Assembly (NCBI GenBank): GCA_037447605.1
Contig: CM074818.1
Coordinates: 1,438,617 to 1,502,616 of the forward strand
Direction: 5' to 3'
DNA length: 64,000 nt
Source: Zygnema circumcarinatum SAG 698-1b
Taxonomy: Eukaryota; Plantae; Zygnematophyceae
In this document: positions 1 through 64,000 of the stretch, piece by piece
Position numbering within the stretch: position 1 is the first letter of the stretch
How the letters are laid out: every line of letters begins with the position of its first letter
Notes under the pieces: model-generated
Databases searched by the model: none
What the model was told of the DNA's origin: nothing
What the model saw: only the letters and a program-made list of their open reading frames with translations
Translations under genes and position numbers: made by a program

Positions 1-2644
1 GATAAACTGCAAGTCCTGGAGTACAGTCGGAGTGAGATCATGACGTCAGACCACCGTCCGGTGACGGCAGTCATTGCTGCGGAGCTTCACAAGGTGTCCC
101 CCTCTCGCTGGAGAGAGGCGGTGGACCTCGCTCGCAGCCGATTGGACGCGAGGGCGCAGCGGACTCTGCCGCAGTGCCACGTGGAGCCCCAAAGTGTCAA
201 CTTTGGAGATGTGAGAATCATGGGCCCCTTGTTTGACTCCACTTCAGGTTGCTCATCCTCAGTAGACATGAGATGAAAGTCGATAAAACTATTCGGAGGG
301 GCTCTCTATTTCAGCAGCTTGTTTGTTTCGTCGTGAGTATTGGGGCAAACGACGAGCGAAAATGAGAGAATGGTAGAGAGAAGGGAGGAAGGAAGGGAGG
401 GAGGAAGGGAGGGGAGTGGGCCGTCGATGCCAAGGCATTGTAAAGTACACAATTAAGTTCATTTCTTGATGGATAAGTTGTTGTTTATAACCAGCAGTTT
501 TAGGACGTATGAGGATATTGTTGTGTGAGCGGAGTGACTATAACCAGTTATAGCTGTTACTGTGTGTAAAAAATTTGCACCTTCTGATGCGATGGAGAAC
601 CTGTGTCTGTTTTCTCATGCAAGTTAGCCTTTTTGTGGTAAATCAGTTAGCGAACAATCAGTTCAAGGATAAGAATGGAGTGAATCAGTTTTGCACATGC
701 GGGGGTTAAAGTTTTGCTCGACACTTACTCCTACTACTACTACCTTACTATACTTGTACATATAAGCCTTCTGAAGCAAGTTCTTGCCGGATGTGAGTTG
801 CGAGAGTGGAGCTGCCCATAAGGAAACTCTGCGTTGTGTAGTAGGTCCAGGTTTCGTGTTCTAAGCCAAAGTATTGGACAGTAGGTGGTATGAATGAGTC
901 ACCTTGGCTCCCCCGACTCCAACTTTTTCTTGCCGTCCGCCTTTACCGATCTATAGATTATCTCGAATTCCTCATGACTGATATATGCCAACGGACTGCT
1001 TATGTGAGGTTCACAGTGTGCCTATTTGCAGCTGTGGACTGGATCAAGTGTTACATGTGCAGTTAGGCAACCAGTCGTCTTGGGCCTTCATATTCTGCTT
1101 TCCGTGTACATGAATATTGAAGCTAAAGCTGAAGTTTCTTCTGTTTCTACTCATGTGATCTAGTGGTCCCGCACTACGGTTCCTTCTCGTCATATAGAGC
1201 GCTGAAACTGATCTGCCCTTTTGCTACTCTTCATTCACGATTTTCTGCTTCCAGTGTAGCAGCACTGGCTATTATTCATCACAGCTTTTGAAGCCAGGAA
1301 ACGGGAAGAGGAAGGGGGGCATTTGACCAATCTTTGGGAGGCATGGACTTAGAATCCTCGTTATGGGGGCTAAGTTTCAGAGGGTGGGGGGAAGTTCCGG
1401 CTGTGAGGGCATGCAGCAGGTGGAGGGGACTAAATTGTAACCCAGATTTCACGTCAACTCGAAGCGTGTGTATGAAGGCCTGGTTTGAAGAGAAACTTGG
1501 GATGAGACAGTATCTGCAGAATCAGTGAGTGCTGCTGCACTGCTGCCCTTCCGTTCCCTCCCATAGGGAGGACCAGCTCTCCCGCAATGGGAGGGTTAGG
1601 ATTGAAACGTGAGACAGAGGGCGCATTCTGCGGATATTGGAGCCATAGTTAACTTTTAACTGGCTAAGTTATAGTTATCCAGGCTTCAACAACGGTTATT
1701 TGAGGTTGTGCTGCGGACTCCTCTGCTCGCTTGTTCGTTGCTGCGGATTAATTGCTCGCAAATGATGCCAACAATGAGGTTCATACTGTTTAGTACAGTT
1801 GCTTCTTCTTCCACAGATGTTTTCGTGCTTATGAAGGACACGGAAACAAGGAGAAAGCTTGAAGCTTTCTGCAGGAGCGTCCACATTTGCACCATGAAGT
1901 GCTGTAGTGTTAGCCATGGAGAATTACTCCGCTCCGCTGTGGTCTGATTATGCTTGTCAGCTTCCTGACGTTTTCCTTTATACCCATTTTCCATTTGCAT
2001 TGTCCTGTGTCCGTCCAACATGTATGGTAATTAAACTTAGGAGCTACTTCTGTACTTTTACGTAGTCGTCTAGGCTCTTCTGTAAGCTCGAAGTTGGCAC
2101 TAACAGCGTTTTTGCATGTAGAGTTTGAAATGGCCTTCCAATGTTGTACAGTCTTAATTGATGGGAATGTCACCTAACCCTTAGACCAATTCGAGCTGAG
2201 CTACGCCTTGTGCAGGTGAGGTATGCGCGAGAGGTTGGTCGATCCTTCGAATTACAAAACACAGGGGAGGTGACTGCTCATTTCAGTATTGAAGCTGCAC
2301 CAGATGTCAATGACGAAGTCCCCAAGTGGGTATCTGTCCTTATCACAAAAGGAACACTCGAGCCTGGCGAAGTTTTAACACTCCATCTCAAGGCATGCGT
2401 CCTGTCACCAGACACAGCGGTAGAGAGTGTGGTGGAAAAGGGAGGCGAGCTCAGTGCTGTACTCGTTGTGAAAGTGGAGGGAGGCGGGGACCGCTTTTTG
2501 CTGTGCTCGGCAAACTATCTCCCTTCCTGTTGGGGTCTCAGGTTAATTCTACCTCACCATCCTACATCACATTGATATACTCTTGTCAGGAAACCCATGC
2601 AACCCAGCTTGTTCATAAACCATCCCTCCCTCTCATCTATATCA

Positions 2645-2704
<60 letters not shown>

Positions 2705-2716
2705 CTCCCTCTCTCA

Positions 2717-2752
<36 letters not shown>

Positions 2753-3957
2753 GGTGAAGCTTGCTTACTTGAAAGCTCTAAACTCTCATAACACAAACCC
2801 TTCATTCAACCCACTCCTTCGTTGATGCCTTGGCTGCTGTTGTGCAGTCTCCAAAGCCTTGCAAGCATGGCGGGCCCTGTTCGAGAAGCTGCGGGTGCTC
2901 CGAGACAAGCACAGGATGCTGGTGGGGTTGGAACCACGAGTGCCATTCCAAAAGAGGTGCAGCGCATGCTCACTTACTTGCTTGATGCCGGATCGGACGG
3001 CTCCAACGCCTTCGATGCGGCGGCGATGGGCATAGATCCGAGTGACTGGGACGGCCCACTTTCTCAACTCCAAATTGAGAGCCCAAAAGGGGGGTCCTCT
3101 CCTCACGTCACAGAATGGCAAGGGAACAGGGTTCAGCTGGAAAGAAGAGTGGGGCTACTAAGGGAAGCTTTAGATACAGGGGAGCCGTTCCCTTCCTGTA
3201 CCACTCCTCAGCTTGTGGGGATGGCTTTGGTTCTATTCTTGCAGGCGCTGCCTCAGCCTCTTATATCACGCGAGGTGACTGAAATCATTGACAGTAGTGA
3301 GGGGCTGATGGCGAAGCAGTCGCTTATGGCTGTCTTGGAGAAAATAGATGGGATGCGTCTCCTTATGTTGGATGCATTGCTTGTACTCCTTCACGCCCTC
3401 TTGAGGAGTCGCATCGCCAACCACTTTGCTATCAAGGAAGTCGGTACGTGAGCGAGTAATGGAGACTTTTTCAACCTGACAGTCGCCATGCTTTGACTGC
3501 AAGTGGTGTATTTATGCAGGACGGGATTTTGGTTGAGAGAGGGATTCGTGTGTCTGCTGTTTCGGGCATTGGCTGCTATGTGTAAACCTGTATCATGGAA
3601 CCACTTCCGAAAACAGCTTAACTTTTTTCTAAGGACAACAGAAAGCGAGGTCGCTGCTTAATGTGGAGCACTGAAAGGGGGGTCAGTGTTGGTGTCGGTG
3701 CTGCTGCTCATATACCCATTTCTATGGAGGTTTGACCTTCTCACATGCATCACATGAAGTCCACATATGTGATGTTGGCACTGAACCCGGAACCCTGCCC
3801 GCCTATCCCCCCTCCCCCCCCACCTCCATCTGCAGCTGCAGTATTTGCGAGCGCAATATTCCCGGAGGCAGGAGGAGCGGTGGAGAGGAAGAGGGTGTTC
3901 CGGCGGAGGAGCAAGTTCGTGCAGCAGCTCATTGACGACCGCCTCTCCTCGGGGTGA
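1..3957 (+). CDS. OCRL/INPP5B-type inositol polyphosphate 5-phosphatase, 3' part (end of catalytic domain, ASH domain, RhoGAP-like domain); 5' end outside window
   Basis: Phase-consistent exons <1-210, 2216-2541, 2848-3443, 3836-3957. The 5-phosphatase motif SDHRPV is followed by an ASH-like segment (VNFGDVRY...FELQNTGEVTAHF...GTLEPGE...LVVKVEGGGDRFL) and an OCRL-like RhoGAP segment (IPKEVQRMLTYL...ALVLFLQALPQPLI). Confidence 0.85.
2645..2752. repeat. Compound (CT)n-(CA)n-(CT)n microsatellite in intron
   Basis: Directly visible. Confidence 0.95.
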
Positions 3958-4574
3958 CTCCGCCGCTGCTGCCTGCGACTCTGCCAGAGGAAAGACTGCC
4001 GGATGTGTGCGACTTCTCCGTCTCCCTCTCCCTCTCCCTCTCTCTTTCTCCCTCGCCTCCCTCGCTGCCTCTTTCCTTCCCTCTCTCCCCCACTTCCACT
4101 ACGTGTCTGTCGAAGCTACAGAGCTGTATAATACATGTATTCTGAAGGTTCTTATTTTTCAACGATTTTTTTGTTGCATTGACTTTAAAAAAACAGATTC
4201 CTTTTTTCAGTACAGAATAGGATGTGGCTGCATAGAACAGTTGGACTGAGCAGAGGATTCATTTTTGTTCATAGAGATAGGGGTGAGGCCGGCTGCCTTG
4301 TGGCCTACGGGCGCCATTAGTTTTCAAGGACAGCAAGGGCACGCGGAGTATTTGAACATATGAATACTGAAAATTTCACGAAAGGAGCCCTCCTGCACTT
4401 TCAATCAGGTTGGAAACATTCTATCCACGAGCCCCCGCTGCTAACCACCGGCATATATGCTCTAAGTGGACTTGACTTGACTTCGCCTCGCGTGCCCTCA
4501 GGAACAAGTGTGTAATAACCCTGCTCGTGAGCAGAACCATCGTCATCTTCATCTTCATCCTCATTCATCTCCTT

Positions 4575-4640
4575 CCTGTTGATTTTGTCCACGTACATTT
4601 GATGGCGTCCATCGCCATCGTGAGATCAATGCCCTTCCTC
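4575..4640 (+). repeat. Dispersed repeat family, partial copy A
   Basis: ttttgtccacgtacatttgatggcgtccatcgccatcgtgagatcaatgcc aligns with 35675-35722. Confidence 0.75.
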
Positions 4641-5685
4641 TCTCTCTCTCTATCTCTCTCTCTCTCAACAGGTCATCATGCCCTTCCGCATAGTTAGGTC
4701 CCCGCGTATCGGTCGGTCCATTTGAAGATGGCGAAGAGCGGGGCAAGCAGGGTTGCGTCTCTCTCTGCCCAATCCATGCGCTCTAAGCCCCGCCCAGTTC
4801 CGTCAATCGGCTGTCGTGAAACTGAGGCGCAGCATAGAACCCGGAGATACCTCGGATGAGGACCACCTGTCGTACGGACAATAGTTTGTCGTTTGTTCCG
4901 CCTGCGAACGAACTACCGCACCGACCATCGGCCGCGACGACCCCCTCTTGCCACGTGTCAGGTTCTCCACCTTTTACGGCAGAATCCGACATATAGTATG
5001 AGTGTACGGTCTTTCCAGACAAAATACGCTTCCGGACAAACCGTGGTCCGCGGAACGATCACAAAGGGAACTAAACGACAAACACCCCTGCGGTGCAGAA
5101 ACGACAAAACTTATGACGACGGGCGAAGGCGGCAGCGCCGACATTCGACAGGCCGTACGAATGTTTTGTCGTTTAGAGCGTGAACGGTGCGGTCCTCCTA
5201 GGTTGGCCATTGGCTCGGACGCCGGAATCTGGGGCTGCGCTAGTCGCCAGGCGACACGTGGTGGCGATCGGGCGGAGGGAGCAAGACCGTGTAGTCGACG
5301 ATCCGAATACCGTACCGCGGAAAATCTCTGCAGAGTGATATTGCCGTTTGGGCGTGAATCTTGCAGAGTACGGATATCGGGTTTGGACCCACGTGGTTTG
5401 GTACGAGCGTTCCCGGGCAGAACAGATGTTTTATTTCATCTGCCAGTCTGACCGTTGACTGTTGAACGCTTTTTCCTCCGTGTGGAGTGGTCGGGCCAAA
5501 GTGTATTGGCTATTTCGGGCCAAAAAACATTTCACCCTGACGTCACGGGCAGACGCCGAAAGTGTCCGGGCCTGCCCGTTGAACCAGCACCGCCTCGATC
5601 GGCGCCCTGCGCCGCGGCGGGACCGTACGGCGCCACGTGGGGCCGCCCAGGAGGGGCCGCAAAGCCCGCAGCCGAAGCCGCCTGG

Positions 5686-6020
5686 GAGGGGGAGGGGGAG
5701 GGACAGAGGGAGAGGGAGAGGGGTAGGAAAAAAACAGAGGGGGAGGCGGAGGGAGAGAGGGAGAGGAGGGGAGGGGGAGGGGGAGGGAGAGGGAGAGGGA
5801 GAGGGAGAGGGAGAGGGAGAGGGGTAGGGAGAGAGGGGGAGGCGGAGGGAGAGGGGGAGAGTGGGGGTGGTACAGAAGGGGTTAGGGCGAGGGAGAAGAA
5901 GACGACAAGGAGGAAACGACGGAGAGGGGAGGTGAGAGGAGGGAGGGAGAGAAGGAGAGGAGAGGACTAGGAGAGGAGGACGAGGAGCGAGGAAGGAGAG
6001 GAGGAGGAGGAAGGGGGAAG
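5686..6020 (+). repeat. Polypurine (GA-rich) low-complexity tract upstream of the sensor gene
   Basis: Almost pure G/A with GAGAGG units. Confidence 0.9.
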
Positions 6021-6216
6021 AAAACGGTCGTACAATTCTCAGCTGAATTCCGTCGTTGAGCTGATTTAGGGTTTTGTGACAAAGCCTTCCAAGAGCCTGT
6101 TTGAAGCAGGGGGGAAGGTGGGGGGGAAGGGAAGAGAAAGGTCTAAAATTTAGGGCTTAGGGTTTGTCTCGGCGATTTCCCGCGCTTGTGCTCCCTCCCT
6201 CCCTCCCTCTCCCGCC

Positions 6217-9200
6217 ATGGCTAGCTTTTTCGGATCAGGCGTTAGCGGCCGGTTCGGCGAAATCTGGAGCAACCGCTTCACCAGCTTCCGCGCGGGCGCA
6301 GAGAGGGAGAGGGGGAGGGAGAGGGAGGGAGAGAGAGAGGGAGACATCCCGCACGGCGGGGCGGAGCCGGGCCTCCTCGAAGACCTCAAGTTCGGTGGCC
6401 CCGCCCTCCGCCTCTCCGCGCCATGGGAAGGCCCCGCCGCCGCCTCCAGCCGGGCCTACCCCTACACCTTCGAACCCCCCTCCGGCCACACAGCCAATGG
6501 CAGGCCGCCATCTGGCGAGCTGATGGAGAAGTACGGCCCCTCTGACGCAAGCGCCCGAGGCGCGCAGGAGTTCGCCCGGAAGACCAAGACGGGGGCGGAG
6601 GTTCGATCCCAGGTTCAGGCAGTAATAGAGGGTACGGCGGGCCTGCAGAGGCCGAGAGTTGTATGGAAGTTGGGGATTGCATATGCAGTGTCGGTGCTCA
6701 TAGTGATTCTGCTCTCCTTGGCGGGGCAGATAGTGGTGCAGTATGCAGTGACGAGGTCGTATAGGGACTCAGAGCTTGTGAATGTGGCGGGGAGGCAGAG
6801 GATGTTGAGTCAGATGATAAGTAAGGACTCGCTGGCCATTCAGCTGCACCTGCTGACGGGGCAGGATGCGAGCTACTATTGGGGGGAGCTGAGGAGCAAG
6901 TTGCCGATTTGGAGGCAGTCGCAGAGCGACATACGGTACGGGAACAAGACGTTGGGGCTGTCGAGGGCCTCCAAGGGGAGCATTGTGAAGGCCTTCGAGG
7001 TGCAGGAGCCTTACTTTTTCGCTATGCGTGGGGCGGCGGAGAGGATATTGGAACTGAATGAGCAGACGATCACCAACACGTCGGAGGAGTACAGGTGAGC
7101 GTTGACTTCCTTCTCGTCGTCGTCGTCTCTCTCTCTCTCTCTCGCTCTCTCTCTGACACTGTCTCTGTCTCTCTCTGGCGATGTATCTTTTGCTTTGGTT
7201 GTAGCATTAGCGGCGGAAGCATTGTAGCATTAGCATTACATACTACGGAAGTATGTAATGTAGGAACAGGTGAGTGAATGAACAAATGTGGAACTGTCTT
7301 TTGGAGGTTGTAGGGTTTAGGGTTTTTAGGTATGCAGCAACACAGCCCTTTGATGTTTCGTGTGAGCGCATTGTCGAGGGTTTATTTTGATGAGCCAATG
7401 TAGAACACATTCCAACAGTTTGTCATTTTAAGGAAACCCCGGACTCGTTCTGAAGAATTTGGGCAATGCAGCTCGTATGAAGAGCAGATGCATCCTCCAA
7501 GATGTACAGAAGGGCTGCCTGTTTGGACTTTGGCTAGGAAATCAAGATGAAGAAAGATTTAAAGAGAGGTCAAGGGAAAGAGCGGGGGGGACAGAAATGG
7601 GGGAGGATGCGCAGAGTAAGAAGGAGAGGCTGGGGGAGGGGGGAGGAGGGAGGTGGAGGGGGACAAGTCGGGGATACTGAAAGGGGGGATGGCTAGAGGA
7701 AAAGTGGTGGGTGGGGGAGGAAGGGGGGGGGGGGAAGAGAGGCCGGAGAGGAAAGGAAGGCGAAGGGGAGAGTGGGGGAGGGGGTAGATTGTGGGAGGGG
7801 AAGAGGAAGAGAAGGAGTGGAGAGGAAGGGGAGACGAGGAGAGTATGAGAGGGGGGAGAATGTGGGAAGGGTTGAGGGGGAGTGTGGGAGAGTGGAGAGG
7901 GGGAGGGAGAGAGAGAGGGAGAGAGAGAGGAAGGGAGAGGGGGAGGGCGAATGCTGGGATGGGGGAGGCGAATGGGGAGAATGGGGGAGCGGGAGAGTGA
8001 AGGGAAGGGAGAAGGGAGATGAAGGGAAGGGTGATTGAGATATAGAGGGAGGAGTGGAGAGCGAGAGAGAGAGAGATTCGAGATGGTTGCCGATGAGGAG
8101 TCTCCGCGGGGTCATCGTTGCGAGTCTCATTTAGGATCATGACGTATGTTTCAACGCATTTAAAAGTAGGTGTGGTAAATGAGGGTGAAGATATGTTTGC
8201 ATTGTAGAAAACCTAACTTGGAAAACCAAAAGCTTCATTCACTTTTCTGAAATTTGCTGGTTAGCTGAGGGGGTGTAAGTCCACTTTATTCCACGCCCTA
8301 TGACCCGTGCCTACTCTATGACCTAGGGTTTTGTACTTGCATGCAATGACAGGAAGGGCAGTGGGAACATTACAATGTTTTTTTGCATGTTCGTTGAGGG
8401 CAATAATGCAGCGGAACAATTTAGGGTTCCGAAGTGAGCAAGAATTACGTTTCATGTGTGTGATCCGTTTTAAGGAGCCGTCCTCCCTCGTCTTTTCGTT
8501 TTAAGTTTTGGAAGAAGAAGGGGCAGAGTTAAGTTGTTCAGTCTTACTACTGCGATTGTAGAAAAGCACCAAACGGCCAAATCCTTATGGTAATGTGACA
8601 AGGGCTACGATTCCCTTTTGAATGGTACAGTCGACCCAAATCAATCAAAGTCAATTTAAGTCAAGTCAAGGCATTCTCCCTCCAAACCTGAGAGCTCTTT
8701 ACCTGCTCATTCTCTCTCCTTCTCGCCTTATGCTTATCCTGAGCGAATTTTTGGGATGGCGGAGGAGCTTGCAGTGTCCTGAAATCGCAGGTGGAGGTGA
8801 TTCTGGCCAATGAGAAATTTTTCTGGACCATGCAAGATGGCATAACGAAGCAGTTTGAGAAGCTCTCCCGCAGCCATCTCGAGTTTGTGCTGATCGTTTC
8901 ATGGGTCCTCCACGCACTGGTCATTGTCGCGCTGCTGCTGGAGGGAGCCTTCCTCTTCCTTCCCGCACTGCGGAAAATTCAAGTTCTTATTGACGAGCGG
9001 TTCAGACTCATTCGTCGCGCACTCGAGTGAGTCACAAAGAAACATTGAACACGTGTGTGGTTTCTCTTGCCGCTTTCGCTTGTCGACCCTCTTCGTCCCT
9101 TCCTGCTGCGAATCGCAAGCTAGTCCCCAAACTTGCTCTGATGCTCGTTCCCTCCCTCCCTCCCCTCCCTCCCCTCCCCCTCCTCCNNNNNNNNNNGGAG

Positions 9201-11144
9201 AAGGTTGAGAAGGGGGGGGGAAGAAGGAAGTGAGGGAGAAGGAAGAGAAGCCGGGGGGGGGAAAGGGGGGGCCGGTGGGTGGAGAAGGTTGAGAAAAGGG
9301 GGGTGGGGGGGTGAGAGGCGGGGGGGAGAGGAAGGCGAGAAGAGGTTGGGGGGAAATTGGGGAAGGGAGGGGGAGGCCGAGAAATAGAGGGGGGGGAGGG
9401 AGGGGGTGAGAGGGGGAGGGAGAGGGAAGCGGGAAGTAGAAGGTGTGGGATGATGGATGCAGAGGCAAAACTGAGGAGTTTCCTAAAGTGATTTGCTTTG
9501 TTCGGTTCTTGAACTAAAGCAGTAGAAAGGGTCGAATCCATCTCTCCTGTGTGTGGAACTGCCTTTGATAGCAGCAGCTAGTTGAACTGCAAGATGAACT
9601 GCAGCAAGTTCAACAATTGTCGCAGGCCGAGTAAACCTTCAATCACAAAAGGTGGCGAATACAGACGGATCTGTCTTCATTGTGGAAGGGAGGGAGTTGA
9701 GAGGACGCAAGATTTTAAATCTTTATTACTGAAATTTGTCCTCTCTCTTGCTTTTCTGCAGGTGGTCCGACTTTCCAAGAGGAAGGCCTATCCAGGAGTA
9801 TCAGTGGATGTTGATATTGACAATACCATCATGGAGGATCCTGTCTATCAGGTGGATAAGCATCGCCTTCAGCAGGTGTGAAATTCTGAACCCTGAAACT
9901 GCTCAGAGTTTGAGAATCTGAGAGTGGCTAAATCTTTGCATGTGCAAGAGGGTTTGCAAGGGAACGCTGTTGTAATGTTGTCAGTTTCAGTTACGTTGCA
10001 GTTTCACAAAGAGACGTAGTCAGCCACTGTAGGGGCCACTGAGAAACTCGACTTTAAGCCGCTTGGAGGGAATTCCTGTTGTGTGCCGTTCACGAAATGG
10101 TTTTACAGTGTGCTAAACAGCATTGCGCTGAAGATTCTGTGGAGATATTTTGTGGAGAATGTTGAATGTAAGGAGTTGAACTTCATGTAATTGTGCGTTA
10201 GTACGTTGGAGCGGAAGTTATGCTTTTCAAACAGTTTCAGCAGTGCTGATCCCCTCCTTTTTTTGTTTTGTTTCATGTTTGTTTGTCTCTCTGCAGGTTC
10301 TGATCAACCTCCTCAACGACGCATTCCAGGTCACTCTCACGGGTAATGTCAAAATGCGTGTACTCGCTGTGGAGGGGAGGGATCTGCTTCACTTCGAGGT
10401 AGAAGATGGAGGGGGGGGTTTGAGTCTGGAGGAGCAAGCAACAATTTTCCAGCCTCTGCTTGTGGGCGAAAGCCGCGCAGAGGGCAAAGGAAAAGACGTG
10501 CAACAAAGCCTCAATCGCTACTTTGTCAAAATGCTCGTGGAGCTGCAGGTATCATCTATCTTCTGAATGCCAAAAGTCCCAATAGTCCGAACGACTTTGA
10601 CACAGAAGAAGGATTTACTTACTTACAATGGAGAATTTTTAGTTATTCTCGTCTATTAGCAGCATCGATATTCCTGCTCCAACCCCTCCCAAAGACCAAC
10701 TGCCTCGCTCTCTCTCTCTCTCGTGCTCTCTCTCTATCTCTCTCTCTCTCTTTCCCTCTCTCTCTCTCTCGATATCTCTTCCACCCTCCTTTCCCCTCCC
10801 TCCTAATCTTTTCGTGAATGTCGGGGTGTGGCTGACAGGGAGGAGTCGTCAACTATGAAATCAAGGAGGGGGAGGGTACATGTTTCTGGTTCGAAATTCC
10901 GTGCCACAGAGGAGGCCCCCTCGGCCTGCAAGTGGTGGAAGATGACCAGACTCCGGAGGATGGGAGGATGTCTGCTCTCGCTGTGAAGGATTCGAGCATG
11001 TCCTCTATCTATGCGAGGGAGTATGTGGGGGGACTCTCCAGCCATCATCATCATCTCTACGGCTCGCCCAGTCAGGATCAAGATCAGGAGGAGGACTGGG
11101 CGAGGAAACCATCAGAGGTCAATGGAGGGGACCACGCCGTATGA
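6217..11144 (+). CDS. Two-TM sensor protein: PilJ/NarX-like extracytoplasmic domain plus degenerate histidine-kinase ATPase (HATPase_c) domain
   Basis: Exons 6217-7094, 8775-9026, 9463-9487 (tentative), 9572-~9607 (tentative), 9762-9875, 10297-10548, 10839-11144. TM1 LGIAYAVSVLIVILLSLAG; P-box DSELVNVAGRQRMLSQMI; TM2 ...VALLLEGAFLFLP; HATPase motifs DKHRLQQVLINLLNDA, EVEDGGGGL, IFQP, LVELQGG, GEGTCFWFEIP. Confidence 0.85.
7620..8075 (+). repeat. Intronic polypurine tract
   Basis: G/A-dominated low complexity in intron 1 of the sensor gene. Confidence 0.9.
9187..9196. other. Assembly gap (10 N) between a CT tract and a GA tract in intron 2 of the sensor gene
   Basis: Run of n; the true length is unknown. 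Confidence 0.99.
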
Positions 11145-11552
11145 GGATGAGCCACGTGTACTCTCTCTACCGATTGGCTCGCCTCCTTCTAGTCTTATCT
11201 TATATTGTCCTTCTTCCTTCTTCCTCCTTCGTTAAGAGCATTCATGTACAGGTCCTGGGCTGGTTAGAGAGCTCGGGTTACAATATTTAGGCTGATGGGT
11301 TTGTGGGCCTAGGGTGAGGGGGGTAGGAGTAGGGTTAGGGTTAGGGTTAAGGTTGCCGTTGAGGTTGAGGATGCGCCTGGTTGAGGCAACGGTGGTTCCC
11401 CAATTTCCTATTTATTACTTTTCTGTAGCTTACAGAATAATAAGCGAAAAATCAAACACATGTATTGCTGCTGGGAGCAGCTTTTCCCAATAACCTCGAG
11501 GGTATCTGATAGAGGGAACGAAGGCGCTCAGCTGAGTGGCGGATGCGTCCGT

Positions 11553-11593
<41 letters not shown>

Positions 11594-11610
11594 GAGAGAG
11601 GAGAGAGAGA
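11553..11610. repeat. (AG)n microsatellite, interrupted
   Basis: Directly visible between convergent 3' ends. Confidence 0.95.
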
Positions 11611-12205
11611 GGGGGAGGTACGGGGAGATGTTTCTGCACTGATTGCTCTCCCGCAATAAAGTAAAATGCCCCTTTTAATTGTGACTTTATCGAGCGGTTT
11701 CGGAAGCTGTAGGAATATGGCTCCATGGTACTGTTGTGAGGCAGTCTCGAATCCTTGCAAGGTTCGTTGTTTGCGCTCATGTGGGAGCAAGACGCACATG
11801 GAGCCGGGCATGGGCTGCCTCTCCATAGAAGGGTGAGCCTCCTTCGAGCCTAGGAGGGTGTTAGAAAGTCGACCTTCGCCTTCTTGAAATTTGAGCCACA
11901 AATTACCCGTCCATTAGGGACCGTCCGTCCTCTACGGCTTCGATGGGTTATCCTTAAGCCTAACATCTGGCAGCACAACAGACATAAAGGGCGGGCAGTT
12001 GAGAGGGGAGCTGCAGCAATGAGAGTTGGGGTTACATGCGCCCTCGCAGACACGAGCAGCTCGCGTGACAAGGAGCTTTGAGCTTTGGCAGAGAGCCTGC
12101 CAGCTGCAAGTCACCTTATTTCTTTTTTAATACTCTTGTGTCCGATCCTCACTGAGTACAAACAGCCTAAGGTCTAAAAATGTGAACCAAAAATGTGCTT
12201 CATGT

Positions 12206-17929
<5,724 letters not shown>

Positions 17930-18109
17930 CGGTCCCTGCAGCTCCCCTCCACCCGCCCACCAGGGTCACCTTTAGCGACCTCCACCTCTCCCTCCGTCTC
18001 TCTCTAGCCTCCGCCTCGGCCTCTCATCTCCTACCAGCCCCCTCCCCACTCCCCTCCTCCCCTCTCCCGCTTCTTTTCTTTTCGCCAGCTAGTGAGCAGC
18101 CATGGCCCA

Positions 18110-18335
18110 CCCCATTCCTCCCCTCGCGCAGTCGAGGCAAAGCTGGCAAACCCCGCCCATCGGTCCGTACAGTCCCCTTGGACGTACAGTACAATACCGT
18201 ACAGTTGCCTCAAAGTACATATGTACGGCACGGTAAGGCCACCATGCCATGCCATGCCATGCCCATGGCATGCATCTTTCATTCGCTGCACTTTTTAGGG
18301 TTGCAAGTAGACTCGCGGAGGCAGGTATAAGGGGA
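18110..18335. promoter_or_regulatory. Putative bidirectional promoter, CDKG/PP6
   Basis: Head-to-head starts about 590 bp apart; six GTAC in about 60 bp, a (CCATG)n array, and TATA-like gtataa at 18325. Confidence 0.65.
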
Positions 18336-18521
18336 GGGAAGAGACGGCGTGAGGTGGTGCAGAAGAAGCATACAGAACAGGAGGAATTGGTCCATTTTAC
18401 CGCAAATAAATCAGCAGGAAGTGGAGAGAAGAGACAGGCGGGATTGGTACAGCTGGGCAGATAGAGAATTAGAATCCCTGAAAGTATATCCATACTGAGG
18501 CTGACAGAGCGCAATTGAAGA

Positions 18522-21500
18522 ATGGGAATGGATTTAGATCGATGGATTGAGAAAGTGAAGCGATGCGATTACTTGCTGGAAGACGAGCTCAAACAGCTTT
18601 GCGAATATGTGCGTTTTGAAGTTCTGCAATTGACCTCTTACATGCGTAGGAATCGGAGTTGCAGCTGTTGTCACGTTAGCTGTTATCTGCGGCCCTATGA
18701 GGGTGCATGTTGCCGTTATTTTTCAAACTGAGCCATGAGACGAACATTCTTTCTGACTTCAGCATGCACTTGTGCTTGTACCTTTGCCCTTCTGACGAGT
18801 GGGAGCCAGCCTTGATGAGTTGACAGGTTAAGGAGATTCTTGTCGAGGAGTCAAATGTCCAACCCGTCAACAGCCCTGTGACGGTTTGTGGCGACATTCA
18901 TGGGCAGTTCCACGACCTTATGAAGCTCTTCCAAACAGGGGGGCACGTACCGACGACAAATTACATTTTCATGGTATTGTTTGCGGAATCTTTGTCAGGG
19001 AGGATATAGATGACGACAGTGGAAGCATGAATTTTACTTCTGCTGGTTCCTCAATACTCTGTGCAGGCACTCTGCCAGATTCCAACATGACTGGATGACT
19101 GCGTCTAGTTGTAACCCCAGTTGTCTTGCCCTTTCCCTACTTGTCTCTGCTCTAAGTTCACAATTGGGAAAATATCATCATCTGCCTTTGCACTATGAGG
19201 GACAGTCCGGATTGGGATTTATCGTCGTCATCTGTAAACAGGGTTTGGCTTGCCACTGTGTTATGCCACACCTGAGTCGGCCTAAGAACGATGGTTTTGT
19301 TTACTGCTTTATCCTTTCACGAATTTCTACTCACTATCCATTTCCTGAAGGAGAAGCTTGAGACAGTTGTGGAACAATTATTAAAGTTGGAATAGAGACA
19401 TATCCTTCGGCCATAAAAGTAAGATAGGATTCGGTTTTCCAATATATACTACTGCAAAATGGAAATCTTTGGTTTTCCGTGTGAAGCCCGTCAGCAACTG
19501 TATAGCTTACTCATCGAAGCATGGTGTAACCCTCAGGATGCATTCATGCCGCCATCTACCTCATGAAATGAAGCAAGTAATAGGTGGAGAAATTATCCGG
19601 CCACTGCTCACAGTGGGCTCATACTGCGGGGTGTCTGTGAGCAGGGAGACTTTGTAGATCGGGGTTATAATAGTCTGGAGGTGTTCACTATCCTATTGCT
19701 GCTAAAGGCTAGGTGAGCTGACTCACATTACAAGGCGGTTGGATTTGCACGTCCTTCGTCCTTCGTTCCTTGAAAACTCGCATTTGGCGACAGGCTGACC
19801 AGTCGGAAGGAGAATTATTTAATAAAGTCAAAAGTTCATGAAGTCATATTGTACATATTGGGAAATTGAATAGTACCAAAGTTGTCTTGCGATGTGATTG
19901 GTTTCTGGTTCTTAGATATCCTGCGCATATGACATTGCTGCGTGGCAATCACGAGAGCCGACAAATCACGCAGGTTGTTAACTTGTCCTTCATCCTTGCT
20001 TAAGTTTTCTGTCAGTAATTGCAGATTTTTCGCCCAGGTTGATCAGATTTGACAATGTTTGATCGGTCTCCAATTGAGGAATCTATGGAGATGAAGATGA
20101 CGAAATGGGTATGGGGGCAACCGATGAAACAGGTTTACGGATTTTATGATGAATGTCAGCGGAAATACGGCAACGCCAATGCATGGAGATACTGCACTGA
20201 TGTATTTGATTATTTGACTTTATCTGCTCTGATTGATGGCCGGGTAATCACCGATTTCTTCTTCTTAACTTGGAATATTCAAGAAAAGTAAGCAAGGAAA
20301 TATTTTATAAGAATGCTGTAAGATGCGATTCTTGCAGCTCATTGAACCCTAGTTTGAATAGAATAGGCTCTTGCGGGATAATCGAAATGCCAAATGGATG
20401 GGAGAAAGCATGCAGTCCTTCCCAATGTTTACAGATGCTTTCTACGCTGCCAATTACAGGTTTTATGTGTCCATGGAGGCTTGTCGCCCGATCTTAGAAC
20501 GCTTGATCAGGTGAACTACACATGACCTCAAATCTTCTGAACCTGTCGTTTTGAAGTTGTAAGCCTGTTGCTGGTTTAGGATAATCAGCACCAAGGAGGT
20601 ATTGACTGTTGCTCATGTCTATCAAGAACTTGGACTGGCCTTAAAACATTCAGTTTGACAAGAAGTTCAGAAGTTCAGTCATCACGTCCTCCCGGCAGAA
20701 AGAGTAAGGAATGTTTATTACATTGTGTGATTGAAAATGATTGTGCGAAGTGTACCTGCACTGAGTGGGATCGCTGTGAGTGAGAATGGAGGCGGCTTTC
20801 AGGAAGTGGAGTAGACGGGTGTTGCCGTAAGAAATTTATGGAGCCTTTCTGAGTTATCGATGATGGTTGTGTAAACAAGTAACCTCATGGGGAGTTGTTT
20901 GCATGGTTTCGTCGGTCGGTGGCGGCTTTGGTGCAGATTCGTACCATTGAAAGGCAGTGCGAAATTCCTCATGAAGGGCCCTTTTGTGGTGAGTGTGTTC
21001 CCTATCAACATCTTTTGGATGCCTTATTCTGTAAACGGATTGAGATGCTCACTTCCTTTTCTACTCAGTGGGTCAATCATTGCCTTGCCGATGAGTAGCT
21101 TATGCGTGGTCTCGCTATTCCCCGTAGGAAGCTTCACGATTCAGACAAAGCTGCTTGATTTATTGATCAAATTTGCTGAAATTATGTACATTATACCCAT
21201 GGTTAGCGAATAAATCAAGTGCTGCTAAAGGCTTGCTTTGTAGTTTTGGGGACCTCCCTGGATGTTTGATTTCTTAGTGACTTAGAATTAGCATAGCGCG
21301 GGAGAAGGGATGAGGAGCCTCAATGCATTGCTTTGCTCCGCATGCAGACCTCATGTGGAGTGACCCCGAGGATATTGACACGTGGGCAGTCAGTCCACGA
21401 GGGGCAGGCTGGCTGTTTGGTGCACGTGTCACTTCGGAGGTTGGTTATCATAGATTTACCTTTCAGAGATATTCATAGTTTCAGCTTTCGGTTTTTGTGG

Positions 21501-22459
21501 TTTTTAAGGATGTCTCTTGGGGCTTGAGGAGGAGCGGAGTTACGCATTCCATTCTTTCAATTTGCATTCGGACATTTTGAATATTGCCATGTAGCTGCAG
21601 CATACGTGAAGGTGTGCACAGGCAGTCGCTAGACCGTCACGACATCATTAGACAATTCAAGTTCTAAGTAGCCAAAAGTGATATCTTAGAATCAGTTGAA
21701 GCTGTTTCAGAGTTTCCTAACTTGTATGTTGTTGGTGGGGATGGGGCTGGACGGCATAGTTTAACGCCATCAACCAGCTAGAGCTTGTATGCCGCGCCCA
21801 CCAGTTGGTGCAGGAGGGTCTGAAGTACATGTTTCCTGACAGAGGCCTCGTCACGGTAAGGAAGAAGTTCCTTCCGGCCTTGTGCGAGTTTATGGCCTCT
21901 GCTGTTGCTTTACTACGATTAGTACGGTGGTGGTTTGGTGGTCTACAGGGTTTGACTTGTCCTTGTCCTCGTTTTTTCCCTGGATTTTTTGTTTTTTTGA
22001 ATGGGCGTATGTCTGCAGGTGTGGTCTGCCCCAAACTACTGCTATAGATGCGGCAATGTGGCGTCAATCCTAAGTTTCGATGAGAACATGGTGCGTAGGT
22101 CCTGAAGCCCTAGCGGTTTGTGGTCTACAGTTTGAAGTTTGGGGGTTGCTTACAGATATGAGTTGTTTCTATTCTTGTCCGGCATTTCATGAAACAAATC
22201 TGGTCGGGCTTTTCAAAGCTCTCTCGTGGAAGTCCATTCGCTTTTTGGGAAGAAGGTTGTTTAGCTCTCATCCCTTTCGGCCTGAGGGTTACCGTTCACA
22301 GTATGCCGGCATTGTTTGATTGACATCTAATCATTGTCGTCACTTTGACCCATTTGTGAGAGTGATGTTGTGTAGGAACGCGGAGTGAAGTATTTCACGG
22401 AGACGGAGGAGAATGGTAACATGATGGCCCCGAGGGCCGCAGTGCCATACTTCCTTTGA
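18522..22459 (+). CDS. FYPP: Ser/Thr protein phosphatase 6 catalytic subunit (phytochrome-associated FyPP type)
   Basis: 11 exons. Starts [11 protein letters not shown]; PPP motifs [52 protein letters not shown]; C-terminus RAAVPYFL*. Start is 18522 or 18528. Confidence 0.96.
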
Positions 22460-23146
22460 GAAGCCAAGCATGCGTACTACTGTACATGAGTTAATCATTT
22501 AGTCAATGGAATAAGGTCCCAAAGATGCTGCCCTTGCCCATTCACGTCATGACATGGGACTTGGATATGATGGATCTTTCGATCTCCTCACGCACCGCGC
22601 TTGTGGGTTTACCGTGACCATGGTGTTCTGTTCATTTGAAGCCTTCACAAATAATTAGGAGAAATGTCAGCCATTCACGAACTGTCATTAAACCGGCTTT
22701 CTAACAGAATCCACCGCTCCGTTGCTCCAAGAGCGGCCGCTGTGAGACCCTCACGATCTCATTTGTTTAAAGGCCTCTCTCTCCTACAGCTACTCCGGTC
22801 AATGCTCCGTTATGGCACCAACTTATTCCTAGTATTCACATATGCCATGACATCGTACCCGCCTCCACTGCGACCTTAGGATAATAACAAGATGTTGGTG
22901 AGCAGTCTATACACACTAATCCTATACACACTAAGTGAAGACATACTATACTACTGCCCTCCCCGTATTCTCTTTCCTTTCTCTGCCTTTGGCAGTCCTG
23001 AGAGAGGCCACACAATGGCTGGCTTGTTCTGGCGTCAGAAGAGATGGAACTGCCACTTCAATCCTCGAAACATGCCCAACATCGAACTACGTCGAAGGGA
23101 GGAGTCGATACAAGCAAAACCACCCGAATAGAGAAGGCCAAGGACA

Positions 23147-25984
23147 TCAGCCGAGAGCTGGATCTCGAATTACTTGGGGAACGAAGTCACTCGACAAGTA
23201 GTTTTGGAAAAAGTCGGCATACATCTCGTAGCGGGCAGTCATCCTGAAGCACCATCTGTCCTTGACTTGCTGGCAGAGGTTGAGGTCCATCTCAGCGATC
23301 ATAAGGCCATCTCGGCACCTCGAAAGACTTGGCGTCCGGGAAGCATCCGGAGCAGCAAAGTAGCTCGATCCATAGAAATGCCCAAAGTCTTTGTGGGCCG
23401 CCTTACCGTCTCCGGAAGTGAAGGCATTTGGAAAAGTTTCCGTCCCAACTCGGTTGATGGCACCAACAAAATAGCTGTTGGCAATAGCAGCATTTCGGGC
23501 CTGCACATATTCGCCAATCCTTCATGAGCAAATGACATGCAAAACAAAGTTCTAAACATAAAGAGAGCAGCTGTTAATGATAAACTTGAACAACAACGAA
23601 AGGAGAGCAAGGAAGGCGAAAGGGAGGTCAGCCAATAGTGTGCAGTGAAAAGGAGAAGCTAAGTATATAGAAATGGATCACAAGTGACTGCTAGCCGTTT
23701 AACTATCCAACAAGTGATTGTGTCGCGTTATTGCTGGAAGGAAATTAAAAAAAAATATATATATATATATAGCAACAGCCCACCTCAATGCCCCACATCG
23801 GTTCGCTAAGTTCTCCCACTGTTGCAGAGGGATTGAAAACAATCTCGGCTCCATTCATGCCGAAAGCCTGCCAATTCATGGTATGGTGGCGTCCATAGCA
23901 GATATTTACTGCAATTTTTCCAAAAACTGTTTCGAAAACAGGATGCCCTGTGTTCCCCTCCATGTAGTAAGAGCTTTCATTGAAGTCCCCAATTCGTGGA
24001 ATATGGTTCTGCACACGCAACAGCCGGAGTCTCTTTGAATCATTAAACTAGTCCCTGTCTGCCAAATTCCATATGATTCTGATGGCAAACTGAACGATAC
24101 GTGACAATTGCAACCTAATCTCTAATCATACGAGTGGTTTACGAACTATTAGCTACCTTTCCAATAGTTGCAATGCCATACTTTGATTTCTACCAAAGCA
24201 CCACCTCAACAAAATTAGCACTTCTCTGAAAAAAAATCACAGTCAATCAATCATGCCACCAACAGGTGTCTACTCAAAGAACTCTTTGCTAAGCAATTCT
24301 CATAGCAAAATCCTGAAAAAGAGCACATCCAAAGAGAACCAAGCCATCAAAAAATAGAGCTTCAATCTGCAGGATAGCCGCTTGCCTTTCGGTGCTTTCC
24401 AATCACGTTTCCATTGTTTCCAATAACCACTGCTGTGTTCCAAATGGTGCCTCCGTGCTCTTCATCTCGCTCAAGAATAGAGCTCACGATCACCATGTTG
24501 TGCTTCTTCGCCAGCTGCTGGATAAATTTCACACTATCGCCATTGTGAGCTGATTCTGCAAACTCGCACCAGCTGCGCTCGCGCGTACAGAAAGCAAACG
24601 GCATGGTCCATGCTTCCTGTAAAATAACAATGCCCGAAATGTGTTAAATCACTTAGACTGCAGTAAAATTGTACGCAAAGCACTTGTTGCAATCTCGAAA
24701 AGGAAAAAAGCCAGAATTACCAACAGGCAATCTGATCACTGATTCGAAGAAATGGTAATCTTGCTGATACATCAACAAAAGGCGATTCATTATTTGCTCA
24801 CTTCAAAGATACCCTTAGTGGCTGCTTCTTCTTCTCCACTTTCGCGAGCCTCGGAACTTAGCATGGGAAGAGAATTTGCATACGCCGTTGCATCAGCTCA
24901 ACACCCCAGAAGTTACTGCTATGACAAGGTATGCGAGAATCACCTGTAAACACACGATGTTTACTCCCGCCTCGCCTGCCACGTCAATCAAGGCTCCAAC
25001 ACGATCCATGATCGCCTGACGCTGCTCTGCATATGGTGCTGTGGTCGGCAGCACAATGGCATTTTGTATGAGACCAACTCGCACAACCCGGGGCTTCCGC
25101 AGCTGCTCTGGCACTGCAGTGAAGCGATATGCCTGCAACCGAGCTATAAAAGTTTTTTGGATTTTGAACACAAAAGAATTGGAAACGCATAGATGGTAAC
25201 TGAGCTGTTCTGGACAACCGATGACGTGGCAAATGCGTCTTACAGAATTGGTTTCCGCAGGCAGAAAGGCCCTTGTTGGTATAGCGGCGCAGTAAACTTG
25301 TACTAACTTTGCGTGCTTCAAAAGAGTTTCTGAGCTATGACAGAGCACAGGGTCTCACCTGGAGATCAAAGTCAGAATTCTTAGCAGAAGCCAGCAAGTC
25401 ATCGTGAAGTGGAATGGAGGACGGAATGCTGGAGCCATTGTAGCCATGGAGGATACGGAAGACTTCCTGCGTAGCGGAACAAGCAACAGCGTTGCAACCA
25501 TGAGATGCAATGGCTAGCCTGCCAAACAGACTGGAATTCCTTAATGAGCAAATCGAACAACTATAAGAAGTTCGCAGAACTTCTGAAATATTTCTGACGA
25601 GCTTTCTTTATCCACATGGGGGATTGTAAGCTGATCTTCCACTCATCAGAACAATGCAGCTGCTAATGATTAAGTAATGAGAGAATTGCTTGGCGCCTGC
25701 TGCCATCAAAGGCTGCTGCTCAACGCCGCAAGAGCGCATGTCCGCAGCGCGATTCAAAGTAACAGCCATTTTTTTTCAATAAATAGAGCATGGAATTCAC
25801 ATTTTATTGCCGTGAAAGCGTTTGCAAACATGTGCAAATCATGCGTCTTTCGTCTGTTTCCAACCTGCAGCTTGTCTGCCGGAACATGCTCCTTCAGCAG
25901 GTCCTCCAGCGTCTCATGCCCGTGAATGCTCCCGTCCTTGTACGCCTCCCTGCTCTTCTCCCCCTCCGCGTTCGTGCTTCCCAT
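23147..25984 (-). CDS. PYD3: Beta-ureidopropionase (beta-alanine synthase; nitrilase superfamily)
   Basis: 6 exons. Catalytic triad contexts [16 protein letters not shown] (Glu), [16 protein letters not shown] (Lys) and NICYGRHH (Cys); [21 protein letters not shown]. Confidence 0.96.
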
Positions 25985-26029
25985 GGCTCCTCCCTCTCCT
26001 CCTCCAGCTCCTGCTCCTGCTCAAACCCA

Positions 26030-26270
26030 GGCCCCTTTCCGTCCTCCCTCTGCTCTCTGTGCAGGTCCGTACGTTCACGTGGAGCCACGTGACGCGATCA
26101 CATTGGATGTAACCACGTGGCACGATCGCATTGGATGGAATATCGCTACGTTCACCACGGTTGGTGCCATACTGTACGGTATAGTAAAGTACAGGTCAGT
26201 TATATGTGTCAAACAGTTCAGTTTTACCATACTGTACGGTTTGGCTTCGCTTTGATTTTGCTCGCTCTGG
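26030..26270. promoter_or_regulatory. Putative bidirectional promoter, PYD3/MYB
   Basis: Starts about 320 bp apart; three CACGTG, ccatactgtacggt twice, cattggatg (CCAAT on the minus strand) twice. Confidence 0.65.
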
Positions 26271-26304
26271 AGGGAGAGAGAGAGAGGGAGGGAGAGAGAG
26301 AAGG

Positions 26305-29300
26305 ATGGAGGACGGAAGGAAAGGGGAGAGAGTGGAGAATGGACATGAGCACACACAGGGCGGGACGGAGCACGTAAGGAGAGAGGGTGAATTGGAGGAG
26401 AGAGAGATGCACGCAGAGGGTGCGATGGAGGAGGTAAGGAAAGGGAAGAGGAAGCTATCTCTGGGTGATGGAGAAAGAAAAGGTCATACTAGGGTTAAAC
26501 ATTCTGACTATCGTGGAGAACTTGGAAACCTTCAAATTTTGGAGGTTGCCAGGGGGGAAGGGAAAGAGGTGGCGAAGGAGGAGGGAGGGATTGAAATTGC
26601 GAGAGGGCAGGGAGAGGGGGGAGGCGAAAGAATGGAGGGAGTGGGAGGAGAGCAGGGACAGATGGGAGAGGAGGAAGAGGTTAAAACAAGGACGATAAGT
26701 GTGGAAAGAAAGAAAGGAAACGGTCGAAGGGAGGGAGAGGAGGGAGAGAAGCGCAGGAAGAAGACGCCTGGCCCCAAACGGAGAACTTATGACTTAGCAA
26801 ATTTACCCGAAAAGGTCTTGGAGGGAACTCCGAAAAGACGTTGGGTGGATGAGAAAAATAGAGAAGACTTTGTGCGTGGGCCGTATTCAGAGCAGGAAGA
26901 CTTGATCATTTTGGCAGCAGTGCGTGACATTATTAAGGTGAAGTTCGAATATCTCCACATTAAGACGACGTTAAAGCACTTAACCCCTCAACCGTCCAAA
27001 CATTTTGTTTTCCTCAAAAAATGTTCAATCGATCACCTCTCAACTTCTTTCTACAATGCAAAGTTTACTGCTGTCAGAGGGGAGGGATGGAGAGAGAGGG
27101 AGAAAGTGAGTAGAGGGAGCTAGAGATTTTGGTGCGTCTAACTTAATTATCCGTGCAGGCGCGGGGATGGAGTGAAGAGGAAGGTCTGGAGAGGATTCTG
27201 GATGGCAAAAACCACAAAGACGCCAAAGGATTGTGGCTAGAAATAGGTGTGTCTTCTTTCCCCTTCTCTCTCTCTCTCTTTCTTTCTCTCTCTCTCCCTC
27301 TCTCCCCCTCGTACACCCATGCTCTTTCTTGTGAAGTTCGCTCCCGTCATGCTCAACAATACAGCCATGTTACTCTTTTTCCGGTAAACATGCTCCATGC
27401 TTTTATGTTCACATACTGCCTTTTATGTGATTCTTTTGCTCCGACAAAATTCGGACGGATATTCGTATTAGTTCATGGCGGGGGGAGGGAGGGGGGGCTC
27501 TGATCGTCCCCACTCTCGGCAATGGCTGACCACTTTTCCTTCCAGAAGTGGGAGAGGGAGAAAGGACTTAAGCCTGGAGTTCTGCAAGGGTTTGAGAGTT
27601 TTGATTTGATTACTTTTCAGTATAGCGCCGGTCCTAGCATGTAGCGTGGGTGTGTACTTAGTGTGGAGACACAAATAATAAACTAATCTCACAACAACCA
27701 CTCGCCGCCCACGTTAATATTGGGCAAATGCTGTTCAATTCTTTTCAATAGAGCTGAATGCTCTTGCATGCTCTACGTGCCAGGCAGTTGGTTCCATGCT
27801 GAGCGTTCCATGCTGTCCGTTCCGTTGCAGGCGCGTGTCTGCCGCGGCGCAGCGTGACGAGCGCGATGCAGCGCGGGCGGCGTCTTCTTCACGGAGGGAA
27901 CTTCGCGGGGCGATGGACGGCGGAGGAGGAGGACCGACTGCGGAGGTTGGGGAGGGGAAGAGGGAGGGAAGGGAGGGAGGGGAGGGAAGGGGGAGAGGGA
28001 GAGAGGGAGCGGAGGGAGGGGGAGGGAGGGAGAGGGAGCGGAGGGGAGGGGGAGGGAGAGAGGGAGCGGAGGGGAGGGGAGGGAGGGAGGGAGAGAGGGA
28101 GAGAGAGGGAGAGAGAGGGAGAGAGGGAGCAGAGGGGAGGGGGAGGGAGGGAGAGAGGGAGCGGAGGGGAGGGGGAGGGAGGGAGAGAGGGAGCGGAGGG
28201 GAGGGGGAGGGAGGGAGAGAGGGAGCGGAGGGGAGGGGGAGGGAAGGGGGGAGGGGAGAAGGGGGCGAGGCGGAACGGAGGGAGGTGGAGAGGGAGCGGA
28301 GGGGAGGGGGAGGGAGGGAGAGAGGGAGCGGAGGGGAGGGGGAGGGAAGGGGGGAGGGGAGAAGGGGGCGAGGCGGAACGGAGGGAGGTGGAGAGGGAGC
28401 GGAGGGGAGGGGGGGGAGGGAGAGAGAGGGAGAGAGAGGGGTTATTTTTTGAACGTTCGTTTGAGGAGTTGTCACGAAAGTAAACGCTGTCAAGAGAGAA
28501 GGCAGAGCATCCATCTGCTTTTTTAAGTGTTTATTTTTGTGTTTTCACGTTGTGTTGTATATCTCATTGCAGGCTTTATGCCCAACACGGTCCAAATTGG
28601 TCGAAGTTGATGAAGGAAATGGGGAGATATTCTGAAAATATAAAATATAAGTGGCGCGACATGCAAGCTCAAAAAAAGGGTTCGTTCTAGCCCTTGAGAG
28701 TCCACACTTGTAGTCTCAAACATGCAGTAAACCCTTCTGCTTCTTTTACCTTTAAACCATCAAACTTTGAACCTTTGACTGAGCACTGACCCTAAGTACT
28801 ATAGACTTGAAATTTGCAACCTAAAACTTAACATTGAGGAAGAAAACCCATTTCTTTTATAGTTGGCTTTTTTATATATTCTCTTTATATTCTTTTTTTT
28901 GGAGAGTGCAGGTGGATGGAGCCATGAGGAGATGGAAAAGTTGTGTGCGCTCGTGCAAAAGCAGCGAAGGGAGGCTTCAACGAGGGAGGGGGAAGTGCAA
29001 GGGAAACGCAAGGTGGAACTCCCTCCTCCACTCTGACCCAATACTCCCATTTCTACGGCTCTCTCTCTCTCTCTCTCCCTCTCTCTTTCTTTTTCTCTAT
29101 CTCTCTTCGTTTTCACTTCTCACCCCTCCCTTCCTCCTTGCCCCTCTCGCTCCCCCCTTCTCTCCTTCTCCTCTTGCCTTTTGACTATTTCTTCACTTTC
29201 TCCAGTTTTAATAAATTCTATAAATTCTCTTCCATTTTTTTTTCAGTGGCGTGACAATATTGACTGGGGATTGATTGCGGAAAAACTTGGAAAGCGGAGA

Positions 29301-31000
29301 TACAACGCTTGTATCTCGAAATGGTGCGTTCCTCTCCCCCTCCCCTCTCTATCTCTCCCACTCTCCCTTTCTCTCCCTCTTTCTACCCCCCTCTACTTTC
29401 CCCCCACTTGTCTCTCTCTCTCGCTCCTTCCCCACCTCCTTTTCTCTCCCCACTCGTTGCTCCATCCATCTCCCACCGTAGACTTTTCTGGATTCCAAAA
29501 TTTTCAGCATACATACCCTTTCTTCCTTTAACATGGAACATATTAGATTCCAATATATTTTGCTGTGTAGGCTTGTGAAGTTTCTTTCCATGATAATCAC
29601 AATATTAGAAAGGTTTTGTGGCTTTGAACCTTGCCCCCTTCTCTCCGCGCCTCTTGCCAAGTGACTGAAAGACAAGGGAAGGACTTGCACAATGGAGCTG
29701 CCTTGGAGCTGGCATTTCAAATATTTGAGCCGTTCTATGTAGCAAATCTCTGTTTTCAAAACAGTCATCGTTTTCATGAATGCTGGTGTTCCCTCTTTGG
29801 TTTTTTTAAACAATTTTTTTCTTACAATAATATTTTTCCGGTCGAATGCAGGTATTATAAGCTTTCATCTCCCATGGTTTTGACAGGGGAATGGAGTCAT
29901 TCTGATGACACTCTTTTTGTTAAAGCGTAAGTCTCTCTCTCTCTTTTCCCCCTCTCTTTGGCTCTTGCACCCAATGAACTTTGAGTCTAAGCCTCAGAAA
30001 GAAATCTCTATTGAAAGGTAAAGAGTCTCTCTCTCTCTCTTTTTCTCTCTCTTAGTCTCTCTCCCTCGCTCCCTCTCTCTCTCTTTTCCTCTCTCTCTCT
30101 CTCTCACACATCCACACATTGATTGCATGGGAACATCGGGAACAGCTTGCTTTCGATGGAGTATGACTTGGAAGTGAACGTGCAGTGGGACTCTTTGCTG
30201 CCTCACAGGTGGGGGATGTTCCATTTCTCTCCTTGCAGTTCTGGAAAGGCAATAGGTACCAAGACATCCGTAAGCCCAATCGCTCACGTTTTATTTATTG
30301 ATTTTTTCTGCCCTTTTGCAGGTCTGGAGAAGTTTGTGAGAAGAGATGGAATGAGATGAAAAAACATTTTCCGATTCTTAATTCGTTTAATGAAAATTTG
30401 GAAACTGCACGTCGTCGATTTGCTGCCGATGAAGAAGCAAATTCGGAAATTGGCGATGAAGAAGGAGCGCAGACGCTTTTGGAGATGGAAGAGAGGGAGA
30501 GAGGCGGGAGTGGAAGTGGAGAGAGGGAGGAGCAGAATGGAACAGAAGATGGCGAGAGGGATGGTGCTAAAGTGGAGGGAGATGGTAGTGGAGCTGGAGA
30601 AGAGGAGGTAGGAGAGAGGGAGGTAGACGATAAGCAGGAGGGGAAACTAGGAATAAAATGCAGCGATGATGTGGAAGTGAGAGGTGATGGGGGTAATGGG
30701 GGAAAATTGGAGGAGGAGAAAGGAGGGAATAAGAGGAAAGGGGAGGAGGGGAAGGGAGGAGGACATGATAGCATAGAAGTGGGATGCAAGGCGGGAGAGA
30801 GGGAGAAGGGAAAGAAAAGGAGAGGGAGGGGAGGTATAGGTGAGTTGAAAGAAGGGAAGGGGGACGAGGAAAAGGAAGGAGGTTGTAATGAGCAAAGAGT
30901 TGAAGGTGAAGGGGAGAAGGAGGGGATAAGGATGGAAGAGGAGGGCGGAGTGGAGGGACGGAGAAGAATGGAGGTGGAGTCGATGGCATGTAAGTCATGA
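26305..31000 (+). CDS. Multi-MYB/SANT repeat protein, Reb1/TTF1/DMTF1-like (plant RNA polymerase I termination factor-like)
   Basis: Exons ~26305-26937, 27159-27246, 27831-27945, 28573-28678, 28912-29012, 29247-29323, 29852-29926, 30146-30208, 30322-31000. MYB repeats GPYSEQEDLII, GRWTAEEEDRLRRLYAQHGPNW, GGWSHEEMEKL...IDWGLIAEKLGKR..CISKW, GEWSHSDD..W..L..R SGEVCEKRW. Charged low-complexity termini; start uncertain. Confidence 0.82.
27946..28442 (+). repeat. GA-rich minisatellite with higher-order duplication
   Basis: Recurring unit agagggagcggaggggaggggg; the block agaagggggcgaggcggaacggagggaggtggagagggagcgg occurs twice about 103 bp apart. Confidence 0.9.
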
Positions 31001-31424
31001 AAGAGACTAAGTGAGAAATGAGAGGAGAAGATGATGACTAGAAGTGACTTTGAAAGAAGAGGGAAGAACGGGAGGAGAAAGTGGGAGAGTGGGAGGGGAG
31101 TGGTGGTGAGAAGGCGATGAAGTGTAGAGAAAAGATTGAGAGTGAAAGGGACATCAAAAAGTGCCCTTCCTCTTCATTTTATGAGTAATGGCCGGTGTGA
31201 AAATACTTTGTGAACCAGTGACTATAACATTCGCTAAAAAGAGCATTCAGTCGTGGTCAGGATTTTGTTCCATATTCACGATTATTGAGCGCATGTTTTC
31301 CTTCCTGCCTTTTCTCTTTCTGTTGTATGTCTTCCCTGTAACCCTTCCTGTCCTCTCTCCCTCACCTGCCTCTCTACTCCTTCACTCTCGCCTGACGTCC
31401 CTTCGTTGTTGCCCCCCCCTTCTC

Positions 31425-31458
<34 letters not shown>

Positions 31459-32273
31459 CCATGTCCTCACGGGCGACCGTTTGGGCCGTTTGGGCCACTG
31501 AGCCTCTCGTCTCTCTCGCCATCCTCTCTCTCATGCCCTCTTTTCTCTCACATTCTCTACATTCCTCGCTGTCCCATGTCAGCCCTCAGCTGCCTTCCCC
31601 TTCCTGGTTATTTTTAGCAGGTGGTTGTCTTTCTTATCGGACAATCTTGTTTTCAAGTGCTTTTGCTTCTCGCCTTTTCTCATCCACTCACTAACCCACC
31701 CCGCTTCCCTCCTCTTTAACCTCCCTGGCAATGCTGCAAGACTAGAGGCTAAGCGCTCTTAGAGACAAAGGTTCCACCTTCAGTGTACGGAAAATTCTAC
31801 ACAGCCCTACAGAGTTTATCGTCAGTGTAACTAAACTACTCACAATCTGCATTCCTTCGCAAGGAGAAAGAAAATGAAAAAGAAAATGAGAAATGGGGTT
31901 CGAATATTCTGATTGTCAGCAGTTCACAACCAGCGACAGTTGACGCCAGAGGGGAGGCTCACAGGGTATAACGACATTACTCCGTGGGTCCTCAGTCAAA
32001 CAAAGAATTGGTCCCTGCAACGCTGCAAGGCATGGATGGCGCCCCCCCCCGTGGCCAGCCACGTGCCAGCCAAGTGCTATGTATGGCTACTGTACAACCG
32101 CCAAGGAAGAGGGGGAGCACGCCAAGCCTGGCAATAGCTGCACAGCCCAAATCCCTATAAACTGCAAACAAGGAACAATCTTCGGTCTAAAATAATGCCG
32201 TCCCTAAACAGAATGAATAGGATCTTGAGAAAGAGGGACATCTTGGAAACGAACGGAACCTAATGAACGTAAA

Positions 32274-35200
32274 TCAAGGGGAGGGCCTAAAGGACTCGGG
32301 TCGCCGCAGAGGAATCTCATCCGTCAAGATGGGGTCCTCTGGCCGCTTGGAGAGGGAGCTGATCCTGCTAGGAACGGGAGGAGGCAGGCCTCCATACCCA
32401 CCTGGGAACCCCCCCTTGAAGGAAGCAAGGGGTCAGGCCACACTCTCAAAGCATTTTATCTCGCAGGGAAAACTAAACAGTACAACTCTGAGAACAGAGA
32501 AAGCCCCAAAATAAAGATCTGCCCTGTACTCGCCTTGAAGCTGATGCTCTTCTAAGGTGCAGGAGGTGCAGGAGGTGCAGGAGTTGAAAGAAGGGGAGGG
32601 GTTGTATGGGTGAAAGAATAGTACTCACTGAGGGCAGGAGACATGTCGCTGTGATCCTTCGTGGCATGCAGAAGGAAGGTGCCCGACAAAATGGTAACAA
32701 AGCCGCACAGCTCCGACACGATCTGCTCCATTGTCTGCCTGGCCCAGTCCTGTAAAATTTTAAAGCCCAAAAAAGCAGAGTGACTGATTAGAAGGTGCTA
32801 TACGCAGCTTGGCGCTTGAGGGCACAAAATGAAGGGTTTGAACGTCGCACAGGAAAAGCTTTCAACATTTGAAGTGCCAAGGTTCCCTGAACTTGCGCAC
32901 TTAATCTTGAGCAACCGCAAGTGAAAAGAGCTCAAGGATACATTCTCAAGGGGGTGGAAAGGCACCTCAAACATGATAACTGAGGCCAAGATGGTTAGCG
33001 ATGTGAACATGACGTAGTATATGGGAGATACCACAGCTGTATTGAACGTGTCAAGCGCCTGCCCACACTCAAACAACTCCCCGAATTGAATGAATTGGGA
33101 AATACCGCAAATACTCAACAGGCTGCTTATTGGACGAGATGCACAGGATGCATGCGAGCCCTCTGTTACTCACATGTGACCAGGGACGAGATAAAGAGGC
33201 AGAAAAACGCGAGAAAAATGCAACCATTTCTGCATAAGATGCATTCTTCAGTACAAAGTGCTGTATGTGCTGCAAAACTCCTCACCTTGTTCAGATATGT
33301 GATCTGTGTGAGCACACACGTCACGACCACGAGTGTGAAGACAGCTGTCTCCGGATAAAAAAGCTGATTTTCTCCTTGAAATGTGAGCTTGATTGCCAGG
33401 CCTAGTGCCTTGCAGCTCATAACCTGCATGCAGTGTGAGGTGCTTCTTTCATTCCTACTTCGTTGCTCCAAAATTCAGACTCTACCACAAGAGTTAAGAG
33501 AGGAGAGAATCCTTCACTTGCTCGTCTACTGCAATCCGCTATCTTTCTACAGAGCTACTCTTGACACCATGCAGATATTACTAACACTCTGTGATAAGGC
33601 TCCGTAATGTGTGGGCAGTTCTCAGGTCCTTTTCCATACAGGATCGAGTGGGGCGGTTGAACTGAATACAGCAGATGACCATCCAAGTTTGCATGTAATG
33701 AGGGAGTGCAGAGCCGCGGGAGATACAGGAAGAGGCCTACCGTTAACGATCCCATGAGGGAGCAGATGCCAATGTAGACAAGAATGTGCGTATGGCCACA
33801 TTTTGGCACAAAATGAACCACGAGGAGTACCACAACTCCCAAAACTGACAAAGTGTACAGAATAAATGCTGCTCATTCCCAATCCAAAACCCCATGTCAG
33901 CCAAACTTTGAATGAAAAAGCATTTTCAGACTCGCGCACAGATTTCATTGAAAAATTTTCAGAGACCTAACGTAATCTAAACAATTTGCAATGCAACTAA
34001 AAAACTGTCACGTAAAAAGATCTTCTACTCGTTTCTGTTCGAAACATGACTGCACACATGGTCTGCACCCTTAAAGGCCGACATTATGTGTTTTAATCCT
34101 CGATTTCTGACTTCCTTGTTCAAGCCTGAATGACAGAATTGCATGCCACTTTTAAGTTGATGAATATTCGTTTTGATGCATTCATCGCCGTATCCAATTT
34201 CAGCGGAGAGTTTGTGATAAACGCTAATGTTTGAACAGGCACAGATTAACAGAGCAAGAAAGGACGAGCTCAAACGGACGATTTTCTACCGTCTTTCGGT
34301 GGAGGGCATATTCTTGAAAAAATGGCAGGGTACAGGAAAATACTGGCGAGCTACTATTCTCCAGAAAATCATCAAATTCCACGACTGAGATCCTTACTGC
34401 ATCTTTGGGAAGCCATAAAAGAGAAACCTGAAGGGCATTGAGAGTTAAGGAGTTGAAAAGCCTGTATCGACACTTTTCTTAGATCCTTTACTTCTTCTTC
34501 TTCTTCTTCTTCAACTTTAGACTAAGGGTTAAGGAGGCACAGGATAGAGAGCATACCCGGCTTTAACGCGAGATGCCACACCTGCTGCACGGACTCAATG
34601 GGGCGCTCCTCCGGAGCATGAAGAACAATGGTTGTGGAACCAACGACGCAAAGTGCACAGCCCAACATGCCGAGAACGTGCAGCTTCTCATTCAGGAGAA
34701 TGTGTGCAAGCACAGCACTGCACCCCCCTCACTTTCTGATGGTTACTATGGCAGCCCGCGGCCTGTAAACTACACGAGACCCTTCATTAAAGAGTGAGAT
34801 CAACAGACATCACACTTCAATTTCACGATCATCTACTTCTACCGTTAGGTTTGCACAATTTACAGCAATACAGTGGGATACCATAGGAGTCCGCTTAGCT
34901 TTTTTAAGAAGCTGCCGGGAAGAAAAGCTAACTTCGCACACTCGAAAGGGGCAAAACCGTCAAAACTAACACGCACCGGAAAATTTAGCTAGTTAACGGA
35001 GTCGCCAAAACTGACCTAATAATGATACTTAAGGCTCCAAGCGGAGTGACCAAAATGGCCGGGGCGAACGCATATGCAGCGAAGTTAGCCACTTCCCCCA
35101 CAATCACTGCAGCAGTAACCTCCCAGCCCTCACAGTAAAATTGCTGCATTGCACCAGGAAATCAGTGGCACGTTATCTATTTGAATTTACGTATGATAAA

Positions 35201-36011
35201 CTATTCGCAAAGTTGCATTGCGTCGGGTTTTTCCAATTTGCCGGAGGACAAAGATATAAGCGGTTCAAACAAAGCATCGTGAAATCTGGGTTTATCAAGT
35301 AGAAATAGCTTACTGGATATCATTCCCGCCCACCATAATGGCTCATACAGATAGGAATAGCCACCAAGGCCTGTGAATGGACGAGGTTAGCAATATATTA
35401 GTCGCCAGAAAGCCCCTTAGAAGAACCAACACAGCGGTTTGTGTGCAGACCTTGAGAGAAATTCACATTGGACTGAACCAGAAGGTCAGTCATCTCATAT
35501 CAGTGTAAACCTGAGCAAAAGCCACTGCCTGCATTCCAGTTGCACGCATGCCCGACTTTGCTGTACTCTAATTTCTACCTTACTTGAGCGCCTAGACGTA
35601 GAGTTCAGCTTATAGCTCGTTCCTTTCGTCCTTAGGTCCTTTGTGACCGGTTCCTCTTGGTTCTCAATATTGTTTTTTGTCCATGTACATTTGACGGCAT
35701 CGCCATCGTGAGTTTAATGCCAATTCCTTCTTCTACTTGCTCGTTAAAGAAGAGATGCATACGGGAGCCTAACGCTGCTGGTTGACGGCTCAAGGGAGAA
35801 AAACGAGTGCCATGTTTTCGACGACAAAGCAAGGATTAGGGTTGCCGAATGTGAGCATACCAGCCCTCACTCCAGTCGATCCAGCTTTCCGCAGTCCCTT
35901 CTTCTTCACAATGAAGCTGGCGCCTATGAAGATACTTGAGCTCAGAGCCAAGAAGAGCCCCTTATGGTTGTCATCCATGCCGGTTGCAGGGCCGCTCCCA
36001 ACGTCCTCCAT
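32274..36011 (-). CDS. NIPA: NIPA-family probable magnesium transporter
   Basis: 9 coding exons. DNHKGLFLALSSSIFIGASFIVKKKGL, GEVANFAAYAFAPAILVTPLGALSII, ALDTFNTAVVSPIYYVMFTSLTI; C-terminus DEIPLRRPESFRPSP*. Probable 5'UTR intron with donor near 36286. Confidence 0.95.
35601..35730 (+). repeat. Dispersed repeat family, copy B (in NIPA intron)
   Basis: ctttcgtccttaggtcctttgtgacc...ggttctc...ttgtccatgtacatt is shared with 54966-55072 and with the reverse complement of 37160-37270. Confidence 0.8.
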
Positions 36012-37159
36012 TGGCAAAGTGATCGCAGCCAGTGTGGCTCAATATGCAATGCGAGGACAGCCTCTTTCGTTTCGTTCCTGGATGATATATACCTTCCTAA
36101 TGTAGTCACAGTTCACAACTATAACTCAGCTTAATATTCTGCTTAGCCCGGTACGAAGCAGAATGATGAGGCAACCAGATGAGGCCTTCACGCGAGAAGA
36201 TATCAAGCACATGGCTCATCCGCTGCAACGCCTCACAGTCGAAGAGGAACCCTAATATCCTCCAGTCCGACAGGACCCTTACACTTACAGTACTGCTCTC
36301 CCTCCTCCGCAGATGAAAGTCGAGAGAAAGAAGAACGAAAATCGAAAGAAAGGCGGGCGACGAGGGAGACGAGGGCGAGCCTCTAGCCTGTGCCTGCAGG
36401 CCCCCAGTGCTCCACCGCGGGAGAGGGAGAGGACGAGGAAGCGAGACGGAGAGGGAGCTGGAGGCAGAGAGAGACAAAGAACAGCTACAGCAGGGCCAGG
36501 CCCATTACTGTCCTTCCATGTACCTGTGCACCCGTTCCGAAACTGGATACGGAACGGCGGCATAGGACTACTCTCAACAGTGGACCCACCGTAGCTTGTT
36601 GAGGTTCTGCTGAAGTCACGTGGCGCTATTAGAACCGTCGGATCGCATGCGATCGCGTTCGTCGGTGCAGGTGCATCCGCGTGGCTGGAGTACCGTACCG
36701 TACGAAATTGGTACGGTATTGGGGACCCATGTTTGAAATATGAATGGGTCCGACCGTTGGGAATTTTTTTAGAGAGTCAGGGGAGGCCAGGGATGGTGCT
36801 AACCAATGGTCATGTGATTTTAGTCAGTTAGTCAGTCACCAAGTTCAGATGGTCACAACTATTTGTTGGGAGTCGCCCTAGAGGAATTCAAGCCTAGGCT
36901 TTCTGCTCAGGTAGCCCAGCCTTAGTCGCGCATCGTCCAATGGCGACACCCCACGTACACAATTTTGTGACCCGCGAGTCACCATTGGAAGGTGCTTGAC
37001 TATGATTCGCAATGGCTAATGGTTAAGCCATGGTTAAATTCCTTGATGGGAGCCTTACAACTTACAAATCAGGATCCCTGTTATCCAATAACGCGCTGCG
37101 CGCTCTGCACACGCCAAATGGTCCATAGAATGTCCTCCTGGCGAAGTTGGAACTGCCAT

Positions 37160-37270
37160 GTGTCGATCGATGTCATCCGATGTGCATGGACAAAAACAAC
37201 ATGGGGAACCACGAGGGACCAGCCGGCCACAAGGGATCTAGGGGCGACAAGAAAACGCTGTGAGCTGAAA
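37160..37270 (-). repeat. Dispersed repeat family, copy C (inverted)
   Basis: Reverse complement reads ttcagctcacagcgttttcttgtcgcccctagatcccttgtggccggctggtccctcgtggttccccatgttgtttttgtccatgcacat. Confidence 0.8.
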
Positions 37271-37281
37271 GCGATGGGAGA

Positions 37282-37393
37282 TGATGGCGATGGCGATGGC
37301 GATGGCGATGGCGATGGCGATGGGAGGTTATGAACAAGGTCCTGGGTCACGGGTCACGGGTCACGGGTCACGGGTCACGGGTTACGGGTCATG
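37282..37393 (+). repeat. Adjacent (GATGGC)n and (GGGTCAC)n tandem arrays
   Basis: About 7 hexamers at 37283-37323; 5 perfect plus 2 variant heptamers at 37344-37392. Confidence 0.93.
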
Positions 37394-37920
37394 GTCCGCC
37401 TGGTCATGGGCCATGACCCCGGTCATTGAGATCTCTTGCCCCGCGACCACGACCCTCGCTGCCGCGGAGGGTCAGGGCATAAAAAGAGGTTAAGAGCGAG
37501 CCAATCACAGCCTACCACGTTACATATTTGTACACGTGGCAGTCTGTGAGTGGCCCAGTTTCGACCCAGGGGTTAAATGGAGCGCCGCCCTGCGCGTCCT
37601 GTTAGGTCAAAGGATTCGTACATCCATTCTACTGTACGGCGACGCGGCCAACTGCCAAGTGCCAACTGCCAATCTGCCAATCTGCCGACCCGCCAACCAT
37701 TGGCCGCCGCCTCTTTAGGGCAGCGGCGCCACGCTGCCACGTTCCTCTCCTTCCCTCTCCATCCCTCCTCTTCCACTCCCTCTCCCTTTCCCTCCCTCTC
37801 CGCTCTCCCTCTCCCTCTACTCACCTACCCTCCATCCCCTCTCTCTCGCGGAGCCATGCCGACGTCCTGCTGAGGGGCGAGAGCAGAGCTCCGCTCGAGG
37901 ACCTGCAGGAGAGGAAGCCA

Positions 37921-39823
37921 ATGGGAGAAGGTGAGTCGGTGCAGGACGCGGTGGCCTAGCTGGTCATTCCCGTTGAGAACTTAAAAAAGTAGTGTTTCTC
38001 GCCAGGGCATTCGTGTCATGGCAGCATGCGCGAGCTGAAATTCATTAAGTATATTAGGAATTGAGCTGCTGTTGTTGCCACTGGTTCCTTAGGCATTCTT
38101 GAGCTGGTACAGGGTTAGGTTAGGTCCTTGGCTCAGCCTCTTTGTCTCGTCCAATTTCAATGTGTTGGTCTTGAAGGAGCTTTGAATGTCACATTCGGGA
38201 GAACAGGCAGACAGACAGCTAAGAGTGCTACTTACTAAGTAGTGTGTGCTTTCGCCATGCTTAGCGGAGGGTGGGAAAGGCCTACTTGTTCAGAAAATGA
38301 ATGCCGTGTTGGTTCTGAGGAACATGCGAAATGTTTCAAGGATTGTATCGGAAGAAGAACAGCTTGATGCGACAATAGTGATGCCAACTTCCAAATCGGG
38401 AAGGATAGTGAAGCAATGCCGGACGTCACGTTGAAAGAAGATAGGCTACTTTCTCCAGGATGAATTCTCAGCTGACAGCAGTGTCTCGATTCCACCTTCG
38501 ACTTCCAGCCACTGTAGATGGCGCATTAGTGGAGCGGCTCGTAAGAAAGGAATTTTTTTCTTGTTAGAGCGAAGGGCTTGCTTGCAGGTCGATATGAATG
38601 CACGGATTGCAAGACATTCAAAGCGGAACTGGACTCGGTTTTGTTGATCGTGCTATCTGGAAATTATACTTACGTGTGTGCTAATGACTTGATGGAGGGT
38701 GTCGGATCACAGCTGCAGTATGTGAAGTCCTGCTATGGAGAAGACCTGTTACGGCTCTGCTGATCCTGGCAGCTGGCACGGCAGCATACTTCCATTGCCA
38801 TGTGCTAAACCGCTCCGCCTTCGCCCTCGCTGCTGAGACTTTGTTAGTCCTCACATGTGCTGCAGGTATCCTCGGCTTCCTGTCGCGGCATCTGAACTGC
38901 AGGTAAAAGTTTGAAGTAGGTGTGGCTACCAACTCTGGAACGAGATACGATTCTTCTGTAGATGGACAATATGAGGTTGAGATGCTTCTTCGGACGTTTT
39001 TTTTGCATTTTTTGGCCTGTAAGTATGTAAGCATGTCGCTTCTCCAAATGATGTAGTTCAATTGTCGGATGCAGGGTTCCAGTTGATCCTCTTAACTTTC
39101 TGCTGTCAGAAGAGTCAGCAGTTAGCGCTGTGGCCTTCCTTGTCAACCTTGTTGGAGCAGCGGAAGGCGTTCTCAGAGTGGCAGCAAGTGGTTCAGACTA
39201 TCGCCTCTTTGCAAAGGTGTAGTGATCAACACCTCGCACTTGGGCATTCTTGTGTTGCCTATTGACTTCGTGGCGCTTCAACGCAGCTCGACTGATTAGC
39301 AAGTGACGCTTAGGCACGTGCACTTTGTGCTTTGGCCCGACTCCATGTACCACATGTCAGCCCCTCCCCACTCAGTTTTTTCTTTAAGTTGTAGTCCTAC
39401 TTAATTGCATGTGCTGGCAGTCAAATGGAACTCACATGTTTCCTACATTTCCTTCTTTGTTTACAGGTGGTCACATTCTTTTACATTGTATCTGCAATAG
39501 GGCGGGCGTGCACAGGCGCCACTGCAGCGTATATAGGTGGGTGCACCACTCTCGATACAACACCTGCATCTCAGTCCTTTCCGTCTCCTTTCCAAATGAC
39601 CCTCAAAGCATTGCACCAATTTGGACCCCTCTGGTGACCTTCTGCTTCCCAAATTGCAGTTCTCTGGCTGTCCTTCATTGTACCCTACCTCTGCAACAAG
39701 ATGTGCCCCGAGCAGTCAGCCCACTGCTCATCTACTATTCCCGAACGCTTCCTCCACAAAGCTCGGTTTCGGAAAGGAGGGCTCAGTATTGCTTTCCAGC
39801 AGTCCAAGCAAACGGAGTTCTAA
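37921..39823 (+). CDS. Reticulon-like protein, RTNLB22/23-type
   Basis: Exons 37921-37930, ~38713/38719-38902, 39075-39216, 39468-39536, 39660-39823. Translation: VLLWRRP..LILAAGTAAYFHC...RHLNCRVPVDPL...VGAAEGVLRVAASGSDYRLFAKVVTFFYIVSAIGR. Mostly missed by the ORF track; 5' exon tentative. Confidence 0.85.
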
Positions 39824-41296
39824 GCCAATCGCAGCAAGCGGAACCCCGTCCTCTTTTTTTTCTTTGTGCTGTCTTTGGAGGGCTGCCCATCCCATCTCAT
39901 CCCTGCTTGACCTTTTTTTTGGTTTCTGTAGAATCCCTCCCAAGCAGCCCTTATGGGCGCTCAGCTCGGAATTGATCTATCTCACATTCTTTTGTATAGC
40001 CTAAATTCTTTTTTTCGAAATGAACAATGAGAAATCTGACGTAGTCGGAAACGATTCTCTTTACTACGGGTTTCCAGGTTTAGAAAAGTTTCACACTTTC
40101 TGAATTCGAAAGCACTACAATACTCTTTCCTGCTAAATAAGTCGGGATTACGAAGACCCTAATAAGAAGTACTTTTGACGAACAAATTTCAAGTTTCTTT
40201 CATCCAAACAAACTTCAGTACCTTCTTTTCTACTTTTGAAACGTGCCTCAGTGCCTTCTGTTGTGCTACAGTCGCATTGGCAGGCAGATGACCTGAAATA
40301 ACGCCTGTCCCTATATTGTATGTTGCTGTGCTCACGTGGCAATGCATTGTGCCTGAACTCAAGCCTACAGACTGCTCCCTTTCTGTATATGTTTTAGCTG
40401 GTTTGCCAAAAAGTGCTTTCTGTGACTTTCTTCTTCCCGGTCGGTACTAATAGATTTCGTCTTGCAAAGCTCTTTCCTGGGCTATTCATTTTAAGAAAAC
40501 ACCGGGTAGGACTCCATATCGCATACAATGTCTAGATAGTACGAATCACAGCTCGCCGCGTCTAAAAATATGCAAAAATGACGAAACATAGGTCACACAG
40601 CAAGGTGCCTTCCCATGAAGACCCGCCCACAGTCGACTCAAGTTTGGCTTCGAATGCTACTTGCCTCAGAAGCCGCGCAGGAAATAAATTTTGCCTCTTA
40701 TCTACATTAGGGCACGTCAATCTTTGACAATTTTGTTTTAGGAAATCAAAACTTTACGTTTCGCTGAACCACTTATTTCGCAGTAAACAGTGTGCTGGTT
40801 TAGAATTGTACTTTTTTGAATGTCAAACATTGACACGCCATATTGCTTGGGTAATTCATTAGTTTTTAAAAAAAAAAAGGGGGGTACCACGACCGGATCA
40901 TGTTTTTAGTTCCAACCACCTCACTGGTCAAAGGCTGACTTGCCTGCCAAGTCAGCCTTTGACCATTCTGGGAGACCTTCACTCGGAGACTGCTTTACAA
41001 GGGTCTGTAGGAATTTTAGGTTTCCTTCGGACCACTGAAACAAACTGGCATGCTGAAGCAGCAAAAAAGCATGCAGCCCACAGAATTTGAAACCAAAACT
41101 TGGAAGCTGAAAACTCACATTTTGAGGCATACAAGCAGCTTCGAGAGATATCGAGATGTATTCCACAAGCAAACCTTACCGTTACGAACAAACAGAGCAA
41201 AAATGTAGGTTTGGCAAATTTCTTTCAAGAAAGCAACATACCTGCTTTATTATTAACTTCCAACAAAAAATTGCATGCCATTTTCAATGGCAAACC

Positions 41297-42129
41297 TCAT
41301 GTCCTTCCAACAGCTTCAAGTGCTTCTATCAGGACCACGCTGTTCCCTCGGATCACCTGCACAAAGAAACGAGGGAGCGATTGGAACCAATTCAAAGACT
41401 CTTTCCCGGAGCAGGGAGGATTCAATGCCAGACTTGACTGCGATTGCAAGCTATGCCAGTCAGCTTGGTAGGAAAGCCTCGAGGGGGGAAGACGAAGACG
41501 AGAGGAGAAGACGAAGCTGCGGAAGAGGCAGAAACGCTCACCACCATGCCTATCTCATTCTTGTCGCTGCCTGTCACTTCCACTGTGTTGTCTAGCACAA
41601 GGTTCATGAACTGATCAAATCCCCGCAGTGTTCCAATGACGTTCCTGTTGGCGTTCAGTTTAACTGCACAAACGCACAATGACATCAAACATACGTGAAG
41701 CACAACAATGAAAAAAATTTACTGCACGTTGAGAGTTGGAATTTCTATGGCCATGATGACTTATGCACATAATGGAAAGCCGCTTCGAGAAAAGAAAAAC
41801 TTACTGTTAAGACGTTTGTCCATGTATCTGCAAGCAGAAAACGACTAGAATCCATATTAGCTGCAGGAATCCATAATTTGCTACGACACAGAACCAAAAC
41901 AGTTTTAAACACTCCGCAGATTATAGCAGCGAACACTTGCAAACAGCCAAGGCAAACAGAGCAACTAAACCGCAGCACAAAACCTAAAGCATTTCAAGCA
42001 AGCATCGCACCCTATGATTCACAACGCATCACGAATTCCATAAACATAGAAATCATTCTGCTTGCGTGCTACTCCAGTCAGAGTCGCAGTTCACTTTTTG
42101 AGATCCGGCGGCTGCCCCGACTTGCTCAT
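41297..42129 (-). CDS. SmG: Small nuclear ribonucleoprotein G
   Basis: Exons 42129-42095, 41827-41805, 41663-41542, 41356-41297 give [48 protein letters not shown]...[23 protein letters not shown]. Confidence 0.97.
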
Positions 42130-43175
42130 TGTGCACCTCCCTCAACCTCTCCCTCACTTCTCCGCTCTCACTCTCCTCCACTCTCTCCCTCTATTTCTTC
42201 CTCTCTTACACACGCAATCCGTCCTGCTTAGACCCTTTGGGCTCAGCGGCTCCGCTCCTCCCCCGTGCGCCGCGTCTGCCCTAAAATTCCATGGCTGCAG
42301 CGCATAGGGTGCAGAACGACCTGAAGGCCTCTCGGTCGGATTGTATTGTACATGTGCAATGTTCCGTTCCCAGTTGCGAGAAACGTGGTCAGCCCGTCCA
42401 CGTTACAGTTCAATTCCTGTTAGCGAAAATTGCCCGTTTCACGGAGAACAGTTAACTAGCTCCGTATTTCCCGTGCTACAATACTCAGTTAAAACTTGCA
42501 CATTTCAACTGTGAACGGTGGTCTCCTCTTCCTTTTATGCGCGCTTTGCCTCGTCTGAGCCAGAAGGCAAATGCATGGGGATGGGTCTGTCCATGAAGTT
42601 GAGTCTGCGTTTGTGGGCTTCAACATCCTACATCCTACATGTCAGCATAGAAGCTAATTCAGGGGGATGGACCCGGTCGTTTACAAGACTCCATGAAAAG
42701 GGCAGAGTCACAGCATCAGTCTCAGCCTCAGTCTTGTATTCTTCTCCGTTGCGAGCAGTGCAAGAATCGTGTGCTCATTGCAACTGCACATACATGGGAA
42801 TTAGAATAAATGATGCGAATTTCATTTGTAATGGCTTATTGAAGCCACGGTGCTGCCAAGATGACCGCATGAAGCACAGAACCACAAGACGCAGACGCCG
42901 CTCACCGATGCCCTTTCCATTTCCCATGGCAGCGCTGACAAGAGAGGGAGGTGGCTAAAGCCAGGCCGCCAGCATACCATCCAGCCCATGCGGCCAGAGC
43001 TCATGTTCATCCATGGCGCATCCTATGCTCTACGCTCTATAGGGCATGCATTCGCCGCATGCGCTCTTATACGGAACACATCTTCACATGGGAAGGGGGA
43101 GCTTTACACTAGGGGGGGCAAGAACAGCGTGGTTCTGTGGGAAGGTCATGGCAAATGAGAGGGGATGGAAGGAGC

Positions 43176-53940
<10,765 letters not shown>

Positions 53941-54269
53941 CTTCTTCCTTCTGCGCTCCGATGCCCCCTCTCCCGCCCCCGACCCGATACCCTGCTTCCG
54001 GCCCACCCAAAGCAGCTCCCTCTCTCTCTTTCAGTCCCTCCCTCCCTCCCTTCTCTCTCCCCCCTCTCTCCCGCTCTCCCTTCCGTCGGCCCGGTTGCGA
54101 GCACGCTAGCGCAGTGCGAGAAGTGGAACCATGGCTGCTGCCAGCTGGTGGTAGGGCCACGCGTCAGCTCCTCAGGGCGCCTCTGGAAGCAGGAAAATTA
54201 AGCCGTTTGGCCCATTTGTACCCCTCCCCACTGCTCCACTAATGACGGAAAGATATTTTTTCGTATACC

Positions 54270-55420
54270 CCATTTGTACTCGCGGCCGGAACTGGCATTA
54301 TTGCGCTGTGCGCCGGTACTTGGTACGGGTACTCCCCAGAAATCGAGCGTCAGTGGCTGGGGCGTGCCGGTACCAGTAAACGCGCTGATTGGGCCGTACA
54401 GATTGCGTACGGTTTCGTACAGTACTGTACTGAAAATTGTGTGAAAAATCGTGCCCGTACCGCCGAGGTAGTGGACTAGTGAAGAAAATAATTTCTGCCA
54501 AACTAAAACTTTCAAACGTAAAAAAGACATTCAAAAATTGGAAGAGGAAATCAGTCTCCTCTCACGACGGCCCGAGGGGCGTTCTGTCACTTTGTTTTAT
54601 TTTTTGCAAGGCCGACTAGAGCTGTTTGTTTTTCGCCCTTGCAATTGTGCACACGGAAGGGATAGCGGGAGAGAGAGGGAGGGAGCGCCGTTGTCAGCAT
54701 TGAAGCATGTAATGTAGTCAGCAAGTAAACAACCACAACTTTGGAGGAAGCAGCTTTGACCCCCACTGCTGGTTACACTGCAATGGCGACGCAAACTGGC
54801 ATTGGTTTACAATGTACTGAATTCTCGAACAAAACTGTTGCTTGTCCTTCATTCTCTTGCCATGCTTTGCATTTTGTATCAACATCGCATCTCTGCTTCT
54901 AGGCCTAACAACGGGGCTCTAGCAGCAGCCGACCAAAGTGCTTTGTATTGGAAATTATTTTATATTTGGCTCATAGCCTTTTCTTTCGTCCCTAGGTCCT
55001 TTGTGACCCGCTGGTTCGTCGTGGTTCTCCATGTTGAGTTTGTCCATGTACATTCATCAATTTGATGGCATGCCCCCCCGTGCGATCCATGCGGCCATGC
55101 CCCCCCCATCCACGCCCATCCCGCATGGGCAATTGGCAATTGCCAATTGGGCATGCCATGCCTGTTTCTGTGACCGTACGGTACGGCCAATAATGTACTG
55201 TACTGTACCAACATTGCCCTGCCTCACTGCAAAAATCTTCGGCGGCTCCCAAAGATAAGAGAAGCGGATTCCACTCGCAAACCTCCGAGGTCCACCGCCT
55301 CACCTCAGCGCCACGTGGCAGATAGCGCGCGCTTCATTCGGAGCCAATCTCACTCTTTACATGCGACACGTGACTCATTTTGACACGTGGTGGACACACA
55401 TTGGCTAATCTTGCTCGATT
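54270..55420. promoter_or_regulatory. Divergent promoter region, UBP12/UGP3
   Basis: GTAC clusters at 54277-54460 and 55175-55209, G-boxes at about 55312, 55367 and 55384, CCAAT boxes. Confidence 0.55.
54966..55072 (+). repeat. Dispersed repeat family, copy D
   Basis: gctcatagccttttctttcgtccctaggtcctttgtgacccgctggttcgtcgtggttctccatgttgagtttgtccatgtacatt. Confidence 0.8.
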
Positions 55421-55811
55421 TTTAGTTATTAAGCTGACGTGACAAATTGACTCTCACCCGATTGCTTGATTTTCCAGTCGACCCACCGTGTGGATCGTAA
55501 ATCTTGACCCTGGAATCTTTTGTCCCAGGGCATCTTTTTCGGGGAGGGATTCTCCTGCCCTTGACCTTTCTGTCCTGGAACGTGAAAGTGCTCTTGAATC
55601 TCCAAATCTTCGCCTGCCTCTCCGTTCATATCTTTCTCCCTCTCGCTCTCATTTTCTCCCTCTTCTCCCTCTCACTCTCTTTCACTCCCACACCTCTCTC
55701 TGCCCCTCATGCTGATGCAGGCAAGGCCCTGATATTGACCAGGTTGTGGGAGGGAGGAGGTGCCTCTCCCTGCAGTTTTGAATCAGGAGGGAGGCTCTCT
55801 CATACGCATCC

Positions 55812-58800
55812 ATGGATGCCGTGGGGATGAGGGCCATAGGCCTTCATAGGGCGGGAGCTTCCTTCTCGAATCTTTCCTCTCCCGCTTCAACTAAGTGCCG
55901 CTCAGATCCTCCGGGGAACCCGCTGAGTGACAGGGAAGACACGCTGCTGTCTTCGCCTTGCAGTTCCAGCTGGGTGAGGGCATGCTCACTGCGAGCTGCA
56001 GGCCTTCTCGGAAGGAGGCTTTCAAGATCAAGCAGCAGTAGCAGCAGCAGCAGCTCCTTGGTCTGCGGTGAAGGCTGTAGGCCAGAAGGCAGGAAATCTG
56101 CGCTGAATTCCCAGTCCTCCTGCTTTGTGCTTTCCCGAAAGTGTTTGAGCCTGTGCTCGGAGGGAAAGCTCCGGCAGCTGCAGCTGGGAGGAGGGAGGCC
56201 GAGGCAGCGGCCTCTTGCAGGCCCTCCGCAGGTTTCAGTGACGCCATTGACAGCTCCGCACGACGACGCGGAGGAGTGGCGTGTCTGGGATCTGGAGAAT
56301 GAGCTTCTGCGGCTCAGGAAGCTTCTGACAGAGCTGAGAGCCGCTCAGTCTGCGGAAGAAAGAAATGCTATTCTCAACCGAGATGCGAGAGTGCGCCGCG
56401 TTTTTGGAGATTGCGACGGCTATGGCTGGAATTCTGGGAGCAGCCCGCTTAGGCCTGTTGCAGCACTTGCATTGTCGTTGCTGCAAGAGTCTGATCTCCG
56501 CCTTATTAAGCTACTTGCTGCCTGTGGCCAGCAGCATCTGCTGACTGGAGCTTCTGGCTGGGAGGATCAGACAGCCTCTCACTGCAGTGCAGGAGGTGAT
56601 GAGAGCTTTTCCAGTGGTAGCAGCAGTGTAAAAAGTGCATTTGCGACTTTGGCGAGTGTGATTGAAGGCTGGGGCTCGGAAAAGACAGGAATGAGCAGCA
56701 TTTTCAGTGGTTTGGAAAGTCCAGGGCTGTTTCCCACACAGGTTATGGAGCTCATGGACTGGGAGGGACGCTATGCACAAAGCTCAGAAAAGTCCCTTAT
56801 TTCGCAGTTTTTGGAAGGATGGGATACCCCAGGATTGTTTCCTGCTGGGGTCATCCAACTTATGGATTTTGAAGGCCGCTATGAAAAAGCTTCTGGGGGG
56901 TTGAGCTCAGAGGAACGCGACTGCTCTGTGTATCCAGGAGGTGCATATTCACTTCGAGAAAATCTCTTGAGCCTCGTGGCTATGTTGCGGCGGTTAGAGA
57001 GGTTCTACGATGGTATAGGCGGCATTATAGGGTGAGAGTCGACCCCCTTTCATGACATGATCGGAGCAGTTTTCACCGTTGTGCTAAACCGCCCTTATTG
57101 CTGGAAGGTTATGCGTCCAATGAGTGGTGATATGGACAACGTATAGTGAGTAATATTTTCACTGATGCTTTTGCAGAACTCTGGTCGTTCTCTCTGATAA
57201 GCTTGAAACGGAGCAGCGTTGCCCCTTTAAACCAGTTGTATTTTGCTTTGAATCAAGTGTCGAAGCTCAAGAGGAATAATTTCGAAGTCGGCCTTGCCTG
57301 TGTTTTTCTTCATCTTTTATATTAAAAATATGTCAGGGCACGTTCAAGTTTCCTGTAATGATGTTGAATGGAGCCTGGAGCAGGTATCAGATGGTGTCGT
57401 TGGAGCTCATTCTGGCAGCTGAGAAGGAGAAACGAGGCTTGCCTTTACAGAACGCGGAGATTGAGGACGGCAAACGCCGTTTTCTTGTGCCCAAAGGTCA
57501 TAACCTGGCTAAAGAGAAAGACTTGGCTTCAAAAGCTTCCCTCTGGGGTCTCCAGGTATGGTGTACTGTTCCAGCTCCTGTTCTTTCAGTTTCTCTTGTG
57601 TTTGGGGACCTCGCACCTACTGCCACTTTCCCTCAAATTATTCTTTCTGTTGTATATAGTGCAATACCAGAAAGACATTTATTCAGGTGCCGTTTCAATC
57701 ATGAGATGCTTTTTCTGATCACTTCATGGTTTTTTTCGATCGGGTCTGTACCCGCAGGGTTTACCTGAGATGGCCGAAATCTATCCTCTTGGCGGAGCCG
57801 GTGACCGGCTAGGGCTTGTGGATGAGAATACGGGGGAATGCCTTCCCGTGGCGATGTTGCCCTACTGTGGTCGAACTCTGCTACATGGCCTCATTCGGGA
57901 CCTCCAGGTCTGTTGAATTGCATGCATTTCGACTGTTTTGTAAGGAATCGCTTTTTGAAGCTGTCCCACTGCATGCTGCATGCCTACTGCTCTAATTGGA
58001 TTTGCCCTTGGCATCTTGCATATATTAATTGTAAGTTCTGAAATGTCAGTTTTGTGAATTAACACAGCCCTGTCTCACGTTTGATACCGCTAGAGTCGAA
58101 TTAATACTTTTAATACCAAGGAAGCACCGTTGCTCGTCCGGACACTCGAGAATTGGCTTTTGTGGAGAGAACTAACCTTTTTTGCCTTAAGTAGCTCATC
58201 CCTAGATTACTGAACACCATTGCGATGAAAAGTAATCAATCTTGACAAGGCTTCTTGACATATGTAGGCGCGGGAGTATCTGCACTACCGCATCACGGGC
58301 CGGCAATGTATCACACCAGTGGCCATCATGACGAGTGCGGCAAAACAGAACCATCGCAGGGTGCAGTCCTTATGTGAAACCCATGGCTGGTTTGGACGCA
58401 GTCGGCACAACTTTCGCCTGTTTGAACAGGTAATTTTTGGCGAACAGCTACCCATTCCATTCTTGTTCGGTGTTTTCTAGAGGCAAGTTCTTGCAAAGTT
58501 CCGGATACTTAGGTGCATGGGAAGCATGAAAAGTGGCCTTATAGGATGTCAAGCCAGTGGATAATCTAGTGGGAGTGCTCGAAATACACTTCTAAAGTCA
58601 CCCACTGCCAAGTTAGGCTGAAACGGATTTCCCTTGCCATATTGTCAGTGAATCAACTATCATGGTTAGGTCAAATGCTGAAGTCAGGATAGCAGGGTCA
58701 GTCATTTCTGTTGTTGGGTGATTCAGCCGTTAAGGGACATATAGCGTCTCAATGGGCTCCCATCACGAGTGTGTTAGTGAAGAATCCTCGAACCATTTGT

Positions 58801-61800
58801 TAAAGACTTTTGTAGCAATTTGCTTGTCAATGTTTTCCTGATTAATTATAGACACCGAAGGTGTTTGGGCCAATGCGGGTTCAATGCAGCCTCTCGTACC
58901 GGCTGTGGCAGCAGCTGACGGGAGGTGGCTGGTGAGCGAACCCCTCACAGCTGTGCTGAAGCCGGGGGGCCACGGAGCAATCTGGAAGCTTGCTTGTGAT
59001 GAAGGGGTCTTTCGATGGTTTCGAAAGAAAGGTCGAAAAGCGGCGATGGTGCGGCAGATCAGGTGCAAAATAAGCCAAGTATCATACTACTTTGCATTAC
59101 ATGGGCTTTTTGAGAGTGTAGACGTGAGAATGGGGCAAAATGTCAGTTCCATTATGCATGTGGATAAGCATTCGACGGAATGTGGATCACGTGAAGAATT
59201 CAGCACAGCATTCTCGGCATACTCATCAAAGAGTCTTTAAGTTGAGTATTATTGAGACAGGTGGAGTGGGAGCTGTGTGTTCGGGGAACAGCAATCCCAT
59301 GGCAGGCACTGACGTAACTATGCTGGCTCTCTCTGGTGTGGGCCTCCGAGGAAACAAGGTATTATTTATTTCTCTCTTGTCCGATGGTCATTTCCTCACT
59401 CTTAAACAACGGTCTGTATGGCTCGCGTGTGGCTGTTTGCCAGCGACTTAGATCTCTTGGTTAAAGAACCTGACTTACCACCATCGCGGGGTGCAGAAAT
59501 TCGGGTTTGCTTCCTGTGACCGGAATGTGGGCACGGCAGAAGGAGTCAATGTACTTAGTGAGACGCAAAGGCCGGATGGAAGCTGGGAATACGGTGTGAC
59601 CTGTGTGGAATACACAGAGTTTGGAAAATTGGGGATTGCAGATGTCACAGTCGCGCCTGGCAGGTACAGTAGCACTCCCTTTTTATGCTCAATGCACTGA
59701 TAAGTGTCCTGCCACGGTTCGATTAGGGCTTGCTGGATATGAATGATTGTGATCCCCTCTCCTTCTTACGAGATCCATACTTTAGCGAATGGCCTAACGC
59801 TGAGATTATGGGCTCTGGGGAGAGGTGATCGAACAGCCTGCAATCGCAGTTCCCTGCCAACACAAATGTGCTCTATGTAGACTTGGCAGCCGTGGAGCAT
59901 GCAGCGTCCACAAGTTCGCAGGCGGCGCTGCCCGGCCTTATTATGAACCTGAAGAAGCCTGTCAATTTCATGGATTATCTTGGTCGAACTCACAGGTCTG
60001 AATTTGATGTTTTCTTTACTGCTTGTTCGATGTGTTTGATATACATGTACATGTTTCCTGGTCCTGACTCACGGAGACAATTACTTCATGATGATTTGAA
60101 GGCTGCATCCTGTGCAAAAGATCACATTCACAAGCTCACAAAGACAAACGGTGTGGGGTGGAGAAACAGTGTGAAGGCTGGTAGGCTGGAGTGCACAATG
60201 CAGAATGTTGCAGACTCGCTCACTGATACCTTCTCGGAGCAACTTCCAGTCAGCGAGCATGGTAGGCCTACACTCATCACCTTCTGGGAGCCGGCGTGAT
60301 AATGATCAGTGAAGAAGTCTTCATTTAGAGTAAAGAATGATGCAATCTGGGTCTGAGACTTGCTGCATTTATGATGCAGGGGACCTTTCAACCTTTCTGT
60401 TGTATAACGATAGACGGAAAGTGACCTCTTCGGCAAAGAGGCGCAGAAAGCCGGACGAAATCTCTATCCATCAGGTTTGCAAAATTCTTGCCCAGAAATA
60501 ATTGCAGCAGTATTATCTTGCTGAAGGTTCTATGTTCATCCTGATCTTGCTAAAGTGTCAATGGTCAGTCTGAGGTAAAAGTTGTCCTGACTAACCCTAA
60601 TTGACTTTCTGTTGCCTCTTTTTCTTGTATTGGAGCATGCAGACGCCCGACGGCTCTTTCCTTGATCTTAATCGCAATGCAGCGGAGCTTTTCACCTCTT
60701 GCGGAGTCACCTTGCCAGTTGTAAGTGCTCTTGCTTGATGGCATCTTCCAAGAGTTTGAAGCAGTTTTGAACCCTCAGCAGATACCTGGCTATAGTTTTT
60801 AACTATGAACCAAAGCACATCGCTAATTCTAATTCTGTAATGGCGCATTTTTTGGACAGATGGAGAGTAATCAATGCTACCTTCATGATCCACCTCCGTT
60901 TATTGTTCTTTTCCACCCAGCACTGGGGCCTCTTTGGGATGTCATACGGCAAAAGGTGAGCTATTTTTCTGAACGCACTGCCGCATCGTCAATTCACTAC
61001 CGAAATTAGATATTTCATATTCCAGTTTTTCATGCTGAGTGAAGGAGGAAGGTATTTGGGGTATTCCAGCAGTTCTGTCCTGATTACTGTTCATATGTTG
61101 CTCGAGGGGGATCACACTATCTCCAGCTGTCACATGATGTAGGAGAATCTGACAGTAGTCTATGGTAAGGAAGTTTTCAGTTCAGGGGGTCTTACAGTGT
61201 TATCGTTGTGCAGGTGGTGGGGGGCTCGATAGCTCCCGGCTCGGAGGTGCAGCTCGAGGTGGCAGAGCTGCTGTGGCGGGACGTGCACGTAAGGACTCCC
61301 GATTCAAATTGACAATCATGCATGCGTGCATTTGTAGTTCAAGCGGTCGATTTCGAAGTTCCAACCGTATCTTGCATGCATGTCCGTATCCATCATGTCC
61401 CTAAGGTTTAAGTCCTGTGATGTGAGCATTCGCAGCTAATGTGATGACAAAACATAGTATAGAATCCCGAAACTGCATTGCTTCTCCATGCATCTGAACA
61501 CCTATCTGCAGCGTTGATGCACTCTGCCCCCAAGCACGTATGCATAAGTCCAGTGATAGCCAGGACGGAGAGATATTGGTGATTAAAAGAGCATGTTTGC
61601 GGGCGGCAGGTGGACGGCAGCCTGTTGGTGCATGCCCAGAACGTGTTTGGGGATATGGAGGAAACAGATGAAGGGGAACAGTTGCTTCGATATGGACAAA
61701 GGTATTGTCCTTGTCTCCTCCTGTTTGATGGGTGTATAACTACTTCCATGATGGAGCTTTTAGATCCACGAGGTGCCTGGAAGGTCATGGACAAGATCTG

Positions 61801-63050
61801 CTTGTGCATGATGATGATCGCCCAGTTGAGGAACATCCTCCACATTTTGTACTGCAAGCTTTAGGGTTATTCAGATCTTGACCGTTCCTCACCCTATAAA
61901 GAAAAAATGCTCTCGCTTTCTTCTCAGCGTTTTTTTCTTAGACTCCACTGCAGACAACTGACGACCATTCACCATGCTGAGAAAGTGCTTCTAAACATAG
62001 CCCTGAAGCTGACCTGTTGGAGCCAATGAATGACTGCCAGCTGCCCCTCTGACTGTGGATGAACCTTGTTGCCTTTGACAGATGTGGACGCTGCCGGTTA
62101 GAGCGGGTGACGGTTCGCAACCAAGGAGTGGATTGGGAATCCAAGGGAAACGTGTTGTGGCAGCATAAAGTTCATCGACGGGAAGTTGTTCAAATTGTTC
62201 TGCACGGAGATGCAGAATTCGATGCGCGAGATGTGACTTTAGAGGTATGGTTTACTCTTCTCTGCATAGCTGCAGTTGCTTGAGTGGGTTTCCTTGAAAG
62301 TCATGGATTGCTATCCTCTAATGGAACTTTGTTCTGTTATTGTTTCACATGAATCACGGTCCCGTAGGCAGACAAACGTATTGTAAACATTGAAAAACTC
62401 TATACAGCCAAGCTGGCAACTTGACTGAGTGGCAATAGGGAATCATGCCAGCAATTCCGATCATACAGAAATTAGTGTTTGTAACTACGTCAGGAGAGCC
62501 AGCCTGAAGTTTTTGATTAGTGACAGTTCCATGTCGACTTTTGTTGCCCTGTTGGCATTCCTTTTTGAGGTGCTTCCCCACAAGCAGTTGTAGTTCCTTC
62601 CCATCTGTCGTAACAAGCGAACCTCGGTTCAAGAAGGCTGATGTCCCTCTGTCTGGGTTCAGGGATCGCATGTATTTGAAATCCCAGCAGGCCACCGATT
62701 GCGACTTATCAGTGGAACCACAGGTTCGTTATAGCCTCCGCTGTCATCCCATCCCGTGTCAGAGTTCGCTTGCGTAAGCAGGGTGATAGTAAAAGGGCAG
62801 TCTTTGTAAAGTTTGTACTGTACTGATAGCAGTGTTTGCTTTGCGCTGCAGAAGGTACAGAAAGCATAATTTAGGTTGGGTTGTTTTTCCTAACATGTTA
62901 TTGAGAGGGAGGGCGACAGGCTTCCAAAGGGTCCTTGAACCTCTTCAACACGATAAGGACTCCATCTCTCGTTCATCATGGGAGTGGCATTACCATGTTT
63001 TGGAGGAAAGCTCAGTGAAGCTTGATCTAAAGGAGGAGACGTGCAGCTGA
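55812..63050 (+). CDS. UGP3: Plastid UDP-glucose pyrophosphorylase 3 (sulfolipid pathway)
   Basis: About 18 exons. Ser/Arg-rich transit-peptide-like N-terminus; FYDGIGGIIGYQ, YPLGGAGDRLGLVDENTGECLP, KPGGHGAIWKLA, FPANTNVLYVDL, GRLECTMQNVAD, HQTPDGS; ends WEWHY...EETCS*. Confidence 0.94.
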
Positions 63051-64000
63051 AGGCTCTGATGTACGGATTCTGTAAAACAAGAGCTTAGCGTTTTTCACCA
63101 TCTGCTCGCTGTTTTATTGCTTAACTGGGACGGAGAGGTCTGAAAGAGAGGTAGGTGCTTGTATCATCTCTCCGATGATGTCCATCTTAGTTTCAGTCAC
63201 ACATTCATTTGGGGTAACCCCCACACTTTGACTTGGGATTTTAGACTCAGGCCAGTGTACGTAGGGACCTCCCATGCGCCCCCTTGCAGCCATTTAATGC
63301 CCCCTGTGCTAGGGCGGCTCGTTTAGCCTTGACTCTGCCATACTATCGCACATGCTCCCCTTATTTTGGAATGTAAATGATTCTCAATTTGAGGAAGGAA
63401 TTGACACACTTTACCAGTACTTCGTGTTCGGTCACGACATAACGATAGACGTTGGATCTGCACTCGTGCACACCCTCTGAACCAGGCGATGCATGCACAG
63501 TGTGCTACTTGAGCATCGCATGCATGCATCCCTTTCCGATATGAACCAAGCACGTTCTCTGTATCATGGAGTCCCAAAGTAGTTCGTTTCCAGCGCTCTC
63601 GCTCCATGAAAAAGTGATAAGCATTTCACAAAAGGATCAAGTGAAGGTGCGTCTCCATGGTCTAACTTCATGCAACTTCATCCAGCTTTGCAAAAAAATA
63701 AAACACGAACGCTTCTGCTGTAACTCTTTGTGAAAAGTGACGAGCATTGGCAAACAAACAAAACGAAGGGTGCATAAGGCAAGTCTAAACAATTGTGCGC
63801 TTTTGAAAGTCCCTTGCCAAACTACCTCCCTCGACTGCGACACAAACAACTGTGGACGCTGTATCCATGACATGGCATGGCATGGCATATGAAGCTATTC
63901 AGTTAAAAAATCTCACATTTTGAAGAAGGAAGGTAAATCTTAAAACATGCTACATAAATATGCAAATTTGATGGAAGTTTTCTAGTATCCATGGAGTGTT

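Follow-up and report, generated by a model that had tools for sequence, protein, structure and literature searches.

The locus at positions 6217 to 11144 of the window (the whole 64,000-nucleotide stretch of Zygnema circumcarinatum DNA that was analysed) raises the question of whether a streptophyte alga carries a nitrate receptor of bacterial origin and, if so, how such a receptor would signal. The initial annotation had described an intron-containing receptor with a bacterial nitrate-sensor domain between two transmembrane segments, followed by a HATPase_c fold, and had considered it a horizontally acquired, domesticated receptor that might sense nitrate or nitrite by a route unfamiliar from plants.

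The gene lies on the forward strand. The coding part of exon 1 (6217..7094) encodes a disordered cytosolic N-terminus, a conserved juxtamembrane block, a first transmembrane segment (TM1) and most of a PilJ sensor, and it ends in phase 2. It is followed by a 1680-nt GT..AG intron of the same phase (7095..8774), whose position is common to the orthologue L085 and Closterium. Exon 2 (8775..9026) encodes the final sensor helix, the second transmembrane segment (TM2) and a direct helical linker without a HAMP domain. The ATPase domain starts in exon 4 (9762..9875), has its HATPase_c core in exon 5 (10297..10548) and is completed in exon 6 (coding part 10839..11144), which encodes its final strands, a disordered tail and the stop codon; the transcript contigs run on beyond 11300. 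The claim of spliceosomal introns was confirmed, since three introns were spliced out exactly at GT..AG joints in the transcript contigs of three studies, and none of these spliced joints was seen in a DNA-type run. The gene is almost certainly real, spliced and expressed.

The exons as first annotated, however, are not in frame with each other, as the exon ending at 9026 is in phase 2 and the exon at 9762 begins in phase 0. Between them lies an assembly gap of 10 N (9187..9196), which the transcript contigs indicate conceals at least a 328-nt exon. Contigs from all three studies had 328 extra nucleotides at the gap (324 letters between 9026 and 9758), corresponding to 110 codons including a split codon, and these restore the reading frame and give a protein of 709 aa. 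In L085 a 328-nt dimerisation/H-box exon is found at the same position, and the corresponding segment of the orthologue P0001 is 110 aa long. By homology, the concealed stretch would be a single DHp/H-box exon, and the H-box of the Zygnema gene would thus be hidden in the gap. Candidates for a bridging exon within the readable part of intron 2 were low-complexity or unconvincing and were rejected. The hidden-exon segment of the orthologue had no match anywhere in the 64-kb window, two metagenome scans for the hidden exon gave no match, and the Zygnema protein itself was not found in a word-indexed protein database. Searches were made with the spliced model exon by exon, P0001 serving as a stand-in for the full-length protein.

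Analyses of the sensor indicated a helical bundle between two transmembrane segments. TM1 (approximately aa 152-175, 6670..6741), identified by hydropathy and in an AlphaFold model, is predicted in the latter to run unbroken into sensor helix 1. It is preceded by the juxtamembrane block of about 33 aa (aa 114-146, 6556..6654). Most algal members conserve this block; it has diverged in Spirogloea and is missing from the bacterial relative compared. The sensor domain (aa 176-279, 6742..7053) matched the Pfam PilJ profile (PF13675) as the initial annotation had proposed (E=1.7e-7, 31.7 bits vs the Pfam cut-off of 26.6). A sequence search of solved structures identified McpN (6GCV) as the best match (E=0.007) with NarQ next, and the fold of the exon-1 part matched PilJ with Z 10.6 and McpN with Z 9.9, values that are modest for a helical bundle. 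TM2 is likewise present, but the LLLEGAFLFLP first reported for it is only the end of a stretch that by hydropathy spans 8884-8964.

The motif first reported at 6766-6825 is present as quoted, and within it lies an N-box (6778..6813) matching at 12 of 12 positions the nitrate N-box pattern of McpN, a 12-residue pattern defined on nitrate-specific McpN homologues (PMC6381276). It is thus a McpN-type N-box and not, as had also been suggested, a NarX P-box. The pattern occurs once in the window, against a chance expectation of about 1e-7. The nitrate-type arginine that the initial annotation considered retained is Arg195 (6799-6801), which with Gly192 (6790-6792) forms a G-x-x-R site of the nitrate type. 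McpN (PA2788), which shares the PilJ domain, exact N-box and G-x-x-R site with the Zygnema sensor, binds nitrate with a KD of 47 uM and requires the arginine; it differs in its MCP output, and identity is approximately 24% over the aligned sensor. In sequence the nitrate-type binding site is intact, and the sensor probably binds nitrate.

An N-glycosylation sequon is located inside the sensor (6943-6951), and sequons are present in all 11 algal sensors vs 41% of 135 bacterial sensors, which fits a secretory topology. The Ser-rich start of the protein suggested a possible chloroplast transit peptide, which was set aside because the N-termini of other members are acidic and their sensors carry sequons. 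Sequons indicate secretory passage only and not the final membrane, and the sensor might read the lumen of the ER or vacuole, or it might have been retuned to another small oxyanion such as nitrite, sulfite or bicarbonate. Besides nitrate, NarX and NarQ also bind nitrite and sulfite, a difference from McpN that structure did not account for, and the N-box varies among the algal members. The Zygnema copy, however, has the exact pattern defined on nitrate-specific homologues, and we consider a retuned or relocated sensor unlikely.

The kinase part of the protein was found to be degenerate, which the initial annotation had missed. The HATPase_c fold it described gave a weak match of 22 bits, under the cut-off, when exon 5 was searched by itself, but was clear (50 bits) in an orthologue of 70% identity. 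In exon 5 the Asn of the ATPase N-box is replaced by Asp (10318-10320), which may still allow Mg to be bound. The G1 Asp-x-Gly is retained (10405-10419) and the glycine-rich lid of the G2 box (G-x-G-L-G, approximately 10486-10515) is missing. The nearest orthologue, P0001 (70-73% identity on exons 2, 4 and 5), has the same Asn-to-Asp change and has also lost G2. No Pfam match to a receiver domain was found in the last exon, which splices straight to the stop, and no HAMP match was found after TM2. The DHp of the orthologues gave a HisKA match or none, and never HisKA_3. At the phospho-His site P0001, P0002 and L085 have Asn, and Mesotaenium, Closterium, P0005 and Spirogloea retain His. The loss of the ATPase N-box Asn and of G2, the lack of a receiver and the Asn at the phospho-His site in the closest orthologues together suggest that the Zygnema copy, its own H-box hidden in the gap, is probably a receptor pseudokinase. 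We regard it as likely to be kinase-dead and its output, given the degenerate kinase part, as probably not a classical phosphorelay.

The hidden exon might nonetheless retain His, in which case the protein could be an active, orthodox nitrate-sensing histidine kinase that phosphorylates an HPt or response regulator. The four algal lineages with His, the retained G1 Asp-Gly and fold, and the position of the H-box within the gap are consistent with this, and the Asp in the ATPase N-box, the glycine-free G2 box and the Asn in the nearest relatives argue against it; we consider such a kinase quite unlikely. Catalytic decay would also be expected of a non-signalling decoy or inhibitory subunit, which would dimerize with a paralogue or act as a sink for a common partner, its ligand being of little consequence. 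This we consider improbable, as the His-less members show strong conservation of the sensor N-box, of both transmembrane segments and of the linker, suggesting that the input is under selection.

Orthologues from Klebsormidium, Spirogloea, Mesotaenium and Closterium formed one clade with the Zygnema gene and have introns in common with it. The algal clade had SH-aLRT support of 96-98 in two sensor trees that included exon 1 from the window, both of them quick searches, and the full-length orthologues grouped with 100/100 support; P0002 was the sister of P0001 (95/94). The one clade, the introns in common and the spliced transcript support the view that a streptophyte alga has domesticated a receptor that came from bacteria. 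The out-of-frame readable exons might point to contaminating bacterial DNA, a pseudogene or an assembly artefact, but this reading is hardly credible. It is refuted by in-frame spliced transcripts from three studies, by five intron positions in common with Closterium and L085 and three with Klebsormidium, and by eukaryotic neighbouring genes, and only a stop codon in the hidden 328 letters could revive it. The bacterial origin first proposed was therefore upheld, by either horizontal or endosymbiotic transfer. For a cyanobacterial (plastid) origin, the algal clade was not nested among the eight cyanobacterial sequences in the sensor trees, but its sister is poorly placed and the trees decide for neither origin.

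The closest sequences outside the algae (35-40% in the sensor) are HAMP-less PilJ-HisKA-HATPase(-REC) kinases of Chloroflexota, Planctomycetota, Cyanobacteriota and Bacteroidota (e.g., P0008). These have the domain order and TM2-end motif of the Zygnema gene, but their H, N and G2 boxes are canonical and receivers are frequent among them; the long N-terminus, sequon pattern and introns of the algal members are missing. Among 80 related bacterial loci, nirB lay within 3 kb of 39 and a nitrate ABC gene lay near one, which speaks for the nitrate reading. Since 35 of the 39 nirB-linked loci come from Bacteroidota, they do not count as independent cases, and we do not claim that these bacteria are the donor. 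The N-box search, moreover, was itself a selection for the motif. Atlas searches returned bacterial PilJ and kinase clusters only, and a profile search returned two known members only.

NarX-like kinases have already been reported in Klebsormidium, moss and Selaginella by Kabbara et al., 2019 (PMC6324907), who proposed the same transfer and nitrate idea as a hypothesis, and the route is consequently not new to plants as first suggested. The proteins named there (KniteHK29, KniteHK44, SmoelHK12, SmoelHK15, PpateHK38 and PpolyHK39, from streptophytes and Physarum) belong to a family having two transmembrane segments, a NarX/PilJ-type sensor and a kinase-type C-terminus, and this TM-PilJ-TM-kinase topology is present in the Zygnema gene. 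Klebsormidium nitens GAQ86381 groups in one clade with the Zygnema gene and was not matched to the numbering of that paper; the moss and Selaginella proteins it names could be recognised neither among the top 150 matches nor in word searches. The family is thus widespread, which by the initial annotation's own standard goes part of the way to refuting it, but no experimental test or characterisation of the streptophyte receptors was found in the literature. The passages of PMC6324907 consulted describe topology and similarity, without N-box analysis, catalytic decay or experiment. With both family and hypothesis already published, the surprise is moderate.

E. coli NarX and NarQ also have a PilJ-family sensor between two transmembrane segments with the Gly and Arg retained, but differ in having the P-box variant, HAMP, an S-helix and a HisKA_3 DHp. 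The Zygnema gene has no HAMP, a degenerate ATPase and, in its family, a HisKA-type DHp, and membership of NarX/NarQ proper (NSHK) was ruled out on this architecture. Kinase-dead histidine kinase receptors of plants, namely subfamily II ethylene receptors and the phytochrome HKRD, combine an intact sensor with a degenerate histidine kinase module and signal by protein contact. Their sensor domains are unrelated to that of the Zygnema gene, and the likeness is one of analogy only. Plant ethylene receptors work with a Raf-like kinase.

The best explanation for these data, to which we assign a probability of roughly 0.55, is a nitrate-binding receptor derived from a bacterial HAMP-less PilJ-HisKA-HATPase kinase that signals as a pseudokinase. 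Such a receptor would be dimeric, with two transmembrane segments per chain, and would have been retained in streptophyte algae at least since the Klebsormidium/Zygnematophyceae split. By homology, one nitrate (perhaps nitrite too) would bind on the dimer axis, outside the cytosol, between two Arg195/Gly192 pairs, and binding would shift helix 1, TM1 and TM2, and hence the DHp bundle. ATP would probably still be bound without autophosphorylation, and the signal would be handed through conformation to a protein partner, candidates being an active histidine kinase or paralogue, an HPt or a Raf-like kinase. More tentatively, we speculate that streptophyte algae sense extracellular nitrate directly via a glycosylated, bacterially derived PilJ receptor, one branch of which is kinase-dead and signals by protein contacts through the DHp bundle or the algal-specific juxtamembrane helix.

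The Zygnema gene makes the idea of a NarX-like plant receptor directly testable, because it matches exactly the motif of an established nitrate binder and its sensor is small and of a kind already purified and titrated. Several public transcript sets also cover it well, and members of the family differ naturally in ways that can be compared (His present or lost, box intact or altered). The literature found attributes nitrate sensing in plants to NRT1.1 and NLP7, a network whose functional clades have been dated to approximately the seed-plant ancestor (PMC12502328). For the plant lineage, the receptor is an as yet unproven candidate for a second nitrate-sensing mechanism. Should nitrate prove to be its ligand, the receptor would represent the McpN/NarX type in a eukaryote and would be relevant to how algae related to land plants gauge their nitrogen supply; if it does read extracellular nitrate, that route would operate independently of the NRT1.1/NLP7 network and might predate it.

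The first coding exon of the receptor gene (878 nt, 6217-7094, forward strand) contained TM1 together with the motif at 6766-6825 quoted in the initial annotation, and the PilJ-type sensor proposed there was borne out by a Pfam PilJ match to amino acids 176-279 of the exon product, above the curated cut-off (E=1.7e-7). The residues encoded at 6778-6813 fitted, at 12 of 12 positions, the N-box pattern that PMC6381276 sets out for PilJ domains that bind nitrate, with a chance expectation of about 1e-7 matches in the window. By sequence, the best solved-structure matches to the sensor were McpN and NarQ, in which a G-x-x-R pair holds nitrate; its counterpart in the receptor is Gly192 and Arg195. 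The AlphaFold model of the exon-1 part was a helical bundle running on from TM1 (pLDDT 89), and its top natural structure matches were PilJ (Z 10.6) and McpN (Z 9.9), scores that are modest for bundles. TM2 was located in exon 2 (8884-8964). All searches and folds were run exon by exon, without a joined spliced model.

The readable exons were out of frame because exon 2 ends at 9026 in phase 2 and the next readable exon starts at 9762 in phase 0. Contigs of three sequencing runs from three studies (X2, X14 and X16, whose library type is not on record) carried transcript-type GT..AG joints skipping 1680, 421 and 290 nt, none of which was seen in the DNA-type run X1. Between 9026 and 9758 these contigs had 324 differing letters, giving a missing stretch of 328 nt when counted up to 9762. 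Since 2+328 = 330, the reading frame is restored, with a coding sequence of 2130 nt. The receptor is thus 709 aa long, the hidden 328 nt being known by length alone, so that an internal stop is formally possible. The nearest orthologue, P0001, had exactly 110 aa at the gap position. In addition, the genomic homologue L085 had exons of the same sizes as the receptor gene (252, 328, 114 and 252 nt). In L085 the DHp/H-box region is encoded by the exon of 328 nt, and the H-box exon of the receptor gene therefore lies in the 10-N gap (within 9140-9440). The lack of an H-box in the readable sequence is thus due to the assembly rather than to a deletion. The gap is flanked by low-complexity tracts, one C-rich and the other G-rich. 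Its true length is at least 328 nt, and further 10-N gaps of the assembly may therefore conceal exons too.

The model of P0001 retained the ATPase fold. The G1 Asp-Gly was kept in the receptor gene, which shares with P0001 the replacement of the ATPase N-box Asn by Asp and the loss of the G2 glycines. The H-box residue was Asn in P0001, its sister P0002, L085 and Klebsormidium, and His in Mesotaenium, Closterium, Spirogloea and the orthologue P0005; by parsimony, that of the receptor gene is probably Asn. Pfam identified no receiver domain in the receptor gene, and no HAMP domain in it or its orthologues. This HAMP-less HisKA architecture sets the family apart from NarX/NarQ proper.

A search of 1.84 billion representatives ranked a small group with long N-termini at the top, its named members being Mesotaenium, Spirogloea, Closterium and Klebsormidium nitens (GAQ86381). 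P0001 was the closest relative (50% identity in the sensor, 68-73% in exons 2, 4 and 5). Most algal members share a conserved block of 33 aa directly before TM1, which the bacterial relative used for comparison lacks. Exon 1 and its algal relatives formed a single clade in sensor trees (SH-aLRT 96-98), and full-length orthologues grouped apart from bacterial kinases with 100/100 support. From its position in the tree, the host would belong to the Zygnematophyceae. Closterium and L085 had introns at all five of the receptor gene's positions, and Klebsormidium at three of them. The clade and the shared introns indicate a long-standing resident of streptophyte algae; bacterial contamination was rejected on these grounds and on the intron-containing eukaryotic genes that neighbor the receptor. 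The nearest bacterial sensors were from Chloroflexota, Planctomycetota, Bacteroidota and Cyanobacteriota, and none was a supported sister of the algal clade; the horizontal acquisition put forward initially and an endosymbiotic origin would therefore both fit. An error-rich homologue on a JGI metagenome contig (L083:4860-10150), apparently with introns, kept the H-box His and was placed within the algal clade.

The convergent gene on the reverse strand (12700-13750 and 16028-17929; Pfam Pkinase) encodes a cyclin-dependent kinase with a long, acidic, proline-rich N-terminus, presumably CDKG/CDK11-like. Upstream of the receptor gene, an exon at 2822-3451 (forward strand) had a weak RhoGAP match under the cut-off (E=0.001). 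We take reverse-strand exons at 47186-49269 and 24893-25348 to resemble a UBP12/13-type deubiquitinase and beta-ureidopropionase; a Pfam scan of two fragments from them returned no match. Short repeats resembling telomere or telo-box sequence (TTAGGG/TTAGGGTTT) were observed in the 3' flank (11330-11352) and 5' flank (6066-6075 and 6148-6165) of the receptor gene.

With regard to the ligand, the nitrite reductase gene nirB was within 3 kb in 39 of 80 related bacterial loci, and a nitrate ABC ATPase gene was near one. As 35 of the 39 were from Bacteroidota, these represent only a few independent cases. The Bacteroidota loci (L007, L012-L082) repeatedly had the gene order nirB, small conserved genes, sensor kinase with an N-box PilJ domain, response regulator, likely a nitrate-assimilation two-component system. 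McpN is nitrate-specific, whereas NarX and NarQ also accept nitrite and sulfite, and sequence alone therefore cannot give specificity. N-glycosylation sequons occurred in all 11 algal sensors examined, at one or two common positions, and in 41% of 135 bacterial sensors, consistent with passage of the algal sensor through the secretory pathway, be it to plasma membrane, ER or vacuole.

The observation in the initial annotation is confirmed, and its interpretation stands in part: the gene is an old algal resident with an exact N-box, but neither the family nor the nitrate-sensing proposal is new. The paper of Kabbara et al. (PMC6324907) already describes NarX-like sensing regions in KniteHK29, KniteHK44, SmoelHK12, SmoelHK15, PpateHK38 and Physarum PpolyHK39, and proposes horizontal acquisition for sensing soil nitrogen. 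A literature search without most subscription journals found no follow-up experiment on the streptophyte kinases. Our additions are an N-box of exact McpN type, an architecture with HisKA but no HAMP, the shared introns, the sequons, the gap resolution and the division into His-keeping and His-less members. The gene belongs to this reported family, and we consider it slightly better than an even bet (about 0.55) that it encodes a nitrate-binding receptor pseudokinase. In the most likely mechanism, nitrate would bind on the dimer axis of the sensor and a helix shift would carry the signal across the membrane as far as the DHp bundle; the catalytically weak or dead cytosolic part would then hand the change to a partner protein. 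Outside the retained G-x-x-R core, the N-box was altered (alignment A3) in Klebsormidium GAQ86381 (Met to Tyr, Leu to Arg), Spirogloea (P0011) and P0001 (Leu-Ser to Tyr-Cys), and these sensors offer natural variants for tests of ligand specificity.
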